The notes under the pieces: model-generated | The model's input: the letters and a program-made list of their open reading frames with translations, nothing else | Databases searched by the model: none | Told to the model about the DNA's origin: nothing | Part shown: positions 1 to 64,000 of the stretch, piece by piece | Layout of the letters: every line of letters starts with the position of its first letter | Position numbering within the stretch: position 1 is the stretch's first letter | Made by a program: the position numbers and the translations under genes | DNA from: a virus | Taxonomy: Duplodnaviria; Heunggongvirae; Uroviricota; Caudoviricetes | Virus record (IMG/VR): IMGVR_UViG_2778261375_000003 | DNA length: 64,000 nucleotides | Strand: one strand, 5' to 3'

Positions 1-342
1 ATGATGAAAAAAAGTATTCTGGCGTTTCTGTTACTCACCAGTTCTGCAGCGGCGCTGGCTGCACCGCAGGTGATTACCGTCAGCCGTTTTGAAGTGGGTA
101 AAGACAAATGGGCGTTTAATCGCGAAGAGGTGATGCTGACTTGCCGACCGGGTAATGCTTTGTATGTCATCAACCCAAGTACCCTCGTGCAGTATCCTTT
201 AAACGATATCGCACAAAAGGAAGTTGCCAGTGGGAAGACTAAAGCCCAACCCATTTCGGTGATTCAGATTGATGATCCTAACAATCCCGGCGAAAAAATG
301 AGTCTGGCACCGTTTATAGAACGAGCTGAAAAACTCTGTTAA
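1..342 (+). CDS. yebY: Periplasmic DUF2511-type protein, YebY-like (host gene)
   Basis: 113-aa ORF from base 1 with signal peptide [20 protein letters not shown]; matches my recollection of E. coli YebY; followed by a hairpin terminator. Confidence 0.6.
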
Positions 343-371
343 TTACCTAAACTAGCGTTTTGATTTCCAAT

Positions 372-413
372 AAAAAAACCGCCTCAGTTCTTTCACCAGA
401 ACGGGCGGTTTTT
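372..413. terminator. Bidirectional rho-independent terminator
   Basis: A-run, imperfect GC stem (ccgcc ... ggcgg), then T-run; reads as hairpin plus U-tract on both strands. Confidence 0.6.
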
Positions 414-500
414 AACATTTAAGCTGATGACCACCGCGCTTTTTATTGACCATTTTGCACGCAAACTGGAAAACCTGGCGTCGTCATCTATTCTTAAAGG

Positions 501-603
501 GCAAGGCAACTAAGCCTGCATTAATGCCAACTTTTAGCGCACGGCTCTCTCCCAAGAGCCATTTCCCTGGACCGAATACAGGAATCGTATTCGGTCTTTT
601 TTT
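501..603 (+). ncRNA. sdsR: SdsR/RyeB-like small RNA
   Basis: gcaaggcaacuaagccugcauuaaugcc... ending in hairpin 571-595 plus T-run 597-603 matches my memory of SdsR; possible -35 TTGACC at 446-451; known to lie next to yebY. Confidence 0.5.
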
Positions 604-734
604 AATTGTATTTAAAATCAATCAGTTGCAAGCGTCTCCCCGAAATTCCCCGAAATTTACTCGAATTTCTGTATTCCGGTCTTTTTTGGTTATATCACAA
701 CCAATATACATTTAACAATCCATTTACGTTAAAA

Positions 735-1811
735 TCAGAGCAGTAAGTACGTTTTTTCTCGCTCATCAAGATACATTTTTGTTGTCTTCTCCGATGTGTG
801 ACCAAGTAGGCGCTGGGCAAATTCTTCTCCACATGTTTCTTTGTACAATCGTCCAGCCAGACTTCTGATCTCGTGAAAAGTTGGTGGGTTTTCACTGAAC
901 TGGATACCTGTTAATTTTCTGGCTGCGACAAATTTTTTTGTCAGGCCATCCGGGTGAATGCTGCCGTCAGGGCTGTTTTTTCTAATCCCGGCACTGATTA
1001 GATAATCTCCCCGGCTTACCAGGCGGCATCGTTCAACTACTGTACCAAGCCGTAGACCAGCGACAGGAAGGCTGAGTGACAGGGGGATAGCAATCATCAT
1101 TCCTGTCTTAATTTGCCTGATGTGGAGACGATCATCATAAATATCACTGAACCGCATATTCGTTATGTCTTCGCGACGTTGTCCTGTTACAAGGGCTAAA
1201 TCCATAGCTAATGGGAACCATGCCGGAAGTTGATCTGCTGCCTCCCTGATGCAGTTGTATGTCTTTAGTTTCAGTCGTTCTCTTGTAACTACTATTTTCG
1301 GTGCTCTTGTTGGTGTTACTGGATTTTGAGATATACGTCCTTCAACAATGGCCTCGCGGAACATATCAGATAACACAGAACGCATTGATCCTGCCATCGT
1401 GTTTTTCCCTCCTTCAATCCACAAATCAAGAAACTCGGCAATATGGCGAGTGGTTATTTCTGTCAGTAAAACCCCTCCTAATTTTTCTTTTATTGTCTCC
1501 AGTTGATTTACCCGAATTTTATAAGTATTTCTGGACACTTTTCTCCTTATAAGAATCGTTTTGTAACGTTCAATCCAGTCTGCCATAGTAAATGAGTCGA
1601 ACCCTTTTAGTTTTTCAATTAAGGCAGCAGGAGAGTAGTTTTTGTATATATAATGATTTGCTTCAATTGCCTGCGCTACTGCATCTCTTCTTGAAATTTT
1701 ACCTAGTGTAAATTCTTCTTTCGTCAGAGGGTTGCGCCAGTAATATGCTTTGTCCCTCCTTCGATATGTTAAGTTTTTAGGCAAATTGGGATCGTATTTT
1801 TTCCGCTGCAT
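735..1811 (-). CDS. int: Tyrosine integrase, lambda Int family
   Basis: 358 aa; C-terminal catalytic region (...[11 protein letters not shown]...[17 protein letters not shown]) closely parallels lambda Int; overlaps xis as in lambda. Confidence 0.9.
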
Positions 1812-2064
1812 GTTTTAACTTCTCCAGTAACGGACTGTCTCTCCCTTGTCGCCCATTAGGCTGATGGTGTGTTATATCGGTATCAACCTTATTTGGGTTG
1901 ATATAGAAAGCTTCCGGAACCACCCTGTAACTCCTCCCGTGTAGTTCAGGTGCAGGATAAATGTTTCCATTCCTTGCCCATCGTCTCAGCGTTGATATTG
2001 ATGGTGGGTTATCCGGATATCTGAGTTTTCCCCACGTTTTGAGTGTCACAAGATTCATTGCCAT
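1777..2064 (-). CDS. xis: Excisionase (Xis-like)
   Basis: Small ORF directly upstream of and overlapping int; winged-helix-like TLRRWARNGNIYPAP resembles lambda Xis. Confidence 0.7.
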   Translation of the reverse strand: MAMNLVTLKTWGKLRYPDNPPSISTLRRWARNGNIYPAPELHGRSYRVVPEAFYINPNKVDTDITHHQPNGRQGRDSPLLEKLKHAAEKIRSQFA

Positions 2065-2164
2065 ACCTCTTACGATATGACCGCCAGTAAATATACAGAA
2101 TACTGGCGGGTGTGGTTGATTTTTAATAATCAGCTATGAAGTTATAATTTGTATATAATGCAAC

Positions 2165-2353
2165 TCACGAGGACAGAAGTTTCTCGCAATTAAAATTTAT
2201 CAGCTTTACTTTCTGCTCTCTGGACACGCCTGCTTCTTTTTTCCCTGAGAGCATTTTTTCGCATTCTGATTTCGTTAATTTAGATTTTGAATATCTTGTC
2301 CAGTTAGTAGGAGTGCCACCTTCTTTTTCAATAGTGGCAGTTATTTTATACAT
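2165..2353 (-). CDS. Hypothetical small protein (YdaC position in Rac)
   Basis: ORF between xis and lar; start chosen at internal Met to limit overlap with lar; start uncertain. Confidence 0.4.
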   Translation of the reverse strand: MYKITATIEKEGGTPTNWTRYSKSKLTKSECEKMLSGKKEAGVSREQKVKLINFNCEKLLSS

Positions 2354-2549
2354 GAACACCTCCATTATTATTTCCAGTAGTTCGTTTATTCCATCTTTCG
2401 AGTGCTTCTTTTTCACTTCCACCATAGCCAGTTCGGGATTCGCATTCGTTGCATTTTGCCCGGTAATACCCTGAAATTGCTTTCACCGTAACAGATGGAC
2501 AACCACAAAACGGACATGGTTTAACATCGTCATATCTCATAATTTTTGT
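2346..2549 (-). CDS. lar: Restriction alleviation protein, Lar/RalR family
   Basis: MTKIMRYDDVKPCPFCGC...CNECESRTGYGGSEKEALERWNKR zinc-ribbon signature of the Lar family; sits upstream of recT as in Rac. Confidence 0.8.
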   Translation of the reverse strand, partial: TKIMRYDDVKPCPFCGCPSVTVKAISGYYRAKCNECESRTGYGGSEKEALERWNKRTTGNNNGGVHV

Positions 2550-2596
2550 CATAAAAACTGTCTCACGTTGGCGGTGCATTACACCGCCAGGCTGAA

Positions 2597-3406
2597 TTAT
2601 TCTTCTGAATTATCGATTACACTGTATTCCCCGGTTAATACAGAGGAGTCTGCCGGATCGATTGTCAGTGGTTCCTTTTCATCCATTGATACTGCACGCT
2701 GGATTTCAATTGAGACAGGCAGGTATTTAAACAGGCGACGAATAGCCGTTTTTTTTGCCATTTCTTCCCAGTGAGTTACCCATGGCCCGTTATTACCAGC
2801 CTTACTCTGGCTGCGCACCAGTTCAATCTGTTTGCGCGTCATAACTTCAAACTGAGTCCCTCCGTCTTTCAGTCTTGCGACAGCATAGACGTGGGTCACT
2901 GGTGCATCTTCGTTTTCTCCCGGGCGGTGTATTAACTTTTCATCAAGGCCAAATTCAAAACTAAACTCGTCACCTTCACGGACAACACGGGCTGACAGGC
3001 TGGCGATTTGACCAGAACGGCGAGCCAGATCAATCATGCCGCGATAACCAATGATTAGCTGAACGTTCTTTTTACCGCTCTTTTCGTTTTTATTACCAAA
3101 AGGCAGTAAATATGCGTGGCCGAGGGCGCTACCTGGCTCAAGGCCGAGCTGTGAACACTGAACGATCGCACTGACAAAACTCATGGTGTCACAGTTTCCT
3201 AGCGCCGGAACCTTACGAATTTCTGTGGTGGCGATACGTATCATTCGTTCAGCCGTCATATGGCGTGGGAGAGCTGCTGCCAGTTGCTCTTTCATTGATG
3301 GCTGATTAATAAAGCTGATCACGTCGTTATTTTTTACTGCTGCTGGTGCACGGTTTCCCTGAGTTTTTTGCAGATCGGCTTTTGCGATTGGTGGTTGCTT
3401 AGTCAT
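2597..3406 (-). CDS. recT: RecT single-strand annealing recombinase
   Basis: 269 aa from [24 protein letters not shown]...; essentially the Rac RecT sequence as I recall it. Confidence 0.95.
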
Positions 3407-6053
3407 TTGCATATTCCTTAGCCCAGCGGGGCAGTGATAACGTCTTAATAGCTGGCCATTCATCGGTATTGAGGCAGTCAGCCAGGGTTCGCAGATTGCG
3501 GTGATATTCCAGCTGACCTGCCAGTTTTGCTTCTTCGCCCATCATGAAAATTTCAACCGGATAACGTCCGCATTCAATAGTTGTGCTGGCAACCAGAAAA
3601 ACGAAAGTTGGCTGCACTCCAAACTGTGCTTCATAACCGTCACTGTAGAATGCATCCTGAACGTGATAGCGGTAGTCGTAATAAGCGGTTTTGAATCGTT
3701 GAATATCCGCCGTAGTTTTCACGTCCATGATCCAGTGAAATTCAGGGATAATTTTGTCCGGACGGCACCGACACAAAATTCCTGTTTCAGGATCTTCCCA
3801 GTAAATTGATGATTCAGCGTGTCCGGCGCTTTCAACAAGCCATTGCCCCAGCGGCAAAGCCATAACGCTTTGATACATGAGTTCAATTTTCCGGCCTTCT
3901 TCCGCAGTGATAACCGTTTTTCCTGTGCTTGCGCATTCCATCAGAAACGCTTTCTCTTCTTCTTTTCCGGCGTTTGTACGGCGGTTAAATTCAGGTGCTA
4001 CGATAAAGCGGTTACTGAATTCTTCCGGTTCAAGTACCCGGCAGTGGAAAGCGGTTCCTAAATCGAGCGTTTTTGTCTTTGTGGTGTCCACGGGGGCATT
4101 TTTACGCCACAAATACAGTGCCGGAGTATCAGCAATGTCGTCGAGCTGAGACTTACTGACACCGGGACCCGCGTGGTAACTCTCATTCGAAATTCCGTAA
4201 TAAATACCTGGCTCTATGTCTTCTACGATTACGGGATCTGCGACTTCGCCAGTTTCATCACTGCAATCGCGATGCGGATCGCTGCCAGCATTCTCATTGT
4301 GCGGATGTTCAGCGCCTTCCATTTCCTCCGGATCATTTTCCTTAGCTTCAACCTGATTCTCTTCACCGAATGTTTCCTGGTATGTTGCGTCGCCCATCAC
4401 CGCACCACAGTCAGGGCAGTTATCCCCGCCAGTCTGACCGCAGGCATTGCAGACTATTTCCGGTTCCTGTTGCACTACTGGCTCAGGTTGTTTCACATCC
4501 GGGCTGGTTTTTTCCGTTTCTGGCGTGTTTTGTTCCGTTTCTGGCTGGTTCTGGTACACAGAATCGCGAGTCTGGATCCCCTTAACCCATTTCGGATCGT
4601 TCGGGTCGCTAATTCCGTCAACAAATTCACCACGTGATGCAGCAAGCAATTTATCGGCATCGACAGGATTTTTTGATGGAATGTTTTTCCGGGCTTCATG
4701 GAGTTCTGCCCGCAGTTCCTGATATTTCGCATCAACAGAATTTACCTGTGACTGAGCATCCAGCGGCTGCGTGTCCTGATGATGTTCAGTTGCGTCCGGT
4801 TCCATTGTTTCAGCCTCTCCCTGTTCATCTGCCGTTGTTCCAGTTGGTTGTGGTTTTTCTTCATCATCCTGTTTTCCTTCTTCTGTTACACGCTGCGGCA
4901 TCGGGGCAGAGGAGCGACCGCAGGCAATATCCACGATTTCCGGATCAGGGTTGGCATGATCGGTTTCAGTCAGTACTTTGTTCAGATATTCAGTGACGTG
5001 CGCGGGGATGACCTCGATCCCAATTGGTGCTTTTTTCACGGACGCAACCACGATGGCGCGTGAATAATCCAGCCCGCCAGGCATGGTGATGAATTTGTCG
5101 CGGAAAACAGAAAAGGGCGGTTTATTTTCAGCGATAATTTCCTCGACACGTTTAGCGTGTGCCGGATGAAGGTTATAAATGTCCACGTCCATTGAACGAG
5201 CCAGTACGCCAGTGGCTACGTCGCGCGCCAGTGACGTCAGATCGTGAACGAAACCTTCGCCGCGATCGGTGAGGTTCCCGCCGCCAGCATTAGCGCCGGA
5301 AGCCGTGCGCGTGATGCGTGAAACACGATTTCCTTTCATCCACTCTTTTGTCAGCAGACCGCGATCGGTGTAGTCTGCGTCCAGGTATGCTTCGAAAAAA
5401 GCAGTCATCAGCCCCAGGCTTGAATTGCCTGGATTAGGGAAAACTCTGTCAGTATCACGCACCAGTTTGTGGAGATCGCGAATTTCCAGCGGGTCGAGCA
5501 GGCTGGTTTTGTGGGAAACAGCCAGGGCAGTAACAGCTGGTAGTTCTTCAGCTCGTGCAATGTGTAATGCCTGGAGTTTGTCGCGTGAAACGTGCGTTAC
5601 CGGTTTTTCGCTGCCGTGTTGAGCAAGCCAGCGAATGGGCAGCTCCTGACCGGAAATCGGGAGTAGCATATTCTCCTCAATCTCCGTCATGTCTTCGCCA
5701 TTAACATTGGTATTGTCAGTGCTGGCTGGTTTGTCCTGCGCAGAGGATGAGGGCGCGATAAATACCATTGTGATGCCATCTTCCCCGCCTTTTTCGTAAC
5801 GGTTGCAGAATTCCGTATCAAATACGCCCTCTGGTGGAAGGTCATCAACAACGGGCAAATTGACGCGAACAGGTTTTTTAAAGTCATCTTCATCGTAGCC
5901 AGCATCGTCAATCGCAACAGCACCACGGGATATGGCAATGGATAATTTTTTCGCTTCAGCCCAGTAGAAACCGCCTTTAATACCGAGACGTTTTCTTACT
6001 TTGTCATTTTTTGCTTCGTAATACAGTGGGTAAACTTGTTTATCGGTGCTCAT
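3399..6053 (-). CDS. recE: RecE exonuclease VIII
   Basis: 884-aa ORF overlapping recT start; acidic low-complexity middle and C-terminal nuclease domain (...[22 protein letters not shown]...) as in Rac RecE. Confidence 0.9.
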
Positions 6054-6152
6054 TGTTTTTTAACCTCAACTCAGATTAAAATTAATGCGAGTGATGAATA
6101 AATGTCCCAGGTTCTTCACTCAGGCCTGCACAGTGTGCAGGCTTTCTTTTTT

Positions 6153-6428
6153 TCAGATTTCACCTTTTAATTTCATTGCAATCAGAGTTGCCAGAAATTC
6201 GGCTTTTTTTTCTGCGGGCAGATTCTTTCCTATGTGCACCAGACACATTTTTTTAACACCATCGTTAAGTGTTTTAACGTTGCCTGATGGACCGTCGATA
6301 TCAACCACAGTGAATGGGGTTTCTTTATTTTCTGTCTTAATCACGTAGCCAATACGCTTTCCTTCCAGGGTAACTTCGTGAACAATGTCATCAGTAGTAA
6401 CAACAGTGGCTTCATAACTGGTAATCAT
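6153..6428 (-). CDS. racC: RacC
   Basis: 91 aa from MITSYEATVVTTDDIVHEV...; matches recalled Rac RacC. Confidence 0.85.
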   Translation of the reverse strand: MITSYEATVVTTDDIVHEVTLEGKRIGYVIKTENKETPFTVVDIDGPSGNVKTLNDGVKKMCLVHIGKNLPAEKKAEFLATLIAMKLKGEI

Positions 6429-6502
6429 GTTTTTCTCCTTAATTAAGGTTGAGTGAATCCCTGCCATTGCTGGCATAAATTCAGTTTCGGATAGTCAGTT
6501 AA

Positions 6503-6673
6503 TTAAAGTTCGTGTGCCATCTGGTCTTTTTCGGCACAGATTTCACTACAATATTTTTTCATTTCCGTCGTTGGTATAACTCCACGCATGAAATGAAGTG
6601 GTCTTGTAATGATTTTGCTTTCTTCAATTTCTTTATTGCAAAGGTGATAAGCACATTTTATTTTCTTAGTCAT
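6503..6673 (-). CDS. ydaE: YdaE-like small zinc-binding protein
   Basis: Hand-translated 56-aa [22 protein letters not shown]...YCSEICAEKDQMAHEL, below the ORF-track size cutoff; start overlaps kilR stop (TAATG). Confidence 0.7.
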   Translation of the reverse strand: MTKKIKCAYHLCNKEIEESKIITRPLHFMRGVIPTTEMKKYCSEICAEKDQMAHEL

Positions 6674-6894
6674 TACCATGACTCCGCCTTTACAGGTAAA
6701 CCATCACGACCGAGGAAGACTTTAATCATGCAGTCAGAAATGCATGTTTTTGTAGTCAGGCTACGAATATAAAGTTTTCGCTTTTTAATATTGTTTGCCG
6801 AGGCGATATACGTCCGGCCTTCATGAAGAACATAATCGCCAGGGGTCACACACTGACGTGGTATTTCATCAGTTCCGAAGTGATGAGCAATCAT
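6673..6894 (-). CDS. kilR: KilR, FtsZ-inhibiting killing protein
   Basis: 73 aa [38 protein letters not shown]...; matches recalled Rac KilR. Confidence 0.85.
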
Positions 6895-7289
6895 AATTAT
6901 CTCCATTTTTACAAATGAATTTTGTCGATGCGGTGCCTGGTGCCTCCAGGTGACGTTAACCAGTTAACAATTAACGCCGGATAATCCACCCATAACACTG
7001 ATGCTTTTAACTGTTCCGCGTGCGCTTAGCCGCATTCACCGCATCACAAAATTCACTTTAAAAAGGGGCGGCAGGGCAGCCACGGAGTAGAACTGATGCC
7101 GCCAAAGACTAGACACAGCAATGTCGTTATTTACAACCGGAGGCGCACTCCCACCATTTAAATTTAACAGACAAGACCGACTCTTTATGAATACCGGAAA
7201 TGCGCCTTCGTGTTGTGCGCCTGTCTTTTTACCACTTCAGGCTCGGTGGTATACTGGAGTTCTCACACAACCAGTAATAAGGTATTCCG

Positions 7290-7484
7290 ATGGATAATAA
7301 AGACAAAGCCTGGCTACTTGCTTTAGCTTTCAGCATCAGATCGCAGCGAGAAACAACTCATCAAGAATTTTTCTCGGAAATCGAGAATGCTGAGAATGAG
7401 TTTTTGTCACTACTCAATGAACGTGATGCTAAAAAAAGCGCCGATTCACTTAAGGCTTGGGCGAAACTAGGCTCTTCAAAATAA
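7290..7484 (+). CDS. Hypothetical small protein
   Basis: 64-aa ORF with upstream -10-like tatact and purine-rich RBS region; no recognised family. Confidence 0.35.
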   Translation: MDNKDKAWLLALAFSIRSQRETTHQEFFSEIENAENEFLSLLNERDAKKSADSLKAWAKLGSSK

Positions 7485-7668
7485 TTGCTTCTGTAGCGGC
7501 ATGAACAACTGTTTTTGCCGCCTCTTCAACTTCCTTGTCTGGACGACCAGCCTTTACTTTTTCTGCAATGACCTCCAGCACAGTTGGAAGAACCTTGCTA
7601 ATAAGCATGGCTGCCACATCTTTGCTGCACAATTGACCGTTAATAACAACCAGATCTTCACCAACCAT
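7450..7668 (-). CDS. Hypothetical small protein
   Basis: 72-aa ORF with strong RBS (aagggg 8 nt upstream of ATG); convergent with and overlapping 7290-7484. Confidence 0.4.
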   Translation of the reverse strand: MVGEDLVVINGQLCSKDVAAMLISKVLPTVLEVIAEKVKAGRPDKEVEEAAKTVVHAATEAIILKSLVSPKP

Positions 7669-7859
7669 CTTTTTTCCCCTTAACGCCGGGTGGCGGAACT
7701 AAAACCTACAGCGCCGTGCTGTTCTTGATATAAATATTAGTAACACGGATATTTTAAGTCAACAGTATGGCGTATGATATTTTTGATTTAGTAACTATGT
7801 AAATGTTTTTTCAAGGGAAAAATATTAGTTATACAGCTGATTTGCAGAAGTTATGGCAC

Positions 7860-7890
7860 AAAAAAACCGACTAAGACGTCGGTTTTTTTG
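7860..7890. terminator. Bidirectional terminator downstream of racR
   Basis: aaaaaaccgac-taag-acgtcggttttttt hairpin flanked by A-run and T-run. Confidence 0.6.
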
Positions 7891-7915
7891 TTGTGGATGG
7901 GGTAGTGAGTGGTGG

Positions 7916-8377
7916 CTACTGGTTACGTTTCTTTAGTGCCAGCATGTTCTCGAAGGCTTCCTCGTAGAGCTTGTTTAGTCCACGTAGCTGGTTAAGGAGT
8001 TTGGCTTTTTCTGACGCAGGTAGAATCTCGAAGAGGTTAAGTAACTCAGCCTGTTCTTCATTGACCAGCCTCCATCCTTTGCCTGAAAAGCTATCATCAT
8101 AAGTATCTGATGATCTTACATAATTCATTAAGTCTTTAAGGTCTTCTCGAATGTCCTCTGGTTTTACCTTTAACAGAGCCGCAAATTTTAGCGCAGCGTC
8201 GGTATTTACCGGTATCTTGCCGTTCAGATACTGGCTAACGGTGCCTTGAGATTCGAATCCCAACAACTCAGCCGCCAGCTCTTGAGTCAGCTTCAGCTCT
8301 TTTTTTCTTGCATTCCATGCGGCTTTTAAATTCTTGCTCGCTTCTGGAGTTGCAATCACTTCGCGTGTTTTTTTCAT
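7916..8377 (-). CDS. racR: RacR-like HTH repressor
   Basis: 153 aa with XRE-type HTH (LTQELAAELLGFESQGTVSQYLNGK); divergent from a Cro-like gene; position equals RacR in Rac. Confidence 0.7.
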   Translation of the reverse strand: MKKTREVIATPEASKNLKAAWNARKKELKLTQELAAELLGFESQGTVSQYLNGKIPVNTDAALKFAALLKVKPEDIREDLKDLMNYVRSSDTYDDSFSGKGWRLVNEEQAELLNLFEILPASEKAKLLNQLRGLNKLYEEAFENMLALKKRNQ

Positions 8378-8425
8378 ACATAGAGTTTATTTGTTTTACC
8401 AATATTATCAAAGATAGTCTGACTG

Positions 8426-8454
8426 TTGATCTTTAAAATTAGTGGAGCTAATAT
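8426..8454 (+). promoter_or_regulatory. Candidate pR-like promoter for ydaS-ydaT
   Basis: TTGATC, 17-bp spacer, TAATAT, about 25 nt upstream of ydaS ATG, in the racR/ydaS divergent region. Confidence 0.4.
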
Positions 8455-8478
8455 TTGCTCGAGGCATAACGTAGAAGG

Positions 8479-8760
8479 TTGGCTATGAACTTAAGAGACT
8501 ATTTAAAAGAGAAACATATCACCCAGTTACAGTTTGGGAAGCTAACGGGTTTATCTCAGGTGCATGTAAGTCGAGTGCTGGGGGGCTATGAAAGATTCAG
8601 CCCTGAAAAAGCATTACGTGTTGCTGAAGTAACGAATTTCGAGGTTACACCTCATGAACTCCGGCCTGATATCTACCCGAATCCGACCGATGGTTTACCT
8701 GTTGGATGTAAGGCTAACACACAAAATGCACAGGAGTTGATTCATGAAAATCAGGCATGA
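8479..8760 (+). CDS. ydaS: YdaS-like Cro-type HTH protein
   Basis: 93 aa, HTH (LTGLSQVHVSRVL), divergent from repressor. Confidence 0.7.
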   Translation: MAMNLRDYLKEKHITQLQFGKLTGLSQVHVSRVLGGYERFSPEKALRVAEVTNFEVTPHELRPDIYPNPTDGLPVGCKANTQNAQELIHENQA

Positions 8761-9166
8761 GCACATCGAATCAGTGTTGTTAGCCCTAGCCGCTGAAAAA
8801 GGGCAGGCGTGGGTCGCTAACGCAATTACTGAAGAATATCTGCGCCAGGGGGGCGGCGAATTGCCCCTGGTACCAGGCAAGGACTGGAATAATCAGCAGA
8901 ACATCTATCACCGTTGGTTAAAAGGTGAAACGGAAGCGCAAAGGGAAAAAATTCAGAAACTGATCCCTGCAATTCTGGCAATCCTTCCGCGCGGGCTGCG
9001 TCACCGACTCTGCATCTTCGATACCCTGGAACGCCGTGCATTACTGGCGGCGCAGGAAGCGTTGAGTACGGCAATTGATGCGCATGATGATGCAGTCCAG
9101 GCCGTTTACCGGAAAGCACATTTCAGCGGTGGTGGGTCGCCCGGCGATTCTGTCGTAGTGCATTGA
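8744..9166 (+). CDS. ydaT: YdaT-like protein
   Basis: 140 aa, overlaps ydaS 3' end; length and position match Rac YdaT. Confidence 0.7.
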   Translation: MKIRHEHIESVLLALAAEKGQAWVANAITEEYLRQGGGELPLVPGKDWNNQQNIYHRWLKGETEAQREKIQKLIPAILAILPRGLRHRLCIFDTLERRALLAAQEALSTAIDAHDDAVQAVYRKAHFSGGGSPGDSVVVH

Positions 9167-9210
9167 TTGAAATTAATCGTGCCGGATTGTTTTGTTCGGT
9201 ATCAGTTAAA

Positions 9211-9630
9211 TGTAACGCTGCGAGCGTTACAAGGTGAAAACAAATGGCTTCAAACTGGATAAAGCTCGAGGTTATTACGCCGGATAAGCCGGAAATATTC
9301 AGGCTTGCTGAGATTCTGAATATTGATCCAGATGCCGCATTAGGGAAGGTTATTCGCTTCTGGGCATGGGCGGATCAACAAATGATAGACGGTAATGCAG
9401 ATTGTAACGCTCGCGGCGTTACAAAAAGTGCAATAGATCGCATCACTTTTATGGCTGGTTTTGCTGATGCGTTAATTCAGGTTGGATGGCTGGTCGAAAA
9501 TGACGGTGGGCTTTCTCTACCTAACTTTGAACGTCATAACGGGAAAAGCTCTAAAAAACGGGCGGTTACAAACGAGCGAGTTACAAAAATACGCGAACTG
9601 AAACGAAAAGGTAACGCTGGCAGCGTTACA
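9211..9630. repeat. Three copies of a GTAACGC(N)GCGTTAC palindrome plus one degenerate copy
   Basis: Perfect palindromes at 9211-9231, 9403-9423, 9611-9630 and a degenerate gttaca...gttaca at about 9565-9585; first overlaps the ydaU RBS region, others lie inside ydaU. Confidence 0.8.
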
Positions 9631-10032
9631 CAAATGGATCAAAAAGCGTTACCAGAGGAAGAGGAAGAGGAAGATATAAATACTGATCTCCCCCTAAATC
9701 CCCCTCGCCAAAAACGAGCGTCTAAAAAATTTGAGCCGGAGGCTATTGAGCTGCCCGATTGGTTGCCGGAAACACTCTGGCATGAGTGGGTCCGGTTCAG
9801 GCAGGCATTGCGAAAACCGATTCGAACGGAGCAGGGCGCTAACGGGGCGATACGGGAGCTGGAAAAATTCCGCCAGCAGGGTTTTACACCTGAGCAGGTG
9901 ATTCGACACAGCATCGCCAATGAATACCAGGGCCTGTTCGCGCCGAAAGGTGTTCGGCCTGAGACGTTGCTCCGACAGGTTAACACTGTCTCGTTGCCGG
10001 ACAGTGCGATCCCGCCAGGCTTCAGGGGGTAA
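9244..10032 (+). CDS. ydaU: YdaU-like replication initiation protein (lambda O analogue)
   Basis: 262 aa directly upstream of a DnaC-like gene; carries internal palindromic repeats. Confidence 0.65.
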   Translation: MASNWIKLEVITPDKPEIFRLAEILNIDPDAALGKVIRFWAWADQQMIDGNADCNARGVTKSAIDRITFMAGFADALIQVGWLVENDGGLSLPNFERHNGKSSKKRAVTNERVTKIRELKRKGNAGSVTQMDQKALPEEEEEEDINTDLPLNPPRQKRASKKFEPEAIELPDWLPETLWHEWVRFRQALRKPIRTEQGANGAIRELEKFRQQGFTPEQVIRHSIANEYQGLFAPKGVRPETLLRQVNTVSLPDSAIPPGFRG

Positions 10033-10038
10033 CGGACC

Positions 10039-10785
10039 ATGAAAAATATTGCGACAGGCGGCGTTCTGGAACGCATCCGCCGACTGACCCCGCCACATGT
10101 AACCGCCCCATTCAGAACGGTAGCGGAGTGGCGCGAGTGGCAACTTGCTGAAGGCCAGAAACGTTGTGAGGAGATCAACCGTCAGAATCGTCAGTTGCGG
10201 GTGGAAAAAATTCTGAATCGTTCAGGCATCCAGCCGTTGCACCGTAAATGCTCATTTGCGAATTACCAGGTGCAGAACGACGGCCAGCGATACGCGTTAA
10301 GCCAGGCGAAATCCATCGCCGATGAACTGATGACCGGGTGTACAAATTTTGCGTTCAGCGGAAAACCTGGTACCGGGAAGAATCACTTAGCGGCAGCTAT
10401 CGGGAATCGCCTGCTGAAAGACGGTCAGACAGTGATTGTGGTTACCGTGGCTGATGTTATGAGCGCCCTGCACGCCAGCTATGACGACGGGCAGTCAGGC
10501 GAAAAATTTTTGCGGGAGCTGTGCGAAGTGGATCTGCTGGTTCTTGATGAAATTGGCATTCAGCGCGAGACGAAAAACGAGCAGGTGGTGCTGCACCAGA
10601 TTGTTGATCGCCGGACAGCGTCGATGCGCAGCGTGGGGATGCTGACAAACCTGAACTATGAGGCCATGAAAACATTGCTCGGCGAGCGGATTATGGATCG
10701 CATGACCATGAACGGCGGGCGATGGGTGAATTTTAACTGGGAGAGCTGGCGTCCGAATGTCGTCCAGCCAGGAATTGCGAAGTGA
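10039..10785 (+). CDS. ydaV: YdaV-like DnaC/IstB-type helicase loader ATPase
   Basis: 248 aa, Walker [16 protein letters not shown], Walker B LLVLDEIG. Confidence 0.85.
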
Positions 10786-10807
10786 TTTTTACCGGGAGGA
10801 AATTTTA

Positions 10808-11569
10808 ATGGAGACTGTTTTTGACGCACTGAAAGCGATGGGAAAAGCCACGTCGGTAGAGCTGGCTGCGCGACTTGATATCAGTCGTGAAGAAGTACTG
10901 AACGAGCTGTGGGAACTGAAAAAGGCTGGCTTCGTTGATAAAAGCGTATACACCTGGCGTGTGGCTGATAACAACGTTCAGCAGGAACAGCCAGCGCCAG
11001 AAGAACAGCCGGAAGAAACCACCACGGCGACAGTAGCGAAAATCTCAGAGTGCGATTTAACCGCGACGATTGAACAACGCGGACCACAAACGGCGGATGA
11101 ACTGGCTACGCTGTTCGGTACAACATCCCGCAAAGTGGCTTCAACGCTGGCAATGGCAATCAGCAAAGGTCGTCTGATTCGCGTAAATCAGGGCGGTAAA
11201 TTTCGTTACTGCATACCGGGCGATAATTTACCAGCAGAGCCGAAAGCTGCATCGGTAGCGGAAACTGATGGTAAAGCCTTTCCTCAGCCTGCATGTGTTG
11301 CGTTACCAGTACAGGAGGCTGCAACACAGGAAGATATTAAAACAGAAACTGTGGCGGACATTGTGCAGTCGCTGCCATCGTTCACCGAAACGCGAGCGGA
11401 TGACCTGATTTTACCATCGCTGCATATGGCAAACCGCGAACTGCGTCGGGCGAAAAGTCATGTCCAGAAGTGGGCGCGAGTCTGCGCCGCGCTGCGGGAG
11501 CTGAACAAGCACCGGGATATTGTTCGACAGATTACTGATTCTTCCCGACGTGTTGTATCGGAAAAGTGA
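10808..11569 (+). CDS. Hypothetical phage protein (YdaW position)
   Basis: Start set at ATG 10808 behind gggagg RBS; acidic/proline-rich linker; no recognised motif. Confidence 0.5.
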
Positions 11570-11584
11570 TTGCCGGAGGCACTT

Positions 11585-12007
11585 ATGGCAAAAGTATTTA
11601 CACAAGAAGAGCGGGAAAAAATTAAAGGGCAGGTTGTTGAGCTAGTACGCCGGAGTGGGCGCGAGACGTTACGGCAACTGGAAGCCAAGACAGGTGCGAC
11701 AAGATATCTGATGAGCGTTCTCGCCAGAGAGCTTGTTGCCAGTGGCGATGTATACAACTCTGGTTACGGGTTATTTCCGTCTGAACAGGCCCGTAAGGAC
11801 TGGCAAAACGCCCGCAAAAAACTATCCAGGGCAAAGGTGAAAAAAACGGTTGTGGTTGATCCTGACCTTATCTGGTCATTACCAGACGGAGAAATACGCC
11901 GCTACGACAGGCGTCTGAACATAATCTGTCGCGAGTGCCGGAAGAGCGAAGCTATGCAGCGTGTACTGGCTTTCTATCAGGGTAATTTTCAGGAGGCGGT
12001 ACTGTGA
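11585..12007 (+). CDS. Hypothetical phage protein
   Basis: ATG 11585 behind ggagg RBS; 140 aa. Confidence 0.5.
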   Translation: MAKVFTQEEREKIKGQVVELVRRSGRETLRQLEAKTGATRYLMSVLARELVASGDVYNSGYGLFPSEQARKDWQNARKKLSRAKVKKTVVVDPDLIWSLPDGEIRRYDRRLNIICRECRKSEAMQRVLAFYQGNFQEAVL

Positions 12008-12064
12008 GTGAAATTAGCTATCAGGCTTCAATTGCCGCTGGCATTCGCATCAAAGGAGAGGAGC

Positions 12065-12421
12065 ATGGAAATAAAACCAGAAGATGAGTTAAGTAATATT
12101 GTTTTATTTCCGGTAAAAGAGGATGACCCACGTAATCAGGTTAATTTTCTTTATGAGCCATCGGAAAGACCATATTGTCATCACGCCTCTGTCCGGGTTG
12201 ACGAAAAAGAGCGTCAGGTCCGCTGTAAAATCTGCGGTGCAGTTGTGGAGCCATTTGACTGGATGCTCTCTGTGGCGAAAAGAGAAACCAGACTGGCAGA
12301 TGATGTAAGGCTATTGCGTCAGGAGGAACAGGAAAGGCGAAAAAATATAGAAAAGCTAATTCAGATTGAGCGTAACGCGAAAGCGCGGATAAGCAGGGTG
12401 ACAAAATCAAGAACTGAATAA
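12065..12421 (+). CDS. Hypothetical protein with C/H zinc-ribbon-like motif
   Basis: ATG 12065 behind aaaggagaggagc RBS; CHH...CKICG motif. Confidence 0.5.
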   Translation: MEIKPEDELSNIVLFPVKEDDPRNQVNFLYEPSERPYCHHASVRVDEKERQVRCKICGAVVEPFDWMLSVAKRETRLADDVRLLRQEEQERRKNIEKLIQIERNAKARISRVTKSRTE

Positions 12422-12514
12422 TTTAAATTTAGCACTGTTAAAAATTTAATCCTTAACCGGAGGGATTTCTGCACCCTCAGAACATCAGGAGTCCGCCCGA
12501 AAGGGCGGTAAGAA

Positions 12515-12733
12515 ATGACTACATTATTCAGAAAAGAATATCCGCGAAGAAGTAGAACGACAGAATTTTTGTTTCTCATTCTGTTTATCGTGTTGATGAC
12601 ACCGATATCCCCGCTAATTTTTGTCTGGGCAATCGGGAAAATAATTGAGCCAGTTATTGAATTGTATAACGACGTGGTATGGGCGTCGTTCAACACACTG
12701 CACAATAAAATTAATCCGTATAAGGAAAGCTGA
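12515..12733 (+). CDS. Small hydrophobic membrane protein
   Basis: 72 aa with one long hydrophobic helix (FLFLILFIVLMTPISPLIFVWAIG). Confidence 0.4.
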   Translation: MTTLFRKEYPRRSRTTEFLFLILFIVLMTPISPLIFVWAIGKIIEPVIELYNDVVWASFNTLHNKINPYKES

Positions 12734-12734
12734 T

Positions 12735-13166
12735 ATGACCACTATTACCACTATTACCAGAGAAAACGCGGAGATTAAATCATTCATCACTGGTTTCCTG
12801 AGCGACCCGGCGCACGATAACCAATCTTCAGACAGCCTGCTTGCCAATGTGTTTCGTATCGCGCTGGCTTCGCTGGAAGCAGAACCAGTTGCATGGACTG
12901 ATGATGAGGAACTGCGTGATGTCAAGCAGTATGGTCTCGGTGAGATATTTCAGTGCCCGCCAGATAAATACGCAGACTCGCGTCGTGTAATTCCGCTGTA
13001 TCGTGTGCCGCCAGCTTCCATGGTGCAGGCACAGGGCATAGAGATTGCAATAAACGAACTGGTGGCTCTGTCCCCACGCTTGGATAAACAGGCGGTGGAA
13101 ACTCTTTCTATGGCTGTGGAACATTTACGCAAACTGGTTAAGAAGCAGTTGCAGACTAAGGACTAA
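12735..13166 (+). CDS. Hypothetical phage protein, paralogue A
   Basis: ATG 12735 behind aaggaaag RBS; begins MTTIT and contains RIALASLEAEPVA, both shared with next gene. Confidence 0.55.
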   Translation: MTTITTITRENAEIKSFITGFLSDPAHDNQSSDSLLANVFRIALASLEAEPVAWTDDEELRDVKQYGLGEIFQCPPDKYADSRRVIPLYRVPPASMVQAQGIEIAINELVALSPRLDKQAVETLSMAVEHLRKLVKKQLQTKD

Positions 13167-13169
13167 CCC

Positions 13170-13865
13170 ATGACCACTATTACCAAAGAACGTATTGAAT
13201 TGTTCATTAAAAATCCGCTTGAAAACGGGCTTGCTCGTAGCGAACAAATGGAAGTGGCACGGATCGCTTTGGCATCGCTGGAAGCAGAGCCGGTGGCATA
13301 TCAGTATCGCCAGTGGGATGCAGAATATGATGAATGGGGAGAATGGGAAGATTGCGGGGAATGTGCTTTCGAAAGATTCGTTGAGGAAGAGAAATGCCAG
13401 GGGGCAGGTGTTCAGACCCGTAAGCTTTACACCGCCCCTCCAGTGCCGGTAGTGCCAGAGGAAATCAGCATGGCTTCAAAGTTGCCTCTCATGAGTGACC
13501 AGTTGATGTTAGTAGGTTATGTGAAGGGGTGGAACGCCTGCCGCGCAGCCATGCTTCAGTCCGGAAACTTTCGGGAAATCTCGGAAACGTCAACCAACTC
13601 TCCGATAACTCTGACTCCTTTGCCTGGTGGTTTCACCATTGAGGATGCGAAGGAGTTACATGAAGACCTGGTACGCAGCCACATAAGCCAGGCTTTAAGT
13701 GGCGAGAAGATGAAAAAGAAAGATCGTGATGCTGATTTGCTCTGGATTCATGGCGTTATAGTACAGGCAGCGTGGTTTGTGAAAGCCTCACTGGATGCGT
13801 TGCCTGAACCGCTGCGGGAGGAGAAGGGAGGAAGTCCAACTGAAGAAAGTGAAGCCGGACTGTAA
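13170..13865 (+). CDS. Hypothetical phage protein, paralogue B
   Basis: 231 aa; shares MTTIT N-terminus and ARIALASLEAEPVA block with previous gene. Confidence 0.55.
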   Translation: MTTITKERIELFIKNPLENGLARSEQMEVARIALASLEAEPVAYQYRQWDAEYDEWGEWEDCGECAFERFVEEEKCQGAGVQTRKLYTAPPVPVVPEEISMASKLPLMSDQLMLVGYVKGWNACRAAMLQSGNFREISETSTNSPITLTPLPGGFTIEDAKELHEDLVRSHISQALSGEKMKKKDRDADLLWIHGVIVQAAWFVKASLDALPEPLREEKGGSPTEESEAGL

Positions 13866-13931
13866 ATTACCGAGTAAGGCGATGGACTACCTGAAGCGAA
13901 ACGGGCTGACAAGCGTGGAGGATATTTTACG

Positions 13932-14015
13932 ATGACCTGGCCTGAGGCATTCACCACGGTAGGAATTGCAATGGCGGTGGCGCTGGTGGTGTATTCGATT
14001 TGCCGCTGGGGATAA
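13932..14015 (+). CDS. Possible 27-aa hydrophobic peptide
   Basis: Hand-found ORF MTWPEAFTTVGIAMAVALVVYSICRWG; below ORF-track cutoff; speculative. Confidence 0.25.
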   Translation: MTWPEAFTTVGIAMAVALVVYSICRWG

Positions 14016-14203
14016 AAACGGTTTGCGGGAAAAGGAGAGTTAAGTAGAATTGCAGCGGGTGCTTGAGGCTATCTGCCTCGGGCATGAACACCAACGGCAG
14101 ATAGATAAAAGCCCCACCCGACTATAAATCGAAGTGAGGCCCCTATATGCTCGTCACATATAGATTGCCTCTTACGGACCGAAAGGTCAAGGAGAAGCAG
14201 GCT

Positions 14204-14359
14204 ATGAAGCAGCAAAAGGCGATGTTAGTCGCCCTGATCGTCATCTGTTTAACCGTCATAGTGACGGCACTGGTAACGAGGAAAGACCTCTGCGAGGTAC
14301 GAATCCGAACCGGCCAGACGGAGGTCGCTGTCTTCGTAGACTACGAACCTGAGGAGTAA
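14204..14359 (+). CDS. hok: Hok/Gef-family type I toxin
   Basis: 51 aa MKQQKAMLVALIVICLTVIVTALVTRKDLCEVRIRTGQTEVAVFVDYEPEE, near-identical to recalled HokD/RelF; in-frame upstream ATG at 14147 could act as a mok-like leader. Confidence 0.9.
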   Translation: MKQQKAMLVALIVICLTVIVTALVTRKDLCEVRIRTGQTEVAVFVDYEPEE

Positions 14360-14427
14360 GAGACCCGGCGGGGGAGAAATCCCTCGCCACCTCTGATGTG
14401 TCAGGCATCCTCAACGCACCCGCACTT

Positions 14428-14450
14428 ACCCCGCTTCGGCGGGTTTTTTG
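14428..14450 (+). terminator. Rho-independent terminator of hok transcript
   Basis: ccccgcttcggcggg hairpin followed by tttttt. Confidence 0.7.
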
Positions 14451-14637
14451 TTGTTTATTTTCGGTGAGCATGATGCATCTGGTTGTACTGATGTGGCTGG
14501 CTGATTCTGTTATTCAGGTGGCTTATTGCTGTTGATTGGTATGTCTTCACGGCTAGAATCGAGGCTCTTAAGTAGCGCGCAGGGAGAAGAGGGATGGACC
14601 CCGAAGGGGAAGAGCTATTTATCTGGAAGGATTCTGA

Positions 14638-14813
14638 AGATGAAAATCGAAGAATTGCGTGAAATTTTTAGTGAAAATGGCCTCTATGCTGTGCGCGTTG
14701 AGAATGGGAAAGTTGTCTACACAACGTTAATCCCTGATGATCATGTAATTTTATCTATCGAGGCATTCATTGAATACCTTGAAAGGCTCGGTTTCAAGGT
14801 GGTTCGCGAATGA
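14638..14813 (+). CDS. Hypothetical small protein
   Basis: 58-aa ORF from MKIEELREIF; start chosen at internal ATG. Confidence 0.4.
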
Positions 14814-14872
14814 GTTATAATTCGTAAGCCAGCCTGAACAACTGGCAACCTACAGCGCCATTGGAGGCAGCA

Positions 14873-15472
14873 ATGGCGCATATACAACTGGTCAAACAAA
14901 CCTCTTCCGGATTACTTCTCCCGGCGACGCCGGAGAGTTGTGATTTTCTGCATCAAATCAAAATAGGTGAGTGGATACACGCAGACTTTAAGCGTGTGCG
15001 TAACTACGCGTTCCACAAGCGTTTTTTCAAACTCCTGCAACTGGGATTCGATTACTGGACTCCGAACGGTGGGGCGATCACGCCTCGCGAACGAGAACTG
15101 GTGTCCGGTTTCGTTGAGTATCTGTGCGAATCAGTTGGTCGGGAACACACTCCAGCCCTGAGCGAAGCCGCAGAGCAATATCTGAATGCCGTTGCGACAC
15201 GCAGAACCCGGGATACGGCATTGCTAAAGTCGTTTGACGCTTTCCGCGAGTGGGTAACCATTCAGGCCGGATTTTACACCGAGCATATTTATCCTGATGG
15301 TAGTCGTGGGCGCAGGGCAAAATCTATCGCATTTGCGAATATGGACGAAACCGAGTTTCAGCAGGTTTATAAATCTGTACTGAATGTGCTGTGGAACTGG
15401 ATCCTGTTCCGTAAATTTTCCTCTCCGGAGGAAGTCGAAAATGTGGCCGCACAGTTACTGGAGTTTGCGTAA
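14873..15472 (+). CDS. Nin-region protein, DUF1367-like
   Basis: ATG 14873 behind ggagg RBS; recalled as the family paired with DUF1364 upstream of Q in lambdoid prophages. Confidence 0.5.
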   Translation: MAHIQLVKQTSSGLLLPATPESCDFLHQIKIGEWIHADFKRVRNYAFHKRFFKLLQLGFDYWTPNGGAITPRERELVSGFVEYLCESVGREHTPALSEAAEQYLNAVATRRTRDTALLKSFDAFREWVTIQAGFYTEHIYPDGSRGRRAKSIAFANMDETEFQQVYKSVLNVLWNWILFRKFSSPEEVENVAAQLLEFA

Positions 15473-15762
15473 TGGTGGATTTACGTAAAGCGGCGCGGGG
15501 GCAGATGTGCACCGTCAGAATTCCTGGCTACTGCAATCACAATCCCGAAACTTCTGTGCTGGCGCATTACAGGCTGGCGGGGACGTGCGGAACAGCGACA
15601 AAACCACACGATATGCAGGCAGCGATTGCCTGTAGCTCATGCCACGATCTAATCGACGGGCGGGTAAAAACCAGCGATTACACCAAAGAAGAATTACGCC
15701 TGATGCATGCAGAAGGTGTTTTTCGCACACAAGAAATCTGGAGAAAGGAAGGTTATTTATGA
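15472..15762 (+). CDS. DUF1364 protein, YbcO-like
   Basis: MVDLRKAARGQMCTVRIPGYCNHNPETSVLAHYRL...CSSCHD resembles recalled YbcO; ATGG start overlaps previous stop. Confidence 0.7.
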   Translation: MVDLRKAARGQMCTVRIPGYCNHNPETSVLAHYRLAGTCGTATKPHDMQAAIACSSCHDLIDGRVKTSDYTKEELRLMHAEGVFRTQEIWRKEGYL

Positions 15763-16313
15763 TTTACCCAACAAATACAGGCAAAAGCGGGGAACACCTT
15801 CGTCTCACCACGCTGGAAAGTGTCTGGATTCAGGGAAAACTGCGCATGTGGGGGCGCTGGTCGTATATTGGCGGCGGTAAGACGGGAAATATGTTCAACC
15901 AGTTGCTGACCTCTAAAAAGCTGACAAAAACGGCAATTAACGAGGCGCTCCGGAGGATGAAAAAAGCAGGTCTGGACAAACCTGAACTTGAGGCTTTTTT
16001 GCGGGATATGATCAACGGCAAGCAAAAAAGCTGGCTGGTGCATTGTACTGATGCAGAGGCGTTATGCATTGATCGGGTGATTAGTGAAGTGCTGGCAGAA
16101 CACCCAGGATTGATTTGTATCCTCCGGCAACGATATGAAGGGAGGGGGATGACTAAGCGAAAAATGGCTGAGTTGCTGAATGATTCACACCCTGAGTGGT
16201 GTTACGCCACGTGCCGTAATCGCATAGATGCGTGGTTGAAAATGGCAGAGTTTATGCTCTATCTGCCGATGCGTGATGCATTCTCTTCCGGGGATCTAAA
16301 AACCGTCTGTTGA
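15759..16313 (+). CDS. Late-gene antiterminator, Q21-like
   Basis: 184 aa; blocks LRMWGRWSYIGG / CTDAEALCIDRVI / RIDAWLKMAEFMLYL parallel recalled phage-21-type Q; followed by promoter plus short terminated leader. Confidence 0.6.
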   Translation: MIYPTNTGKSGEHLRLTTLESVWIQGKLRMWGRWSYIGGGKTGNMFNQLLTSKKLTKTAINEALRRMKKAGLDKPELEAFLRDMINGKQKSWLVHCTDAEALCIDRVISEVLAEHPGLICILRQRYEGRGMTKRKMAELLNDSHPEWCYATCRNRIDAWLKMAEFMLYLPMRDAFSSGDLKTVC

Positions 16314-16339
16314 CTCAATCTGTTATCCGGGGCTATATT
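16310..16339 (+). promoter_or_regulatory. Candidate late promoter pR'
   Basis: TTGACT (16310-16315), 18-bp spacer, TATATT (16334-16339), overlapping the Q stop codon. Confidence 0.4.
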
Positions 16340-16400
16340 CCTCACGCGCCAGCAAAATCTGGCGTCGGGATTGGCGTCCTGGATAGAGACCGCGACAGAT

Positions 16401-16422
16401 ACACGCCGCGAGCGTGTTTTTT
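16401..16422 (+). terminator. Candidate tR' terminator of a short pR' leader RNA
   Basis: acacgccgcgagcgtgt hairpin plus tttttt, about 75 nt downstream of the predicted pR' start. Confidence 0.5.
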
Positions 16423-16583
16423 ATTGTCGTATGCACGCGCACATCTGAATTATGGTGGGCTGTGTGGGGGCGGAGAGATCCGCGCCGGTCGGTTTCCCGG
16501 TTACGCCAACCCTGCACAGTTCACCACCAGATGATTGGCGTCGTCGGTGGTGAGTTATTAAGAAACCACCAGAGGGCGTCATT

Positions 16584-17195
16584 ATGACAACTCAAATTTC
16601 TGTTGAAACTCTCTCCCCGATCACCCATAACCAGATTCCTGTTATTACCACCGAACTTTTGGCGCAGCTTTACGGCACTGAGCCGGTGCGCATTCGCCAG
16701 AATCATCATGAGAACAAAGTACGCTTCGTTGAAGGGAAACACTTTTTCAAAGTTGTTGGTAATGACCTTAAAGAATTGCGGGTAGCTTTAAACTACTCAC
16801 AAAATTTGCGGGTTACTTTAAGTAACTCACAAAATTTGCAACCATCTTTAAGAGGGTTACAAATTTCCCCGAAAGCCCGCTCCCTCATCCTCTGGACAGA
16901 ACGCGGAGCAGCCCGTCATGCCAAAATGCTCGAAACCGATCAGGCGTGGGATGTGTTCGAAAAGCTGGAAGACTGCTATTTCAGACAAAAGGATCCGTCA
17001 GCGCCAGCTTCATGCCAGAAAAGTTACGACACGCGAGTTCTCTGTTATCAGCGAGGCGGTGTCACTGTTTCCACAATTCAGTTGCGGGATGATGATATTG
17101 TTATTTCCCTTGAGTCATGGCTGGAACTGGCGAGAGCCAATGGTTGGTTTGTTGTTCGCAGAGATAAACTGGTGGAAAGGCTGATGCAGCTTTAA
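16584..17195 (+). CDS. ORF6N-domain protein (antirepressor-like), with internal 30-bp tandem repeat
   Basis: N-terminus PVITTELLAQLYGTEPVRIRQNHHENKVRFVEGKHFFKV fits remembered ORF6N pattern; 30-bp unit repeated about 2.5 times at 16776-16865. Confidence 0.55.
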   Translation: MTTQISVETLSPITHNQIPVITTELLAQLYGTEPVRIRQNHHENKVRFVEGKHFFKVVGNDLKELRVALNYSQNLRVTLSNSQNLQPSLRGLQISPKARSLILWTERGAARHAKMLETDQAWDVFEKLEDCYFRQKDPSAPASCQKSYDTRVLCYQRGGVTVSTIQLRDDDIVISLESWLELARANGWFVVRRDKLVERLMQL

Positions 17196-17290
17196 AAAAG
17201 TTCTTGCAATTTTAGCCATAAACTGCTTCAATTCCGTTACGCTTCGCAAAGCTGTATCGCGAGGCGAACCAAGCGCATGAACTTTACCAG

Positions 17291-17316
17291 AACCCGCCAT
17301 TGAGCGGGTTTTGTTG
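17291..17316 (+). terminator. Rho-independent terminator after ORF6N gene
   Basis: aacccgccattgagcgggtttt hairpin plus T-rich tract. Confidence 0.6.
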
Positions 17317-17332
17317 TTTCTGGAGAACACCC

Positions 17333-17605
17333 ATGAAATTTTATGAATTATCTTCTGAGTCCCGATCTCAGGCCAAAATCACACTGGGTCAGTTGATTGT
17401 GGCTCGGGCTAACACCGGGATGGATGATTTTGAAAATTTGGGGCATTGCATCGCTGCCGCGTTTATTGCGATGGAGCGCCATGAAAGCGCCCCTGAGGTT
17501 GGTGAGGGGCGTAGCGGGAACGGAATACCCGTTAATGGCGATCAAAAACTAGCATCCAACGTCGTGAACGTGATGATTCACTATCCGTGTGACTCTATAG
17601 CGTGA
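17333..17605 (+). CDS. Hypothetical cargo protein
   Basis: 90 aa from MKFYELSSESR; ggagaa RBS; no family recognised. Confidence 0.45.
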   Translation: MKFYELSSESRSQAKITLGQLIVARANTGMDDFENLGHCIAAAFIAMERHESAPEVGEGRSGNGIPVNGDQKLASNVVNVMIHYPCDSIA

Positions 17606-17661
17606 CAGCGACAGTAAATTGGGTAAAATTTTCTACGCTGCAATATGCGAAAGGGGATGAA

Positions 17662-18231
17662 ATGAACGATCTGCCCGATGACTACTTTCTTGATGCTGAC
17701 GATGATCTTGTCGATTTTCTTGAAAAACAGGGTGAAGACTGCATAGGTGAAATCTATCGGTCAAATTCAGTAAATAAAGAAAATGGCTATAAGCTGTTGA
17801 GCATCCTAATCGTCGGTATTGGATCTTCATTTTTGCTGTTAACGCAAAAGACGCAGATTGACTTTCTTAGCGCAGGCATTGCCGTTTTCACCGTGTACTG
17901 GTCAGTTTGTGCTATTTATCTTGTTATTAATGTGCTGACGGTTCACACATACGGACTTGTTTCCACATCACCTGCAGATTTGTATACCGAAGCTTATAAA
18001 GGGATTTGCGAGTCCGATTTCGAGAACCTTAAGGCAAGGGGTTTTGTCGGTAAAAATGACCGCCTTTCAGTGATGAGGCGGTACAGATTGAAAACGTTAT
18101 GTGTGACTGCTGATGAGTTGCTCCAGGTCAATGAAACCATAAGAACCAGACTGAAAAAAGCAAGGATAGCGACTATCCTTGCTCCTGTTTACGCGATTAT
18201 TATTTCAGCTATCACTTACCTTTTTTTCTGA
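17662..18231 (+). CDS. Hypothetical multi-pass membrane protein (cargo between Q and holin)
   Basis: ATG 17662 behind aaagggga RBS; acidic N-terminus then three hydrophobic helices. Confidence 0.5.
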   Translation: MNDLPDDYFLDADDDLVDFLEKQGEDCIGEIYRSNSVNKENGYKLLSILIVGIGSSFLLLTQKTQIDFLSAGIAVFTVYWSVCAIYLVINVLTVHTYGLVSTSPADLYTEAYKGICESDFENLKARGFVGKNDRLSVMRRYRLKTLCVTADELLQVNETIRTRLKKARIATILAPVYAIIISAITYLFF

Positions 18232-18452
18232 TTCCTTCAGCGGAATCACCAACGATCCTTCTACCGACTGAAAAACGGTCGGGTTGAACTGGGGCCGGTT
18301 TTTGCTGCTGTGTTGGCTGTGGCTTGCTTTCACCTGCCGGCTTGTTTGACTGGCTCATCTAATTCTCCATATTTGATAAGGTTATCTTTGGCGATTTAAC
18401 GATATCAAACACGAGGATATACCGCCAGAAGCTTAATCTGGCACTCCATCTG

Positions 18453-18477
18453 GCCCCGGCATGTCCCGGGGCTTTTT
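18453..18477 (+). terminator. Hairpin terminator upstream of lysis cassette
   Basis: gccccggcatgtcccggggc followed by ttttt. Confidence 0.5.
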
Positions 18478-18575
18478 CGTTGTTAGGCTCCGGAAACATC
18501 CTCGACTTCTTGTGAGCAAGCCTGAGAGCCTGAATCTTACACTTAGCACCATCCGAACTCTCGGAGGTGAGGCTT

Positions 18576-18917
18576 ATGAAAATGCACAATGCCCCTCATT
18601 CCTGGCCTGACTTACTGGAACTCTTACAAAGTTGGTGGCGTGGAGATACGCCGCTGGGCGCAGTGGTTATGTCAATTATTATGGCTGGTTTGCGCATTGC
18701 CTATTTTGGCGGTGGCGGCGGCTGGAAACGAAAAACGCTTGAGATTCTGCTTTGTGGTGCTCTGACGCTGACCTTTGCATCCGCGCTTGAGTATGTCGGA
18801 TGGCCTAAATCACTTTCTGTTGCCATTGGTGGTGGGGTGGGGCTGATTGGTGTTGATGCTATTCGTGGTGCGGCAATGAGGGTCATCGGTAACAAGTTCG
18901 GTGCCCATAAGGAGTAA
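18576..18917 (+). CDS. Holin, lambda S family, with dual-start motif
   Basis: MKMHNAPHS... (Met1-Lys-Met3 like lambda S); three hydrophobic segments, glycine-rich C-terminal region; ggaggtgagg RBS; directly upstream of endolysin. Confidence 0.8.
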   Translation: MKMHNAPHSWPDLLELLQSWWRGDTPLGAVVMSIIMAGLRIAYFGGGGGWKRKTLEILLCGALTLTFASALEYVGWPKSLSVAIGGGVGLIGVDAIRGAAMRVIGNKFGAHKE

Positions 18918-18920
18918 TTA

Positions 18921-19397
18921 ATGCAGACACTTAATTCCCAGCGTAAAGCTTTCCTTGATATGGTGGCATGGTCAGAAGGAACAGATAACGGACGGCAGAA
19001 AACCAGAAATCACGGTTATGATGTTATTGTCGGTGGCGAACTGTTCACTGATTACTCCGATCACCCCCGCAAACTTGTCACGCTAAATCCGAAACTCAAA
19101 TCAACAGCCGCCGGACGTTACCAGCTTCTTTCACGCTGGTGGGATGCCTACCGCAAGCAACTTGGTCTGAAAGATTTTTCTCCAGAAAGCCAGGATGCTG
19201 TAGCGCTGCAGCAGATTAAAGAGCGTGGCGCTTTACCGATGATTGACCGCGGCGATATTCGTCAGGCAATCGACCGTTGCAGCAATATCTGGGCTTCGTT
19301 GCCGGGCGCTGGTTACGGTCAGTATGAACATAGAATCGGTGACCTGATTGCCCGATTTAAAGAAGCTGGTGGGGGGGTAAATGAAGCTGAGATATAA
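18921..19397 (+). CDS. Endolysin, lambda R-type lytic transglycosylase
   Basis: 158 aa; ...NSQRKAFLDMVAWSEGTDNGRQKTRNHGYDVIVGGELFTDYSDHPRKLVTLNPKLKST... nearly identical to recalled lambda R. Confidence 0.95.
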   Translation: MQTLNSQRKAFLDMVAWSEGTDNGRQKTRNHGYDVIVGGELFTDYSDHPRKLVTLNPKLKSTAAGRYQLLSRWWDAYRKQLGLKDFSPESQDAVALQQIKERGALPMIDRGDIRQAIDRCSNIWASLPGAGYGQYEHRIGDLIARFKEAGGGVNEAEI

Positions 19398-19773
19398 GCT
19401 GGTTATTGTTGCCTTCTTTGTTACCGTCATCGGTTCTTTTATCTGGTCTGCCGGGCATTACTACAGCAAATATCAGCACGAAAAGGAGCGCGCTGATGAG
19501 GCTGTACGAAATGCTGAATCTGCAACAGCCATTACCAGTAACGTCCTGCAATCACTGCAAATCATCAATACAGTTATAGAGGCTAACCAGCATGCAAAAC
19601 AGCAGATCGCACTGGAGTCACAGAGAACCCAGGAAGATATCAAAGTGGCTGTTGCGGATGATGATTGCGCTGTTCGTGTTGTTCCTTCTGGCGCAGTTAA
19701 GCGGTTGCACGAATACGCGAACGGTATACGTGTCGGTGCCGGTCATTCCGTTACCAGCAAGTCTGACGGCTGA
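19381..19773 (+). CDS. Rz-like i-spanin
   Basis: 130 aa; N-terminal TM helix then coiled-coil periplasmic domain; immediately after endolysin. Confidence 0.7.
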   Translation: MKLRYKLVIVAFFVTVIGSFIWSAGHYYSKYQHEKERADEAVRNAESATAITSNVLQSLQIINTVIEANQHAKQQIALESQRTQEDIKVAVADDDCAVRVVPSGAVKRLHEYANGIRVGAGHSVTSKSDG

Positions 19774-19936
19774 AACACCCCAGCCAGATTTACCCGACCC
19801 GTTTACGTGGGGAGCCAGCCTTAACCTGAATGTTGCGTTGTTGTCAGCGTTAGCACAGTGCAACAGGGATAAGGCTGATATCAGGACTTTTGAGAAAAAC
19901 AGGGCAGCACAAACCAATGGCACGATTAAACGTTGA
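19658..19936 (+). CDS. Rz1-like o-spanin lipoprotein (overlapped architecture)
   Basis: +1-frame ORF starting inside Rz; lipobox LAQLSGC; proline-rich mature part; extends past the Rz stop. Confidence 0.6.
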   Translation: MMIALFVLFLLAQLSGCTNTRTVYVSVPVIPLPASLTAETPQPDLPDPFTWGASLNLNVALLSALAQCNRDKADIRTFEKNRAAQTNGTIKR

Positions 19937-20102
19937 AGTTATCCCACCAGACAGCGAAACGATGAACGGGATTTTTGCAGAGATTGAACGTAAATATGCG
20001 CATCAGCCGATGACGCCAAAAGTTATCGATGAAATGCAACGCGAAGCGGCGCGCCTTGTAAGGCGAGCGACAAACACGAAGGTTACGTTTGTTCGGGACT
20101 GA
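19917..20102 (+). CDS. Hypothetical small protein
   Basis: 61-aa ORF from MARLNVEV between spanins and terminase. Confidence 0.4.
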   Translation: MARLNVEVIPPDSETMNGIFAEIERKYAHQPMTPKVIDEMQREAARLVRRATNTKVTFVRD

Positions 20103-20159
20103 CATTACAGAAGCTCCTTTGATAAGGGGCTTCGATAATGTCACTAAGAGGAAAAATTC

Positions 20160-20909
20160 ATGGCAAAACCGGACTGGGAGGCCATCGAATCGGCATACCG
20201 GGCCGGAGTCCTTAGCCTCCGTGATATAGGTGAGAAATACGGCGTAACAGAAGGGGCTATCAGGAAGAGGGCTAAAAAGCTTGGTTGGGTACGCAGTGGC
20301 GGTACGCAGGTTTGCAAAAATGGTACGCAAAAAAGAAAAGTGCGTACCAGCAGAAAGCCTGCTATTACTGGCCCTACACAAAAAGGTACGCAACCAAAAA
20401 CAGAACCTACACCGGATACGAAACCGATACGCGGAATGCGTACCAATCCCCCGACTAACCCATTCCAGCCCGGTAACCAGCAGGCATTAAAACACGGTGG
20501 TTATGCCCGTCGCCTTCTGCTCAAAGATGAGGTGATAGAGGACGCTAAAGCGTTGACGCTCGAGGACGAATTATTTCGCCTTCGTGCTAACAACCTTGTC
20601 GCTGCAGAGAATATTGGTCGGTGGCTGGTGTCGCTGGAAGATGCTAATGGGGACCAGGAAAGGAAGATGCTGATGGAAAATATCAGCGCCGCCGAGAAAG
20701 CAATGATGCGCAATACAGTTCGTATTGAGTCCATCGTTGGCACGCTTGCGACGGTAGGAAAAATATTTGCTGATACAGCCTACCGCAAGGCCGCTACTGA
20801 TAAGGTGTCTCTGGAGGCTGATCGTCTTCGCCGTGATGCAGGTATTGATGATGGCAATGGAGAGCGTGACCTCAATGACTTCTACTCTGACATCCAAACC
20901 GACGCTTAA
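20160..20909 (+). CDS. Terminase small subunit (HTH type)
   Basis: N-terminal HTH (LSLRDIGEKYGVTEGAIRKRAKKLGW), basic low-complexity linker, directly upstream of terminase large subunit. Confidence 0.7.
   Translation: MAKPDWEAIESAYRAGVLSLRDIGEKYGVTEGAIRKRAKKLGWVRSGGTQVCKNGTQKRKVRTSRKPAITGPTQKGTQPKTEPTPDTKPIRGMRTNPPTNPFQPGNQQALKHGGYARRLLLKDEVIEDAKALTLEDELFRLRANNLVAAENIGRWLVSLEDANGDQERKMLMENISAAEKAMMRNTVRIESIVGTLATVGKIFADTAYRKAATDKVSLEADRLRRDAGIDDGNGERDLNDFYSDIQTDA
20288..20444. repeat. GGTACGCA / TGCGTACC octamer array inside small-terminase gene
   Basis: Direct copies at 20288, 20301, 20322, 20385; inverted copies at 20341, 20437; encode repeated GTQ tripeptides in the linker. Confidence 0.8.
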
Positions 20910-22278
20910 TCCGGCTTTACGTAGTTTCTGGACTACGCGGGCACGTAACAAAGTGCTTTATGGTGGCCGGTCATCGTCAAAATCATGGGATGCCGCTGGC
21001 ATTGCCATATTTCTGTCGAATAAATACACCCTGCGTTTTTGTTGTGCCCGTCAGATCCAGAATAAAATCGAAGAGTCGGTGTATACCCTGCTCAAAATTC
21101 AGATAGACAGGTTTGGCCTGCGGCACCGTTTCCGGATTCTGAACAACAAAATCATTAACCGGGTTACTGGCTCGGAATTTGTTTTTTATGGATTATGGCG
21201 CAACATCGAAGAAATTAAGTCACTGGAGGGGATCGATGTGTTGTGGCTGGAAGAAGCCCACGCACTGACGGAATACCAGTGGAAAATTCTGGAGCCAACG
21301 ATCCGTAAAGAGGGTTCGGAATGCTGGTTCATATTCAACCCCGGACTTGTTACTGATTTCGTCTGGCGCAACTTCGTTGTTGATCCGCCCGAAGGCACTC
21401 TCATCCGCAAAATTAACTATGACGAAAATCCGTTTCTGTCTGACACCATGCTTAAGGTTATCGACGCGGCGCGACGCCGTGATCCGGATGGTTTTAAACA
21501 TGTGTATGAGGGCGTTCCGGAGTCTGATGATGATGCGGCAATCATCAAACTGTCCTGGATAGAAGCCGCAGTGGATGCGCACAAAACGTTAAATTTCGAA
21601 CCCAGTGGAAGAAAGCGTATTGGCTTTGACGTGGCTGACAGTGGTACAGATAAGTGCGCTAACGTTTACCGTCACGGATCCGTTGTTTTCTGGGCCGACG
21701 AATGGAAGGCCAAAGAAGATGAATTACTGAAGAGCTGCCAGCGTACTTATCAGGCGGCGCTGGAGCGTGAAGCAGATATTGTTTACGACTCTATCGGTGT
21801 TGGTGCGTCTGCCGGTGCTAAATTCTCTGAAATTAACGCTGACCGGAAGAGCGAGAATGCATACGCGCGACGTGTGAATTACCAGAGGTTTAACGCCGGT
21901 GCTGGTGTGCATGAGCCAGATGACGAATACAACGGCATCCCCAACAAAGACTTTTTCGCAAATCTTAAGGCTCAGGCATGGTGGCTGGTGGCTGACCGTT
22001 TCAGAAATACGTTTAACGCCATTAACAACGGAGAACAGTATCCTGTGGATGAGCTGATCAGCATAGATTCTCGTTGTCCGTTGCTTGAAAAGCTGAAACT
22101 GGAACTGACAACACCTCATCGTGATTTCGACCGTAACGGACGTGTGATGGTCGAAAGTAAAAAAGACCTCGCAAAACGCGAGATACCGTCACCAAACGTT
22201 GCTGACGCATTCATTATGGCCTTCGCGCCAATTGATACATCGCTGGATATCTGGGAACAGCTGGGGAGACAGGCCTGA
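20848..22278 (+). CDS. Terminase large subunit
   Basis: About 475 aa, directly after the small subunit; ATPase-like N-terminal half and acidic nuclease-like C-terminal half; start (20848/20851/20857) uncertain. Confidence 0.8.
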   Translation: MMAMESVTSMTSTLTSKPTLNPALRSFWTTRARNKVLYGGRSSSKSWDAAGIAIFLSNKYTLRFCCARQIQNKIEESVYTLLKIQIDRFGLRHRFRILNNKIINRVTGSEFVFYGLWRNIEEIKSLEGIDVLWLEEAHALTEYQWKILEPTIRKEGSECWFIFNPGLVTDFVWRNFVVDPPEGTLIRKINYDENPFLSDTMLKVIDAARRRDPDGFKHVYEGVPESDDDAAIIKLSWIEAAVDAHKTLNFEPSGRKRIGFDVADSGTDKCANVYRHGSVVFWADEWKAKEDELLKSCQRTYQAALEREADIVYDSIGVGASAGAKFSEINADRKSENAYARRVNYQRFNAGAGVHEPDDEYNGIPNKDFFANLKAQAWWLVADRFRNTFNAINNGEQYPVDELISIDSRCPLLEKLKLELTTPHRDFDRNGRVMVESKKDLAKREIPSPNVADAFIMAFAPIDTSLDIWEQLGRQA

Positions 22279-23744
22279 TGGCACGAAACAAGCAAGCCCT
22301 GCGAAGAACTGCGCAGGCCACAGCTGATGGTTATGAGAATTTTATTGCCCGCGTAGGGATGCAGACACCTAACCAGCACTCAGCATCCACCTACCGGGCT
22401 AATTTCACCAGTCGTAACCGCATGCTGGTGGAATGGTCCTATCGTTCATCCTGGATCATCGGCGAAGCAGTCGATGCTATCCCGGATGATATGACCCGCA
22501 AAGGCATTCGCATCACTTCGGAAATTGATGCAAAAGATCGTGGCATTCTCGAATCACAACTGGATGAGTTGCAAATCTGGGATGCGCTGAATGACGTGCT
22601 GAAATGGTCGCGCCTCTACGGCGGCGCGGTGGGTTTCATCATGATTGAGGGGCAGGCACCAATGACCCCGCTGCGACCCGAAACCATCGGTAAGGGCAAG
22701 TTTAAGGGGATTCTCCCGCTCGACCGCTGGATGATTGACCCGGTACTGACCCGCCGCATTAAAGATATGGGGCCGGACCTGGGTAAACCTGAGTTTTACG
22801 ATGTGGTGACCACAGCAACGGGAATTCCTGCCTGGCGCATTCATCACAGTCGACTGATTCGCTTTGATGGCGTCACGCTGCCATTTCAGCAGAAGATGAC
22901 CGAGAACGAATGGGGAATGTCGGTTGTAGAGCGTATCTGGGATCGTCTTACCGCGTTCGACAGCGCTACTGTCGGCGCGGCGCAGCTGGTCTACAAAGCG
23001 CATTTGCGCACCTACAGCGTGGAGAAGCTACGCGAGCTTATCGCACTTGGTGGTCCTGCGTATGAAGCGTTGCTGAAGAATATTGACCTGATTCGACAGT
23101 TCCAGAGCAATGAAGGCATGACGCTCATGGACTCGCGGGATAAGTTTGAAACCCATCAGTACAGCTTCAGTGGTCTGGATGACATCCTTTCACAGTTTGC
23201 AGAACAGATTAGTGGCGCTGTTGGTATCCCACTGGTGCGGTTGTTCGGACAGTCCCCGAAGGGATTTTCTACCGGCGATGCAGACCTTGCCAACTATTAC
23301 GACCGGGTAAGCTCGTTACAGGAGAGGCGTTTACGTCTTCCGGTGCGGCGGATACTGGACATCATGCATCGTTCGGAGCTTGGCAAGCCGCTGCCGGACG
23401 ATTTCACGTTTGAGTTTAACCCGCTCTGGCAAATGTCTGATGTCGATCGCTCAACGGTGGCGTTAAACACTACCAACGCAATCAGTACGGCGCTGGGTGA
23501 TGGTCTGATGACACTGAAAGCCGCTATGACTGATTTGCGCGAAAATTCTGACGTAACCGGCATCGGGGCATCCATTACCGACGAGGACATCGAGAATGCC
23601 GAAGATGAAGCGCCGCCCGGCATCGGCGAACCTGATGACGAACCGCAGGAACCGTCAGGCGGAAATCCGCTATCGAACCAGCCTACGCAGGATAGCGCGG
23701 GCGGTCGGAGACATCGTAAATGGTCGCTACGATGGTTCAAATGA
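22278..23744 (+). CDS. Portal protein
   Basis: 488 aa after terminase large (ATGA overlap); acidic C-terminus. Confidence 0.75.
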   Translation: MARNKQALRRTAQATADGYENFIARVGMQTPNQHSASTYRANFTSRNRMLVEWSYRSSWIIGEAVDAIPDDMTRKGIRITSEIDAKDRGILESQLDELQIWDALNDVLKWSRLYGGAVGFIMIEGQAPMTPLRPETIGKGKFKGILPLDRWMIDPVLTRRIKDMGPDLGKPEFYDVVTTATGIPAWRIHHSRLIRFDGVTLPFQQKMTENEWGMSVVERIWDRLTAFDSATVGAAQLVYKAHLRTYSVEKLRELIALGGPAYEALLKNIDLIRQFQSNEGMTLMDSRDKFETHQYSFSGLDDILSQFAEQISGAVGIPLVRLFGQSPKGFSTGDADLANYYDRVSSLQERRLRLPVRRILDIMHRSELGKPLPDDFTFEFNPLWQMSDVDRSTVALNTTNAISTALGDGLMTLKAAMTDLRENSDVTGIGASITDEDIENAEDEAPPGIGEPDDEPQEPSGGNPLSNQPTQDSAGGRRHRKWSLRWFK

Positions 23745-24369
23745 CAGTATCACGGAAATTATTGAGGCGCTGGAACGCTACAGTGAAATCATCACCCCCT
23801 GGGCGACAAAGGTCGCGGAAAACTTTACCGCCGATATTGTGCGCAAGAATGATGAGCAGTGGCGTAAACACAGCAAAACCATCAGCCGTGAGCTACGCAA
23901 TCTGGTAAACAGTGCCCCGCCAGGGCAGGTGATGAAATCCATCGTTGCTGAACAGGTTAAGTACATTAAATCGCTACCCCTCGAGGCGGCTGACAGGGTG
24001 TACGACATCCAGAATCGGGCGATTGAAGCTGTTGTGACCGGTGGGAGAGCGGAACATTTTGCTAAAGAAATAGCCGCATCGGGTGATATAGCAAAGTCCA
24101 GAGCTGACCTGATTGCCCGTACTGAACTTGGACGTGCAACCGGCGCGCTGGATCAGGCGCGTGCGCTGGCAATTGGTTCGAATGGTTATATCTGGCGTAC
24201 AGCCGAAGATGGTGACGTCAGGCATTCTCATCGGGAAATGGAAGGTAAATTTGTCGAATGGGGCAAACCTCCAACGCTTGATGGCATGACCGGTCACGCT
24301 GGCGAGCTCCCGAATTGTCGCTGTTATAAAGAAATCGTTTTTCCCACCTCCCATTCTTATCCCGCCTGA
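23596..24369 (+). CDS. Head morphogenesis protein (Mu F / SPP1 gp7-like)
   Basis: Follows portal; C-terminal ...HSHREMEGKFVEWGKP...NCRCY typical of the family; annotated start overlaps portal by about 150 nt, true start uncertain. Confidence 0.6.
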   Translation: MPKMKRRPASANLMTNRRNRQAEIRYRTSLRRIARAVGDIVNGRYDGSNDSITEIIEALERYSEIITPWATKVAENFTADIVRKNDEQWRKHSKTISRELRNLVNSAPPGQVMKSIVAEQVKYIKSLPLEAADRVYDIQNRAIEAVVTGGRAEHFAKEIAASGDIAKSRADLIARTELGRATGALDQARALAIGSNGYIWRTAEDGDVRHSHREMEGKFVEWGKPPTLDGMTGHAGELPNCRCYKEIVFPTSHSYPA

Positions 24370-24383
24370 ATCGCAGGTAACAC

Positions 24384-25604
24384 ATGAAATATTTTTTCAA
24401 TACCCGGCTGGGGGAAACCCGCTATCAGCTGGCTGACGGCTCGTTGCTGTGCAAAGACGTGCCGATAGGACGAACAGGTAAGCAGCTCTATGGTGCTGAT
24501 GACCTGCCAAAACTGAAACCCGATAAGTTCGGTGAAATAGTCGTCACGCGTTCTCCTGAGCAGGTATTCCATCCCGCCACGCTTGCCTCATTCGAAGGAA
24601 TGAGTATCACGGTGTTGCATCCCGAGGATGAAAACGGGGATGTGCGGCTGGTGAATCCAGAGAACTGGAAAGAGCTCGCGGTCGGGCATCTTCAGAATGT
24701 CCGGCGCGGGACGGGTGTGCAGTCTGATTTGATGCTGGCTGACCTTATCGTCAAAGACGAAAACGCCATTCAGCTGATCGAAGATGGCCTGCGCGAAGTG
24801 TCGTGTGGCTATGACGCGGAATATAAGCAGACTGAGCCGGGTAAGGCTGAGCAGGTTGATATTACCGGAAACCATGTGGCTCTTGTCCCTAAAGGCAGAG
24901 CCGGAAATCGTTGTGCAATTGGAGACAGAGACACAATGGCAAATCAAAAGAAAAGCTGGTGGACCCGCATGCGCACGGCCATCAAAACGGGTGACGCTGA
25001 CACCATGAACGAACTGGTGGAGTCGGCTCCCGCATCGGTTACAGGAGATGATGGGGATTTGCCGCAGGGCGTTAATCTCAACATCAACCTGTCCCCGCAG
25101 CAACCACTACCGGACAAAGCACCAGAGATGGGTGGAGATCCAACCGGCGACAGTGATGATGACCTCAAAACATTACTGAAAGCCCTGCTGGCTAAGCTGG
25201 AAGGAAATGCGACGGGCGATAACGATAATAAGCCTGACGATAATCCGATCGGTGATGGCGAGGATGATGAAGAGGAAACCACGATTACTGGTGACTCAGC
25301 CTGGCGTGCCGAAGTTATCGTTCCGGGTATCGATCTGAGCCGTAAGATGAAACCGACCGCGTTCAAACGCGAGGTTCTGGCTTCCGCTGACAAAACGCTG
25401 GTTCGCCAGATAGTCGGTGATGCGGATATCCGCAAATTACCGAAACAATCGGTCAACATGGCGTTTAATGCCGTGTCTGAGATTGCCAAAGGGCGAAACA
25501 CCCGCGCCACCACCGGCGATGCACAGCGCCCAAATATGGGCATGACCAGTATCGCTTCCCTGAACAAACAAAACGCTGAATTCTGGGCAAACCGTAAAGG
25601 GTAA
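24384..25604 (+). CDS. Putative prohead protease/scaffold protein
   Basis: 406 aa between minor head protein and capsid; acidic low-complexity middle, helical C-terminus. Confidence 0.5.
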   Translation: MKYFFNTRLGETRYQLADGSLLCKDVPIGRTGKQLYGADDLPKLKPDKFGEIVVTRSPEQVFHPATLASFEGMSITVLHPEDENGDVRLVNPENWKELAVGHLQNVRRGTGVQSDLMLADLIVKDENAIQLIEDGLREVSCGYDAEYKQTEPGKAEQVDITGNHVALVPKGRAGNRCAIGDRDTMANQKKSWWTRMRTAIKTGDADTMNELVESAPASVTGDDGDLPQGVNLNINLSPQQPLPDKAPEMGGDPTGDSDDDLKTLLKALLAKLEGNATGDNDNKPDDNPIGDGEDDEEETTITGDSAWRAEVIVPGIDLSRKMKPTAFKREVLASADKTLVRQIVGDADIRKLPKQSVNMAFNAVSEIAKGRNTRATTGDAQRPNMGMTSIASLNKQNAEFWANRKG

Positions 25605-25607
25605 AAA

Positions 25608-26114
25608 ATGAATAATGTATTTCTGTACCGGATGCCTGTTGGCATTGCCGGGGCTGTCTCTCGTCCGCAGGACTTAACCGTCGAACCGGTGGTCCTTAAA
25701 TCCGATAACGCCTTTGCTGCCTATGGGCTGGCTGGTAAATACGATGATGACGGTTTTTTCGTGCCGCTGGCAGATGGTGATACCGCAGACAAGGTGAAGG
25801 GGATCTATGTGCGCCCTTATCCGACCACTTCGCAGCCGGACATGGTTCGCCAGGTGGGGAGTGGCAAGAACTTCCCTGGCGACGCCATGAAGCGTGGCTA
25901 CGTGACCGTTAATCTCGGTTCTGATTTTGATGCCAGCACCATCAAAAAAGGCGACCCGGTATACGTTGTCGTCTCCACTGATGAATCCATCAAAGTGCCG
26001 CTGGGTGGATTCATGTCCACGTCAGTCAGTGGCAAAAATGTGGTGCTGACCAACGCTGAATTCACAGGTGCCGGTGATGCTGACGGCAATGCAGAAATTT
26101 CCTGGAAGATTTAA
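25608..26114 (+). CDS. Head-associated hypothetical protein
   Basis: 168 aa immediately upstream of major capsid gene. Confidence 0.4.
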   Translation: MNNVFLYRMPVGIAGAVSRPQDLTVEPVVLKSDNAFAAYGLAGKYDDDGFFVPLADGDTADKVKGIYVRPYPTTSQPDMVRQVGSGKNFPGDAMKRGYVTVNLGSDFDASTIKKGDPVYVVVSTDESIKVPLGGFMSTSVSGKNVVLTNAEFTGAGDADGNAEISWKI

Positions 26115-26125
26115 GGAACAGACGA

Positions 26126-27067
26126 ATGATTACTTTTGATCAGGCAACCGTTGACAGCTCTGGTGCCTTTCTCATCGGAGAGCTGGAGCGACTCGACCAG
26201 ACGCTGAACCTGCCACTGGTGGGGTACACCTGGACCCGCGATATTCAGTTGCGTGAAGATGTCTCTATCGCAGATGACATTTCCAGCTGGACGAATACCA
26301 GCTTCGCCGCTGCGGGTACTGGTGCAAATCCGAATGGCAAAAACTGGGTAGGCAAAGACTCAACCGCTATTGCTGGCGTAAACGTGGATATCGGCAAATC
26401 CGGTAACCCGCTGAACCTGTGGGGGATGGAACTTGGCTGGACGGTCATAGAATTGCAGGCTGCTCAGCAGGTCGGACGCCCGATCGATACGCAGAAGTAT
26501 GACGGGATGCAACTGAAATGGCAGATGGATAACGATGAACAGGTATATGTTGGCGATTCCGCATTAAACCTGAAAGGCCTTGTTACCCTGGACGGCGTGC
26601 CTGTCAACAACGCTGCCAAAACGTGGGCAACCTCAACACCGGACGAAATCCGCGCAAGCATTAACCAGGTGCTGTCTGATGCGTGGGCCGCTTCTGGTTA
26701 CTCTGTGGTCCCGCGTGATTTGCTGATCCCGCCTGAGCAGTTTGCTCTGTTGTCCAGCATCATCGTTTCATCTGCGGGTAACCAGTCCCTGTTGACGTAT
26801 CTTCAGACCAACACCATCAGCTATCACCAGAACGGTGTTCCGCTGAATATCCGCGCGGTTAAATGGCTGAAAGGCCGTGGTGTGGGGGATAAGGATCGCA
26901 TGGTTGCGTACACCAACGACAAGAAATACGTGCGCTATCCGCTGGTGCCGTTGCAGAGCGTTCCTATCCAGTATCGTGGTCTGTATCAGATTGCGACCTA
27001 CTACGGCAAGCTGGGTGCGGTTGAGCCAGTGTACAAAGAAACCATTTCGTACGTTGATGGCATTTAA
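26126..27067 (+). CDS. Major capsid protein (Mu gpT-like size)
   Basis: 313 aa in head module, after scaffold-like gene. Confidence 0.65.
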   Translation: MITFDQATVDSSGAFLIGELERLDQTLNLPLVGYTWTRDIQLREDVSIADDISSWTNTSFAAAGTGANPNGKNWVGKDSTAIAGVNVDIGKSGNPLNLWGMELGWTVIELQAAQQVGRPIDTQKYDGMQLKWQMDNDEQVYVGDSALNLKGLVTLDGVPVNNAAKTWATSTPDEIRASINQVLSDAWAASGYSVVPRDLLIPPEQFALLSSIIVSSAGNQSLLTYLQTNTISYHQNGVPLNIRAVKWLKGRGVGDKDRMVAYTNDKKYVRYPLVPLQSVPIQYRGLYQIATYYGKLGAVEPVYKETISYVDGI

Positions 27068-27109
27068 CAGCCACATGGCCCCCTGGCGGGGGCCATTAAG
27101 GATGACCAG

Positions 27110-27331
27110 ATGGCAAAAAATAATGCAGTAATACACGTACATACCCCGTTTGTGCTCACGCTTCCCGACGGTTCACGGCGCGAGTTTGTTAAAGGCCGTC
27201 ATGCTGTGGAGGAAGACGTTGCCACGCACTGGTTCACTCGTGCGCACGCGGAAGTATCCGTTGGCAAAGCCACAGACGCGCGTAACGAGGTAAAAAATGC
27301 CAAAGAATCAAAGTCTGCCAGCGGTAAGTGA
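27110..27331 (+). CDS. Hypothetical small head-module protein
   Basis: 73-aa ORF after capsid gene. Confidence 0.4.
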
Positions 27332-27704
27332 TTTTCGCCGCGACTTCCCGCAGTTTGCTGACCCTGCCAAATATCCCGAAGCGCAAATCCAGTTTCGTCT
27401 GAATCTGGCCGATGAACTGCTGAGCGAAAACGTCACCGGAAAAAAGTTGTTTCCGTACTTTGCCGGGTTGTTCGTGGCTCACTACATGACGCTATGGGCG
27501 GCAGACAGCCGGGCGATGCTGGCTGGCGGGCCGGGCGGTTCAACCAATGGTGTTCAGTCCTCAAAGTCCGTGGATAAGGTAAGCGTCAGTTATGACACCA
27601 GCGCGACGCTGAATCCTGATGCAGGTTTCTGGAATAACACCCGATATGGCGCTGAATTTTATCAGTTGATCACGATGTTTGGTGCAGGCGGTCGCCAGCT
27701 ATGA
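27297..27704 (+). CDS. Head completion / connector protein (hypothetical)
   Basis: 135 aa in head-tail joining region. Confidence 0.45.
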
Positions 27705-28255
27705 GCTTCAAAAGCGGTGTAACAACGAGGGTGGATAACGCTCAGGCCATTCTGGATGCGCTCAGGTCGCTAACCAAAAAGGATGTGCTGGTCGGCATCC
27801 CTTCGGAAGACAGCGAGCGTGAAGATGTTCCGTTTGGTAATGCCGGGATCGGCTATGTCAACGAACACGGCTCACCAGCGCAAAACATCCCCCCACGCCC
27901 GCACCTGACCCCCGGCGTTAAATCGGTAGAGGGACAGACAGTGCCGCAGCTCAAAGCAGCTGCGCAGGCTGCGCTTGATGGTAATGCGTCGGGTGCGGAA
28001 AGAGCGCTCAACCGTGCCGGAACGCTGGCCGCTAATGGCGTCAGGCGTTACATGACTATTACCGGCTTTACGCCGCTTGCTGACAGCACTGTTGAAGCCC
28101 GTGCACGTCGAGGGCGCAAAGGGGCAAAAGCGGAACTTGCGCGGCGCGCTGCTGGTGAGTCTCCTGGAACCGATCTGGTGAAACCGCTAATTGACACCGG
28201 ACAGTACCGCAGAGCTATTACCCATGTAGTGAGGGATAAAGATGCCGACTCTTGA
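27701..28255 (+). CDS. Phage structural protein (hypothetical)
   Basis: 184 aa, ATGA-coupled to neighbours. Confidence 0.45.
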
Positions 28256-28631
28256 TGTAACAGACGTGCTTTTTGACCCCGATTTTTGCGACTTCAACCT
28301 GTGGGTAACGCGTCGCGTGCAAACGGTGGACGATGACGGGATCGGCAGTGACAGCGAAGTTAAAACGCAGTTTGCCGGAGTTGTTACCGTTGACCGCTCC
28401 CTGGAGAACCGCCGTATGCAGTCCGGGCAAGTTATCAGTGGCGCGATTCTTATCGTGACAACTGAGCGACTGACGCAGGGACAGACTGGCCGTGATGCAG
28501 ATATCGTGACGTATCAGGGCCGTGATTATCGTGTGACCTTCGTCGACCCGTATACAGCTTATGGGGCCGGATTCGTTCAGGCGCATTGTGAGTTGATGCC
28601 GTTTGATGGGGGAATTCCGGTTGAGCAATAA
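28242..28631 (+). CDS. Phage structural protein (hypothetical)
   Basis: 129 aa in head-tail joining region. Confidence 0.45.
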   Translation: MPTLDVTDVLFDPDFCDFNLWVTRRVQTVDDDGIGSDSEVKTQFAGVVTVDRSLENRRMQSGQVISGAILIVTTERLTQGQTGRDADIVTYQGRDYRVTFVDPYTAYGAGFVQAHCELMPFDGGIPVEQ

Positions 28632-29169
28632 CACCAGCACAGAGCGCGGATGGCTGATACCAACCAGTGGCGATCCGGATTATGACGAAGCACTCGACAG
28701 GCTGTTAAGCCAGTGGATGCGTAACGTTTCCGGTCTGTCTGCCGGGATGGTTCGCCCGCGCTGGCAGAAAGAGCAGCCGCCACTGCTACCGGTTGAAACG
28801 AACTGGTGTGCGTTTGGGGTTATCGGATGGTCAGGTGATGACAGTCCGGCATTCACCAGACAGACCGATGATGGCTCTCAGCTCTGGCGGCATGAAACGA
28901 TTGAGTGTATGGCTTCGTTTTATGGTCCGGCGGGGATGGTGTATGCGTCCCGGTTTCGTGACGGTATATCTGTACCGCAGAACAATGCAGCACTGAATGC
29001 GCTGGGGCTGTCTCTTGGCGATTACACAGGTCTGACTCCCTTCCCTGAACTTATTAATCAGCAATGGGTCCGCCGCTACGATATGACGGTGCGTCTGCGC
29101 CGGAAGGTTGTGCGCGAGTACGGTATTAAATCGCTGGTGGAAGCACCAGTCATCTTTTTCGGAGATTAA
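28621..29169 (+). CDS. Phage structural protein (hypothetical), probable TTG start
   Basis: ORF overlaps previous stop; TTG at 28621 gives MSNNTSTERGW... Confidence 0.4.
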   Translation: MSNNTSTERGWLIPTSGDPDYDEALDRLLSQWMRNVSGLSAGMVRPRWQKEQPPLLPVETNWCAFGVIGWSGDDSPAFTRQTDDGSQLWRHETIECMASFYGPAGMVYASRFRDGISVPQNNAALNALGLSLGDYTGLTPFPELINQQWVRRYDMTVRLRRKVVREYGIKSLVEAPVIFFGD

Positions 29170-29172
29170 GCT

Positions 29173-30318
29173 ATGGCACAGGGCTTGCCTGTATCAAACG
29201 TTGTTAATGTTGATGTGATCATGTCGCCGCGTGCAGCATCAGGGCGAAATTTTGGTGCATTACTCATTCTCGGCCCGTCCACAATCATTCCGGTAAGTGA
29301 GCGCATTCGTCGTTATTCTGCCGCGGAAGATATTGGAAAAGATTTTGGCGTGGAATCACCAGAATATAAGGCTGCGCAGGTGTTTTTCTCACAATCACCG
29401 AAACCTCAGGAGGTTTTTGTTGGTCGTTGGGTGAAAACGAAGGGAGACAGCGAACAGGCCACGACTGAGACGCTGGAGCAGGCTGTGAATGCCATGCTCG
29501 ATTATACTTCATGGTATGGGTTGGGGATTGCAGACGATGCAGATATTCCGGATGCAGACTGGCTGAAAGTGGCTGCGGCGATCGAATCCTCTTCTGTAAG
29601 CCGTATTCTGGCGATTACGACAAGCGATGAGAAATGCCTGCAGACTGCATCCAGCGATGATTTGGCATCAAAACTGAAAACCGCCGGATATTCACGCAGT
29701 TTTATTCAGTATTCATCGGGTAATAAATACGCTGCGTTATCTGCATTTGGCCGGGCATTCACGGTTAATTTCAATGGCAGTAATACCGCGATTACGCTCA
29801 AGTTTAAGCAGGAGCCGGGTGTCGGGTATGAAACACTGACAGTCAGTCAGGCATCGGCACTTGATGCAAAAAACTGCAATGTGTTCGTGTACTACCAGAA
29901 TGATACAGCTATCCTCCAGCAGGGAGTGATGGCTAACGGCGATTTCTTTGATGAACGCCACGGCCTGGACTGGTTACAGAATTATGTGCAGACCAACCTC
30001 TATAACCTGCTTTATACCAGCACCACGAAAGTTCCCCAGACTGAAGCCGGTATTACCCGACTGTTATCAAATGTTGAAAAATCACTGGATCAAGCCGTTC
30101 AGAATGGACTGATTGCTCCGGGCGTATGGAACGGGGGCGACCTTGGCCAGTTGTCATCAGGTGACACGCTGCCCAAAGGTTATTACGTATACGCCCAGCC
30201 GCTGGATGAACAGGCACAATCAGAACGTGAAGCCCGTAAGGCTCCGGTGATTCAGGCTGCAATAAAACTTGCAGGCGCGGTTCATTACGCTGACGTACAG
30301 ATTAACGTTGTTCGCTAA
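29173..30318 (+). CDS. Tail sheath protein (contractile tail)
   Basis: 381 aa immediately upstream of tube, chaperone and tape measure genes. Confidence 0.6.
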
Positions 30319-30328
30319 GGGGAAGTGA

Positions 30329-30769
30329 ATGTCTACCTATTCTTTTATGGATGTCACTGCGACGCTGACCGGCCCGACCGGTTCGATTGACCTCGGGTAC
30401 GGTTCTGCAAGTTCTGAAGAGGGGATTGTGGTTGCGATGGGCGGCCCTAAAAACACCATGACCATCGGTGCTGATGGCGAAGTGATGCACAGTCTCCATG
30501 CAGATAAAAGCGGGACGATTACCGTTAACCTTCTGAAGACATCACCGACAAATAAAAAATTGTCGCTGGCGTATAACGCACAGAGCCAGTCTTCTGCCAC
30601 ATGGGGGAATAACGTTATTGTGATCCGAAACAAGGTCAGCGGCGACATCATCACGGCACGTAGTGTTGCGTTCCAGAAACAACCGGATAATGCCAACGCT
30701 AAAACCGGTAATACGATGCCGTGGGTGTTTGACTGCGGCAAGATTGACCAGGTTCTCGGGGAGTTTTAA
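30329..30769 (+). CDS. Tail tube protein
   Basis: 146 aa following sheath gene. Confidence 0.6.
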   Translation: MSTYSFMDVTATLTGPTGSIDLGYGSASSEEGIVVAMGGPKNTMTIGADGEVMHSLHADKSGTITVNLLKTSPTNKKLSLAYNAQSQSSATWGNNVIVIRNKVSGDIITARSVAFQKQPDNANAKTGNTMPWVFDCGKIDQVLGEF

Positions 30770-30772
30770 TAC

Positions 30773-31225
30773 ATGGAATTCGAAATCAAAGGCGTGAAAT
30801 ATCGCGCGGCAAAACTCAGCGTTTTTGATCAGCTGAAAGTGACCCGCAAACTTCTGCCGGTGCTGGCAGGAATGATGTCAGATTTCGGGAGCATTCGCTC
30901 CCGTTTGCCTGCTGATGGCAAAATCGACACCGTGAAATTCGAGCAGTTAAAACCGGTGTTTGAAACCATGCTCCCGCGTATCGCTGAGGAACTGTCTTCC
31001 CTGACCGAAGATGACACCAGTGCGATTATTCATCCCTGTCTTGCGGTGGTATCGCGGCGTCATATGGACGGATGGGTTCCGGTATTTACCCAGGGCGAAC
31101 TGATGTTTGATGATATTGACTTGCTGGTCATGCTGCATCTGGTGGCGCGGGTGGTCGCCGATTCGCTGGGAAATTTTTTGCAAGGACTCCCTACCAAAGA
31201 GACGCCCATCCCGCCAGCGGAATAA
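30773..31225 (+). CDS. Tail assembly chaperone
   Basis: 150 aa between tube and tape measure; 177-bp gap before tape measure could hold a frameshift extension. Confidence 0.5.
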   Translation: MEFEIKGVKYRAAKLSVFDQLKVTRKLLPVLAGMMSDFGSIRSRLPADGKIDTVKFEQLKPVFETMLPRIAEELSSLTEDDTSAIIHPCLAVVSRRHMDGWVPVFTQGELMFDDIDLLVMLHLVARVVADSLGNFLQGLPTKETPIPPAE

Positions 31226-31402
31226 CCTTCAATAGCCTGCCGGGTGGTGAAGATTTTATTCTTCGTCCGGCGCTTGCCTTCCATATTGACCAGAAAGATC
31301 TTAACAGTGGTGCGGTAGATCTCTGTCGCATCGCGCTTCTTAATGACTACCTTGATATGTGCGAGGACAACGATGTCCGGGTAGAAAAATGGAGAGAGGA
31401 TA

Positions 31403-33388
31403 ATGAACGCCGAGACTATTAAAGATTTCCTCGTCTCGCTTGGCTTCAGTGTGGATGATGCAGGAGCGAAAAAGTTCGGTTCTGTCCTCGCCGGTACAAC
31501 TGCAAATGTCATCAAAATGGGGCTGGCCGTCGAAGGAGCTGCACTGTCCGTGGTGGCCTTCACGGCTAAGATCGCCTCCGGTCTGGATAATCTTTACTGG
31601 GCGTCACAGCGCACTGGCGCGACAGTCCAGGGAATTCAGTCTATTGGCTATGCGGTTTCGCAGGTTGGCGGCAGTGTGGACGCTGCGCGATCTTCTCTGG
31701 AAAGCCTCTCCCGGTTTATTCGTAACAATCCCGGAGCAGAAGGCTTTCTGAATCGCCTGGGCGTACAGACCCGTGATGCCAGCGGCAACATGCGTGACAT
31801 GGCCGCTATTTTTACAGGTGTAGGCCAGAAGCTCAGCGGTATGCCGTATTACCGGGCTAACCAGTATGCGCAGATGCTGGGCATTGACGAAAATACCCTG
31901 ATGGCCATGCGTCGTGGTGTGGGGCAGTTCAGCGCTCAGTATTCAGAAATGGTGAAAGCGATCGGATTTAATGCCGATCAGGCTGCCTTATCGTCAAACC
32001 GGTTTATGACCTCGCTGAAATCGCTCGGTGAAATGGCCGGGATGGCGCGGGACAAAATCGGATCGAATCTTGCGGACGGACTGGCGGGGCAGATTGATAA
32101 CCTGCGCAAAAAGATAATTGAAAATTTTCCCAAAATTGAAGTCACCATCACAAAGGTCATAAAGGGGATCCTCTGGCTGGGTGAGATAGTCGGGCGGGTA
32201 GCATTTCGGATAGTCGATGGTGTCGGAGATATCATCGAGTGGTGGGGGAAACTGGATGCCGAAACGAAAACCCTGATAGAGGTTATCGGCGGTCTGGTTG
32301 TCGCCATGCGGATACTTAACTCTACTTTCTGGATGTCACCTATAGGGCTGATTACCGGTCTGATCGTGGCTCTCGGTCTCTTGTGGGAAGACTACAAAAC
32401 ATGGAAAGAAGGCGGTAACAGTCTTATCGACTGGGAAAAATGGCAACCGGCAATAGATAAAGCGAAGGATGCGATCACCTGGCTTCGTGACCACCTTCTG
32501 GAACTAAAAGATGGTGTTGGCGGCTGGCAAAATGCACTGGAAATCCTTGGTACATTCATCGCGGGTGTCTGGGTATCCAGGGTTCTGGGGGCTTTCGGGA
32601 AAATATCAGGTTTGCCGGTCCCGCCGTGGTTAAAAGGCTGGATGGCTTATGCTGCGTATTTGTACTCTGATCGCGAAAATATTGGTGCCAGTGCGAAGTC
32701 ATCCTGGGATTACACGAAACAAAATATTGGAGATTCATTGCGCTGGCTTGGCATTGATACCGATTTTGGTCGTAATCCTCATACCGTAAAAGGCGCAAAT
32801 ATTCAGTCAGATATTCCAGGTGCTGAGCCGGAACAATATGCACAGGCTACGAAACGAGGAGAACGGAATAACAATCCGGGAAACCTTAATTTTGCTGGTC
32901 AGGCAGGGGCTTCTCTTGAACGCCCGGGCGGGCGATTTGCCAGATTTGAAACTGCCTTTGATGGATTACGGGCTCTTGCTCGTCAGTTAATGCTGTACGC
33001 CGGACGGGGAATAAACAGTGTGGAGAAAATTATCTCTACCTGGGCACCTGCGTCTGATAATAACAACACAACAGCGTATATCAGGGCTGTATCGCAACGA
33101 CTGGGAGTGGATCCCCGGGCTGCCCTGAATATGAGCGATCCGCAAACCATGTCAGCATTGATGAGCAGCATTATCCAGCATGAGAATGGAAGAAATATCT
33201 ATTCTCGAGAGCTGATTAATAAGGCTGCCGTGGCGGGAATTAGTGGCAAAGTGACAGAGGTTAACCAGCAAAATACCTACCACATTTACGGTGGCGGAGA
33301 TCCGCACGCTGTCGGTAATGAGGTTGCACGTCGGCAACAGTCTGCAAATGCTCAGGTCATGCGAAGTAATCAGGTGAGGGTGGGTTAG
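31403..33388 (+). CDS. Tail tape measure protein
   Basis: 661 aa, helical with central hydrophobic segment, after the chaperone. Confidence 0.75.
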   Translation: MNAETIKDFLVSLGFSVDDAGAKKFGSVLAGTTANVIKMGLAVEGAALSVVAFTAKIASGLDNLYWASQRTGATVQGIQSIGYAVSQVGGSVDAARSSLESLSRFIRNNPGAEGFLNRLGVQTRDASGNMRDMAAIFTGVGQKLSGMPYYRANQYAQMLGIDENTLMAMRRGVGQFSAQYSEMVKAIGFNADQAALSSNRFMTSLKSLGEMAGMARDKIGSNLADGLAGQIDNLRKKIIENFPKIEVTITKVIKGILWLGEIVGRVAFRIVDGVGDIIEWWGKLDAETKTLIEVIGGLVVAMRILNSTFWMSPIGLITGLIVALGLLWEDYKTWKEGGNSLIDWEKWQPAIDKAKDAITWLRDHLLELKDGVGGWQNALEILGTFIAGVWVSRVLGAFGKISGLPVPPWLKGWMAYAAYLYSDRENIGASAKSSWDYTKQNIGDSLRWLGIDTDFGRNPHTVKGANIQSDIPGAEPEQYAQATKRGERNNNPGNLNFAGQAGASLERPGGRFARFETAFDGLRALARQLMLYAGRGINSVEKIISTWAPASDNNNTTAYIRAVSQRLGVDPRAALNMSDPQTMSALMSSIIQHENGRNIYSRELINKAAVAGISGKVTEVNQQNTYHIYGGGDPHAVGNEVARRQQSANAQVMRSNQVRVG

Positions 33389-33975
33389 TGGATATTCTCT
33401 CTACACTTTTTCATCAGCAGAGCAGAAAAATAGGAATGATTGTTCCCAGTGTTGTTATTTCAGAGAAGCATACAGATATGCTTGAAATAACAGAGCATCC
33501 GGTAGAGGTCGGGGCCGCTGTCGCTGATCATGCCTATAAAAAACCGTCAGAAGTGGTGATGGAGGTTGGTTTCGCCGGTGGCGGCGCATTGCTGGATTTT
33601 GCCAGTAACCTGACGGCTACCAGCCTGCTCGGCCTGAGTCCTCAGCAGACGTATCAGGAGCTACTGGGTCTGCAGGAAAGCCGTATCCCCTTCGATGTGG
33701 TAACCGGTAAACGGCTGTACAGCAACATGTTGATCCGGGCGCTGGAAGTGACGACGGACAAGACAACCGAAAACGTCCTGTCCGCCGTCCTCACCCTGAG
33801 GGAGGTCATTATCTCCCGGACACAGCAGATTACCGTCGCGGATAAAACCAACATGAAGGAAGGGGCCAGCACGTCGGCGGTACAGAACAGCGGCAACAAA
33901 ACCACAAAGCCTCCAGATACTTCACTGCTGAAAAGCATCACGGGTAACGTGGCGTCATTACTGGGGGGCGGCTAA
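33388..33975 (+). CDS. Tail/baseplate protein (hypothetical), GTG start
   Basis: 195 aa; GTG start overlaps tape-measure stop. Confidence 0.5.
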   Translation: MDILSTLFHQQSRKIGMIVPSVVISEKHTDMLEITEHPVEVGAAVADHAYKKPSEVVMEVGFAGGGALLDFASNLTATSLLGLSPQQTYQELLGLQESRIPFDVVTGKRLYSNMLIRALEVTTDKTTENVLSAVLTLREVIISRTQQITVADKTNMKEGASTSAVQNSGNKTTKPPDTSLLKSITGNVASLLGGG

Positions 33976-34277
33976 TGACAATTCAGGAAATTCCGCTGAC
34001 AGCGGACAACCAGCAGTTCTGCATCGTCCTGGGTGGTGTCACCTGGCGGATTAGCATCATATGGCGCGATCTGTACTGGATTATGGACCTGCAGAACGAC
34101 AGAGGGGAGCCGGTAATCTCCGGTATTCCTCTCGTCACTGGTGCTGACCTGCTGGCGCAGTACGCCTGTATGGGGCTTGGTTTTAAGCTGGTGGTGGTCT
34201 GTGATGACAACACACAGGATTACCCCACAAAAACTGACCTGGGCGGTCGCAGCCATTTACTGGTATCAACGGAGTAA
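33975..34277 (+). CDS. Tail/baseplate protein (hypothetical)
   Basis: 100 aa, ATGA-coupled. Confidence 0.5.
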   Translation: MTIQEIPLTADNQQFCIVLGGVTWRISIIWRDLYWIMDLQNDRGEPVISGIPLVTGADLLAQYACMGLGFKLVVVCDDNTQDYPTKTDLGGRSHLLVSTE

Positions 34278-34279
34278 GC

Positions 34280-35347
34280 ATGTCACAGAACTGGATGAGA
34301 CATTTCGAGCTGCAGCTTGTGGACGGGAACGGTCAGGGAATTGAGCTAAGTGATTTCAAAGTCACCTTTACGATCGACTGGTTCAACATCAGCAGCGCGT
34401 CCCGGGTAGGGACTATCAAAATTTATAACCTCTCGGCAGATACTGTGAACCGAATTACCGGGCAAGAGTTTTCGAAAGTGCGTCTGATTGCCGGTTACGA
34501 CGGTATCGCGCCGGAGGTGTCAGCAAGCGACGTCGGGACAGTGCGGGAAGTTGACGCGGCGGACGTGGGCCAGAGTGATGGTCGCAACTACGGACTGATT
34601 TTCAGCGGTGAAATTCGCTACTCGGTTACAGGAAAAGACAGTCCGGTTGATTCCTACGTCCTGATTCAGGCAGCAGATACTGATCTGGCTTTTGCCACCA
34701 GTATAACCTCACAGACGCTGGCTGCCGGTTACACGGTCGCTGATGTAAACCGTGCGCTGATGAAAGACTTCGAAGCCAAAGGCGCGACCGAAGGCCTGAC
34801 GCCTGAAATGCCTGCTACTGTATTCCCCCGGGGGCGGGTACTCTTTGGCATGACGCGGCATCTAATGGATAACGTAGCCGGGCAATGTGGCGCAACATGG
34901 CAATTCGTGGATGGTCAGCGCCAGATGGTGGCGAATAACGAATATGTTCATGAAGCGATTGTGCTCAACAGCGCTACCGGGCTTATTGGCATGCCGCAGC
35001 AGACTATCGGTAACGGCGTAAACGTCCGCGCGCTTATTAATCCGAACATCCGGGTTAACGGACTTATTCAGCTGGATCAGGCTTCCGTGTATCGTACCGC
35101 CTTGTCGAACAACGATATCGCGATGGCCGGTGGGCAGATCACTGACCAGAACACGGACGGAAATATTACGCTAAGCGGCACCACATCGCAGCCTGCCAGC
35201 ATCGCAACGGATGGCGTTTATATTGTGCGCGGGATTATGTACACTGGCGACACAAGGGGCCAGGCGTGGTACATGGATATGATGTGCGAAGCGCGCGGTG
35301 CGGCGGATCTTCGTTCGGCGTCGTCTTTACAGCGTGAGGTAGGATAG
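34280..35347 (+). CDS. Baseplate hub-like protein
   Basis: 355 aa following tape measure and small tail proteins. Confidence 0.5.
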   Translation: MSQNWMRHFELQLVDGNGQGIELSDFKVTFTIDWFNISSASRVGTIKIYNLSADTVNRITGQEFSKVRLIAGYDGIAPEVSASDVGTVREVDAADVGQSDGRNYGLIFSGEIRYSVTGKDSPVDSYVLIQAADTDLAFATSITSQTLAAGYTVADVNRALMKDFEAKGATEGLTPEMPATVFPRGRVLFGMTRHLMDNVAGQCGATWQFVDGQRQMVANNEYVHEAIVLNSATGLIGMPQQTIGNGVNVRALINPNIRVNGLIQLDQASVYRTALSNNDIAMAGGQITDQNTDGNITLSGTTSQPASIATDGVYIVRGIMYTGDTRGQAWYMDMMCEARGAADLRSASSLQREVG

Positions 35348-35700
35348 TGAAAAAGTGGATTGTTATTGGACTCTGTTTCCTTCCGGGGTTCGCATTTGCT
35401 GCGAATCCTGGCGGTGTCACGCTTCAGTGTGGTGGCTACAAATTAGAGTTGATTCCTGATTCATTGTTCAGGATTAATGGTGAGACAGTTACCTCCCAGA
35501 AAATCAAAACGCTCGGCAACGGTAATGGAATGAAGGCGGATATGGGGCTTATGCCAGCCAAAGACGGTAACAATTACGGTTTCGAGTTCATTCGCCGTCC
35601 GGGTACCGAAACGCGATTCCTGAATGTCCAGCTTCTGCAGAACAGCATGGATGCGCCGAAAATCATCGGATCTTTCCCTTGTAAAAAAGTGGCTGGGTGA
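35347..35700 (+). CDS. Secreted small protein with signal peptide (probable moron)
   Basis: GTG start; MKKWIVIGLCFLPGFAFA signal peptide; two Cys; followed by weak hairpin/T-run about 35727-35765. Confidence 0.5.
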   Translation: MKKWIVIGLCFLPGFAFAANPGGVTLQCGGYKLELIPDSLFRINGETVTSQKIKTLGNGNGMKADMGLMPAKDGNNYGFEFIRRPGTETRFLNVQLLQNSMDAPKIIGSFPCKKVAG

Positions 35701-35849
35701 AGGTAACCTGAAATTCGTAACGCCTGAAAAACAACAAAATGTGCTCTAAAAACTGTTGTTTTTTGAGACGAGCGATTACACTGCACTGACTTTTTGATGG
35801 TGGATTGCCATCGATATGCTACTTCATTAAAGCCAGGAATAACTAAAAC

Positions 35850-36581
35850 ATGAGTTTAGCGCAGCCAAAATCAGGAGAACTGTTAGATCTTCTGACTCCT
35901 TCATTAACTAAGGGTGAAAACCTTCTGAGTGAGTTTGAAATCCATCGAATCATTCGTGAAGCGAAGAAACTACCTGAACGTTATCAGGGGCTATCAATTG
36001 AAGGCTTAGCTAAGCTTGTTCTTGGTGAAATAGATGAAGGATGTTCACTCTGTGAGCGGGGGTTGAGAATAGCGCCTAACGATCCAGTTTCTTTTTGTAA
36101 CTATACGATTGCGCTGCGTAACTTAGGTTTGCATGCTCGCCAGTATGTGATGATTCAGAAAGCATCTGATTCACTTAATCCAACGATATTGGCTGAGGTT
36201 GCTACAATTTCTGCATACTGGGTTGATATCGATTTGCTTGAAAAGGTGATGCCGATGCTAACTGCAATGGAAGTACCGCGCCCTGAAGATATGGGCAAAT
36301 GGTATGACACGCTCAATTATCTGCATACCCAAAAAGATCATGCTCAGGAGCTAAAAACTATTGGGCGGCTCATGATGAACGTTGCAGAAAAGTACCGCGC
36401 TCGTCTTGCTGGCGCTCATGCTTTTTATGTAATGTCAGAACTTGATACGCTGTTCGTTGAAGTCAAAACAGACGATCCAGTGCTTCTTTCGCAGATGAAT
36501 AATGCCTTGGCTGATGAGATTATTATTGCGGGGCTTGCGGATTCAGAATGCGTCGGATGCTTTGAAGCCGGGGAACTCTAA
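35850..36581 (+). CDS. Hypothetical helical protein, gene 1 of two-gene moron
   Basis: 243 aa; preceded by 150-bp AT-rich intergenic; stop overlaps next ATG (TAATG). Confidence 0.55.
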   Translation: MSLAQPKSGELLDLLTPSLTKGENLLSEFEIHRIIREAKKLPERYQGLSIEGLAKLVLGEIDEGCSLCERGLRIAPNDPVSFCNYTIALRNLGLHARQYVMIQKASDSLNPTILAEVATISAYWVDIDLLEKVMPMLTAMEVPRPEDMGKWYDTLNYLHTQKDHAQELKTIGRLMMNVAEKYRARLAGAHAFYVMSELDTLFVEVKTDDPVLLSQMNNALADEIIIAGLADSECVGCFEAGEL

Positions 36582-37009
36582 TGTCGGTTGAGCATACCTG
36601 TTTTCTTGAATTGGCTAAGCATTCCCTGGCTCTAAACGGTGAGATGTGGACGAGAAATGCTATTAGCCGAGCATACTATGGTATGTACCATTCCGCCTTA
36701 CGGATCACCAACAATCTGGTACCGACCGCTACACAAGATGGTGAAAAACTAAAAGGTGGAGTTCACATGCGAGTCTATACGGCCTTTTGTAGTGGTGAGG
36801 CAGCTGCACTTAACGATGTTGATGTTAACGCAGTAAAGAAAATCGGCGTTAAACTGAAAATGACGCATGCCCAACGTGTTAATTCTGATTACAAGCTTGA
36901 GCGGAAAATCAACCGGATTACCGCGAGAAGTGTAATTCTGGATGCGGAAGAGGTCGATGCAATCGTTAATCAATTACTGAAGATTGGTGATGACTCGTTA
37001 ACTGCATAA
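36581..37009 (+). CDS. HEPN-like protein, gene 2 of two-gene moron
   Basis: 142 aa; N-terminal helix pair FLELAKHSLALNGEMWTRNAISRAYYGMYHSALRI resembles the HEPN N-terminal pattern; assignment by pattern only. Confidence 0.45.
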   Translation: MSVEHTCFLELAKHSLALNGEMWTRNAISRAYYGMYHSALRITNNLVPTATQDGEKLKGGVHMRVYTAFCSGEAAALNDVDVNAVKKIGVKLKMTHAQRVNSDYKLERKINRITARSVILDAEEVDAIVNQLLKIGDDSLTA

Positions 37010-37030
37010 GCTGAAATTTCTCAAAATTCA

Positions 37031-37055
37031 AACCCGCCACTTGGCGGGTTTTTTG
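37031..37055 (+). terminator. Rho-independent terminator ending the moron cassette
   Basis: aacccgccacttggcgggtt hairpin plus tttttt. Confidence 0.75.
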
Positions 37056-37073
37056 CTTTCTGGAGCCTACTAA

Positions 37074-37826
37074 ATGGCAGTATCTGACCAGACCCGCAGC
37101 GGCGACCTTGCCGAAACATTTAAATCTGAACGGGAAACAACAAAGAACCAGATCCGTGTCGCCTTGCCTGGCATTGTTCAGTCATTCGCTCCTGATGCGG
37201 TGACGGCGGTTGTACAGCCTGCTATCCGTTACGTTGAAATTGATAACGACGGCAACCGCATTACCAAAAATTACCCATTGCTGGTGGATGTGCCAGTGGT
37301 ATTCCCGCGTGGCGGAGGCTGTACGCTAACGTTTCCAGTTAAAGCCGGTGATGAATGTTTGGTGATTTTTGCCGATCGTTGTATTGATTTCTGGTGGCAG
37401 AGTGGCGGGATACAGGAGCCGGTCGATGACAGAATGCATGATTTATCGGATGCGTTTTGTATTGTCGGTCCCCAGTCGCAGGCAAGGAAGATTAGCGGTA
37501 TTAATACCAGTGCCACACAGTTGCGTAGTGATGACGGCAGCACCTATTTTGAGCTTAATCCTGATACCAGGAAAATTAAAATTGTCGCTCCGGGGGGCCT
37601 TGATGTGGTTGCCCCTCTGGCTGATTTTTCTGAGAAAGTAACCATTCATGGCCTGTTAACCTGGATGGGAGGCATGGTGGGGTCTGTTGTTTCTGGTGTG
37701 GCTTCAAAAATCACTGGTGCTGTTGAGTTTTTGGGTAGCGTGAAGGCTAACGGCAAGCCAATCGATGATACGCACACTCATGGTGGTGTTCAGCGCGGTG
37801 GAAGCAATACCGACGGAGTAAAATGA
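37074..37826 (+). CDS. Baseplate central spike protein (gpV / Gp138-N-like)
   Basis: 250 aa, upstream of W- and J-like baseplate genes. Confidence 0.6.
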   Translation: MAVSDQTRSGDLAETFKSERETTKNQIRVALPGIVQSFAPDAVTAVVQPAIRYVEIDNDGNRITKNYPLLVDVPVVFPRGGGCTLTFPVKAGDECLVIFADRCIDFWWQSGGIQEPVDDRMHDLSDAFCIVGPQSQARKISGINTSATQLRSDDGSTYFELNPDTRKIKIVAPGGLDVVAPLADFSEKVTIHGLLTWMGGMVGSVVSGVASKITGAVEFLGSVKANGKPIDDTHTHGGVQRGGSNTDGVK

Positions 37827-38179
37827 TGCGATACAGACGTGAAGACGCCGATGGCGATTACACCTTTGGCAGCGGTGATGACACCTGGCTGATTAACTCA
37901 CCGGAGGCCGTGGCGCAGGCGGTAAAAACGCGATTCGAATTGTGGTATGGGCAATGGTTTCTCGACACCACCGAGGGGACTCCGTGGATCCAGTCCGTAC
38001 TCGGTAAGCAGAAGCCGGAAACCTACAACCTAGCGATCAGAAAACGCATTCTGGAAACGCAGGGCGTTAAATCAATCCTCTCTTTCAATACGACGGTGGA
38101 TACCACGACCCGACGTGTCATGTTTTCCGCTGAAATCGACACTCTCTATGGAATAACGACTGTTACATCGGAGGCGTAA
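37823..38179 (+). CDS. Baseplate protein (gpW-like)
   Basis: 118 aa, ATGA-coupled between spike and J-like gene. Confidence 0.55.
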   Translation: MMRYRREDADGDYTFGSGDDTWLINSPEAVAQAVKTRFELWYGQWFLDTTEGTPWIQSVLGKQKPETYNLAIRKRILETQGVKSILSFNTTVDTTTRRVMFSAEIDTLYGITTVTSEA

Positions 38180-39378
38180 TGGCTCTGAACCTTGATTCTC
38201 TCGGTTTATCTGCAAAGGTAACCGCGGAGGGGATCAGTGCGCCTGATTATCAGACGATACTCAGCACCCTGATTAGCTATTTTCAGCAGATTTATGGCAG
38301 TGATGCCTACCTCGAACCGGACAGCAAAGACGGCCAGATGGTGGCTCTGATGGCGCTGGCGATTCATGATGCCAATAATATGGCGATAACTGTCTACAAC
38401 TGTTTTTCACCGGCAACCGGCTATGGGGCTGCACTGACCAGTAACGTGAAAATAAATGGTATTTCACGTAAAGGCGCGACGAATTCTACGGTTGATTTGC
38501 TTCTTACAGGAACTGCCGGGGCAACCATCATTAATGGCAGCGTGAAAGACAGTAATAATGTGATATGGCGTTTGCCTGCTTCAGTGGTGGTCGGCGTGGA
38601 TGGTACAGTGATGGTGACCGCAACATGTTCCGTCAGTGGTGCAGTGGCGGCGCTGGCTGGAACTATCACTGAAATTAATACGCCAACCCGTGGCTGGATT
38701 TCGGTAACCAATCCTGCTGCAGCTACTGTAGGCACTCCAGCAGAAACTGATGCTGAGTTACGTATCCGCCAGTCGCAAAGTGTTGCGTTGCCATCAATAA
38801 CCCCATTTGAAGCACTGGATGGTGCTGTTTCTAATGTTGCCGGTGTAACCCGCCACAAACTCTATGAAAACGATACTGGTTCGGAGGACGGTAACGGGTT
38901 ACCGCCACACTCTGTTGCTGTAATTGTGGATGGTGGTGATGTGACGGATATTGCTCAGGCTATCAGAGGGAATAAAGGCCAGGGGACAGCCACTCACGGT
39001 ACAACATCCGTTACGGTTCTGGATAAATACGGCAATCCCCATGTAATCAAATTCTCGCGTTCCAGTGATGTACCTGTTTATGCCCGGATTAAATTAAAAG
39101 TTTTTACGGGTTATACCTCACAGATAGGGCAGCAGATCCAGCAGGCTATTTCCGACTATATCAATAGTCTGATGATTGGTGATTCGGTCCTTTTAAGTCG
39201 CATTTACTCACCGGCGAATCTTGGCGTGGTGAGTGGCGGGAATGCACGCTATTACGATATTCAGGAACTGACGATTGGGAAATCCCCGGGGGCTTTGTCG
39301 TCATCAAACATTGATATCAGATACAACGAATCTGCGTCCTGTACCCCGGAAAATATCGTTATAACGGTGGAGTCATGA
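38179..39378 (+). CDS. Baseplate J-like protein
   Basis: 399 aa in canonical position. Confidence 0.6.
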   Translation: MALNLDSLGLSAKVTAEGISAPDYQTILSTLISYFQQIYGSDAYLEPDSKDGQMVALMALAIHDANNMAITVYNCFSPATGYGAALTSNVKINGISRKGATNSTVDLLLTGTAGATIINGSVKDSNNVIWRLPASVVVGVDGTVMVTATCSVSGAVAALAGTITEINTPTRGWISVTNPAAATVGTPAETDAELRIRQSQSVALPSITPFEALDGAVSNVAGVTRHKLYENDTGSEDGNGLPPHSVAVIVDGGDVTDIAQAIRGNKGQGTATHGTTSVTVLDKYGNPHVIKFSRSSDVPVYARIKLKVFTGYTSQIGQQIQQAISDYINSLMIGDSVLLSRIYSPANLGVVSGGNARYYDIQELTIGKSPGALSSSNIDIRYNESASCTPENIVITVES

Positions 39379-40055
39379 GCAAATACACCGAACTAATCAC
39401 AAACTACCACGCCACCAAACCTAAATTTCTTGCACATGTTGATCTGATGACCCGGCCGCTTATTGATGTTGCGGCTGCCACCAGAGGGCTGATTACTGCA
39501 TTTGATATTGACTCTGCGGTTGGTGTGCAACTTGACATTCTGGGATTGTGGATCGGACGTAGCCGTGTTGTCAGCCAGCCTATCTCAGGTGTCTATTTCA
39601 GCTGGGATACCGACGGGCTTGGATATGATCAGGGGGTATGGCAGGGACCATACGATCCTGATTCCGGATACATGTACCTCAGCGATGAAACTTATCGTGT
39701 CATTCTTAAAGCGAAGATTGCGATTAATAACTGGGACGGACGGAATGATTCGCTTCCGGCAATTCTTGACGCTGCAACAGCAGGATCCGGGCTGCGAATG
39801 CAGATAGTCGATAACCAGGACATGACGATATCGGTCTGGGTCTTTCCTGATACTGATATTTCAGATGTATCGCGTGAGTTAATTGCGGCAATTAAACAGG
39901 GGTATCTCACAGTAAAAGTCGCCGGGGTATGGGCGGGTGGCATTGAAACACCTTCGGTGGAAACCCCATCGGAAGGCTCAAAATTTTTTGGTTTTGATAT
40001 GGATAACGAATTCATCAGTGGTTTTGATGTAGGAGCATGGGGAGTATTACTCTGA
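39375..40055 (+). CDS. Baseplate protein (gpI-like)
   Basis: 226 aa between J-like gene and tail fiber. Confidence 0.5.
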
Positions 40056-40828
40056 TGGCGAAAAATGACTTTAAAGCGTTTGCAACGGATCGAAATGCCA
40101 ATGTTATATCGCAGGAGGAATGGGAAGCGTTGCCCGCGCTTTTATCCGGATTTACAGCAGGGAAAGCCTCCAGTGCGCAAGTCAATAAGGTTATTCGGCA
40201 GGCCAGCTTTATTGCTGCAGCTCTGGCCCAGTTTGTAAGTGATAAAACGCAACGGGATGTGCTTGATAATGGTGATCTGCCCGGTTTTGTTGAATTGCTG
40301 GGATCGGGGTTTGCTGTTGAATACCTGAGCCGCAAGAATCCGTTTGGTGATATCAAATCGGATGGCACGGTGAAAACGGCTCTCGAAAACCTTGGTTTGG
40401 GAGAAGGTTCGGCATTACCCGTTGGTGTGCCTGTCCCGTGGCCTTCCGCCACTCCGCCAACAGGCTGGCTAAAATGCAATGGTGCGGCTTTTTCTGCTGA
40501 AGAATACCCGGAACTGGCAAAGGTTTATCCGACAAATAAATTGCCTGATTTACGCGGTGAATTTATTCGTGGATGGGATGATGGGCGTGGGGTGGATTCC
40601 TCTCGTGGTTTGTTGACATCTCAAGACCATTTATTTGCTTCTCATGGGCACTGGTTTGACAAGTACTATGCGCTAACAGGTTTTGATACAACGGGAGGTC
40701 GGTTCGTAGTTACGGCTGATGCTTTCGGGGAACTTATTAAGGCAAATTCAATTTCTACGGTATCGGTTGGTGGTTCTGAAACCCGGCCGCGCAACGTCGC
40801 ATTTAACTATATCGTGAGGGCAGCCTGA
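40055..40828 (+). CDS. Tail fiber protein (short, Stf-like C-terminus)
   Basis: C-terminus ...[10 protein letters not shown]...[12 protein letters not shown]...[11 protein letters not shown] parallels recalled lambda Stf C-terminus; ATGA overlap with previous gene. Confidence 0.7.
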
Positions 40829-41430
40829 TGAATAAAGCCGTATTAAATAACGAACTCATTGCCATAAAAGCGGGAGACATTACCATTTATAATTATGATG
40901 GTGAAACGCGGGAATATATTTCCACATCAACTGAATATCTTGCGGTTGGCGTCGGTATACCGGCATGCTCCTGTTTAGATGCTCCTGACTCATATAAAGC
41001 TGGTTATGCAATCTGCCGTTCTGCAGATTTTAACTCATGGGTATATGTGCCAGACCACCGTGGTGAAACGGTATATAGCACTGAAACAGGAGAATCAAAA
41101 GAAATCACAGCTCCGGGTGATTACCCTGAAAATACAACCACTATCGCCCCGTTAACGCCATTCGATAAATGGGATGGTGAGAAATGGGTGACCGATACTG
41201 AGGCACAGCATTGCGCCGCAGTAGACGCGGCAGAAGCACAGCGTCAGTCACTGATTGATACTGCAATGGCTTCCATCAGTCTGATTCAACTGAAATTGCA
41301 GGCCGGGCGGAAGCTGACGCAGGCAGAAACCACCCGACTTAACGCTGTGCTGGATTACATTGACGCGGTGACGGCAACAGATACCAGCACCGCGCCGGAT
41401 GTCATCTGGCCTGAACTGCCGGAGGCGTAG
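40828..41430 (+). CDS. Tail fiber assembly protein (Tfa)
   Basis: 200 aa after fiber gene; C-terminal ...LDYIDAVTATDTSTAPDVIWPELPEA. Confidence 0.75.
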   Translation: MNKAVLNNELIAIKAGDITIYNYDGETREYISTSTEYLAVGVGIPACSCLDAPDSYKAGYAICRSADFNSWVYVPDHRGETVYSTETGESKEITAPGDYPENTTTIAPLTPFDKWDGEKWVTDTEAQHCAAVDAAEAQRQSLIDTAMASISLIQLKLQAGRKLTQAETTRLNAVLDYIDAVTATDTSTAPDVIWPELPEA

Positions 41431-41842
41431 GCCATTCAATATCTGGCGCACCGGAAGTATCGACCAGTTCCAGTGCGTCCAGGTAATCCAGCCACAAATT
41501 ATATTGCGCCAGTTCGTCACCTTTCAGACGACCAATAGCCGCTTTACCAGGCCATTGTTTACTGTTCATATAATCGTTGGCCTGATTAATCAATTGCTGC
41601 TTCTCCAATTCGGCTGCAGCAATTTGTTCCTCATGTGTTGGTGGTGGAATTTCGGACCATGCAGGAAAACCATTTTCTCCAGCGATACGGATTTTTCCTT
41701 TCGGCGGTAATCCGGAAAACTCAATATACACTTGCTCATCAACTTCAACAGCATCATCTGGCCATGAGTCAGCTTGAGTGTAATCCTCTTTCATCCCCAG
41801 CGGATAGAAAGAGTTTGTAGTCGCGGAATATATGTAATTCAT
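41402..41842 (-). CDS. Tail fiber assembly protein (Tfa), second copy, convergent
   Basis: 146 aa; C-terminal ...LDYLDALELVDTSGAPDIEWPTPP; 3' end overlaps the plus-strand tfa by 29 bp. Confidence 0.75.
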   Translation of the reverse strand: MNYIYSATTNSFYPLGMKEDYTQADSWPDDAVEVDEQVYIEFSGLPPKGKIRIAGENGFPAWSEIPPPTHEEQIAAAELEKQQLINQANDYMNSKQWPGKAAIGRLKGDELAQYNLWLDYLDALELVDTSGAPDIEWPTPPAVQAR

Positions 41843-41863
41843 TTTTCACTCCATATAGCTAAA

Positions 41864-43798
41864 TTAACAGCCTAACGCTAAAAATGAAGCGCCGAGGCCA
41901 GGAGTACTGGCTCTGGATATAAATTTAACCGGGTCGGGACTAAAACCTGCACAGGCAATATAACCAACAGCCCCGCTATCTGGTGTGTAGTCTTGTGAGA
42001 CCAAAACACGCAGACATCTGTTTGGAAATGCAATCGGGAAATGGGTTACTACATCCTGTGCAATGCCTGGTGCGCCGATTGAGCCCCACTGAAGAATAAA
42101 ACCTGATGGTAATTTTTGATATCCAGTACCTGAAACAGAAAGCGTGAAGCTACCCATATCAGGTATCTGATTCGCCCCTGTCCCTACATTCCTTTTAGCC
42201 GCTTCTCCCAAACCAAGGTATTGGATAACGGCCAGTGTGCTTGTTTTAGCCAGAATATCGCGACCGACTGACGTTAAATCAGTCTGAGCTACCGTATCCT
42301 TACCAGTGAAATAAGGCAGTTTGTTTGCACCAGTCGCAAGGGCAGCGAGAGCGGTTAAAGTTGCATCCAGAGGCTGTTTGCCTGCCAGCGCATTTGTCAT
42401 TGTTGTCGCAAAGTTCGGGTCATTGCCAAGTGCTGCGGCAAGCTCATTCAGGGTATCAAGAGCTTCTGGTGATGAACCAACCAATGCGGATATGGCAGCT
42501 CTTACATAAGCGGTCGTAGCAATCTGCGTGTTATTCGTACCCTGTGCAGCGGTAGGCGCAGTAGGGACACCCGTTAATGCAGGGCTTGCCAAAGGCGCTT
42601 TGAGAGCCAAGGCATTGTTGATAGTTGTGCTGTAATTCGGGTCGTTATTGATCGCAGCAGCTATTTCTTTAAGCGTATCCAGTGTGCCAGGCGCACCGTT
42701 GATAAGTGCAGTTATAGCTGCCTTAACAAAGGCTGTATTTGCGATCTGCGTGTTATTCGTACCCTGTGCAGCGGTAGGCGCAGTAGGTATTCCCGTTAAT
42801 GCAGGACTTGCTAAAGGAGCTTTAAGAGCCAGAGCATTGTTGATAGTTGTGCTGAAATTCGGGTCGTTATTGATCGCAGCAGCTATTTCTTTAAGCGTAT
42901 CCAGTGTGCCAGGTGCACCGTTGATAAGTGCCGTTATAGCTGCCTTAACAAAGGCTGTATTTGCGATCTGCGTGCTATTTGTACCTTGCGCTGCCGTCGG
43001 CGCGGTTGGCGTTCCTGTCAGACTCGGGCTTTCTATTGGCGCTTTGGTATCAGCCAGATCTTTTATAGACTTAACAGCTTTAGGGGTAGCCGCCATTGTT
43101 TCGCTGTCGCTGTTAGTTGCGCTACTGAGCTGAACTAATCCCTTTTGCGTTGTGCTTGCATCCTGTGCCGTATACTTGCTTTTCGCCAGATCGTAGGCTT
43201 TTTTAACTGCCAGCGAACTTGCAGCAACATCACTTCTGGTACTGGTTACAGAGTCTGAAATATCAATGCCGATCGAGCGGTTGATACGCTCGGATGTATC
43301 AATCATCTCCTGGGTAATGGCAGATACACTAGCAGGGATATTCACCGTACAAACAAGCAGCTCCCCATCTCCTAACTGATATGAATCGGTATAGGTTCTG
43401 GCAACAAATTCAGCCGCATGAATATGTGACGCGGTATTCACCTGGTAGGTATCTTCTCCAAGGAGGTATCTTCCCTTCAGCACAATTGCATATTTCTTGC
43501 CTGCACTAAGTGCAAGAGAAATATCCTTACGTTGCTGAATAGTTACCTGGTAAAATTCACCAATATCCACCGACGCCGCGCCTGCGGTTTTATCACCATC
43601 CACTGAGGTAATTAACAGGTTCATCCCACCGCCAGGCTTAGGTAAGAAACCGGCATAAAATCCCGGGTCAACAATCCCCCTGAATTTTCGGTTTAGCGCG
43701 GCTGACAGATATGGTTCGTGGTATTGCACATCGGCCACCAGAGCCAACGACTCGGATGATGGGTAAGTAACCGATGTAACAACTGTAACGTCATTCAT
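41864..43798 (-). CDS. Side tail fiber protein (Stf-like) with internal tandem repeats
   Basis: Start set at MNDVTVVTS; contains ...[25 protein letters not shown]... and ...[35 protein letters not shown]... blocks shared with lambda Stf / P2 H as recalled. Confidence 0.8.
42540..43030. repeat. Tandem coding repeats (about 222-bp unit) within tail fiber gene
   Basis: Near-identical DNA at 42641-42660 and 42863-42882 and surrounding; encode repeated [57 protein letters not shown] units. Confidence 0.75.
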
Positions 43799-43809
43799 CA
43801 AGCATATCC

Positions 43810-44244
43810 TTATGCTGTAGTCGTGTTTATGGCCATAACTGCGGTATATGTTTTGCCCACATACAGCGAGTCTTCCTGGACACAAATAATGGCGATTGGC
43901 TTGTTCTCGTTATCCAGAACAACCAGAGTGTTGAATGGGTAGTTTTTCCCTTCCTGCAACTGGCTTTGATCAAGGTCCATTCGGACAGTAATTATCCCGC
44001 CTGAGTAGGTTGGGACGAGGTTGATGGTGCAAAATTGACTGGTCAGTTCTGCCAGTTCGAAAGCCTTTGGCAGTTCTCCAATCTCATAAGTGCCATCTCC
44101 TTTCTTAGTAACCAGCGAACTGGTACCGAAAACGGCCTTGCTGATTAAAAATCGAGAGCCTTTGTTAATGGACGATTCAGCGCGCCGCTGATAGTAATAG
44201 TCCAACAACTGACTCTTATAGAGGTTTGTTGAGACGTCAGACAT
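43810..44244 (-). CDS. Tail/baseplate-associated hypothetical protein
   Basis: 144 aa immediately upstream of minus-strand tail fiber. Confidence 0.45.
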
Positions 44245-44322
44245 GATTTTCCCTAATCAATGTTGTGAAGCCTCATTGTAAGATAAGTAACTTGTCACCC
44301 CGCCCTGCGGACGGGGTGATTA

Positions 44323-45162
44323 TCAGGCATCACTATCCAGCAGCAAATCATCTGCGCGGGTGCGATCAAACGTAGGCGTTGCTTTCACAATAGTGCCGCC
44401 CGGCGTTGCAGTGATCGGAGCGCTAATCGACGTAACTCCAGTAAGCGAAGTTGTATCCGAAGTTTCAAACCAGCAGTACGCTTTTTCGGTATCAGAAATC
44501 TCGTTCAAAGTGATCATGTCGGCGTGTTCATTTACAACAACCGACAAATAGAGCGTAAGCCCATCAAACACTATATGCAGTGGCAGTAGAGGCTTTACGA
44601 ACTGATTAAACTTTCTGAGAATTTCTTCTGTAATTGCGGACTGATCTATCGTGCCAGTAATCCCCATTGTCCGGGCCAGGTCGTTTATGGGAATACTGAT
44701 CATCCCTCTGGAAGTCAGAAACATCTCGCCGAATGTGCCGCCGGTAGTCTCCAGTGTGCTTTCAGGTATTAGAACCGTGCCATAGGGATGACGCTCAAGG
44801 TCCACCGGTGCATATATCGGATCCCATAAAACAGAAATACCGTTAAATTCGCGGTAAATTGTCTGGTTTATAGGGCGTTCAGTCCCCTTAAAGTGAATCT
44901 CATCAAGACGCTGTTGTAACAACATCGGAACGGAAGATGAGTTCGACGTTCTGATAGTAAAGAACTGGCCAAGTTCATTTGTCCTGGTCTCCAGATCCTC
45001 CTTGCTCATGGAAAAAATAGACTTCCGGTTGGTAATTCGCTCCAACCATGGGTCAACAAAGGTATCCATCATTGACTGAACCAAATCAGCCAATGATTTA
45101 TAGAGCAATGACTTTTGCTTAGCTGATGTAAGCCGGTTATTAAACCAGGAACGCTGCATCAC
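44323..45162 (-). CDS. Baseplate protein (gpI-like position)
   Basis: 279 aa between J-like gene and fiber region on minus strand. Confidence 0.45.
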   Translation of the reverse strand: MMQRSWFNNRLTSAKQKSLLYKSLADLVQSMMDTFVDPWLERITNRKSIFSMSKEDLETRTNELGQFFTIRTSNSSSVPMLLQQRLDEIHFKGTERPINQTIYREFNGISVLWDPIYAPVDLERHPYGTVLIPESTLETTGGTFGEMFLTSRGMISIPINDLARTMGITGTIDQSAITEEILRKFNQFVKPLLPLHIVFDGLTLYLSVVVNEHADMITLNEISDTEKAYCWFETSDTTSLTGVTSISAPITATPGGTIVKATPTFDRTRADDLLLDSDA

Positions 45163-46592
45163 TCCTCCTCATACGAAATATTAAAGGTGGAGTTTTCTGT
45201 ATCCAGATAAACGAAATCGTAAAAGCCGTTGGACTCATTCCACTCGACAAATTCCAGATAAAAGTCGCGGAAATAACCCAGCGTTTCGATAAATGCCCAA
45301 ACGTCTTTTTTCTTGATTAGGATGTACTTGCCAACACGGTTCGGATCAAAGAAAGTTGAGTCACGCCCAAATTTTGTTTCCAGTGCCGACTTCAGCTCAT
45401 CAGTCACGTTCTCAATGGTCAGGCTTGCCGATATCCGCCCGGTGATGGTGATCTTAAAGGGTAGTTTTCTGACCTCTTTATACGAGAATTTCTTGTTCAA
45501 CTCATTCGGCACCTTCTTAAAGGCAGCCAGGATCATTTCTTCAAGCTCTGACTGGCTTTTGTTTGGATGCCATCCTGAAATAAATATCTTATTGATATTC
45601 CGAACATTATAAGCACCATCTAATTTCTCTTGCTGGCCTTCGCCCCATGCCTTTACCCAGGACAGTCCCGGGATGTTACGCACCAGAAAATACGTATAGT
45701 CCCCGCCCCATACGACCTGATCATCATAGGCAAGGTAATATTGTGCACGATTACGTGTGATCTCCGTTGTTTCGGCATCGGTACCTGCGGTTATGGGTGT
45801 CATTGTCTTAACTGAAATCAAATTAGCTAAATTAGCCGCAGAATCGACAGGCGTCAGATTTTGGCCAGCAACCAAGGTTATATCTCCGTTGGTGCACCAT
45901 ACCTTAAGTGTAATGGTCGAGCCTTCTGGCGGTATTTGCCCAATTAGCCCATCACCGAATCGAACCCCCAACTGCTCGGATGGTTTATAAAACTCAACGT
46001 AGACCTGGCTTTTACTACCAGCTAACCGGAACATAGTGCTGGAAGACCACTGCGTGGTCTTACCATCGGTCGTCACGAATACTTCCAGCTTATAGCAGAC
46101 AGCAGTGAGAGCCTTTGATAACACGACTTCCAGAAATTCTTTGGCTGCCGTAACGGTATATGTCACCTCCTGGATTTCCAACTGTGCCACTTCTACCGTA
46201 CCGGTGCCGTCAACCAACCTGCATACATCCATAGTTATGTAAGGGTACTGGTCGTCAGATATTAAAGGCATGTTTTTGGGGATTACCGCTGGAGCATCTT
46301 CACTTGTGGCGGTGATCTCAATCATCCCCGATGACGGTGTTGGCTTGGTACCAACGTAACTATTCGTTTCTGCCGCTGCCAGGATAGAGGAACGCCGCGT
46401 CGCGGTCGATATAAAGCCTTCAGCCAGCGCCGCATCGGCATACTGAAAGCACCTGTAGACAATCTGGGTAATAAACAATGTCAGCATCGAGACAAATTGA
46501 GAGCCGACAAACTTCGACCAGAATGAATCTTTCTCGACAAGCTCTTCAAACTCTGCACGAATACTGTCTTTAGTCGGTGTTGTTTTACTCAT
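45159..46592 (-). CDS. Baseplate J-like protein
   Basis: 477 aa in canonical position of minus-strand tail module. Confidence 0.55.
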   Translation of the reverse strand: MSKTTPTKDSIRAEFEELVEKDSFWSKFVGSQFVSMLTLFITQIVYRCFQYADAALAEGFISTATRRSSILAAAETNSYVGTKPTPSSGMIEITATSEDAPAVIPKNMPLISDDQYPYITMDVCRLVDGTGTVEVAQLEIQEVTYTVTAAKEFLEVVLSKALTAVCYKLEVFVTTDGKTTQWSSSTMFRLAGSKSQVYVEFYKPSEQLGVRFGDGLIGQIPPEGSTITLKVWCTNGDITLVAGQNLTPVDSAANLANLISVKTMTPITAGTDAETTEITRNRAQYYLAYDDQVVWGGDYTYFLVRNIPGLSWVKAWGEGQQEKLDGAYNVRNINKIFISGWHPNKSQSELEEMILAAFKKVPNELNKKFSYKEVRKLPFKITITGRISASLTIENVTDELKSALETKFGRDSTFFDPNRVGKYILIKKKDVWAFIETLGYFRDFYLEFVEWNESNGFYDFVYLDTENSTFNISYEEE

Positions 46593-46948
46593 AGCACCAC
46601 GTCCTGTGTGATAGTTATATCCCTGATACGAATGGATATTTTCAACTTATCAAAAGCATCTCCCTCGGCTACTGACAAGCCAGAAATCGGTATGTCAGGT
46701 AAATCTACCGTCAGTTTTTGCAACAGCATTGCCTCAACCGCAATTTGAACATGCGACAAGTTGGTCGGTTCGTGTTTAAACTGCGGTAAAACATTGCCCC
46801 ATGACGGATCCCCGTATACCTCACCCTGATAAGTGTTTAGCCACTCATATAAACGAGCGCCCCAGGCCTCCTCCTGGGACTCATACGTTTTTACGCCGGA
46901 TAACTCCAGCGTCAGCAAAGGATCAATTTCGTTATTGTTGGCCATCAA
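46589..46948 (-). CDS. Baseplate wedge protein (gpW/gp25-like)
   Basis: 119 aa, coupled between tape-measure-like gene and J-like gene. Confidence 0.5.
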   Translation of the reverse strand: MMANNNEIDPLLTLELSGVKTYESQEEAWGARLYEWLNTYQGEVYGDPSWGNVLPQFKHEPTNLSHVQIAVEAMLLQKLTVDLPDIPISGLSVAEGDAFDKLKISIRIRDITITQDVVL

Positions 46949-49900
46949 TCAACTCTCGCGTAGTCATTCATCAACGGATCATCAATTGACAGTGGTACCG
47001 TGCGCATAACGCCCGGCTGAGGCGTGCTGACCTTTACGACAGTTCCCTGGCCTTTCGCCGAGTCTTTGGTGTGCTCTTCAATCCTGGCAAGCAATGAGGC
47101 CATCTGCGCAAACAGCCGCTTCGTTTCACCATCAAGTGAAACGGTATTATCAGCCAACTGCATTGTCGGCTTGGCACCGGAGCCGCCAAGGTCACTAATA
47201 ACCTGTCCGTCTATCTGCATACGACCGGTTGGTTGCTGCAAATCGTTGGCGGCAGTCGTCACCTTGGACGTGGAGGCTGGTTCAGGCGCATTATTTTTCC
47301 GCATCCCCGGCGAGTTGCGGAGTTTATCGAATAGTCCATCAATCTCCATTTGTGCGCCGAGTTGGTCAAAGTAACTTGAGTTGTTGGCCACCGGACGCGC
47401 CTCTTCAACTGGCATCGGAGTATCAACATACACATTGCCAGCTGCTGTTGCGGTCCCCTTCCCTCGTGCACGTTCTTCGAGCGTTCCCTGAACGACTTCC
47501 CGACGCATACCCCGGCCATTCATGAATTTGTTGACCAGATCGTTAACGCCAACAGCATTGCCGATTTTGTCTACCAGACCGCCTTTCTCAAACGGGCTAT
47601 CACCAGGGGTAAATGCCAGGCCAGTAGACTGATCGATAACAGCGTTATCAGGCAGTGGTCCCCTCACTCCATATTGCGCCCCACCCTGTGCTCCTGCTCC
47701 AGGTGTATAGATTTCACCACCTAAATAGCGAGCACGATGAGTATTGACCTTGATCGCGTACTCACGGTTTTCTTTGGATAAGTCACCTGTGCCTTTTTTC
47801 CACTTATTGATAGTGCCAAACCCAGCGTTATATGCAGTGATGGCCTCGTTTAAGTCTCCATTGGCTTGCTTCAGATACTTGCTCATGAGAAGAGCCGCAG
47901 CTTCTGCCGATTTCACAGGATCAAACGATTCACCTTCAGCTAAGCCAGTCTCTTCACGAGCAATCCCCGTGAACTGAAACATTCCCAGAGCACCGGTTTG
48001 GGATTTTGCATACGGATTACCACCAGATTCAGTTGCAGCAATCGCGTAAAGAGTGCCTTCTGGAAGACCGTATTTATTCTCTAGTTCGGCAAAATACGGA
48101 GCCAACTTATCGAGATTTGCCTTACCTTCAGCGCCAAGACTTCCGACTTTTACATCTAAGTTGCCATTGTTGTAAGTATCCGCAGCTTTCTGAATGTCAT
48201 TCCTGGTGCCAGTAGTATTAAGCGACGATGATGATGAGCTATTTTGACCAATAGCATTATCAATTTTCTGCAACGCGCTATTGCCCGTTTCTACGGCATT
48301 TGCATTGATAATCTGATTGGCAGTTTCTTTAACTGTTTTATTGCTATCTTTCGCCGTATCTAGGGATGCATTTACAACACGAGTGACAATATTAGCCTTT
48401 TTAGGGGTATATTCAGTCTTAGGAGCATTGTCCTCCTGACTTTCTTTAGCTGGTGTTTTTAATTCAGGTGTAACCTCTTTCGCATCCGCTTTGTTGACTA
48501 GCTTTGATGCAACCCAGGCCACAGGGGTGCTCTGAACAGCGGCATCTGCAACCTCACCTGAAAGCTCTTTTGCGGCACTCCATAGATTACTGCCAGCTTC
48601 TTTAATGTATTTCCCTGGGTTCTTAATGAAATCAATTGCACTATCAATTGCATCACTGAAAACCTGTTTCAGGTTATCGACAGTAAAGAAGTTTTTGATG
48701 GCGTCTAATTTTTCGTTCAGGTTCTTTGTTGTGTCACTGAACCATGCTGAAATAGCATCACCAATCTTTGCAGTATAATCACTAAATGTCGTGGATATAG
48801 TATCACCAAGGTTAGAAATATATGTTTCTAAATTGGTAATCCCACTATCAATGGCCTGGGCAATACTTTCCGTCGAAAATGATTGCAACATATTGCCGAT
48901 ATCCTCAAATCCAAGTGATTTGAGAACGCCGCCAATGGCACTGCTAATACCAGATACCAGTCCTCCCATATCGAGAACGTTAGCCAGTGTATAAGCCGCT
49001 TTTTGCTGAAAAGATGGATCTTCCCCATCCTTAAGCCCAAAGGTCCGACGTTGTGCTTCTGTATCATTCCAACCGGTTACCGCATCATAGATACCTCCAG
49101 CCACCGTGCCGACTAGCGGAATTGCGCGTAAAGCCCCCTTTGCAAGAGCCTTAACACCTAGTTTCCCCAATCCCTTAGTTGCAAGTTTTCCGGCACCGCG
49201 AGTAGCCAATTCGCCAGCTTCTTTGGCAGCAGCTTTTTTCCCACCAAAGCCCAATAAGCTTGCAACTTTTTTTATACCTAAAGCGCCTAGTGCCATCGAG
49301 CCAACTTTCTTTAGTACCCCACGGCCAAAAATAAGGGAAGCAATACCACCGGCCCCCTTCCCTAACAGGCTAAATAGTTTGGACAGCAAGCCGCCCTTCT
49401 TTTTCCCGGTGTTTTTGGCTATCTGATCAAGGGCGCTGAGAATCTTGTCATTGCCCTCTTTAATTTCGCTGGTCTGCTCCTGAAGTTCCTGAACCGTCCG
49501 TTTTTGGGTGTTAACCTGAACGACATCGGCACTATTTTGCGATTTACGCCTAAAAAAACCTTTTCTACGGCTGTTATCGTCATTGCCACGAATCACATCG
49601 GCAATAGACTTTCTGGCACCATTAAGCGATCCACCAACTTCTTTTGATATCCCGCCAAGCTCCTTCCCTGCTGCCCACAATGGACCAGCAACGGCATAAC
49701 CTAACGCATCGACGGCACGAGTCTCTGAAGGGTTACCTATGCCTTCAGCTACTTTTGACAGTTTTTTTAATAAACCTGATTCAGCATTTAGACGCTCATC
49801 ATCCTCTTTGCGCCTGGCCTTTTCAGCACGTTCAGCACGGGCATCTTCCGCTGCGGCCTTACTCCCTGACTTTCCAATAAAACGACCACGCGCATCGCGT

Positions 49901-50640
49901 TGGTTTTGGCTTTTTTGCGCACCGCCTTTTTGATCGAACATTTTGCGAGCGTGTTCGGCTGCTTCGGTCCGTTGTGCCTTTATATCCTCTGGTATAGCCT
50001 TCCTGCGTCGTTTTTTACCCTTTGGTGTAGTTGATTTGGCCTGCTGTTCCTGTTGAGCAATGCCCTCCTGAACTACACGAGAAACGTCCCCTAAATTAAG
50101 CCGTTTCATTGCATCAACAATAGGGTCTACTGATGGCGCATTGGCCACAAAGTCTGGCCGGGAATTTTCGATTGTTCGATTTAATGCCGACACACTGCGA
50201 GATACTGGGTCAACCGTTGCAACGCGTTCCCCTTTCAAATCACGATCGAGTTTGACCGTTTCTAACCGCTGTGCTTTAACATCCTCTGTTATTGCCTCTC
50301 TTCGTCTATTTGGGGGATTGTGCGCTGTTGGTGCAGCCTGCTGTTCACGGTTAGTGACTTTGTCCTCCCGTATACGAGAAACGTCCCCTAAATTAAGCCG
50401 TTTCATTGCGTCAACAATAGAGTCCACTGATGGCGCATTGGTCACAAAGTCAGGACGTGAATTTTCGATTGTGCGATTTAATGCCGACACACTGCGAGAG
50501 ACAGGATCAACAGTTGCAACTCGTTCCCCTTTCAAATCTTCAACAGCTTCCCGAATACCTGCAAGCTCTTCCAGCTCTTTCGCGCTGGCGGTTTCAACTG
50601 TCCTTATAACATCGTCAATATTGGCGTTTTTTCTTTCCAT
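46945..50640 (-). CDS. Tape-measure-like protein with lytic transglycosylase (SLT) domain
   Basis: 1231 aa; SLT-like block ...AIAATESGGNPYAKSQTGALGMFQF...AYNAG...; Gly/Ala-rich helical stretches; two copies of an N-terminal repeat of about 55 aa. Confidence 0.6.
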   Translation of the reverse strand: MERKNANIDDVIRTVETASAKELEELAGIREAVEDLKGERVATVDPVSRSVSALNRTIENSRPDFVTNAPSVDSIVDAMKRLNLGDVSRIREDKVTNREQQAAPTAHNPPNRRREAITEDVKAQRLETVKLDRDLKGERVATVDPVSRSVSALNRTIENSRPDFVANAPSVDPIVDAMKRLNLGDVSRVVQEGIAQQEQQAKSTTPKGKKRRRKAIPEDIKAQRTEAAEHARKMFDQKGGAQKSQNQRDARGRFIGKSGSKAAAEDARAERAEKARRKEDDERLNAESGLLKKLSKVAEGIGNPSETRAVDALGYAVAGPLWAAGKELGGISKEVGGSLNGARKSIADVIRGNDDNSRRKGFFRRKSQNSADVVQVNTQKRTVQELQEQTSEIKEGNDKILSALDQIAKNTGKKKGGLLSKLFSLLGKGAGGIASLIFGRGVLKKVGSMALGALGIKKVASLLGFGGKKAAAKEAGELATRGAGKLATKGLGKLGVKALAKGALRAIPLVGTVAGGIYDAVTGWNDTEAQRRTFGLKDGEDPSFQQKAAYTLANVLDMGGLVSGISSAIGGVLKSLGFEDIGNMLQSFSTESIAQAIDSGITNLETYISNLGDTISTTFSDYTAKIGDAISAWFSDTTKNLNEKLDAIKNFFTVDNLKQVFSDAIDSAIDFIKNPGKYIKEAGSNLWSAAKELSGEVADAAVQSTPVAWVASKLVNKADAKEVTPELKTPAKESQEDNAPKTEYTPKKANIVTRVVNASLDTAKDSNKTVKETANQIINANAVETGNSALQKIDNAIGQNSSSSSSLNTTGTRNDIQKAADTYNNGNLDVKVGSLGAEGKANLDKLAPYFAELENKYGLPEGTLYAIAATESGGNPYAKSQTGALGMFQFTGIAREETGLAEGESFDPVKSAEAAALLMSKYLKQANGDLNEAITAYNAGFGTINKWKKGTGDLSKENREYAIKVNTHRARYLGGEIYTPGAGAQGGAQYGVRGPLPDNAVIDQSTGLAFTPGDSPFEKGGLVDKIGNAVGVNDLVNKFMNGRGMRREVVQGTLEERARGKGTATAAGNVYVDTPMPVEEARPVANNSSYFDQLGAQMEIDGLFDKLRNSPGMRKNNAPEPASTSKVTTAANDLQQPTGRMQIDGQVISDLGGSGAKPTMQLADNTVSLDGETKRLFAQMASLLARIEEHTKDSAKGQGTVVKVSTPQPGVMRTVPLSIDDPLMNDYARVD

Positions 50641-50721
50641 GATCTTATCGCCTACCGTTTCGGTTTAAGTTTTTCTTCCAGTTTCTCCAACAGGAAAAAC
50701 GCATAGGATTCAGTAAGCCTT

Positions 50722-51603
50722 TCAGCGTCCTGAATCGGTATACCCCCATACAAAACCAGGTTGGACACTAAGGTCTGATAGCTTTTCAATCCCCACCTGT
50801 GGAATGAAGTCGGTAGCCCGAAAGGGCACCCACAGACGGGTATATGCACCCTCTGTGGACTCCTTTTTATCCTGATTTGGGCATTTATGCGGCGGGAGAC
50901 GAAGACGCATTTCACCTTTATCGATGTAGCACGGTAAACCATGTTCGAGCTTTTCATGAGCCAGTCGGATGTGTGCCGCCAGCTTCATAAATTCAGTATC
51001 AATGGCCATCCGTTTAATCGTTTCATAACGACGCTCAGCCTGATCTTCACGAGTACCGCTAACATCGTTATAAAGCTCACACTGATAAGCGAATTCCCAA
51101 AAACGCAAATCAACGATCGCTTCTTTGAATTCCGCGTCGTCTTCAGGTGGCAATGCTGCACGGCGCATCTCCAGCATTTCCATTGCCCAACCATCAAGCG
51201 GCACGATACGCCATTGATAAGGTACTCCCTCTACAGACACCTCAATATCGTCAATGAAAGGTTCCACTTCCAGGACCTGGATATCTTCAGCCAGAGCATT
51301 CATATCGCAATCGTAATAATGCTCTTTACCGCAATGTTTACAGGTGTAGGTGAATGTCTCGACCGGTGTTTCACGGGAGCCGGTAAATATCCACCATAAC
51401 GCGGTAATCCGGTCCTGCGCCGTCCATGTCAGGGGATCATGTTTCGCGGGTTCAGCAAGCAAGGCTTTTAAATACGCCGTTGTCTGTTGTTCTTGTTCCT
51501 CCGGTGTTATCGAGTTGAAACGCATCGCATCAGCAATATTTGGCTGACGGAACTGGATCAATTCAGTTGGCCGCGATGGTAGCGGGAAAAGAGGTAAAAG
51601 CAT
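50722..51603 (-). CDS. Phage tail-associated hypothetical protein (possible chaperone)
   Basis: 293 aa directly upstream of tape-measure-like gene. Confidence 0.4.
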   Translation of the reverse strand: MLLPLFPLPSRPTELIQFRQPNIADAMRFNSITPEEQEQQTTAYLKALLAEPAKHDPLTWTAQDRITALWWIFTGSRETPVETFTYTCKHCGKEHYYDCDMNALAEDIQVLEVEPFIDDIEVSVEGVPYQWRIVPLDGWAMEMLEMRRAALPPEDDAEFKEAIVDLRFWEFAYQCELYNDVSGTREDQAERRYETIKRMAIDTEFMKLAAHIRLAHEKLEHGLPCYIDKGEMRLRLPPHKCPNQDKKESTEGAYTRLWVPFRATDFIPQVGIEKLSDLSVQPGFVWGYTDSGR

Positions 51604-51617
51604 CCTTGCTCCTTAAT

Positions 51618-52229
51618 TCAAAGAGAAAAGCTAAAGCCCAGAAGGGAAGCCAAAGAACTTGAGGATTGGTTAAACGTGCTGTGCAATGCGAAGGTCATTG
51701 GGAATGACTTAAATTCAGTAACCTGATCTCGCGCATAGGTGACATCGCCGGTAGTGACCGGGAATACCGTCATCTCATTTTCCAGTTTGGTTAAGCCGGA
51801 AGACAGCAACCGATAAATACGCACATTGAGCAAATATTTAGACGGTATATTCCCGGTACCGTCCGGATTGATCACCCGACTTTTTGCCGTCTTAAACCAG
51901 TCCAAAACGAGGCCATCAACGGTATCCCTGACCATCATTGTTATCTGCCCAGGCGAACGCTCCGTTGGTTGAAGGATATTCCCTCCGCCGATTTTAATCG
52001 TTTCATATTCGATGCTGTAATCGTGGTAGGTAATGTCTTTGGCAAAGAAGTCTGCCCCCTCCAGTCCATCAACTTCGACAGAGAACTGCCATCCTTGCGC
52101 GAACAGCATTTTGTTCATGATGATTGACGTCAGCTTACCAACTTCCCGCTCACCAACGCCGGAGCCAAATAATGTCGTCGTTAATGCCGAAGATACATAA
52201 GACTTTACTGAAGCAACATTAAGCCCCAT
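51618..52229 (-). CDS. Phage structural hypothetical protein (possible tube)
   Basis: 203 aa in minus-strand tail module. Confidence 0.35.
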   Translation of the reverse strand: MGLNVASVKSYVSSALTTTLFGSGVGEREVGKLTSIIMNKMLFAQGWQFSVEVDGLEGADFFAKDITYHDYSIEYETIKIGGGNILQPTERSPGQITMMVRDTVDGLVLDWFKTAKSRVINPDGTGNIPSKYLLNVRIYRLLSSGLTKLENEMTVFPVTTGDVTYARDQVTEFKSFPMTFALHSTFNQSSSSLASLLGFSFSL

Positions 52230-52239
52230 ATCAGCCCCC

Positions 52240-52830
<591 letters not shown>

Positions 52831-52886
52831 TTAACAGATTCTACGAGTTGTCATTTGTGACAGTATGCTCGCAATCGTAGTGATTA

Positions 52887-53426
52887 CTACCACCAACTGC
52901 TAGCTTTCTTCTCTCTAGCTTTTCCTTCGCTTTGCAGTAAATCTTTACTTCCTGTAGAAATATTTCTATTTGCATCAGCCTCAGACTGAATTACATCTGT
53001 CTTAGCTGCTCTCTCCTTCAACTCCTGCTCTATAAAATCGTTTTCTCGCTGGACACGAGCCGCTTTTGCTTGCAGTTCGAGCTTCATGCTTTCGAGTTGC
53101 AGCTTGCGAAGCTCATCCTCATAAGCTTGATCTCGCTTCTTGTCATTTGCTAGCTCGGCTTCTCGTTTCGCTCTACGTTCATTTTCTGCAGCAACACGCT
53201 GTTTTTCGCGTGCAGCAGCGGCAGATGCTGCTTTTTCTCTTCTAATACGTTCAGCTTGTGCTTGTTGGCGAATAAGTTCTTTTCTGGCATCCTCAGCTTG
53301 CTGCTCTTTAGCTCGCCCTTCATTTTCCGCTTGAGCAATAGCAGCAATTTGACTTTGCAACGAGTTAGCCAAGGCAGTGCCTACACTAAACGTAGAAAAG
53401 ATTAGAAATAAAATAATTTTATTCAT
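52887..53426 (-). CDS. Secreted coiled-coil protein (Lys/Glu/Ala/Arg-rich)
   Basis: Signal peptide MNKIILFLIFSTFSVGTALA then long charged helical region; AT-rich codon usage. Confidence 0.55.
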   Translation of the reverse strand: MNKIILFLIFSTFSVGTALANSLQSQIAAIAQAENEGRAKEQQAEDARKELIRQQAQAERIRREKAASAAAAREKQRVAAENERRAKREAELANDKKRDQAYEDELRKLQLESMKLELQAKAARVQRENDFIEQELKERAAKTDVIQSEADANRNISTGSKDLLQSEGKAREKKASSWW

Positions 53427-53429
53427 AAA

Positions 53430-53951
53430 TTATTTCTTTTCTGGACAAGTAGCATTTGGCTGAATTCGAGTTTCATTATCTTTAGTTGAAATAAGCACAG
53501 CAAGCCCCGTTGTAAACTGGCATGCTTTACCAACTTGAGTTGAAGTGAACACCTTAGTTCCTTCTTTATAAGTCAGTGAAACACCTTCAACAATTGTTTT
53601 ATCACTAACCAAAGAACCAGCCGCTGCACCAAGAGCCGCACCACCAGTACCGCCAGCTACAGCACCCAGTGTCGATGTGCCTTTAACATTATAACCGGCA
53701 ACGCCCCCAGCAACAGCTCCCAGTACCGCACCAAATGTCTGTGCCGCTTCTTTATTAGCTTTATTATCAACTTTCACTTTAGCTGGAAGCACAGAGATAA
53801 TATTGACTGTCTTTGTTTCCTGCTTCGAATTCAATTGAGCGGTATCATAAACATCGGCAGCATAATCAGCACCGCTAGATTGACACCCAGAAAGAAGAAT
53901 TGCAGATACAACAAGAGCGCATAAAGTATACTTTTTAGACATAAGAATCAT
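53430..53951 (-). CDS. Lipoprotein with glycine-zipper domain (SlyB-like)
   Basis: Lipobox LLSGC; GAVLGAVAGGVAGYNV...GAVAGGTGGAALGAAAGS; start may be 53951 or 53942. Confidence 0.6.
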   Translation of the reverse strand: MILMSKKYTLCALVVSAILLSGCQSSGADYAADVYDTAQLNSKQETKTVNIISVLPAKVKVDNKANKEAAQTFGAVLGAVAGGVAGYNVKGTSTLGAVAGGTGGAALGAAAGSLVSDKTIVEGVSLTYKEGTKVFTSTQVGKACQFTTGLAVLISTKDNETRIQPNATCPEKK

Positions 53952-54563
53952 CCCAGAAAAACAAAAACCGGCGAGAAGTTACCACGAGAACGGAAAGTAA
54001 ACAAGAATACTCCCATTGACTTATATCAATTAATCAACTTTTTATAAGCTATCCCTAACTTATTGTGTATAGCTGAAAAGTCAGAGACAAGTTCACCATC
54101 TGCATTATTTCTTAAGTTAATAGTTTATTGCTAACTTAATTTATGTATCGACTATTGATATCCATCTTAAAGTTACAATATCCCTCTGCATTATTTTTCA
54201 TCACAAATAATATATCTATTGCACTACACTCACCTGCTCTAATAAATTTGTATTTTTAAGTCACAAATGCTATCTTTTCGCATCATATTGACCTTTTAAT
54301 CGTTCAGGCTTATAGTTCCGCCGTCGTAGCAAATTCTGCGACCGGGTTTAGCAGCCTGAATGATTGTGCGGACAGCCGCAGATATCCGATATTGCGGTAT
54401 TTTTGTGTCCGTAAAACCGTGTTACGCCCAAATTATGGTGGGGCGTGATGGGGAGGCTTCGGCCTGCTGGTTTCACAATCGCCAGTCTGCTAACCCCGTC
54501 ACGTCCTGCCACCTGTTTAGCAGCGGGTAGCAGGTTGTTAAACCTGATTGTGAGGCCGTAACT

Positions 54564-54785
54564 ATGGTTAATGCCAATCCTTGCGCACGCCAAGAATTCA
54601 TCTGGCGTTTCTATTCCTGTAAAAAACACCACTATCACTTCGTCATCGCAGCAACAGAAGACGAAGCACGCTCTCAATTGCCTGATGGCCCCTGCATTTT
54701 TACTGCCCGTTTTTCAACTAACTCGCGCAATTCACTTAGTTACTGGAACCTCCCCTTCTCTGCCGACGTTCAGGGGGATTTATGA
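54564..54785 (+). CDS. Icd-like small protein (putative cell division inhibitor family)
   Basis: 73 aa; EFIWRFYS...HFVIAATEDEARSQL...TARF fits remembered Icd-like pattern; gagg RBS; ATGA-coupled to antirepressor. Confidence 0.4.
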   Translation: MVNANPCARQEFIWRFYSCKKHHYHFVIAATEDEARSQLPDGPCIFTARFSTNSRNSLSYWNLPFSADVQGDL

Positions 54786-55825
54786 AAAAACCTCTCGTCA
54801 CCCGTAATGAAATAGCCGAAGCGATCGCCCTGCATACAACCTGTATGCCGACACGGGAGATCCCCGGCGCAATTGCCAACTATTTCATGATAACCAGACG
54901 TTTTTATACCCGAACAGATAAGGCTGTGATCAACAAGCTACTGATAGCCGAGATCAGGGATTATTTGATTGAACAAGGACGTCTACGTTACGCAACAGTG
55001 GCAGCAGAAATGAGAAAGGAGGCGCGCAGAATGACCGGTAATAATTTGAATGTTGAAAAACCAGCACCTGTTGCTTCAGCTACGCCATCACCAGCTGTGA
55101 ATGTTATCTCCAACACTGGAGACACAATCGACAGCCAGACACTGTTAAAGATGGTCAATGAAGCTCGTAAGTTATGTGGGGAACCAGAGGTTCGGAACAA
55201 CAAATTCATCGAAAAAATACTCGACGAATTAGAAGGTGAGGACGGTTACACAAAAAGTGCAACCGTGCCGCCAGGTGGCGGTACGCCTATGGTTGTCATA
55301 ACCATGACCTACAAACAAGCCCTGCGAGTCGCCGCACGCGAATCAAAAGCCGTCCGCCGTTCGCTGATCGACAAACTGGAAGAATTGCAGCAGGCAAACT
55401 CCCCTGCCCCATCGATCCCCCAAACATTACCAGAAGCTCTACGCCTGGCTGCCGAGTTGGCAGAACAGAAAATGCAGCTGGAACAACAGCTGGTGGCCGC
55501 CGCTCCTAAAGTCGATTTTGCCGACCGGGTATCAGTGGCTAATGGAATCCTGATCGGGAACTTTGCAAAGGTCGTTGGACTTAAGCAAAACGCCCTTTTC
55601 TCATGGTTGCGCCAGAACGGCATTCTCATGGCTTTTGGTGCGCGCAAAAACGTACCGCGCCAACAGTACATCAACGCCGGGTATTTCACGGTGAAAGAAG
55701 TGGTGCTGGATGATGAAAATGGCTACCAGATACGGCTGACGCCCCAATTAACGGGTAAAGGCCAGCAGTGGTTAACTCGCAAGCTACTTGATGCTGGTTT
55801 GTTAAAACCAGTAGCAATAGGTTAA
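54782..55825 (+). CDS. Phage antirepressor with KilA-C/ANT C-terminal domain
   Basis: C-terminal 130 aa (LPEALRLAAELAEQK...GYFTVKEVV...TGKGQQWL) match the ANT/KilA-C pattern and are paralogous to next gene. Confidence 0.7.
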   Translation: MKKPLVTRNEIAEAIALHTTCMPTREIPGAIANYFMITRRFYTRTDKAVINKLLIAEIRDYLIEQGRLRYATVAAEMRKEARRMTGNNLNVEKPAPVASATPSPAVNVISNTGDTIDSQTLLKMVNEARKLCGEPEVRNNKFIEKILDELEGEDGYTKSATVPPGGGTPMVVITMTYKQALRVAARESKAVRRSLIDKLEELQQANSPAPSIPQTLPEALRLAAELAEQKMQLEQQLVAAAPKVDFADRVSVANGILIGNFAKVVGLKQNALFSWLRQNGILMAFGARKNVPRQQYINAGYFTVKEVVLDDENGYQIRLTPQLTGKGQQWLTRKLLDAGLLKPVAIG

Positions 55826-55837
55826 CAAAAGAAAAAA

Positions 55838-55863
55838 ACCTGCCAGCAAACTGGCAGGTTTCT
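55838..55863 (+). terminator. Hairpin terminator after first antirepressor
   Basis: acctgccagcaaactggcaggt hairpin followed by ttct; weak U-tract. Confidence 0.45.
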
Positions 55864-55989
55864 GAGCAGATCGACCAACCCGATCTGGATCGAGTTAGAA
55901 AAATTTGCTCTAATAAATTTCGTTTTCTAAGTGCAAAGAATCACCATTTCGAGCTGGTGATTGAAGGTTGATGCAAATTTGGAGAAAAA

Positions 55990-56790
55990 ATGCAACAAAC
56001 ATTCAATGCGGATATGAATATATCAAACCTTCATCAAAATGTCGATCCTTCAACCACTCTGCCTGTTATTTGTGGTGTTGAAATTACGACCGACCGCGCT
56101 GGCCGTTACAACCTTAATGCTCTACACAGAGCGAGCGGACTCGGTGCCCATAAAGCGCCAGCTCAATGGCTAAGAACGCTGTCAGCCAAACAGCTCATCG
56201 AAGAGCTTGAAAAAGAAACTATGCAGAATTGCATAGTTTCGTTCGAAGGCCGTGGCGGCGGCACTTTTGCCCATGAATTGCTCGCTGTGGAGTACGCAGG
56301 CTGGATTTCTCCCGCATTTCGGCTGAAGGTAAACCAGACATTTATCGACTATCGAGCCGGAAGATTACAACCAGCTATTCCGCAGAGTCTCCCTGAAGCT
56401 CTCCGTTTGGCTGCCGACCTGGCAGAGCAAAAGCAACGGCTGGAGCAAAAAATGCTTATGGATGCACCTAAAGTCGAATTCGCCGAACGCGTTGCTACCG
56501 CTAGCGGGGTTCTAATCGGCAACTATGCCAAAGTGCTCGGCCTGGGCCAAAACTATCTCTTCACCTGGTTGCGTGATAACGGAATTCTGATCGCAACCGG
56601 TGAACGCAGGAACGTCCCCAAACAAGAATACATATCTCGTGGGTATTTCACCCTTAAAGAAACCGTGATCGATACAAGCAATGGAAGCAGGATTTCTTTC
56701 ACGACTCGTATAACCGGCAAAGGTCAGCAGTGGCTGATGAAGCGATTGCTTGATGCTGGTGTGCTGGTACCTGTCGCGGCAACGCGCTAA
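55990..56790 (+). CDS. Phage antirepressor, KilA-N plus KilA-C domains
   Basis: N-terminal KilA-N-like region (...NLNALHRASG...AQWLR...FEGRGGGTFAHELLAVEYAGWISP...); C-terminal ANT domain paralogous to previous gene; ggagaaaaa RBS. Confidence 0.75.
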   Translation: MQQTFNADMNISNLHQNVDPSTTLPVICGVEITTDRAGRYNLNALHRASGLGAHKAPAQWLRTLSAKQLIEELEKETMQNCIVSFEGRGGGTFAHELLAVEYAGWISPAFRLKVNQTFIDYRAGRLQPAIPQSLPEALRLAADLAEQKQRLEQKMLMDAPKVEFAERVATASGVLIGNYAKVLGLGQNYLFTWLRDNGILIATGERRNVPKQEYISRGYFTLKETVIDTSNGSRISFTTRITGKGQQWLMKRLLDAGVLVPVAATR

Positions 56791-56819
56791 CAGACGTAGT
56801 AAGAACCACCAGCATTGTA

Positions 56820-57665
56820 ATGCTGGCTAAAGTCACTTTCCTGAGCTGTATAACGATGAGCGATTTTACTTTTTCTGGCTATGAATTGGCCTGCTTTGTA
56901 ACACACTCCGGTCTATCCCGTAGCGCCGGGCATATCCTGTCGCAATGTGCAAATCTCGCGGCAACAACCAGTGAATACTTCATTCACAAGCCTCACCGCC
57001 TGATCGCGGCAGAAACTGGTTATAGCCAATCAACCGTCGTTCGTGCATTCCGTGAAGCTGTAAACAAAGGAATTCTGTCTGTAGAGATTGTTATCGGCGA
57101 TCACCGTGAACGTCGCGCTAACCTGTACCGGTTTACACCATCCTTTTTGGCCTTCGCACAACAAGCCAAAAATGCGCTGATAGAAAGCAAATTAAAGATC
57201 TCTTCAGCGGCAACCAAGGTTAAAGCTGTTCTCGCTAAGACATTGGCTTTATTTAATTTTTTATCCACACCCCCATGTCAAAATGATACCCCCTCCCCCT
57301 GTCAGGATGACGTGGCAATAAAGAATAAGAAGTCACAAGTTAAAAAAACAAAAAGATCAGTTTCCGGCGGTGCCGGAACGACCAGCCTCAAAAAATTGAC
57401 TTCATGGATCGCTAAGGCAAAAGCAAAGGCTGACAATCTGCGGTTATCCAAAAAACGCACTCAAAAACATGAGTTCAAGCAGAAAGTAGAGGCGGCTGCG
57501 CGGAAATATGCTTACCTGAAGAACAAGCGTTCGCCTGATATTGGCGGGATATCAAACTTCGATAACCTACCGCATTGCATGACGGTAAACGAAGCTCTTA
57601 ATGCGGTTTTAGCCAAAAATAAAGATAACGAACAATGGGGTATACCGGCAGGATTCAGAGGGTAA
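56820..57665 (+). CDS. Winged-HTH DNA-binding protein (possible replication/regulatory)
   Basis: HTH-like GYSQSTVVRAFREAVNKGIL; basic low-complexity middle; C-terminus ...WGIPAGFRG echoes YdaU C-terminus; start may be 56856. Confidence 0.45.
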   Translation: MLAKVTFLSCITMSDFTFSGYELACFVTHSGLSRSAGHILSQCANLAATTSEYFIHKPHRLIAAETGYSQSTVVRAFREAVNKGILSVEIVIGDHRERRANLYRFTPSFLAFAQQAKNALIESKLKISSAATKVKAVLAKTLALFNFLSTPPCQNDTPSPCQDDVAIKNKKSQVKKTKRSVSGGAGTTSLKKLTSWIAKAKAKADNLRLSKKRTQKHEFKQKVEAAARKYAYLKNKRSPDIGGISNFDNLPHCMTVNEALNAVLAKNKDNEQWGIPAGFRG

Positions 57666-57833
57666 TGAATTGCTCTAATTATAACCATGCATACTTTCAA
57701 CACCTCTAGTTTGCCATGAGGCAAACTCATAGGTGTCCTGGTAAGAGGACACTGTTGCCAAAACTGGACGCCCCATTATTGCAATTAATAAACAACTAAC
57801 GGACAATTCTACCTAACAATAAGTGGAGTTAAC

Positions 57834-58538
57834 ATGTTGAACCGAAGAACATTTAATGTATTCTGCGATGAATCCTGTCACCTACTAAATGATCATAATA
57901 AAGTCATGGTATTGGGTGCGCTTTGGTGTCCCGGCACTATCACAAAAAAAATTGCTAGAGACATCAAGGAATTAAAATTAAAACACAATCTAAAACCTGA
58001 TTTCGAAATCAAGTGGACTAAAGTATCTGCGTCCAAAGTTGAATTTTACTTAGATGTCGTAGATTACTTCTTCAGCAACCCTGCATTGCGCTTTAGAGGT
58101 GTTGTTGTTCCTGATAAAGAGCAACTGGACCATGCTCGATTCCATCAAGATCATAATACTTTCTATTATAAGATGTTTTTTTATGTCTTAAAAAACATAA
58201 TAGAAAGTAACAACACATACAATATCTACCTAGATATAAAAGATACTTTAGGTATTGAAAAAATTGAGAAATTAAGAGGGGTTCTTCACAATGATCGCTA
58301 TGATTACAATCATGAGTCGATAAACAGAATTCAACATATACGATCTCATGAAGTGCAGCAATTGCAGCTAACGGATCTTTTCATTGGCGCGTTAGGCTAC
58401 GTTCATCGAGGAATGAATAGCAACGCGGGAAAAATCCAAGTCATAAACAGAATAAAATCACATACAAACAGGGAGTTACTAAAAAGTACTCTTCCAACAG
58501 AAAGTAAATTTAATATTTTCGTGTGGGAGGCTCGCTGA
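57834..58538 (+). CDS. DUF3800-family protein, gene 1 of AT-rich two-gene cassette
   Basis: N-terminal FCDES motif typical of DUF3800; gtggag RBS; AT-rich codon usage; stop overlaps next start (ATGA). Confidence 0.6.
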   Translation: MLNRRTFNVFCDESCHLLNDHNKVMVLGALWCPGTITKKIARDIKELKLKHNLKPDFEIKWTKVSASKVEFYLDVVDYFFSNPALRFRGVVVPDKEQLDHARFHQDHNTFYYKMFFYVLKNIIESNNTYNIYLDIKDTLGIEKIEKLRGVLHNDRYDYNHESINRIQHIRSHEVQQLQLTDLFIGALGYVHRGMNSNAGKIQVINRIKSHTNRELLKSTLPTESKFNIFVWEAR

Positions 58539-59002
58539 TGCTTCAAATGCCAGATTTATTGTACTTCAATGGAAGTTGGCAAGAGTATATAGACGATGTA
58601 TATGATGTTGTTAGAGAAGATATTTTAATATCTAATATAACGTTTAAGGGTCTCCCTGTTCGATTACGTTATTCACCGGAATATAATGGGAAAGAATTCG
58701 GATTTTGGCATTTAGTATCAGAGGGAAAAATAGAAGAAGAACGTATACCCGATCTTGAACGGTGCAAGCGAATTCGCTGGATCGCGCACATGATAAGGAA
58801 TTATAACCATTGCGATATATCATGTTGGTCTGAAAGACGAGGACCAACTGAAGAGTGGGTAATCTGGAATGAGTGTGAAAACTACGTTGTTGTGCTATCC
58901 GCACGTAGAGACTATTGGCTTCTCAAAACAGCCTATGTTGTAACCTATGACAGTAAAATCAGAACACTCAAACAAAGCAGAAAAAGAGCACTTGGGACAT
59001 AA
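58538..59002 (+). CDS. Hypothetical protein with H/C cluster, gene 2 of cassette
   Basis: 154 aa from MLQMPDLLYF; gggagg RBS inside upstream gene; HMIRNYNHCDISCW cluster; no family recognised. Confidence 0.5.
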   Translation: MLQMPDLLYFNGSWQEYIDDVYDVVREDILISNITFKGLPVRLRYSPEYNGKEFGFWHLVSEGKIEEERIPDLERCKRIRWIAHMIRNYNHCDISCWSERRGPTEEWVIWNECENYVVVLSARRDYWLLKTAYVVTYDSKIRTLKQSRKRALGT

Positions 59003-59167
59003 AAAGCTGAACCCGACACATATTGCTATGTATCGGGTTCGATCGCTCTTTCTACACATGGTAGATGAGTAATGCAAATCTAACCGATCTACTTTAGCTT
59101 TTCAATAGCTAGCTATAACTTTCCGCACATATTCTTCTGATAATTCCGGGAGAGCGGTTGGGTTTTT

Positions 59168-59464
59168 TCATGCTTTTCTGCGCAGAGAAGCACACTTATT
59201 CAGCAATAATAAGTGCAATTCTTTGTTATCACTAAGTATTTCTACACACCAATATCGTAACGTGTTCACTTCAAGTGTAGCCAGCACCTTATGTCGAAAA
59301 GCCCCCTCCCCTACACATAACGATGGCTGACATTCTGCTAAGGCACATAACCATGTATTGGCATCATAGAGAATCCAATAATGCTCCTCGGAAATAGTTT
59401 TGCATCCAATTATTTCGAATCTTCGTTCTATCGTTTCAGGAGAGTATGAAAAATCAATTTCCAT
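59168..59464 (-). CDS. Hypothetical small protein (AT-rich island)
   Basis: 98-aa ORF convergent with DUF3800 cassette; several Cys. Confidence 0.4.
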   Translation of the reverse strand: MEIDFSYSPETIERRFEIIGCKTISEEHYWILYDANTWLCALAECQPSLCVGEGAFRHKVLATLEVNTLRYWCVEILSDNKELHLLLLNKCASLRRKA

Positions 59465-59504
59465 AATATGCTCAAAATTTCGCTATATTGACATGATTTA
59501 AGCA

Positions 59505-59530
59505 CAAAAAAGCTCCCGAAGGAGCTTTAA
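59505..59530 (-). terminator. Bidirectional terminator at end of minus-strand structural block
   Basis: aaaaaagctcccgaaggagcttt; on minus strand the hairpin is followed by tttttt; lies 20 nt after the stop at 59548. Confidence 0.7.
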
Positions 59531-59547
59531 AATACAAGGGATGACTC

Positions 59548-60057
59548 TTAATCCCACTCAATCCAGTTGTAGACGATACGAAGTGACGGGCGCACAGCGG
59601 CAGTCACATCTTCGGTACTAAAGTCGATTGCATCACTGTAGATTTTGCAGTCCAACATTTCAATTGTTGTAGCAGCTTTTGTCACAGCGTTAACCCCGGA
59701 AGATTTGGATTCAGGGGTCGCAGCCATCGTGATATCAACATAGTCCTTCGCCGCAATGCGATCTTTAATGAACTGAAGAATATCGCCTTCGATAGTCTCC
59801 ACGCACTGGACCTGGATTTCCCCAGAGTTTCGAATTGGACCGTGCTGGTTGAACTTCACACCATTCGGACCATAGTCCTCCACATCCTCGCGGGTCATTT
59901 CAGGAATTTGCGACGTGCGAACCAGTACGCTGATATCTTCATGGCCTGCAAAAGTGAGCTGGAATTCAGAAGATACCAGTCGTTCGCCTTTGGCCGCGTT
60001 GGCAGTATAGCGGCCCTTAATAAATTTACGGTTTCCCTTAGTGTTATTGTGCCCCAT
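59548..60057 (-). CDS. Phage structural protein (possible tail tube)
   Basis: 169 aa at the 3' end of a minus-strand structural operon. Confidence 0.35.
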   Translation of the reverse strand: MGHNNTKGNRKFIKGRYTANAAKGERLVSSEFQLTFAGHEDISVLVRTSQIPEMTREDVEDYGPNGVKFNQHGPIRNSGEIQVQCVETIEGDILQFIKDRIAAKDYVDITMAATPESKSSGVNAVTKAATTIEMLDCKIYSDAIDFSTEDVTAAVRPSLRIVYNWIEWD

Positions 60058-60068
60058 ATAAAATCCTT

Positions 60069-60650
60069 TTACTGGAACGCCCGAACAATATCGGAGCTGT
60101 TATATATCGAAGAACCGGTCAACTGGAGGTTGACGGTGTTTTTCAGGAAATGCCCATTGCTGTCCCTGGGCGCATCGAGATCGAAACTTATGTCCTGGAT
60201 AGCGACATCAATGATGTTGATCCGGCGACCAATGTTTAGCGTCACACGCTCCGGGATTCGACCACCAATGCTGGCATCTTTAAGTTCCGGGCTAATCATC
60301 GCTGACAATGCGGCGATAGCTCCTGAAACCTCAGTGAATGGGTCAAACAAAGCGATGAAAGTTACTGGCAGCGTGAAAGTCGGCGGTGTTCCCCCCTCCC
60401 AAACCATTAAGCTGTTCCAACGGGCCACCGACGTTGTTTCAGTACCAACCTGCGCAAAACCACTGAAAGCACCAGCAACAGACCCCATGGACATACCGGT
60501 AAACGGCGCTTCCCAATTCTGGGCCATGTTCATTGCTGCCCCCTGGCTGATATATCCGGTAACCTGGTACTGAGAGTTCGTTAAAGTAACTTTCAGAAAT
60601 GGCGATACACCGTCAGCCTGGCTGTAAACCCCATAAGGTATAGGTGCCAT
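60069..60650 (-). CDS. Phage structural hypothetical protein
   Basis: 193 aa, Gly/Ser/Ala-rich. Confidence 0.35.
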   Translation of the reverse strand: MAPIPYGVYSQADGVSPFLKVTLTNSQYQVTGYISQGAAMNMAQNWEAPFTGMSMGSVAGAFSGFAQVGTETTSVARWNSLMVWEGGTPPTFTLPVTFIALFDPFTEVSGAIAALSAMISPELKDASIGGRIPERVTLNIGRRINIIDVAIQDISFDLDAPRDSNGHFLKNTVNLQLTGSSIYNSSDIVRAFQ

Positions 60651-60685
60651 TCAAGTTAAAGGCCGGAGTTCTCCGGCCTCCTCCT

Positions 60686-61501
60686 TTAGCCAAGGCGCTT
60701 ACGGCGCAGTTTCATTGACTTTTTGCGGGCAAGTTTTGCCGCGCCGGTCTGGGCTTTTCGACGCGCTTTTTTCAGCGCCGATTTTTGAGCCGCAGTCAGA
60801 CGTTTTTTACGCAGGCGTTTACGGATGAGTTTGATCTCACCGTTACGAACAACCTTCTTAAATGCTTCAGTCAGCATTTCATCAGAAGTGCCAGCAACAA
60901 CAAACGCCGCTTCCAGTTCGTCGCGGTCGTCGCTATCTAAACCAGCGATAGAGGCACCAACATCAGCAGCTGCGTCGTCGTCTTCATCGTCAGCCAGTGC
61001 TTCGATCAGGTCATCATCTACACCGCATGCTGCGAGGAAGTCAGCAACATTTGCCCATGCTTCGTTATAGGCATCGTCCTGTTCTTCTGTAACTTCGGAG
61101 TCGTCGTCATCAGAGATACCAGCGATAGCCTGAACGAAACCATCAAGGGAGTCGAAAGTCAGATCACCGCTATCAGCCCAGGAGAAAACGGCGTCGGCCG
61201 CATCACTCAACGCATTCTGCATAGCACTTCGATTTGCAGCTTCCAGAATCATCTGGTGCGCCTGTTCGACGGTCCATTCTTTACCGTCTTTCCCTTCCAG
61301 GATTTGCTCTGGAGCCGGGGCAGATGGAACGTTATCGTTAGTCTGTGCCGCCGGTTCCGGATTATTATTAATAACCGGATCTGTTGGCGGTTCGGCGCTT
61401 GCTCGGGCAGACTCCATCAGCTGCACAGGATCAGAGTTCAAAGCGAAACGGGACAGTCCATTCCCCAAAAATGCCCCGGATTGAAAAAAGTTTTTGCTCA
61501 T
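60686..61501 (-). CDS. Acidic protein with highly basic C-terminal tail
   Basis: 271 aa; Asp/Glu-rich body then about 50-aa Lys/Arg-rich tail. Confidence 0.4.
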   Translation of the reverse strand: MSKNFFQSGAFLGNGLSRFALNSDPVQLMESARASAEPPTDPVINNNPEPAAQTNDNVPSAPAPEQILEGKDGKEWTVEQAHQMILEAANRSAMQNALSDAADAVFSWADSGDLTFDSLDGFVQAIAGISDDDDSEVTEEQDDAYNEAWANVADFLAACGVDDDLIEALADDEDDDAAADVGASIAGLDSDDRDELEAAFVVAGTSDEMLTEAFKKVVRNGEIKLIRKRLRKKRLTAAQKSALKKARRKAQTGAAKLARKKSMKLRRKRLG

Positions 61502-61510
61502 TGTATTCCC

Positions 61511-63100
61511 TTACTTAATAAGCAGCGGTACGCCCTGGATACGACGGGCTACGCCAGTCGGGCAGCAGGCCCAGACTACTTCCCATTTATCGAATTCCGC
61601 CTGCGTAACTTTCAGCACATACGGTTCTGTACCGTCAGCATCGGGATCACGAGGAGCCACCAGAGCGCCGGAGGCGACAAAGCGATCTAAAAGTTTGGTC
61701 ATCCCTTTAGTCAGGCCAGCCGCAGTAATACCGTCCGGGCTATGCTTCATCTGTCGGGCTAACTGGACAAAGAAACGGCTGATTGCATTCATCAGGGATG
61801 GGACGTGCTGGAAGTGCAGATAGTTATCCTGCGTGCAGCAAGTTAAAGCATCGTCGATGATCATCTGGCCAGAGGTGCCAACAGATACTTTATTGAGACG
61901 GCCCTTGACCATTGCTTCTTCGTCCGGGGTATCTTCCGGATACAGCGGTTGAATTGACGCACGAGCAATGACGGCACGTTCTTCACCAGCCGGTGAGTAA
62001 TGCCAACCGCCGACATCAGAGTTTTTCTTGACGCCACGAGCTTTCGCCGCATACGCCGCGCCAGACAGACCGAAGACCACACGGGATTGGGTCCATTTGT
62101 CTTTGCAGGAGAACGGGTAGTGATAGACAGAACAGCTTACATAATCGGTACCAAGTAAACCGGTACCCTCAACAGCTGTTAGTGCTTCTGCGTACCTTAA
62201 TGTCGGTTTGACATCAAAGAAGCCATCAATCAGGCGATCTGCACAGATTTTACCTAATGCGGTGATAGCCGCATTGTCATAGCAGCCCAGGCCAAGAACA
62301 GCGGTGTACATGTACGGCGCATTGTTCAGCACTTTCACCGCACGCAGGTACGCAGCGGTTGAGATTTTCGACTGATCACCGTTGGTACCACCAGTGAACG
62401 CCAACGATTTTTTGTTTGTTACTTTCGCTGTAGAAATCAGATCTTCATTAACAACCGCGCGCAGATATTTAGAACGAGCTTCCAGAGCCGTAGGCAGATA
62501 ACACAAGCGGCCCATGTCATCTTTCGCTTCTTCCGCCAAAGACACAGTGTGTGTCTCCAGGGTCGTTACCACGCCGAGCGAAGTCGTCTGGGTCAGTTTT
62601 AAGAGGAAGCGTTCATTACCCGCGCTGTCCGCTGTTGCCGTTTCGATGGTTAACTCTCGGGTAGGTGAAATACACGGATCACCATCATCAACGTAGATAG
62701 CAAAGGCTTCGCCACTATCAAGTTCAATTTCAGAACCGTATGGCAACGCACTGTAAGCCGGTTCGCCTGATTCATCGAACATAATAATCGGGAACTTCGC
62801 ATCATCCGGAACAGCGCGAACAACATAACCAGATGTTTGCTGAATAGCTTCGTATACATGGCGAATTGGTTCGAACTGTGAGCCGGAAGACGGCTTCAGC
62901 GGTTCGCCGAGAACATCTTCGTAATTGGACTCAGTAACCGCAAGAACAGTAAACGGCTTGCCACGCGCAAATACGCCAATACCAGCCCACAAGCTGCTAT
63001 TTAATGCAACACCGGTAGATAACGTCGCATCGGCATTGATCGGGCTAACCGCGACGCCGGATGCATTACCTAATGACTGTTGAATTGAATATTGAGACAT
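61511..63100 (-). CDS. Large phage structural protein (possible tail sheath)
   Basis: 529 aa; N-terminal region loosely resembles recalled P2 FI-type sheath N-termini; weak assignment. Confidence 0.35.
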   Translation of the reverse strand: MSQYSIQQSLGNASGVAVSPINADATLSTGVALNSSLWAGIGVFARGKPFTVLAVTESNYEDVLGEPLKPSSGSQFEPIRHVYEAIQQTSGYVVRAVPDDAKFPIIMFDESGEPAYSALPYGSEIELDSGEAFAIYVDDGDPCISPTRELTIETATADSAGNERFLLKLTQTTSLGVVTTLETHTVSLAEEAKDDMGRLCYLPTALEARSKYLRAVVNEDLISTAKVTNKKSLAFTGGTNGDQSKISTAAYLRAVKVLNNAPYMYTAVLGLGCYDNAAITALGKICADRLIDGFFDVKPTLRYAEALTAVEGTGLLGTDYVSCSVYHYPFSCKDKWTQSRVVFGLSGAAYAAKARGVKKNSDVGGWHYSPAGEERAVIARASIQPLYPEDTPDEEAMVKGRLNKVSVGTSGQMIIDDALTCCTQDNYLHFQHVPSLMNAISRFFVQLARQMKHSPDGITAAGLTKGMTKLLDRFVASGALVAPRDPDADGTEPYVLKVTQAEFDKWEVVWACCPTGVARRIQGVPLLIK

Positions 63101-63160
63101 AACTTTCCCTGTTATGCGCCCCGCACGGGGGCGCTATGTTAAACGGAGAACTTCCCCTGA

Positions 63161-63928
63161 TTACTCAGAGTCACCGGCATCAATCGTGTCGCCGCTAATG
63201 AAGTTAAGCCCGCCTTTTTTGGCCATTGTCAGCGTTACACGAGTGAAGTAATCAGCGCCGTTGCGTGGGTGCATATCGTTGATAGCCGAACCCCACAGTG
63301 TGGTACGGTTGACCAGCGCCGGAGTGGTCGGATGCTGGAACGGGATAGCCGGGACAGCATCACCAGTCACGAAGCCTGCTTTACCCGGATTTTCATCACG
63401 GACGTAGCACAGCACATCCATCGAGCTGAACTGAATGTTCTCTGTCGTTAAGTTCTTACAAATACCAGCAGGTACTTCGTACACTTTCACGTTACCGAAC
63501 AGGGTACCGATGTAGTGAACATACGGAGTCTGGATATAGTCTTCGGCTGGCTGGAAGAAATCCTTCGGCAACTGTTTGAAGAAAGATGCTGCATCAGCAC
63601 CAGCAAACATCCCCATCGCACCAGAAGATTTAACGCGCTCAATAATGTCGCGATATACAGTCTGGAATTTGCCACGAATGATGGTTGCCCATACATCAAA
63701 GGACTGGTTAACCGGCAGAGCGATGTCAAAGGTGTCGGTCGCAAGAGTACGCCAGATCATGATGCGAAGACGCAGCATATCCTGTTCATGAGACAGGTAT
63801 TCCTTCAGGGTGCGGAACTGTAGGGAACCCAGGTCCAGACCAAATTCACGCTGTGCTTCATACGCCGCCTGTACCGTGTGCTCAGCCGCGATAACGAACT
63901 GGCTTGGGAACAGGGTGTATTTCTTCAT
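63161..63928 (-). CDS. Phage structural hypothetical protein, frame open to window edge
   Basis: ORF from Met at 63928; same frame stays open up to base 64000 with no stop, so the protein may start beyond the window. Confidence 0.35.
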   Translation of the reverse strand: MKKYTLFPSQFVIAAEHTVQAAYEAQREFGLDLGSLQFRTLKEYLSHEQDMLRLRIMIWRTLATDTFDIALPVNQSFDVWATIIRGKFQTVYRDIIERVKSSGAMGMFAGADAASFFKQLPKDFFQPAEDYIQTPYVHYIGTLFGNVKVYEVPAGICKNLTTENIQFSSMDVLCYVRDENPGKAGFVTGDAVPAIPFQHPTTPALVNRTTLWGSAINDMHPRNGADYFTRVTLTMAKKGGLNFISGDTIDAGDSE

Positions 63929-64000
63929 TTCGTGGTTGATCAGCGGGATCAGCTCAGGAGCGGCTTCAATATTGATTTCCGTCTCAATTGCGATCTCAGT

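Follow-up and report, generated by a model that had tools for sequence, protein, structure and literature searches.

In the immunity region immI of phages P1 and P7, which comprises c4, the a1/b1 and a2/b2 targets, icd and ant, regulation follows the logic of C4-mediated repression. The CI RNA of satellite phage P4 (seqA/seqB/seqC), which shares the Rfam clan CL00128 with C4, terminates transcription of the replication genes, and an antirepressor is uninvolved. The isrK locus of the Salmonella prophage Gifsy-1, consisting of antQ, isrK, orf45/STnc1160, anrP and isrJ, has been studied experimentally (Hershko-Shalev et al. 2016, PMC4825925). There, activation by a short RNA is added to repression by C4, and IsrK supplied in trans led to 8-fold more read-through in cells able to make AntQ (PMC4825925). 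The nucleotides C18, G28, G31, C159 and C162 as well as the start codon AUG107 were mutated in that study and changed regulation or mediate the cis/trans pairing, and its authors cite seqA of P4 as a structural homologue of IsrK (PMC4825925).

Among the Q antiterminators, phage 21 Q reads its site with the recognition helix H6 (base-contacting region A124/T125/R127/R128) and with a long loop, L3, which as part of a helix-turn[loop]-helix puts R113 into the minor groove (Yin et al. 2019; Shi et al. 2019, PMC6606751). Its late promoter pR' (record OL657228) has the layout TTGACA-17-AACACT-7-TAAGCTG plus terminator, with the Q-binding element (QBE) in the 17-bp spacer and with TAAGCTG, where transcription starts, as the pause element. 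Short RNAs from the pR'-tR' position, of which lambda 6S RNA and StxS are examples, have been treated by Sy et al. (2020, PMC7547250), where IsrK is likewise described as arising from an antitermination-regulated promoter.

Here we analyse a locus in a stretch of 64,000 nucleotides of DNA from a Caudoviricetes virus (IMG/VR record IMGVR_UViG_2778261375_000003; in the following, the window), in which all features described lie on the plus strand. The gene order is the same as that of Gifsy-1 in the LT2 record and as that of locus L117: Q, isrK, C4-like RNA, antirepressor, short terminated RNA and lysis genes. In our preferred reading, to which we assign a probability of about 0.8, two adjacent units of the window come from different modules, namely a Q gene and an isrK cassette, and Q would load not at the isrK promoter but beyond the cassette, at 17204-17243.

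The DUF1133 Q-like gene and the adjacent IsrK unit

The Q-like gene of the DUF1133 family (15759-16313, 184 aa) begins with an ATG at 15759 that shares bases with the stop of the preceding YbcO/DUF1364 gene (ATGA) and ends with a TGA at 16311-16313. Its product matches Pfam PF06576 with 358 bits, PHROG 753 ('anti-termination protein Q-like') and, with 27.5 bits against a cut-off of 26, PF06530, the family of Q21-type antiterminators; a search of NCBIfam with the protein gave no match. Furthermore, a profile built from 15 DUF1133 proteins, with Q21 itself left out, found the Q21 structures 6p18/6jnx at E = 1.9e-5, the next match lying at E = 0.16. The earlier note had called the gene a Q21-type antiterminator, and at the level of distant kinship this is borne out. 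By these matches, the product is a Q-like late-gene antiterminator and a remote relative of phage 21 Q, with which it shares only 27% identity; among its listed homologues, identity does not fall below 78%. Opposite ATCRRE of the base-contacting H6 of Q21 stand residues 150-155 (ATCRNR), so that the ATCR motif is kept and R128 is replaced by N. In contrast to Q21, DUF1133 proteins carry an extra 23-residue insert and are devoid of the L3 minor-groove loop, all aligned members showing a 13-residue gap opposite VARPRKMLCRGGG of Q21. A single-sequence AlphaFold model of the protein (mean pLDDT 48) was unusable with respect to a sigma-R4-like fold with an N-terminal helix.

The stop codon of the Q-like gene sits within the -35 hexamer (TTGACT, 16310-16315) of a promoter at 16310-16339, whose -10 (TATATT, 16334-16339) follows after an 18-bp spacer. 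With a predicted start at G16346, 6 nt past TATATT, this promoter would give a 77-nt RNA (16346-16422), in which two 5' hairpins with a1/b1-type sites precede an intrinsic terminator made up of a 6-bp GC-rich stem (ACACGC/GCGTGT, 16401-16417) and the U run TTTTTTATT. The stop codon within the -35, the -10 with its 18-bp spacer and the terminator are present as the earlier note had described them. Consensus matches to promoters and terminators are by themselves no more than chance, as a scan of 14000-20000 returned 6 promoter-like sites (5.7 expected) and 8 terminator-like sites (6.3 expected). We regard the isrK unit as real because the Rfam model RF01394 (isrK) matches over its full length (model positions 1-77/77, 75.5 bits, gathering 50, E = 1.1e-15), beginning exactly at the predicted start, and because the unit is kept in numerous prophages, where changes within its helices are compensatory. 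The proposal of a promoter driving a short terminated RNA of about 77 nt thus gains support from the covariance match and from the prophage-wide conservation. In addition, the c4-a1b1 model RF03163 matches at 16333-16385 (50.5 bits, gathering 46.7). An RNAalifold consensus fold, which paired the promoter spacer with helix 2, was rejected as a structure of IsrK, the alignment having included untranscribed promoter DNA. A predicted duplex of IsrK with the RNA downstream of it was drawn out too far, into a single long helix, and short exact complementarities were used instead. The promoter and short terminated RNA beside Q constitute the known IsrK small-RNA gene, located within an antirepressor-control cassette.

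The same promoter occurs in Gifsy-1, where the TGA stop of the upstream gene also lies within TTGAC. In that prophage the upstream Q is of the Q82-like family PF06323, whereas that of the window is of the DUF1133 (Q21-like) family, and in Stx phages the promoter stands behind ninE. Across 12 copies found behind these three unrelated upstream genes, TTGAC and ATyCGGGGCTATATT do not vary, and the promoter together with the first 40 nt of the transcript is essentially identical across the three contexts. From 16323 on, the cassette is 99% identical to the nin region of VT2-Sakai, in which it follows ninE far from Q and carries the same TTGAC-18-TATATT promoter.

These observations bear on the reading of 16310-16339 as a Q-modified pR' with IsrK as its constitutive leader, in which Q would allow read-through of the IsrK terminator and all later ones to the antirepressor, the cargo and the late genes. 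A Q-modified late promoter with a short constitutive leader had been proposed at this place in the earlier note, in agreement with the description of the IsrK promoter by Sy et al. (2020, PMC7547250). As far as the layout is concerned it stands, since a promoter with a promoter-proximal terminator and a short terminated RNA does lie in the canonical place just downstream of Q. The 3' end of Q, including the equivalent of the recognition helix, is co-inherited with the isrK promoter, and the 8-fold rise of read-through in Gifsy-1 was seen when the AntQ-making cascade was triggered in AntQ-capable cells, so that an action of Q on the isrK terminator may occur. However, the promoter is not specific for a Q family but belongs to the isrK-C4-antirepressor cassette, and its presence behind DUF1133 Q, Q82-family Q and ninE counts against a pR' because a single binding site could not serve Q proteins of two unrelated families. 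Moreover, a TAnGCT pause-type hexamer is absent from the start of the IsrK transcript; the sole -10-like hexamer there, CAAAAT at +8 to +13, is the conserved a1 loop, and the conserved early-transcribed bases are accounted for by the a1/b1 RNA sites. Finally, relatives of either Q family in which the cassette is missing possess another conserved promoter and leader immediately behind Q, an isrK-type promoter being absent after Q in about 55 DUF1133 loci. We therefore consider a Q-modified pR' at 16310-16339 unlikely. By the present comparison IsrK, in contrast to lambda 6S RNA and StxS, is not a pR' leader RNA, and a terminated promoter should not be equated with pR' simply because it is the first to follow a Q gene.

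The C4 element, the antirepressor and the proposed switch

Downstream of isrK, the C4-type antisense RNA element at 16448-16531, the equivalent of Salmonella STnc1160, matches Rfam RF01695 with 66.7 bits (gathering 45) and is predicted to fold with -44.5 kcal/mol (z = -4.2). A b-type target is repeated on either side of it, at 16369 (upstream) and at 16533 (downstream), the complement CGCCAA lying within the C4 element, where CGCCAACCC at 16504-16512 is complementary to the b1/b2 sites. The downstream, b2-type copy (GAUUGGCG, 16533-16540) directly follows the AUG at 16531 of an 18-codon leader ORF (16531-16587), the stop of which overlaps the ATG of the antirepressor gene (ATGA). A second short ORF (16452-16553, 33 aa) begins at the conserved AUG107, and a hairpin at 16540-16577 adjoins the ribosome-binding site of ant. 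The leader ORFs are not conserved but differ in length and frame among the cassette variants. The antirepressor gene itself (16584-17195, 203 aa), the equivalent of AnrP, encodes an ORF6N domain (Pfam PF10543, E = 5e-19) and matches PHROG 2379 ('anti-repressor'); it gave no match in NCBIfam and a weak match alone, PDC-S05 (E = 0.00047), in PADLOC. Together, isrK, the C4-type element and the antirepressor gene (16310-17195) form a self-contained cassette.

The isrK and C4-type RNA families are common to the window and Gifsy-1, and in both an ORF6N antirepressor is followed by a short terminated RNA unit. The functionally tested nucleotides C18, G28, G31, C159 and C162 and the start codon AUG107 are kept at the same transcript positions as in Gifsy-1, whereas position 173 is A in the window and G in Gifsy-1. 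The 45-codon orf45 of Gifsy-1 is split in the window into ORFs of 33 and 18 codons. The likeness extends to P1/P7 immI: the C4 and c4-a1b1 models both score above threshold in the window, the target repeat is found on both sides of C4 with an antirepressor gene downstream, and the second target copy is placed at the translation start of an ORF that is coupled to ant. The window differs from immI in that an intrinsic terminator lies between b1 and C4, as a result of which a separate short RNA (IsrK) would arise, in that only short ORFs, and apparently no icd-like gene, are present between c4 and ant, and in that the antirepressor is of the ORF6N type. The isrK-orf45-anrP switch of Gifsy-1 is a relative of P1 immI, and the cassette of the window is a new member of this known system rather than an example of a new kind of mechanism.

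Following the Salmonella Gifsy-1 homologue and P1 immI, we infer the RNA-RNA switch of the E. coli copy as follows. The isrK promoter would mainly yield the short IsrK RNA, while some transcripts would extend beyond the terminator, a modest one of 6 bp, to include the C4 element and the antirepressor gene. Translation of the long read-through RNA is proposed to be blocked by pairing between its C4 element and the b1/b2 sites. In trans, the short IsrK would titrate the C4 element, whereby the short leader ORF would be opened and antirepressor synthesis permitted. The antirepressor would then inactivate the prophage repressor, and the ensuing early transcription would lead to the production of Q. 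Q in turn would load at 17204-17243 (TTGCAA, 17 bp, TTCAAT, 5 nt, TACGCT) and enable RNA polymerase to pass the terminator at 17288-17313 and transcribe the cargo and lysis genes.

The element at 17204-17318 and its linkage to Q

Just beyond the antirepressor gene, at 17204-17243, is the sequence that we propose as the late promoter pR' belonging to the DUF1133 Q. It consists of the -35 TTGCAA (17204-17209), a 17-bp spacer, which is the candidate Q-binding region, an extended -10 TGcTTCAAT (17227-17232) and, after 5 nt, the -10-like pause-type hexamer TACGCT (17238-17243). The predicted pR' leader RNA of about 80 nt (17239-17318), for which the start position is a putative one and the terminator was taken from the terminator scan, comprises a 5' hairpin (17240-17266) and the intrinsic terminator tR' (17288-17313) followed by a U run, and folds with -28.8 kcal/mol (z = -3.0).

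This element is linked to the Q gene irrespective of the cassette. In about 55 cassette-less DUF1133 loci, ATAAACTGCTTCAATT..TAyGCTTCGCAAAGCTGTATCGCGAGG and a terminator are found 6-19 nt after the Q stop; in about 35 cassette-bearing loci the same element follows 844-1054 nt after the Q stop, just beyond the antirepressor gene. In the window this element is matched once, at 17238-17264, with 0 chance matches expected. The motif TT[CG]AAT-N4-6-TAnGCT, which also occurs once in the window, is present in 95 of the 108 Q loci, and in other genera it overlaps the Q stop codon. Thus, the element that travels with the Q family is 17204-17318 and not the isrK promoter, and the Q-dependent late promoter likely lies about 890 bases downstream of 16310-16339, at 17204-17243.

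In the order of its parts, 17204-17318 agrees with phage 21 pR': a -35 and a weak -10 are separated by a 17-bp spacer, a TAnGCT hexamer marks the start, and a short leader runs up to a terminator. TTGCAA-17-TTCAAT-5-TACGCT with the terminator at 17288-17313 is the counterpart of the phage 21 sequence given above. It is by this analogy that we infer pausing and Q loading here. Two differences from phage 21 are apparent, namely that TGAGCA direct repeats are missing from the E. coli spacer and that the element of the window is parted from Q by the 0.9-kb cassette. Conserved in the spacer region are AAAsTGm and an upstream GCnC, with GTGAGCA-like subsites in some other genera; a clear direct-repeat pair of Q-binding subsites is not visible in the 17-bp spacer of E. 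coli. This counts against our reading, and so does the proposed -10, TTCAAT, which is without the usual A at position 2; its assignment rests on the upstream TG and on the analogy with the poor -10 of phage 21 (AACACT).

A further observation that counts against Q loading at 17204-17243 concerns the Q protein. Cassette-bearing and cassette-less forms of Q diverge over the last ~36 codons, including the helix aligned to Q21 H6 (YATCRNR versus FSTCEKR), and this divergent 3' segment is inherited together with the isrK promoter, a pattern that would be expected if the cassette-bearing Q variant read a site in the cassette. Both promoters might then be Q-responsive, the Q class with the ...MRDAFSSGDLKTVC tail having gained a second loading site in the cassette while keeping 17204-17243. 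Positive feedback would be the consequence, Q raising the antirepressor and the antirepressor raising Q. Apart from the altered recognition-helix region travelling with the cassette, CAAAAT at +8 to +13 of IsrK could serve such a model as a -10-like pause hexamer. However, the CAAAAT loop is kept in cassettes without an adjacent Q as well as in the P1-type a1/b1 model, and the cassette-bearing DUF1133 Q of Salmonella has yet another helix sequence (RTCCSRV) beside the same promoter. We regard two Q-responsive promoters as very improbable and retain the reading of a single loading site at 17204-17243.

The pattern of the DUF1133 loci recurs in prophages with a Q82-family Q: in 24 of these the cassette stands between Q and isrJ, and in another 28 isrJ comes immediately behind Q. 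The sequence with which the Q82-like Q gene of phage 434 ends can be aligned to the isrJ promoter. By this arrangement isrJ, the leader RNA next to Q, is the corresponding element in the Q82-family prophages, which thereby provide an independent replicate, and the predicted 17239-17318 RNA corresponds in position to IsrJ of Gifsy-1. The unit that follows the antirepressor differs between Gifsy-1 (isrJ) and the window because the upstream Q families differ. An assignment of 17204-17318 to Rfam isrJ itself was rejected, as neither the window, in which 15600-18700 was searched down to E = 1, nor the DUF1133 loci gave an isrJ match. The isrK-isrJ spacing of 837 nt given in the literature lands on TACGCT in locus L007; this was taken as a coincidence and not used as evidence because L007 carries a DUF1133 Q and not the Q of Gifsy-1.

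In both the window and Gifsy-1, an antirepressor-control cassette is thus placed between Q and its likely loading site. On balance, we lean towards the isrK-C4-antirepressor unit being a portable prophage-induction switch, which has inserted itself behind ninE in Stx phages and, in two or more unrelated Q families, between the Q gene and the late promoter belonging to that Q. The comparison also gives evidence that the IsrK switch, so far investigated in Salmonella alone, is widespread in E. coli prophages and Stx phages, where it could influence prophage induction. For the DUF1133 proteins, a large and uncharacterised Q-like group, the element provides a candidate site of loading; if our reading is correct, they would be Q21-like antiterminators with the loading-site signature TTGCAA-17-TGnTTsAAT-5-TAnGCT.

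The predicted 80-nt RNA 17239-17318 and IsrJ share the pR'-tR' position with lambda 6S RNA and StxS, and by analogy both would be constitutive by-products of a Q-controlled promoter. IsrJ, a Salmonella small RNA that has been reported to affect invasion, would then correspond to lambda 6S RNA and StxS as the terminated leader of the Gifsy-1 late promoter, with the RNA of the window as its E. coli analogue.

Cargo and lysis genes downstream of the predicted tR'

As the earlier note had observed, cargo follows the isrK promoter unit ahead of the lysis genes. Two cargo ORFs, 17333-17605 (PHROG 26625) and 17662-18231 (PHROG 11870), both families being of unknown function, lie between tR' and the lysis genes and gave no match in NCBIfam or PADLOC. 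A consensus promoter at 18346-18373 (TTGACT-16-CATATT) and a strong terminator at 18452-18473, both from the consensus scan and immediately upstream of the lysis genes, could be taken for the real late promoter, which would leave 17204-17318 as only the terminator region of the antirepressor transcript, but we rejected this very improbable reading since the segment is unlinked to Q. It occurs in only about 13 of the 108 Q loci, whether or not these carry the cassette, and never away from the holin gene, whereas linkage of 17204-17318 to Q is seen in 95 of them. The lysis cassette (18567-19773) encodes a lambda-family holin (18567-18917), an endolysin (18921-19397) and a spanin-like DUF2570 protein (19381-19773), as identified by Pfam PF05106 and PF10828 and by RefSeq, where an identical region is annotated in a prophage of E. 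coli RM8082.

A Q21-like gene beside an isrK cassette

The Q-like ORF occupies 15759-16313 on the plus strand (ATG at 15759, overlapping the stop codon of the upstream YbcO/DUF1364 gene; TGA at 16311-16313). Its product is a DUF1133 protein (PF06576, 358 bits in Pfam), which also exceeds the threshold set for PF06530, the Q21 family (27.5 bits versus 26). When the protein alone was compared to the PDB sequences, phage 21 Q was the sole meaningful match (E = 0.0016), and a profile of 15 DUF1133 proteins retrieved phage 21 Q at E = 1.9e-5. The two proteins are 27% identical in the alignment, and the ATCR segment of the recognition helix H6 of Q21, whose residues A124, T125, R127 and R128 contact the QBE (PMC6606751), is retained. 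Compared to phage 21 Q, the DUF1133 protein carries an additional insert of 23 residues and has no L3 minor-groove loop. The designation "Q21-type antiterminator" in an earlier note is thus acceptable as a remote family assignment. The predicted structure of the protein has a pLDDT of 48, too low to serve as a structural check.

The promoter described in the same note is present: the TGA of the Q-like gene lies within the -35 hexamer TTGACT (16310-16315), and the -10 hexamer TATATT follows after 18 bp (16334-16339). The intrinsic terminator was likewise found shortly downstream by a sequence scan (stem ACACGC/GCGTGT at 16401-16417, then a T run), and transcription starting at G16346 would result in an RNA of 77 nt. 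As consensus matches, the promoter and terminator sites of 16310-16422 are unremarkable, since a consensus scan of 6 kb yielded 6 promoter-like sites versus 5.7 expected and 8 terminator-like sites versus 6.3 expected. Their significance must thus rest on other evidence.

In an Rfam scan, isrK (RF01394, 16346-16422, 75.5 bits, gathering 50, model positions 1-77 of 77, E = 1e-15), c4-a1b1 (RF03163, 16333-16385, 50.5 bits, gathering 46.7) and C4 antisense RNA (RF01695, 16448-16531, 66.7 bits, gathering 45) all exceeded the curated thresholds on the plus strand. The helices and the terminator of IsrK vary with compensatory changes among copies. The next gene after the C4 element encodes an ORF6N antirepressor (ant, 16584-17195, plus strand). 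The b1-type sequence GAUUGGCG at 16369 is repeated at 16533 immediately after an AUG, and its complement CGCCAA is found in the C4 element at 16504. Furthermore, the spacer sequence ATCCGGGGC of the isrK promoter (16324-16332) and the 3' arm of helix 2 in IsrK (16378-16386) are complementary in all 12 aligned copies. The spacer lies outside IsrK itself but would be contained in transcripts arriving from the upstream Q operon, where it could refold the b1 hairpin.

In Salmonella Gifsy-1, two transcripts arise from the isrK promoter, the 77-nt sRNA IsrK and a read-through mRNA about 910 nt long. Acting in trans on the long RNA, IsrK permits antirepressor translation, and the antirepressor switches on the operon containing antQ (PMC4825925). 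The layout in the window matches the Gifsy-1 order antQ, isrK, orf45/STnc1160, anrP, isrJ, and the nucleotides C18, G28, G31, C159 and C162 as well as the AUG at 107, all mutated in that study, stand at identical transcript positions. The 45-codon orf45 is not conserved, however; the window cassette has a 33-codon ORF from AUG107 and an 18-codon ORF overlapping the ant start, and the leader ORFs differ again in other cassette variants. Judged by this comparison, the feature belongs to an RNA switch that is already known and has been studied by experiment; it is an E. coli representative of this switch, located beside a Q21-like gene.

The promoter travels with the cassette

The nin regions of VT2-Sakai and of many other Stx phages match the window at 99% identity from 16323 on; in these phages the cassette sits after ninE, far from their Q, with the same TTGAC-18-TATATT promoter. 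TTGAC and ATyCGGGGCTATATT are invariant in 12 copies located behind a DUF1133 Q, a Q82-family Q, ninE or another nin gene, and no conservation upstream of TTGAC was detected across these aligned copies. Going by this distribution, the isrK-C4-antirepressor cassette is autonomous. The stop codon inside the -35 hexamer, also seen in Gifsy-1 (AAT TGA C), looks like the result of an upstream ORF extending into the edge of the cassette, whose first bases are TTGAC.

In one Salmonella prophage (L007) there are two isrK-C4 cassettes (1290-1476 and 4588-4768): one lies upstream of Q within the nin region, the other directly after Q. GenBank PP818812.1, labelled Actinobacillus phage vB_Apl-pPE4, aligns to 15700-16536 with 90.7% identity over a stretch that covers both Q and the isrK cassette. 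Such a match was not to be expected for a phage of a Pasteurellaceae host, and the record may be contaminated or mislabelled.

An element inherited with the DUF1133 Q gene

Relatives of the window Q protein were collected from 107 loci and the sequences after the stop codon were compared. About 35 loci resemble the window, with Q followed by the isrK cassette. In about 55 others Q is ~88% identical over residues 1-176, and isrK, C4 and the antirepressor gene are absent. Here ATAAACTGCTTCAATT..TAyGCTTCGCAAAGCTGTATCGCGAGG, a short leader and a terminator lie within 6-19 nt of the Q stop, with tRNA genes or other cargo downstream of the terminator. In the cassette-bearing loci the same element is located 844-1054 nt past the Q stop, right after the antirepressor gene. 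A 27-mer of the element has a single match in the window (1 mismatch, 0 expected), and the motif TT[CG]AAT-N4-6-TAnGCT, which 95 of 108 loci contain, occurs a single time in the 64 kb of the window. In distant genera (Q 56-65% identical), TTGCAA-17 bp-TTGAAT-N5-TAGGCT overlaps the end of the Q gene.

In the window the element spans 17204-17318 on the plus strand: a candidate -35 TTGCAA (17204-17209), 17 bp, a candidate -10 (TGcTTCAAT, hexamer 17227-17232), TACGCT 5 nt further on (17238-17243), the counterpart of the phage 21 pause element, then a leader hairpin and a terminator (17288-17313). The annotated phage 21 record shows the Q stop, -35 TTGACA, a 17-bp spacer with the QBE, -10 AACACT, the transcription start, TAAGCTG, a terminator and tRNA genes. 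The window element keeps this order of -35, 17 bp, -10, TAnGCT-type hexamer, leader and terminator; these features, specific to the family, are all absent from the isrK promoter. The candidate -10 lacks an A at position 2, and no clear direct-repeat QBE was found in the spacer of the E. coli element.

Our comparison establishes to which families the parts belong, where the modules begin and end, and that 17204-17318 is linked to Q. The promoter at 16310-16339 is probably not the late promoter of the adjacent Q gene that the earlier note had proposed: it is constant behind unrelated genes, and the other element tracks Q. Of the Q-modified late promoter with a short leader, the promoter, the short RNA and the terminator thus stand, but not their assignment to Q, and the suggested comparison with the phage 21 late region leads to 17204-17318.

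Alternatively, Q might act at the isrK promoter or at both promoters. The DNA of cassette-bearing and cassette-less Q classes diverges from ~16203 on; the last ~36 Q codons (window 16203-16313 compared to L063, L068 and L007, loci from other prophages) differ between Q genes with and without the cassette, and again in Salmonella. The helix aligned to Q21 H6 reads YATCRNR or FSTCEKR, and RTCCSRV in Salmonella, while the core of the downstream TTCAAT/TAnGCT element remains at least 90% identical. Because of this divergent helix next to a near-constant element, both alternatives retain some probability.

In five loci (Superficieibacter, Pseudescherichia, Klebsiella, Enterobacter and Phytobacter; L010, L014, L016, L022, L024) the candidate late promoter overlaps the Q 3' end, and its motif GAAAGTGmTTGAAT encodes the conserved C-terminus ...ESA or ...ESD. 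Some of these spacers hold GTGAGCA, near the phage 21 QBE subsite TGAGCA. A further promoter-like site at 18346-18480, just upstream of the holin gene (TTGACT-16-CATATT, then a strong terminator, GGCCCCGG...CCGGGGC and T run), overlaps a short minus-strand ORF (18212-18358). It was rejected as the late promoter, being present in only ~13 of 108 related loci and showing no linkage to Q.

IsrJ, a proposed mechanism and other modules

With the published IsrJ probe sequence, 76 Salmonella-type loci were retrieved. Their Q belongs to the Q82 family; the order Q, isrK, C4, ant, isrJ is found in 24 of them, and in 28 isrJ (RF01393) comes immediately after Q, its promoter extending over the final codons of Q in these cassette-less prophages. 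Gifsy-1 AntQ is a member of this family (PF06323 at 396 bits) and shares 70% identity with phage 82 Q. The promoter of isrJ (TTGCAA-17-TATATT) can be aligned with sequence at the end of the Q82-like Q in phage 434, where a terminator likewise lies just downstream. IsrJ thus appears, from this alignment, to be the late-promoter (pR') leader of Gifsy-1, a statement not found in the literature searched. DUF1133 and Q82-family loci thus share the same pattern: whatever unit directly follows Q where the cassette is missing is found past the antirepressor gene where the cassette is present.

The following mechanism is inferred from Gifsy-1, P1 immI and phage 21. Transcription from the isrK promoter would yield mainly the 77-nt RNA, and read-through of its modest terminator would give a silent mRNA whose end is probably at 17313. 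IsrK would titrate the C4 element in trans, freeing the leader-ORF start near 16531 or the AUG at 16452, and ribosomes would melt the 16540-16577 hairpin beside the ant ribosome-binding site. The antirepressor thus made would inactivate the prophage repressor, and early transcription would yield Q. Q would load when RNA polymerase, having just started at ~17239, pauses at TACGCT, and the loaded polymerase would pass 17288-17313 and later 18452-18473 into cargo and lysis genes. The candidate DUF1133 loading site, IsrJ as a pR' leader and the recurrent cassette placement are testable refinements and no new kind of system.

A second C4-type module is located at 54290-56790 (plus strand; c4-a1b1 at 54310-54362, 55.5 bits; C4 RNA at 54431-54516, 69.6 bits), preceded by a TTGACC...TATAGT promoter-like site and followed by two antirepressor-like ORFs (54782-55825 and 55990-56790). 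The Rfam scan gave no isrK-type match there. The window thus carries two antirepressor-control modules. Rfam matches elsewhere (463-607, 2169-2347, 7066-7117 on the minus strand, 14057-14206) belong to SraC/RyeA and SdsR/RyeB at the left edge, RalA, DicF and sok, the latter accompanied by a hok-type ORF (14147-14359). This set is typical of a Rac/Qin-like lambdoid prophage.

Follow-up and report, generated by a model that had tools for sequence, protein, structure and literature searches.

The window analysed here is a stretch of 64,000 nucleotides of Caudoviricetes virus DNA, and the region of interest is the interval between the Q gene and the lysis genes of an E. coli prophage. The left flank is a Q-like late antiterminator of the DUF1133 family (15759-16313, plus strand), which matched Pfam DUF1133 (E = 6e-108), Phage_antitermQ (27.5 bits) and PHROG 753, a family labelled 'anti-termination protein Q-like'. 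Its sequence bears no relation to that of the phage-82-type Q found in the Salmonella prophage Gifsy-1. The right flank is a lambda-family holin gene (18576-18917, plus strand; Pfam Phage_holin_3_1, E = 2e-27), after which come the endolysin (18921-19397) and Rz (19381-19773) genes, as annotated in RefSeq at the identical locus.

The Q and holin flanks agree with the original prediction, as do the three open reading frames at 16584-17195 (203 aa), 17333-17605 (90 aa) and 17662-18231 (189 aa). The claim that none of these encodes a lysis or structural protein also stood, as zero such families were matched in Pfam or PHROGs. The prediction had overlooked a minus-strand gene (18358-18212), a promoter-terminator unit (17204-17320), three Rfam RNA elements (16333-16531) and a small upstream ORF ahead of the first gene, an ORF6N gene.

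With slightly more confidence than doubt, we consider the interval to be a mosaic of three independent units, which together contain an RNA-controlled antirepressor module, a likely late promoter, the remnant of a gene and an uncharacterised pair of genes (the cassette). Unit A (16310-17195, plus strand) is the antirepressor module, homologous to isrK-orf45-anrP of Gifsy-1. Unit B (17204-17320, plus strand) would be the late promoter with its terminator. Unit C (17333-18480) is an exchangeable slot between two terminators that would hold a truncated 90-aa remnant plus the cassette. The slot is accessory, as had been proposed, given that related E. coli prophages have differing contents between the same flanks. 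The antirepressor part is already-known biology, and the two-gene cassette is an uncharacterised variant.

The antirepressor module and the probable late promoter unit

The module begins with a predicted promoter (16310-16339, plus strand; TTGACT-18-TATATT, 10 of 12 consensus matches in the scan), the -35 hexamer of which overlaps the Q stop codon. The same promoter precedes this module both in the VT2-Sakai nin region and in Gifsy-1 and thus belongs to the module rather than to Q. Assignment as the late promoter of Q was rejected because, in contexts other than Q, the site still accompanies the antirepressor module.

Three plus-strand RNA elements follow, each of which scores above its Rfam gathering threshold and which are found in the same order in Gifsy-1. 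These are a c4-a1b1 target element (16333-16385; RF03163, 50.5 bits versus a gathering score of 46.7), an IsrK-type small RNA (16346-16422; RF01394, 75.5 bits versus 50, full length 1-77) and a C4-type antisense RNA element (16448-16531; RF01695, 66.7 bits versus 45), the counterpart of the Gifsy-1 STnc1160/orf45 region. The IsrK-type RNA lies immediately 3' of the Q-like gene (which ends at 16313) and terminates at an intrinsic terminator found by the scan (stem 16401-16417 plus a T run). The sequence ACGCCAA (16503-16509) of the C4-like element is complementary to TTGGCGT copies that flank the element on both sides, one upstream within the c4-a1b1 element (16371-16377) and the other downstream (16535-16541). 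The module leader as a whole is 89% identical to that of Gifsy-1.

Sequence reading and alignment to Gifsy-1 place the orf45 counterpart at 16449-16587 on the plus strand. The orf45-equivalent frame runs from ATG 16449 to TGA 16550 (33 aa) and is shifted relative to Gifsy-1 by a 2-nt difference. A separate ORF (ATG 16531 to TGA 16587, 18 aa) has a stop codon that overlaps the ORF6N start as ATGA. In Gifsy-1, translation of the antirepressor is coupled to that of orf45, a small ORF upstream of it, through an ATGA stop/start overlap (PMC4825925). As the upstream ORF of the window is frame-shifted relative to orf45, the coupling step may differ.

The 203-aa protein (16584-17195, plus strand) is an AnrP/Ant-type antirepressor with an ORF6N N-terminal domain (Pfam, E = 5e-19) and an AnrP-like C-terminal domain. 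It matched PHROG 2379, labelled 'anti-repressor', at E = 5e-93 and is 52% identical to Gifsy-1 STM2616/AnrP over the full length (E = 3e-64), so that by homology its gene is the E. coli counterpart of AnrP. The N-terminal half has 98% DNA identity to VT2-Sakai Ant, whose C-terminal domain differs. The protein gave a weak PADLOC match to PDC-S05 (E = 5e-4) and no matches in a sequence search of the PDB.

The 30-bp tandem repeat reported in this protein was confirmed at 16776-16865 by Tandem Repeats Finder and by translation. It is in frame and encodes three 10-aa units within the ORF6N domain: LRVALNYSQN, LRVTLSNSQN and LQPSLRGLQI. The program gave a period of 30 bp over 16776-16839 (2.1 copies, 85% matches, score 93). 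A row overlapping this one extends the repeat to 16852, and a degenerate third unit reaches 16865. The suggested check of repeat number among relatives showed that copy number is variable: the repeat is precisely where antirepressor alleles of 203, 193 and 185 aa differ from one another. It is absent from Gifsy-1 AnrP. The repeat would be a variable loop insertion in the ORF6N domain.

The mechanism of isrK-orf45-anrP was established experimentally in Gifsy-1, where expression of either AnrP or IsrK induces the prophage (Hershko-Shalev et al. 2016, PMC4825925). By analogy with those experiments, the constitutive promoter would give the short IsrK RNA, whereas read-through transcripts, which hold the C4-like RNA, the small upstream ORF and the antirepressor gene, would be translationally silent. 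Pairing of the IsrK/a1b1 sequences with the C4-like element would open the upstream ORF, translation of which would pass on to the antirepressor. The antirepressor would then inactivate the prophage repressor and promote induction. Note that the window has a second, more P1-like module at 54310-55825.

Downstream of the antirepressor gene, 17204-17320 (plus strand) is a probable late promoter with its terminator (pR'-tR'). The candidate consists of TTGCAA, a 17-nt spacer and TGcTTCAAT, which would give a transcript of about 80 nt ending at a hairpin (17288-17313) and T run. The assignment draws on E. coli AR_0067, where the antirepressor module is missing and this sequence directly follows the DUF1133 Q gene, and on Serratia quinivorans, where a similar unit lies 3' of a DUF1133 Q. 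The candidate -10 (TTCAAT) lacks the usual A at position 2 and failed the scan criteria. The unit occupies the position of IsrJ in Gifsy-1, and its -35 hexamer and terminator resemble the IsrJ region, although it was below the reach of the Rfam isrJ model. The antirepressor module was probably inserted between Q and this unit, and the antirepressor gene most likely lies upstream of the late promoter.

The two hairpin terminators of the original prediction were found by the scan at 17288-17313 and 18452-18473. Terminator-like hairpins in the region (five, versus 2.9 +/- 1.7 in shuffled sequences) are not above chance, and these two are both retained in distant relatives.

The exchangeable slot and its convergent gene pair

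The first ORF of the slot (17333-17605, plus strand, 90 aa) matched PHROG 26625 (E = 5e-43) over residues 1-72. Members of that family are 63-86 aa long, and the ORF is a recombinant derivative of this family of about 75 aa. It has a conserved two-helix core (residues 1-55) and a unique tail from residue 72. The AF2 model gave helices at 8-27 and 33-49 and a pLDDT below 50 from residue 52 onward. The last 19 residues are a recombination joint, with DNA identity to the related locus L002 stopping at 17547. Judged from these alignments, the ORF is a recombination product and no intact family member, contrary to its earlier reading as a cargo gene. A second junction lies at 18370, and L002 has other cargo between the two.

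The 189-aa ORF (17662-18231, plus strand; PHROG 11870) encodes an inner-membrane protein that we call mem189. Hydropathy and AF2 modelling (mean pLDDT 83) gave an acidic N-terminal helix, three transmembrane helices and a cytoplasmic helical domain. The hydrophobic segments span approximately residues 42-63, 66-94 and 166-189, and residues 1-30 carry a net charge of -11, in agreement with the predicted three-helix protein with an acidic N-terminus. The frame is open from GTG 17602, yet all homologues begin at ATG 17662. The 145 homologues, nearly all of 189 aa, are distributed across Enterobacterales and have no Pfam domain; the family profile search gave 93 clusters at 50% identity. Only five phage records contain the protein, all annotated as hypothetical. 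A promoter-like site (17602-17629, plus strand; GTGACA-16-TAAAAT, 10 of 12 matches) is predicted ahead of the gene. Its TAAAAT falls inside a motif conserved across loci, GGTAAAAT, which is kept about 30 nt upstream of the mem189 start in most of them, whereas the -35 hexamer is not conserved.

Convergent with mem189 on the minus strand is a second gene, small48 (18358-18212; PHROG 14506), which encodes a basic, Pro/Gln/Lys-rich protein of 48 aa. The 3' ends of the two genes overlap by 20 nt. The small48 gene was found in seven of nine distant genome loci, and in nearly all complete loci a mem189 family member is paired with a convergent, 3'-overlapping small gene. The start MS(E/Q)xNKP is conserved together with a Shine-Dalgarno sequence and gives proteins of 47-55 aa, by which standard the 71-aa RefSeq version is too long. 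The charge of small48 (+6) is complementary to that of the mem189 N-terminus.

Pairwise differences in small48 numbered 838, 695 and 1307 at the first, second and third codon positions, the third positions thus being about 1.7-fold as variable as the first and second. The motif F-x-x-x-R-x-x-V-G-D-S-A is retained at merely 47-69% identity, and length changes occur in whole codons. These patterns argue against an untranslated minus-strand ORF conserved as an antisense RNA or as the 3' untranslated region of the mem189 mRNA, a reading that we consider improbable, although the short, low-complexity product is predicted to be disordered, and gene callers skip the ORF in some loci and over-extend it to 71 aa in others. 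The conserved start codon and Shine-Dalgarno sequence likewise speak for translation. The conserved convergent partner and its coding substitution pattern indicate that the functional unit around mem189 is two genes rather than the lone membrane gene originally described. A plus-strand promoter-like site at 18346-18373 was rejected as a conserved small-RNA promoter because its hexamers, which overlap the small48 Shine-Dalgarno sequence, are not kept elsewhere.

Locus alignments define a conserved non-coding block (18361-18451) with a near-invariant TTTGGCGATTTAACGATATC, a small hairpin (GCCAGA...TCTGGC) and a candidate minus-strand extended -10, TGATATCGT, at 18407 to 18399. An intrinsic terminator (18452-18480, plus strand; hairpin 18452-18473 plus a T run) closes the cassette just upstream of the holin gene, and six of its eight stem pairs have compensatory changes across 11 loci. 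Of 5426 complete E. coli genomes, 271 contain the block, with differing cargo beside it, and at least some of these have a 58%-identical membrane-gene allele; the allele found in the window is present in seven. Such a 58%-identical allele, without the 90-aa ORF, is found in L003 and L030, and many E. coli genomes appear to have kept L003-related alleles, one instance being in a defective prophage beside trkG.

The cassette was found in two kinds of location, between a late terminator and a holin gene or beside a cI repressor. More than 10 prophages have mem189 between a late antiterminator (of two unrelated families) and a holin (of four families). Homologues about 20-40% identical to mem189 adjoin cI repressors, accompanied by analogous convergent small hydrophilic ORFs; in L026 the small gene is directly downstream of cI on the same strand. 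Like a moron, the cassette is replaced in collinear relatives and has its own terminator.

Possible functions of the cassette

Direct family searches with mem189 and the 90-aa and 48-aa proteins gave nothing significant in Pfam, NCBIfam or PADLOC and only families of unknown function in PHROGs. Structure searches for mem189 returned only generic long-helix bundles, Foldseek gave no match to viral models at E < 0.4, and the family had no matches in a sequence search of the PDB. Nothing specific was found in the literature on a described gene in the Q-holin slot.

Our best guess, which is unproven, is that mem189 is an abortive-infection or exclusion factor. The original suggestion to this effect thus remains the best available reading, favored by the cI-adjacent homologues and by one PycTM-matching family member, and falls short of proof. 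That member, P0287, matched PADLOC PycTM over nearly its full length (E = 1.5e-8) and the CBASS 2TM effector (E = 4e-5), has a precomputed Pfam PycTM hit (PF18967) and is retrieved by the profile of the close mem189 family at E = 6e-21. A second member (P0281) matched PycTM at E = 0.007 and one further member at E <= 0.01. In contrast, mem189 and 38 close homologues gave no match to the PycTM models. Added tests of 20 family members singly and 33 as a set gained only one weak match, so that contact with PycTM amounts to about three of some 85 family representatives tested, only one of them strong. No cyclase or nucleotidyltransferase was found among the called neighbours in about 20 loci examined, and Pfam SieB matched none of 39 close (E up to 5) or 31 distant (E up to 0.1) family members. 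A 2026 paper in NAR that mentions PycTM deals with a cyclase-linked system.

In such a scheme mem189, a distantly PycTM-like protein with a cytoplasmic acidic N-terminus, would act as a membrane-perturbing effector that leads to abortive infection or exclusion. The basic, disordered small48 protein would restrain or tune it, together with the antisense overlap between the transcripts of the pair. It is possible, and we put this forward only tentatively, that a cyclase-less PycTM-like effector and a disordered basic microprotein form an undescribed prophage immunity cassette that moves between the cI-adjacent and late terminator-holin positions, both classical accessory slots of lambdoid prophages, with small48 or the antisense overlap as the trigger or brake that replaces the cyclic-nucleotide signal.

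Position provides a counterpoint. Among the units that follow the late terminator, the cassette comes first in the window and in its close relatives, a placement that would suit a late role such as lysis timing equally well. Indeed, mem189 immediately precedes the holin gene in the window and in more than 10 close relatives, whatever the holin family, and it is a small multi-helix inner-membrane protein, as might be expected if the pair were accessory lysis proteins (an antiholin, a holin modulator or a lysis-timing pair) under Q control together with the holin. We nevertheless consider this unlikely, because neither Pfam nor PHROGs matched any of the 189-aa, 90-aa and 48-aa proteins to a holin, antiholin or lysis family, the 20-40%-identical homologues beside cI are distant from lysis genes, and the terminator-bracketed cassette is swapped for unrelated cargo in sister prophages with nearly identical lysis genes.

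To the same unlikely degree, the pair could be an addiction module that resembles toxin-antitoxin systems and serves to stabilise the prophage or influences host physiology, with no antiphage role, the membrane protein being the toxin and the small protein and/or the antisense transcript the antidote. The genes converge with a 20-nt overlap, so each transcript is antisense to the other; the two proteins have opposite charges; and the apparent retention of L003-related alleles in many E. coli genomes would also fit. Against this, there is no similarity to known toxin-antitoxin families. Moreover, this proposal competes only partly with a defence function, since many toxin-antitoxin modules act in defence too.

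Scarcely credible is the version in which the interval holds three independent late-operon morons, the ORF6N protein among them, since, although slot content does vary between relatives and the same interval of Gifsy-1 holds true cargo (gogA and a tRNA), the homology data already contradict the ORF6N gene as cargo (it encodes a homologue of the tested antirepressor AnrP, has its own predicted promoter and IsrK/C4 RNA switch, and belongs to a module that Stx phages also have in their nin region), the 90-aa ORF is a remnant, and the membrane gene is half of a pair. Overall, the original reading of three cargo genes holds only in part.

Comparison with known systems

The closest relative of unit A is the antQ-isrK-orf45-anrP-isrJ region of Gifsy-1, which has the same order: a Q-like gene, IsrK with its terminator, a C4-like RNA with an upstream ORF, an ORF6N antirepressor and a promoter-terminator unit. 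The two differ in that Q is of the phage-82 type in Gifsy-1 and of the DUF1133 type in the window, where the antirepressor also has an 18-aa repeat insertion and the upstream ORF is frame-shifted by the 2-nt difference. The IsrK/C4 RNA switch of this Salmonella prophage is thus widespread in E. coli lambdoid prophages and travels with the antirepressor as a module, after Q in the window and in the nin region in Stx phages.

The immI regions of P1 and P7 encode the c4 antisense RNA, icd and ant, the antisense RNA being processed from the transcript of its target. The c4-icd-ant system is related to the module of the window: target copies lie both upstream (a1b1) and downstream near the ribosome-binding region, and the antirepressor gene has a small ORF coupled to it, a coupling that in the window is assigned by analogy. 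The antirepressor families differ, P1 Ant versus ORF6N/AnrP. A further difference is that in Gifsy-1 the short upstream RNA is an activator in trans (PMC4825925). The length-variable antirepressor repeat and the mobility of the module bear on prophage induction and on cross-talk between prophages.

Pycsar PycTM and the CBASS 2TM effectors are activated by cyclic nucleotides to disrupt membranes, resulting in abortive infection. Like mem189 they are small, all-helical membrane proteins (160-190 aa). PycTM has a pyrimidine cyclase gene (PycC) as its neighbour. No cyclase adjoins the cassette, in which the opposite strand encodes the partner, a tiny protein predicted to be disordered. If the cassette does act in defence, PycTM-like effectors would work without a nucleotide cyclase and a microprotein-controlled type would join the prophage defences. 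A role in tuning lysis would, by contrast, make it a new lysis accessory.

The lambda rexAB genes and sieB of P22 and lambda are lysogen-expressed exclusion genes next to cI. The cI-adjacent slot is also used by the distant cassette homologues, and a membrane component is involved in both cases, but there is no sequence similarity, with neither SieB nor any other Pfam match among the 70 family members scanned, and the copy in the window lies in the late region.

The interval between Q and S is a moron slot, as with stx in Stx phages and gogA in Gifsy-1. The cassette resembles these morons in its exchangeable content, conserved flanks and bracketing terminators. It differs from them in being a convergent gene pair, with predicted promoters, that shares its non-coding block with other types of cargo, and it constitutes a conserved, so far unnamed gene pair found across Enterobacterales.

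The cassette between the late antiterminator and the holin

The prophage at this locus is lambdoid, with the gene order DUF1367, DUF1364, DUF1133 (Q-like), ORF6N, two hypothetical genes, holin, endolysin and Rz, and chromosomes of chicken E. coli isolates are 100% identical to the window from 16300 to 18600. The interval between Q and the holin contains three plus-strand ORFs (16584-17195, 17333-17605 and 17662-18231), which the original prediction had taken for three cargo genes. All the features it listed were found (the three ORFs, a 30-bp repeat, a three-helix protein and hairpins) and the finding is real, although its parts are other than proposed. The 189-aa protein encoded at 17662-18231 indeed has three hydrophobic helices and an acidic N terminus (net charge -11). 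Terminator-like hairpins are located at 17288-17313 and 18452-18473; by count alone the number of such hairpins in the region is not above chance. Both are kept in distant relatives, and that at 18452-18473 covaries.

Judged by comparison across loci, the membrane protein is one member of a cassette of two genes. Its 145 homologues, nearly all of 189 aa, come from Escherichia, Klebsiella, Citrobacter, Enterobacter, Salmonella, Yersinia, Serratia, Proteus, Morganella, Providencia, Edwardsiella and Pantoea; every one carries a hypothetical annotation, and a Pfam domain was found in none of them. In an AF2 model of the protein (mean pLDDT 83), a long N-terminal helix runs into transmembrane helix 1 and is followed by transmembrane helix 2, a cytoplasmic helical region and a long helix that continues into transmembrane helix 3. 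At seven of nine distant genome loci the membrane protein gene has a small convergent ORF on the minus strand, which overlaps the 3' end of the gene. The start MS(E/Q)xNKP, the Shine-Dalgarno sequence, the length (47-55 aa) and the motif F-x-x-x-R-x-x-V-G-D-S-A are all kept across loci, and codon position 3 changes about 1.7 times as often as positions 1 and 2. The small ORF is therefore a real gene, which in the window lies on the minus strand at 18358-18212 and encodes a protein of net charge +6. The pair is uncharacterised.

Between the start of the small gene and the plus-strand terminator is a strikingly conserved non-coding block (18361-18451), which is found beside differing cargo in 271 of 5426 complete E. 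coli genomes. Its conservation is far above that of the flanking genes and about 20 bases (TTTGGCGATTTAACGATATC) are nearly invariant. An inverted repeat within it, GTTA (18381-18384) and TAAC (18397-18400), covaries in two loci, and a minus-strand extended -10 element may also lie in the block.

The 90-aa ORF (17333-17605) may be a remnant. It belongs to a small family, PHROG 26625, with members of 63-86 aa and a conserved core of two helices (residues 1-55). The window and a sister prophage, L002 of E. coli MFDS1022581, are identical up to 17547 and divergent beyond, and thus residues 72-90 are a recombination joint. In the sister prophage (3534-4028) an intact 76-aa PHROG 26625 gene and a 92-aa minus-strand gene (PHROG 8894) converge, and this pair occupies the same slot with the right-hand conserved block in common. 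The presence of a different convergent pair beside the same block suggests cassette exchange between flanks that stay fixed.

Cassette positions and possible role

In close relatives the cassette always lies between a late antiterminator, of either the PF03589 or the DUF1133 type, and a holin belonging to one of four families. A role in tuning lysis seems unlikely. A profile search for the membrane protein over 1.84 billion representatives gave 93 clusters. Representatives about 20-40% identical to the window protein were in immunity regions beside S24-type or P2-type cI genes, or on short early-region fragments, and at most of these loci a convergent small hydrophilic ORF again faces the membrane protein gene. 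In L026, another relative, the small gene is directly downstream of cI and on the cI strand. Both positions are classical sites of prophage-expressed genes.

At one distant locus (L028/L029, 3174-4546), the region downstream of cI has an Acb2/Tad1-like gene, which belongs to an anti-defence family, and an HTH gene, with a membrane protein homologue two genes downstream of these; a convergent partner was not evident there. The window arrangement of Q, isrK, antirepressor, membrane protein and small gene is also present in PP818812.1 ('Actinobacillus phage vB_Apl-pPE4', assigned to Actinobacillus pleuropneumoniae), the DNA of which is 83-86% identical to the window from Q to the antirepressor and only about 68% identical in the membrane protein gene. 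This host assignment may deserve a check.

A lead to function came from P0287, a family member found with the profile of the close family (E 6e-21), which is downstream of cI and has an acidic N-terminal motif and a convergent partner like those of the window. P0287 matched the PADLOC PycTM model over nearly its full length (E 1.5e-8) and a CBASS 2TM effector model (E 4e-5), and has a precomputed Pfam PycTM match. PycTM acts at the membrane as an effector, killing the infected cell once a cyclic pyrimidine is made. As only about three of some 85 representatives have any PycTM match, the window protein gave none and no cyclase is adjacent to the membrane protein gene at any locus examined, the link is thin and we rejected assignment of the window protein to PycTM. 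The P0287 match supports a putative membrane-perturbing effector. Abortive infection or exclusion is tentatively the most likely role of the cassette, and it is rather improbable that the pair is a plain toxin-antitoxin-like module.

A probable late promoter and the antirepressor module

In E. coli AR_0067, which lacks the antirepressor module, a DUF1133-type Q gene is directly followed by a near-identical copy of window 17196-17320 (TTGATT, 17 nt, TGcTTCAAT, about 55 nt and then the hairpin GAACCCGCCATTGAGCGGGTTTT), after which comes the membrane protein gene. As a comparable promoter-hairpin unit is also found after the DUF1133 Q gene of Serratia quinivorans, 17204-17320 is probably a late promoter with its terminator, albeit with an imperfect -10 hexamer, and the AR_0067 arrangement suggests that the antirepressor module is an insertion between Q and this unit. 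The unit has the position of IsrJ of the Salmonella prophage Gifsy-1 (33406-33480 in its locus), and the two have the -35 hexamer (TTGCAA) in common and resemble each other in their terminators, although the Rfam isrJ model was not reached in the Rfam scan of 17204-17320. Conceivably, IsrJ is the terminated transcript from the late promoter of Gifsy-1.

The 16584-17195 product matches Pfam ORF6N (E 5e-19) as predicted, but its gene is not cargo: Rfam RNAs and AnrP homology place it in a known regulatory module (16310-17195). The module is known biology, a new representative of an established type, and it is mobile. Window 16323-16984 recurs (98.5% identity) in the VT2-Sakai nin region, where it has a TTGAC...TATATT promoter of its own and precedes an Ant protein with a different C-terminal domain. 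The 30-bp tandem repeat at 16776-16865 (Tandem Repeats Finder score 93) encodes three in-frame 10-aa units. Its copy number varies among related prophages, as the original prediction had proposed checking, and the 203-, 193- and 185-aa alleles (193 aa being the commonest) differ exactly there, whereas AnrP of Gifsy-1 lacks the repeat entirely. Within each unit is a short inverted repeat with TTTAA at its centre (for example GTTAC TTTAA GTAAC), which could form hairpins or bind protein.

The window also has a second C4 antisense RNA (54431-54516, 69.6 bits) with an a1b1 element (54310-54362, 55.5 bits). Next comes a small ORF (54564-54785) that overlaps, at its 3' end, the beginning of the gene for a 347-aa P1-Ant-like protein (54782-55825), and beyond this is the gene for a KilA-N/ANT protein (55990-56790). 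Two RNA-controlled antirepressor modules are thus present in the window. Other RNA elements are sok (14204-14359) next to hokD (region 14057-14359), DicF (7066-7117, minus strand), the RalA antitoxin RNA (2169-2347) and, at the left end, SraC/RyeA with SdsR/RyeB (463-607).

In the module upstream of the cassette, c4-a1b1 (16333-16385), isrK (16346-16422, with an intrinsic terminator at its end) and C4 antisense RNA (16448-16531) all scored above the Rfam gathering score. The same three elements were matched in unchanged order in Gifsy-1, between the Q gene and STM2616, the antirepressor AnrP. The leaders are 89% identical, the window ORF6N protein is 52% identical to AnrP, and PHROGs group it with antirepressors (E 5e-93). 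Copies of TTGGCGT lie on either side of the C4-like element, the upstream one within IsrK, and both are complementary to its heptamer ACGCCAA, the layout of the P1 c4 system. In Gifsy-1, transcripts that read through the IsrK terminator form a silent isrK-orf45-anrP mRNA, in which orf45 is opened by short IsrK acting in trans, and translation of orf45 is coupled to that of anrP; AnrP then increases antQ expression and the prophage is induced (Hershko-Shalev et al., PMC4825925). In contrast to Gifsy-1, the orf45-equivalent frame is shifted by a 2-nt difference and the window ORF stops at 16550, the ATGA overlap with the start of the antirepressor gene being retained by another ORF of 18 codons. 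By analogy, we infer that the window module would follow the Gifsy-1 regulatory logic.

Follow-up and report, generated by a model that had tools for sequence, protein, structure and literature searches.

An 8-base word, GGTACGCA, is found in four direct and two inverted copies within 157 bp (20288-20444) of the small terminase gene, terS, of the 64-kb window, that is, of the whole stretch of DNA analysed here. We consider it likely that these copies are binding sites for the helix-turn-helix (HTH) domain of the TerS protein encoded by the surrounding gene, and that together they form the recognition part of the prophage pac. Their identity as TerS HTH sites appears very probable because the repeated word changes in step with the DNA-reading helix in about 200 related phages. 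The original prediction had pointed to an octamer array of four direct and two inverted copies in about 160 bp, which is confirmed here with exact coordinates and an excess over chance. It had also read this array as a candidate pac or terminase recognition site, a reading which is now supported inasmuch as the word appears to follow the TerS helix across unrelated protein backbones.

The genes and domains concerned are the following:

20160..20909, + strand: terS, small terminase subunit, 249 aa (PHROG 370 'terminase small subunit', E=6.8e-95, residues 1-248)
20160..20291, + strand: region coding for the N-terminal HTH, residues 1-44 (AF2 helices 6-15, 20-27 and 31-41, pLDDT 80-89)
20250..20282, + strand: codons of the predicted recognition helix, residues 31-41 (EGAIRKRAKKL), third HTH helix in the AF2 model
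20869..22278, + strand: terL, large terminase of Sf6 gp2 / PBSX type (Pfam Terminase_3, E=3.9e-38; start codon uncertain, ORF open from 20767)
22278..23744, + strand: portal protein gene (Pfam Phage_portal_3, E=6.7e-106)

The gene carrying the array had been taken for a small-terminase gene, and this assignment is borne out by the PHROG 370 match and by the TerL and portal neighbours; terS is located downstream of the lysis genes and upstream of TerL and portal. With TerS as a query, a Pfam search returned sub-threshold HTH matches only (Sigma70_r4 and HTH_AsnC, both weak, at residues 17-41) and no terminase family, a PDB sequence search gave no relevant relative and two chance matches to Cif, and a Foldseek comparison of the AF2 model with the PDB found nothing below E=0.4, with generic helical hairpins only. 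In this model, a monomer built from a shallow alignment (mean pLDDT 62.8, pTM 0.39), residues 48-104 are predicted to be disordered (pLDDT below 50) and are followed by two long C-terminal helices. The array corresponds to codons 43-95, directly behind the HTH-coding part, and encodes the predicted disordered tether which joins the DNA-binding domain to the core. The little sequence constraint on such a linker may be the reason why DNA sites could be accommodated at this place in terS. The HTH domain itself is common to the TerS of 57 phage records, at 40-95% identity. The element is an E. coli prophage, its terS being carried by 207 of 5426 complete E. coli genomes (best match at 99.2% identity, as in E. 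coli PEC122).

TerL matches the Sf6 gene 2 protein, a headful terminase (PDB 4idh, E=7.3e-79), and is 36% identical to TerL of the pac-type prophage Gally of E. coli LF82. Virion reads of Gally display a headful pattern starting within its own termS, and its pac peak was mapped there by experiment (PMC9928086). Gally was rejected as a model for the array site, since its TerS is a different, 140-aa protein, and it supports the TerL type only. Two features required of a pac system can be recognized here: a large terminase predicted to be of the headful type, and a unique cis element within or beside the terminase genes, the array lying inside terS and the looser motif RGTACGCR being at chance level elsewhere. 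Upstream of terS, positions 20100-20143 form an inverted repeat with 20-nt arms of 85% complementarity and a 4-nt loop (TGACATTACAGAAGCTCCTT / AAGGGGCTTCGATAATGTCA). It begins at the stop codon of the preceding 70-codon ORF, leaves 16 nt between its end and the start of terS, and may serve as a terminator or as a hairpin regulating read-through in the late operon.

The sites composing the array are listed below with their reading in terS, upper case marking the bases of the word:

20288..20444, no strand: site array, proposed TerS recognition part of pac, with 6 exact octamers and 2 decayed copies
20288..20295, + strand: site 1, GGTACGCA, read tgG GTA CGC Agt (W V R S)
20301..20308, + strand: site 2, GGTACGCA, read GGT ACG CAg (G T Q)
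20309..20316, + strand: decayed site, GGTTTGCA, aligned with an intact GGTACGCA in Klebsiella relatives, where it is read V R K
20322..20329, + strand: site 3, GGTACGCA, read G T Q
20341..20348, - strand: site 4, inverted, TGCGTACC on the + strand, read gTG CGT ACC (V R T)
20373..20380, + strand: decayed site, CCTACACA, aligned with CGTACGCA in Klebsiella relatives
20385..20392, + strand: site 5, GGTACGCA, read G T Q
20426..20433, + strand: possible weak site, GATACGCG, with 1 mismatch to RGTACGCR
20437..20444, - strand: site 6, inverted, read aTG CGT ACC (M R T)

Four direct sites (three intact, one decayed) and one inverted site thus occupy 20288-20348, two direct sites (one decayed) lie at 20373-20392 and one inverted site at 20437, a layout that could be viewed as two groups. 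The segment 20414-20433, GGATACGAAACCGATACGCGG, contains two near-sites, GATACGAA and GATACGCG, and is invariant in five aligned relatives despite variation in the bases around it; lying between the last direct copy and the last inverted one, the two near-sites may represent weak sites or half sites.

The array contains six of the nine copies of GGTACGCA present in the window, for which 1.49 are expected in its whole length, and nine copies per window were reached in 0 of 100 shuffles. Outside the array, RGTACGCR has 5 copies against 5.2 expected in the rest of the 64-kb window, a chance level which makes the array the sole cluster. A simple Poisson estimate for six copies in 157 bp is about 1e-17. 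In a codon-resampling null, where the TerS protein was kept fixed and codons were drawn from neighbouring phage genes (5000 trials), no 8-mer exceeded four copies, GGTACGCA included, and six copies were reached in 0 of 5000. The three exact copies outside the array are located at 62189-62196 (- strand), 62347-62354 (+ strand) and 13670-13677 (+ strand), the first two being in opposite orientation and 158 bp apart within a long minus-strand ORF (61511-63100). They are probably coincidental, their total being within chance for the window; alternatively, they may be pseudo-pac sites.

To relate the word to its presumed reader, we assembled a set of about 200 distinct sequences bearing this HTH, drawn from GenBank phages, one genome per species and IMG/VR, and called in each the most frequent strand-collapsed 6-mer in the 200 nt after the helix, using no prior motif. 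An IMG/VR search for the DNA of distant window-type homologues with other HTHs (P0129, P0160 and P0136) did not find it, and related loci were used in their place. The helix classes and their words are:

xEGAIRK[RK]A. (EG..R): GTACGC, in 124 of 127 (70 of 71 window-type, 54 of 56 HK639-type), in two unrelated C-terminal families
SDTAIRK.AK (DT..R): GTTCGC, in 18 of 18
TH[GS]A[IV]NKRAK (HG/HS..N): GTATCC, in 18 of 18
[TS]HTAIN.RA. (HT..N): GTTTCC, in L321-L323
NHATILKRAN (HA..L): GTAACC, in 7 of 7 for the HA class, including one NHATIIKKAK
AHNTILKRAK (HN..L): GTGACC, single example
THQAISKRAK (HQ..S): GTTGCC, single example
SHVGI[NT]KRA. (HV): GTTACC, in L325 and L336
SHVSIHKRAK (HV): GTTAAC, single example

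In at least 10 helix classes and 36 sequence clusters, word and recognition helix vary together, the helix residues concerned being 2, 3 and 6 (E, G and R, i.e. E32, G33 and R36 in the window). Over these 36 clusters, defined at 80% nucleotide identity, the mutual information between helix class and word amounts to 2.17 bits, and 0 of 20000 permutations exceeded 1.49 bits. The flanks are alike in all classes: GT is always preceded, and C always followed, by a purine and not by a pyrimidine, so that the general site can be written R-GT-nnn-C-R. Within one TerS backbone, the layout also stays constant while the word changes: three direct copies and one inverted, with spacings of 15/12/28 or 12/13/16. 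As HTH and array are adjacent, co-inheritance alone would give their co-occurrence, and it is the joint change of all copies that carries the argument. Erwinia phage 59, Pseudomonas phage PS-1 and Enterobacter phage BHUENT6 illustrate it clearly by their homologous TerS and four identical site positions, copies 1 and 2 being in a V-x frame, copy 3 in another frame (GGT ACG CAG / AGT GAC CAG / GGT AAC CAG) and copy 4 on the other strand. In each of the three phages, all four copies are GTACGC, GTGACC or GTAACC, matching the helix. A word that tracks the helix in this way is the pattern expected of TerS binding sites, not of a peptide repeat.

Several phages share the HTH on a different protein. 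HK639, SEN34, GF-2, Edno5 and several Klebsiella prophages have only the first ~45 residues in common with the window TerS. Between HK639-type phages and the window, the C-terminal halves of TerS are unrelated (BLASTP E=0.91), and so are the TerL proteins (E=1.3). Immediately after the HTH-coding part, the HK639-type phages have three or four copies of GTACGCA, read as V-R-K or V-R-N. In these comparisons, the word travels with the HTH and not with the rest of TerS. Two further proteins, P0211 and P0216, carry the same N-terminal HTH (MNRPDWEAIESAYRAGSL... and MSQPDWEAIERAYRAGSL..., respectively) on C-terminal regions unlike either TerS core, one of them Terminase_2-like with a Cys-rich tail, the other of unknown type; judging from these sequences, shuffling of the HTH domain appears to be widespread. 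Another N-terminal HTH type, unrelated to the first (...GLNY.[ST]ARRYIKK), was observed in L317, L318 and L344-L366 from IMG/VR, fused to window-type or Pfam Terminase_2 small-terminase cores and followed by 4-9 copies of TGCGCA(A/G) at about nt 131-210 of terS, in three frames (A-Q, V-R-K and C-A). This second HTH type with its word TGCGCA suggests that the reader-plus-array arrangement is general.

Absence of the repeats from close relatives with the same terminase had been named in the original prediction as an outcome that would speak against it. This comparison was run on 61 distinct close terS genes (GenBank phages and IMG/VR); every one of them has retained the array, in the form of 3-10 direct and 0-2 inverted copies of GTACGCA. 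These genes differ in length (750, 765, 777, 789, 801 and 813 nt, plus one of 753 nt), for proteins of 249 to 267 aa, and in the window and loci L001-L084 the changes occur via gain or loss of GTACGCAAAAAr-type units, locus L077 reaching 10 direct copies. Since gene and protein lengths step by 12 nt and 4 aa, units are gained and lost by slippage while the word is held constant; from this comparison, copy number seems free to drift and the word seems fixed.

Pantoea phage PdC23 (L100) has a helix of the EG..R class (TEGAIRKQAK) and a window-type C-terminus, and its linker is devoid of the array. Its sites, GGTACGCA, TGCGTACT and TGCGTACT, are found in non-coding DNA 40-70 bp 5' of the terS start:

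1431-1458 in PdC23: sites upstream of the terS ATG, which is at 1501
1550-1557 in PdC23: site in the HTH-coding part

Being in untranslated DNA, the upstream sites indicate that the element works as DNA regardless of coding. Two prophage copies from a Candidatus Phlomobacter fragariae MAG (L113 and L133) have an intact EG..R helix and only 2 and 1 copies of the word, respectively; a relaxation of selection on a prophage decaying in an insect-associated host is a possible cause of the loss. PdC23, L136, L127, L113 and L133 were considered as rule-breakers and rejected as such, on account of upstream sites, of sites out-counted by another 6-mer, or of prophage decay.

We propose the following mechanism. 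TerS would assemble into an oligomer via its C-terminal helical core, exposing several flexibly tethered HTH domains, each of which would read one 8-bp R-GT-nnn-C-R site, here GGTACGCA. From the covariation, E32, G33 and R36 would specify the central three bases. The sites being 8-21 bp apart over ~160 bp, weak contacts could sum to a specific nucleoprotein complex on concatemeric DNA. This complex would recruit the Sf6-type TerL, and a cut nearby would start unidirectional headful packaging, as the TerL family suggests. With the sites placed in the linker-coding DNA that directly follows the HTH, a reader and its sites are passed on together, as a single unit of ~300 bp. In ring-shaped small terminases, neighbouring HTHs are about one turn apart (PMC4737164), close to the 12-13 bp spacing common in the array, and one may speculate that this spacing fits DNA wrapping. 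As a counterpoint, specific site reading by a TerS HTH would be atypical for the pac class, as the HTH-domain DNA binding of the SF6/SPP1, P22 and Sf6 small terminases is weak and largely sequence-independent (PMC4737164, PMC9611059). The papers on two relatives, Mulock and PseuP_222, report no termini or packaging data, and a nanopore paper on gut capsid DNA does not cover relatives of the window phage. The starts of the GenBank records of Mulock, RCIP0034/0098, PDP110P2, SEN34 and HK639 were considered as physical ends and rejected, a start at terS or terL being an annotation convention.

What the covariation shows is only that the TerS helix reads the sites, not for which purpose. The same sites, located inside or just 5' of the terS frame in every case, which is a typical place for an autoregulator, might be an operator through which the TerS HTH throttles transcription or translation of terS-terL, the true pac being elsewhere. 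We regard this as unlikely, for recognition of viral DNA is the defining role of TerS and known pac or cosB sites likewise lie in or beside terS in P22, P1 and lambda (PMC9611059, PMC10028697, PMC4669245). Furthermore, one or two sites usually suffice for an operator, whereas here there are 5-11, in a number that varies in 12-bp steps, and a second cluster of any repeat was not seen in the window. Autoregulation and packaging recognition by the same binding are not exclusive and could coexist.

A reading in which something other than TerS targets the word (a host or phage regulator, for example, or else a restriction-modification or methylation system), its place in terS being fortuitous, is highly improbable. 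Its core does contain GTAC, a common restriction-site core, but phages infecting the same host genera have different words, and the word follows the TerS helix, not the host, as GTACGC, GTAACC and GTATCC all occur in Enterobacterales; moreover, a restriction-modification target would be expected to be avoided or to be spread genome-wide, not clustered once.

The array had been described as encoding a 'GTQ-rich linker', which holds for three of the six copies, direct ones read GGT ACG CAr (G-T-Q); it does not hold for site 1, which is in another frame (V-R, within W-V-R-S), nor for the two inverted copies, read xTG CGT ACC (V-R-T and M-R-T). Over 71 distinct window-type genes, the 538 sites are distributed as 129 in + frame 0, 279 in + frame 1, 2 in + frame 2 and 128 in - frame 2. 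Array entropy in motif columns is 0.27 against 0.55 between them in window-type genes (p=2e-5), and 0.12 against 0.81 in HK639-type genes (p=2e-6), motif columns being more conserved than neighbouring columns with third codon positions included. The repeat can be taken to act at the DNA level, given its occurrence in two frames and both orientations, the lower variability of its motif columns and the non-coding sites of PdC23. The array might otherwise be viewed as a by-product of a low-complexity linker, generated by slippage of a 12-bp G-T-Q-K unit and having no DNA-level function. Slippage does occur, as told by the 12-bp steps in terS length (750 to 813 nt) and the copy number varying between relatives, and the encoded region is predicted to be disordered. 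But a peptide repeat should keep one frame and one orientation and leave synonymous positions free, which is not what is found; six copies are never reached when codons of the same protein are resampled, and in unrelated proteins that have the HTH in common the word recurs behind it, there encoding V-R within a segment that looks helical. Along with its presence in PdC23 non-coding DNA and the concerted change of all copies with the recognition helix, this leaves the peptide repeat hardly any credence, and it was rejected outright on frames, strands, codon null, PdC23 and concerted change. A chance cluster was likewise rejected outright by the shuffles, the codon resampling and the Poisson estimate.

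Among known systems, the closest architectural analogue of the array is P1 pac, a 161 bp element inside pacA, which encodes the subunit that recognizes DNA; the element comprises seven TGATCA/G hexamers, arranged as two groups (PMC10028697). The likeness concerns the size, the place in the reader's own gene and the multiple copies of short words, synonymous recoding of which lowers packaging in P1 (PMC10028697). The P1 hexamers, however, contain GATC, with cleavage controlled by Dam methylation and an IHF site between the groups, whereas GGTACGCA and its sister words (GTTCGC, GTATCC, GTAACC and others) have no GATC. The terminases also differ, the window having a PHROG 370 TerS and an Sf6-type TerL, and P1 having PacB.

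Lambda cosB is the closest in logic, through the covariation of helix and site which is also displayed by the array family. In the N-terminal HTH of gpNu1, the recognition helix reads the cosB sites R3, R2 and R1, of which one is inverted; in lambda, 21 and N15, helix residues and R-site bases differ together and set packaging specificity, and N15 has an extra inverted R copy inside terS (PMC4669245). Similarly, multiple sites appear to be read by a covarying TerS HTH helix in the array family. Lambda nevertheless belongs to the cos phages: it has a cosN nicking site and an IHF site, and its R sites are 16 bp long and located 5' of the gene, whereas the array family combines a headful-type TerL with 5-11 copies of 8-bp sites embedded in coding DNA. 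The window TerL is of Sf6/PBSX type, and the pairing of cosN with a gpA-type terminase that defines lambda does not apply to it.

The pac of P22, a headful phage of Enterobacteria, also lies inside the small-terminase gene and is attenuated by wobble-position mutations (PMC11260489, PMC9611059). It is one asymmetric 22-bp sequence, in contrast to the multi-site array described here, and binding of P22 TerS to pac was not demonstrable in vitro (PMC9611059). In SPP1/SF6, pac consists of direct repeats around the start of the TerS gene (boxA, boxB and boxC), the N-terminal HTHs are carried on a ring around which DNA wrapping has been proposed, and the SF6 DNA-binding domain shows no preference for the box repeats (PMC4737164). 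Unlike this last case, the comparative signal in the array family argues for base-specific reading.

As a putative terminase recognition site made of repeats inside terS, the array belongs to a known kind of element. The family-wide correspondence between helix and word and the cassette-like linkage of reader and site appear to be previously undescribed: a literature search for GGTACGCA gave unrelated primer matches only, and in the literature on small terminase, recognition helix, pac and repeats no description of the sites of this TerS family was found. We lean towards the view that the HTH, together with the array it reads, makes up a self-contained cassette of ~300 bp for packaging specificity. 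The cassette would recombine between unrelated TerS cores (PHROG 370, HK639 and Terminase_2 types) and unrelated TerL, and its code would be simple, positions 2, 3 and 6 of the helix setting the three central bases of R-GT-nnn-C-R.

According to a 2022 review, the contacts of pac-type TerS are weak and sequence-independent, and models have still to explain how bases are read (PMC9611059). If the cassette reading is true, this family would offer what reviews describe as missing, a pac-type small terminase with clear base-specific recognition. It would also explain the frequent location of pac inside terS, reader and site being inseparable by recombination. The readout would be inferable from sequence, as an 8-bp site in 4-11 copies whose central bases follow three helix residues. 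It could serve to predict pac sites and the starts of lateral transduction in prophages of E. coli, Klebsiella, Enterobacter, Pseudomonas and others, and to engineer packaging specificity for phagemid or transducing-particle delivery.

Follow-up and report, generated by a model that had tools for sequence, protein, structure and literature searches.

A conserved signal-peptide protein at the hub-spike junction of SEN34-like prophages as a candidate periplasmic exclusion factor

Why should a tail operon carry, between the genes for its baseplate hub and spike, a gene for a small protein that appears to leave the cytoplasm? The question is raised by a stretch of 64,000 nt, here called the window (IMG/VR record IMGVR_UViG_2778261375_000003; Caudoviricetes). 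Its prophage combines lambdoid-type regulation with a SEN34-like (Brunovirus-type) contractile tail, whose genes run in the order sheath, tube, chaperone, tape measure, Dit-like, Pam3-gp18-like plug, hub, secreted-protein gene, two cargo genes, spike, wedge proteins, and fibre. A complete holin/endolysin/spanin cassette is present elsewhere in the same prophage. A preliminary description of this DNA had placed a 117-aa protein with a Sec signal peptide and two cysteines between the hub gene and a two-gene insert, had given it a weak hairpin terminator of its own, and had read it as a likely periplasmic factor of lysogenic conversion. Here, 33 loci from species-representative genomes, 80 IMG/VR loci, and several isolated phages were surveyed, and the conservation, signal-peptide, and Pfam statistics were taken from a family alignment of 117 members. 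The window has the following features around the hub-spike junction.

34280-35347, + strand: baseplate hub gene, 355 aa (PHROG 196 'baseplate hub', E=5e-89; Pfam E217_GP41 match below cutoff)
35336-35340, + strand: Shine-Dalgarno sequence GAGGT, within the hub coding sequence and 6 nt 5' of the GTG start, read from the sequence
35347-35700, + strand: secreted-protein gene, 117 aa, GTG start (PHROG 3443)
35701-35849, + strand: AT-rich intergenic region, 149 nt, 37.6% GC, containing the hairpin 35724-35766 and going with the downstream cargo cassette
35850-37009, + strand: two-gene cargo, 243 aa and 142 aa (PHROG 22649 and 5176)
37030-37051, + strand: strong intrinsic terminator, AAACCCGCC-ACTT-GGCGGGTTT followed by a T run (terminator scan and cross-locus comparison)
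37074-37826, + strand: baseplate spike gene (Pfam PF18352, E=3.6e-43, and Apex motif), the right-hand conserved flank of the slot

The 117-aa reading frame after the hub gene and before the two-gene insert was confirmed, and the same ORF is annotated by NCBI PGAP in E. coli A15, in a region 97% identical to the window. Its GTG start shares 1 nt with the hub stop codon (TAGTG), the G of TAG being the first base of GTG. The protein matched PHROG 3443, a family of unknown function, with E=1e-46. Its relatives fall into 390 clusters when grouped at 90% identity; every one comes from Enterobacterales, and a Pfam domain is present in none of them; 358 IMG/VR loci carry the family, and about 6% of complete E. 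coli genomes match a 1.1-kb probe made of the hub 3' end and the secreted-protein gene. Because there are 390 such clusters and dN/dS against close alleles is 0.05-0.12, the ORF is far beyond chance: it is a real gene under strong purifying selection. The C-terminal two-thirds of the protein are highly conserved in the 117-member alignment. The median pairwise identity across loci was 0.68 for the secreted protein and 0.67 for both hub and sheath, and the idea of a fast-evolving gene was rejected, since the divergence equals that of hub and sheath and the local drop in identity reflects mosaic allele replacement.

A profile search of 1.84 billion representatives returned 45 family members from one phage lineage only. 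P0121, P0149, P0160, P0161, and P0163 were rejected as remote homologues; their long, multi-stretch matches come from unrelated repeat proteins that share a 'DGNLYG...LLQ'-like motif. No Pfam match was found for the single protein or for any of the 117 members scanned at E<=10, and MliC (PF09864) was among the profiles that matched none of them. The secreted protein also had no match in NCBIfam or in a sequence-profile search of the PDB, it hit no family among the PADLOC defence-system profiles at E<=0.1, and by sequence it did not fall into the avidin/streptavidin family. In the literature covered, which concerned SEN34, Mulock, GZ7, Brunovirus, and related phages, nothing was found on its function or on virion proteomics.

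Export was assessed by heuristic scoring of Sec/SPase-I features, namely a positively charged n-region, an h-region of at least 8 hydrophobic residues, and small residues at -3 and -1. Two segments of the protein were distinguished.

35347-35400, + strand: signal peptide, aa 1-18, MKKWIVIGLCFLPGFAFA (from sequence features; the features, not the sequence, are kept up family-wide)
35401-35697, + strand: mature domain, 99 aa, predicted all-beta barrel

The signal peptide is laid out as a basic n-region (MKK), a 12-residue hydrophobic h-region (WIVIGLCFLPGF), and an A-x-A site (AFA followed by A). SPase-I cleavage is predicted between A18 and A19, that is, after AFA18, so that MKKWIVIGLCFLPGFAFA is separated from ANPGG. 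By the same heuristic, the Sec signal peptide given in the preliminary description is a property of the whole family: K or R occurs among the first 6 residues in 102 of the 117 members, a hydrophobic core in 115, and a small -3/-1 site in every one. The segment is the most variable sequence of the protein, and its physico-chemical features are nonetheless kept. The two cysteines described earlier are C28 and C112 of the mature part, both invariant across the 117-member alignment; a third one, C10, lies inside the signal peptide and is not conserved. At 29% identity the signal peptide and both cysteines are still present, for example in Klebsiella phage ST16-OXA48phi5.2, where the ORF is extended upstream. 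Lipoprotein (SPase II) status was ruled out for the window protein, the lipobox being defined as [LVI][ASTVI][GAS]C at the end of the h-region: in the segment I-G-L-C10 the residue at -1 is L, and the cysteine itself is not a conserved one. The only members with a lipobox are the fused variants P0139 and P0164, in which a lipoprotein signal is fused ahead of the domain at the same genomic position. Because the signal and the cysteine pair are conserved, lipoprotein-fused variants exist, and related baseplates lack the protein, the product is almost certainly an extracytoplasmic, non-virion protein, exported to the periplasm and predicted to be soluble there.

The AlphaFold2 model built on the family alignment had a mean pLDDT of 83 (about 90 in the mature part and about 50 in the signal peptide) and contains seven long beta-strands. 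C28 (codon 35428-35430) is on the first strand and C112 (codon 35680-35682) on the last, and a barrel-closing disulfide between them is plausible in the model. Sequence variation falls in the signal peptide, the first two strands, and portions of the intervening loops; an attempt to read a conserved face from loop conservation was dropped as the pattern was too unclear. Foldseek returned no match with E<0.3 in the PDB and nothing significant among the BFVD viral models. In the fold comparison, matches had 2-14% identity, and avidins, Cap15, and other unrelated barrels outscored MliC/PliC. The predicted fold thus says generic 'small binding barrel' and no more specific identity.

The position of the gene is informative about its status. 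In Pam3, the plug, hub, and spike are encoded by the consecutive genes gp18, gp19, and gp20, and none of the six baseplate proteins is a counterpart of the secreted protein (PMC11633184). In PSTCR3 and AbTJ, which have the same baseplate type and no insert, the hub and spike genes are adjacent or overlapping and the terminator is absent. An HMM search found no homologue of the secreted protein in yong1, EKP1, PSTCR3, Magia, or AbTJ. The Hafnia phage yong1, whose hub is 78% identical to that of the window, has other cargo and the terminator without the secreted-protein gene, and in EKP1 and the Burkholderia phage Magia the slot is occupied by other small proteins with signal peptides. Because the gene is absent from phages of the same baseplate type in which hub and spike abut, the secreted-protein gene, the cargo, and the terminator are to be regarded, on comparative gene order, as an accessory, moron-like insertion between hub and spike.

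No member of this insertion is older or more constant than the secreted-protein gene, which is an accessory gene fixed since ancient times and not a fresh moron. In all loci surveyed it lies immediately 3' of the hub gene, the two either overlapping or being no more than about 12 nt apart, and the distance from its stop codon to the spike gene ranges from 22 to 2355 nt. The hub-spike interval holds at least 27 unrelated cargo families, including HEPN-like pairs, other signal-peptide proteins, membrane-anchored proteins, a T5orf172-type protein, and an Mrr-like nuclease, and even loci that share at least 95% identity with the window in the secreted protein carry a wide range of cargoes. In loci with different cargo, identity resumes at about 37030. 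A terminator with a GC-rich stem and a T run lies about 20 nt 5' of the spike ATG wherever the secreted-protein gene or cargo is present, and its stem shows compensatory changes between genera; only in one locus, L010 from Pseudescherichia vulneris, does it stand directly 3' of a secreted-protein gene. There is strong support for the protein being a conserved accessory that SEN34-like (Brunovirus-type) temperate myophages can do without, and for its gene being the fixed first one of the insertion.

How is the gene expressed? The weak hairpin terminator that had been assigned to it (35724-35766) did not survive analysis. This A/U-rich hairpin has a 17-nt loop and an insignificant folding energy (z = -0.87; 36 of 200 shuffled sequences folded as well), it was not detected by the terminator scan, and one base of its stem is altered without compensation in L012 and L019; on these grounds it was rejected as a terminator. 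The strong terminator of the region is the one at 37030-37051, after the cargo. The 149-nt intergenic region is inherited with the HEPN cargo and not with the secreted-protein allele. A crude consensus scan, as well as inspection by eye, found no sigma-70-like promoter on the + strand of 34200-35347. The base composition of the secreted-protein gene (48.0% GC, GC3 52.5%) is tail-like, the tail genes having 49-54% GC, and the cargo insert has 44% GC and a GC3 of 38-41%. Translational coupling to the hub is strongly supported for every intact locus by the start-stop arrangement. Because of this coupling, the failure to find a promoter, and the tail-like composition and divergence, the late tail operon is, as far as the sequence can tell, the sole certain route of expression. 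To judge from the conserved downstream terminator, some transcription that is not antiterminated passes through the region; it could start at cargo promoters.

These results divide the reading of the preliminary description (the moron concept is reviewed in PMC3594210). Export and a non-virion nature stood, given the conserved signal, the cysteine pair, the lipoprotein fusions, and the absence from same-baseplate phages, whereas a stand-alone moron unit was not supported, because no promoter was found for the gene, it is coupled to the hub, and it is tail-like in GC and GC3. Likewise, the gene is missing from syntenic relatives (yong1, EKP1, PSTCR3, Magia, and AbTJ) as expected of a moron, but its base composition is not distinct from that of its neighbours. 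Lysogenic conversion is unproven, since the only certain transcription is that of the late tail operon.

The alleles of the gene are exchanged as cassettes, and one module was delimited by the sliding identity of the window against L019 and L012.

35290-35620, + strand: exchangeable allele module, consisting of the hub C-terminal tail and the first ~270 nt of the secreted-protein gene

Its flanks are at least 90% identical at the DNA level in loci with a different allele. The last ~150 nt of the hub gene serve as the conserved left arm for allele exchange, the last ~55 nt being swapped together with the secreted-protein gene (identity profiles against L019, L012, L005, and L011). A megablast comparison with E. 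coli phages gave 97.8% identity through the hub gene and ended at 35315, ~30 nt before the hub end; the secreted protein encoded by those phages is only 57.6% identical to that of the window. The cargo, from ~35650 to ~37030, is a second exchange module. In L010, the hub gene is followed by four tandem units of ~620 nt and then by the terminator and the spike gene. Each unit contains a 261-nt hub 3' fragment (the copies being 70-96% identical) and a different secreted-protein allele. This array, one case in ~120 loci, resembles an immunity-gene array, as judged by analogy.

Here, we consider what the protein may do. It is an uncharacterised phage-encoded envelope protein embedded in a tail module, which is a known kind. 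A role as a periplasmic superinfection-exclusion or entry-blocking factor fits best because of the tail-tip position, the envelope-directed and defence-rich neighbourhood, the cassette-wise exchange of alleles, the stacked array, and the occasional tethering as a lipoprotein, and we regard it as a serious possibility, held with somewhat less than even confidence. The protein would be exported via Sec and oxidised by DsbA, and in the periplasm it would act as a soluble, non-enzymatic blocker of an envelope step in phage entry. Its target may be the tail-tip complex of an incoming related phage or a host envelope component required for DNA delivery. Alleles would be swapped as cassettes of the hub 3' end and most of the gene, and stacking them would broaden the protection.

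Several observations sit uneasily with exclusion. It would require expression in the lysogen, yet no promoter was found, and translation is coupled to that of a late gene. Nor does any co-variation single out a phage target. The gene does not diverge faster than core tail genes do, only a generic fold was matched, and the array is a single case.

Other explanations share part of this evidence. The late tail operon is the only certain route of expression, given the start-stop overlap with the hub, the absence of a terminator between the two genes, and the failure to find a promoter, and the protein could have a late lytic role in the periplasm other than exclusion: lysis timing as a sensor or antiholin like T4 RI, protection of the wall from the tail-borne muralytic domains of neighbouring virions (lysis from without), or keeping progeny off debris. 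At its C-terminus the tape measure protein (TMP) does have a muralytic domain, which is homologous to PDB 7q47 'Endolysin' (E=9e-14) and to 9vvp Gp29 and in relatives is an SLT domain. However, the allele is uncoupled from the TMP lysin type, since the secreted protein of L005 is 91% identical to that of the window although the two TMP C-termini differ, and the TMP C-termini of L012 and L019 differ in spite of a common allele. The prophage already has its complete lysis cassette elsewhere, and the conserved downstream terminator implies non-antiterminated transcription, so we consider such a role unlikely. The independence of allele type from TMP C-terminal lysin type also led to the rejection of a specific TMP-lysin inhibitor model. 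Distinctly unlikely, in our view, is the lysogenic-conversion reading proper, in which the protein benefits the host, for example by inhibiting, in the manner of PliC/MliC, host lysozymes or some other exogenous enzyme that damages the envelope. Neither MliC (PF09864) nor any other family was matched by the 117 members at E<=10, the fold comparison ranks avidins, Cap15, and other unrelated barrels higher, and the failure to find a promoter and the tail-like composition also weigh against it. The restriction of the family to one phage lineage (45 of 1.84 billion representatives) speaks in the same direction, and its spread over hosts with lifestyles as unlike as those of E. coli, Photorhabdus, Pantoea, and Yersinia favours a role centred on the phage.

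The fixed hub-spike position, the coupling to the hub, the core-like composition and divergence, and the correlation with hub and Dit would also be expected of a virion or assembly component that builds or decorates the hub-spike complex, its hydrophobic N-terminus then being no export signal. This is highly improbable: the conserved A-x-A site, the invariant cysteine pair, and the lipoprotein-fused variants indicate export, the gene is absent from closely related baseplates, a four-copy allele array exists, and the six-protein Pam3 baseplate has no counterpart (PMC11633184). The Mantel correlation of the secreted protein was 0.48 with Dit and 0.47 with the hub, both physically linked, and 0.08-0.15 with the spike. 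Mantel co-variation was set aside as a means of identifying a partner (spike, wedge, or other tail proteins), because only linked upstream genes correlate.

The exclusion reading has precedents in its logic (Cor/Llp, HK97 gp15, P1 Sim, and T4 Spackle), and the secreted protein is homologous to none of them. Cor of phi80/N15/T1-like phages and Llp of T5 are outer-membrane lipoproteins that block the phage receptor FhuA; they are small, exported, non-enzymatic, non-virion proteins encoded in or beside the tail or receptor-binding cluster. The secreted protein is likewise small, apparently exported, and encoded at the tail cluster, and some PHROG 3443 members are outer-membrane-type lipoprotein fusions. 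It differs in lacking any sequence or family match to Cor and Llp and in being a predicted soluble SPase-I substrate, and its gene is co-oriented with and coupled to the hub, whereas Cor and Llp are separately transcribed. HK97 gp15 and T4 Imm are inner-membrane superinfection-exclusion proteins, and gp15 is encoded by a moron inside the tail cluster. The likeness lies in an accessory gene set between essential tail genes and tied, functionally or by position, to tail-tip and DNA-entry proteins; gp15, however, is a membrane protein with its own promoter and terminator, while the window protein is predicted to be soluble and periplasmic, with no promoter detected and a terminator only after the cargo slot. 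Closest in predicted localisation are T4 Spackle (Sp) and P1 Sim, small soluble Sec-exported periplasmic exclusion proteins that act after adsorption, Sp on the tail-tip lysozyme of the hub-spike complex. The window protein shares with them the Sec signal, the small size, and the predicted soluble periplasmic state. Spackle is helical, in contrast to the predicted beta-barrel, and in the co-variation tests nothing points to the TMP lysin or the hub-spike complex as the target of the window protein. As to MliC/PliC, the difference is that PF09864 matches none of the 117 members, the inhibitory loop motifs are not recognisable, and avidins score higher.

The orphan toxin-tip/immunity arrays of CDI, Rhs, and pyocin systems offer a further comparison. 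In L010, a conserved 3' fragment of the upstream gene and a divergent exported-protein gene are repeated four times, and in the window exchange of the allele also takes in the last ~55 nt of the hub gene. In contrast to those systems, the hub does not end in a toxin domain, the part of the hub that is repeated is the conserved and not the variable one, and only one array was seen in ~120 loci. We also put forward, as a doubtful extension of the exclusion reading, that PHROG 3443 may be a new polymorphic family of periplasmic exclusion or 'immunity' proteins dedicated to the contractile-tail tip. Its alleles would be exchanged and now and then stacked as cassettes of the hub 3' end and the gene, like orphan immunity arrays, each blocking the entry of a cognate subset of related myophages, and the hub-spike junction with its conserved terminator would be a dedicated place where defence cargo, envelope-directed or other, can dock. 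Should the exclusion role prove true, an uncharacterised and widespread family would join the short list of periplasmic superinfection-exclusion proteins, and the passage of contractile-tail phages through the periplasm would become more accessible to study.

Whatever the function of the protein, the hub-spike junction of SEN34-like prophages is a cargo hot spot. Its fixed flanks, the 3' end of the secreted-protein gene and the conserved terminator, make it useful in practice for mining Enterobacterales prophages for defence and envelope-modifying genes. In the window, the second cargo gene is HEPN-like, with the R-x6-H motif RAYYGMYH and a weak match to PADLOC HEPN_IX (E=0.009). The two-gene cargo of the window type occurs in a subset of loci only and is one among many alternatives for the slot.

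Two annotated homologues of the secreted protein (PHROG 3443), which in the window lies between the baseplate hub gene and the cargo genes, are listed without a signal peptide because their GenBank starts are placed too far downstream. The SEN34 protein (L001:9001-9342) is given as 77 aa (SEN34_20), and that of ST16-OXA48phi5.2 (L003:5953-6279) as 92 aa (QBP28333); the database entries therefore conceal the secreted nature of the family. In Pseudescherichia vulneris NBRC 102420 (L010:1-3000), four units of ~620 nt each stand in tandem, and each of them consists of 261 nt from the 3′ end of the hub gene and a distinct secreted-protein allele, the second of which is apparently truncated (106 aa). 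This arrangement resembles the arrays of orphan immunity cassettes.

In two phages without a PHROG 3443 gene, different small signal-peptide proteins fill the hub–spike interval. In Elizabethkingia phage EKP1, an unannotated ORF of ~80 aa rich in Cys and Thr (L039:4020-4300) lies ahead of a secreted form of the SEN34_21 domain. Burkholderia phage Magia encodes a secreted protein of 123 aa, gp21, in reverse orientation (L041:3957-4328, minus strand).

Features of the window discussed here
35850-37009: two-gene cargo (243 aa + 142 aa; PHROG 22649 and 5176)
37030-37051: intrinsic terminator ~20 nt ahead of the spike start codon (ATG), with an equivalent position in L001–L043
32801-33385: C-terminal domain of the tape-measure protein (residues ~483–617; RNNNPGN motif)

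The two cargo genes overlap at start and stop, and their GC content is low. The second protein contains a HEPN-like R-x6-H motif (RAYYGMYH) and gave a weak match to HEPN_IX in PADLOC (E = 0.009). A divergent version (27% identity) occupies the equivalent slot in Trabulsiella (L037). The cargo is probably a toxin–antitoxin or defence pair. By our reading of the sequences, the same slot at other loci is occupied by a coiled-coil protein of 408 aa whose C-terminus is T5orf172/GIY-YIG-like (L021:10428-11654), a membrane-anchored protein with an Mrr-like restriction-endonuclease domain (L036:10147-11034), and a recurring two-gene unit of ~195 aa + ~140 aa (L006, L025, L028, and L031), all of which look like defence candidates.

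The terminator before the spike gene is kept across genera, and its stem shows compensatory changes, such as ACCCGCC/GGCGGGT, AACCTGC/GCAGGTT, and GGCCGC/GTGGCC. It is absent from the phages with abutting hub and spike genes (PSTCR3 and AbTJ).

The tape-measure C-terminal domain is homologous to 9vvp Gp29 (E = 1e-20) and to PDB 7q47 "Endolysin" (E = 9e-14). In related phages, the equivalent position is taken by another C-terminal domain (SLT, PF01464), and thus the tape measure has a modular muralytic tip.

Window 42203-64000 is ~98% identical to E. coli plasmids of ~90 kb (e.g., pEC258-2) and carries P1-like genes for an Icd-like protein, KilAC antirepressors, an SLT protein, and a tail fibre; it is therefore a P1-like phage-plasmid segment. 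As assembled, this segment directly adjoins the SEN34-like prophage, and the boundary may be either genuine or a product of assembly. One strain, PK-F-10122, carries the DNA of this segment on its chromosome.
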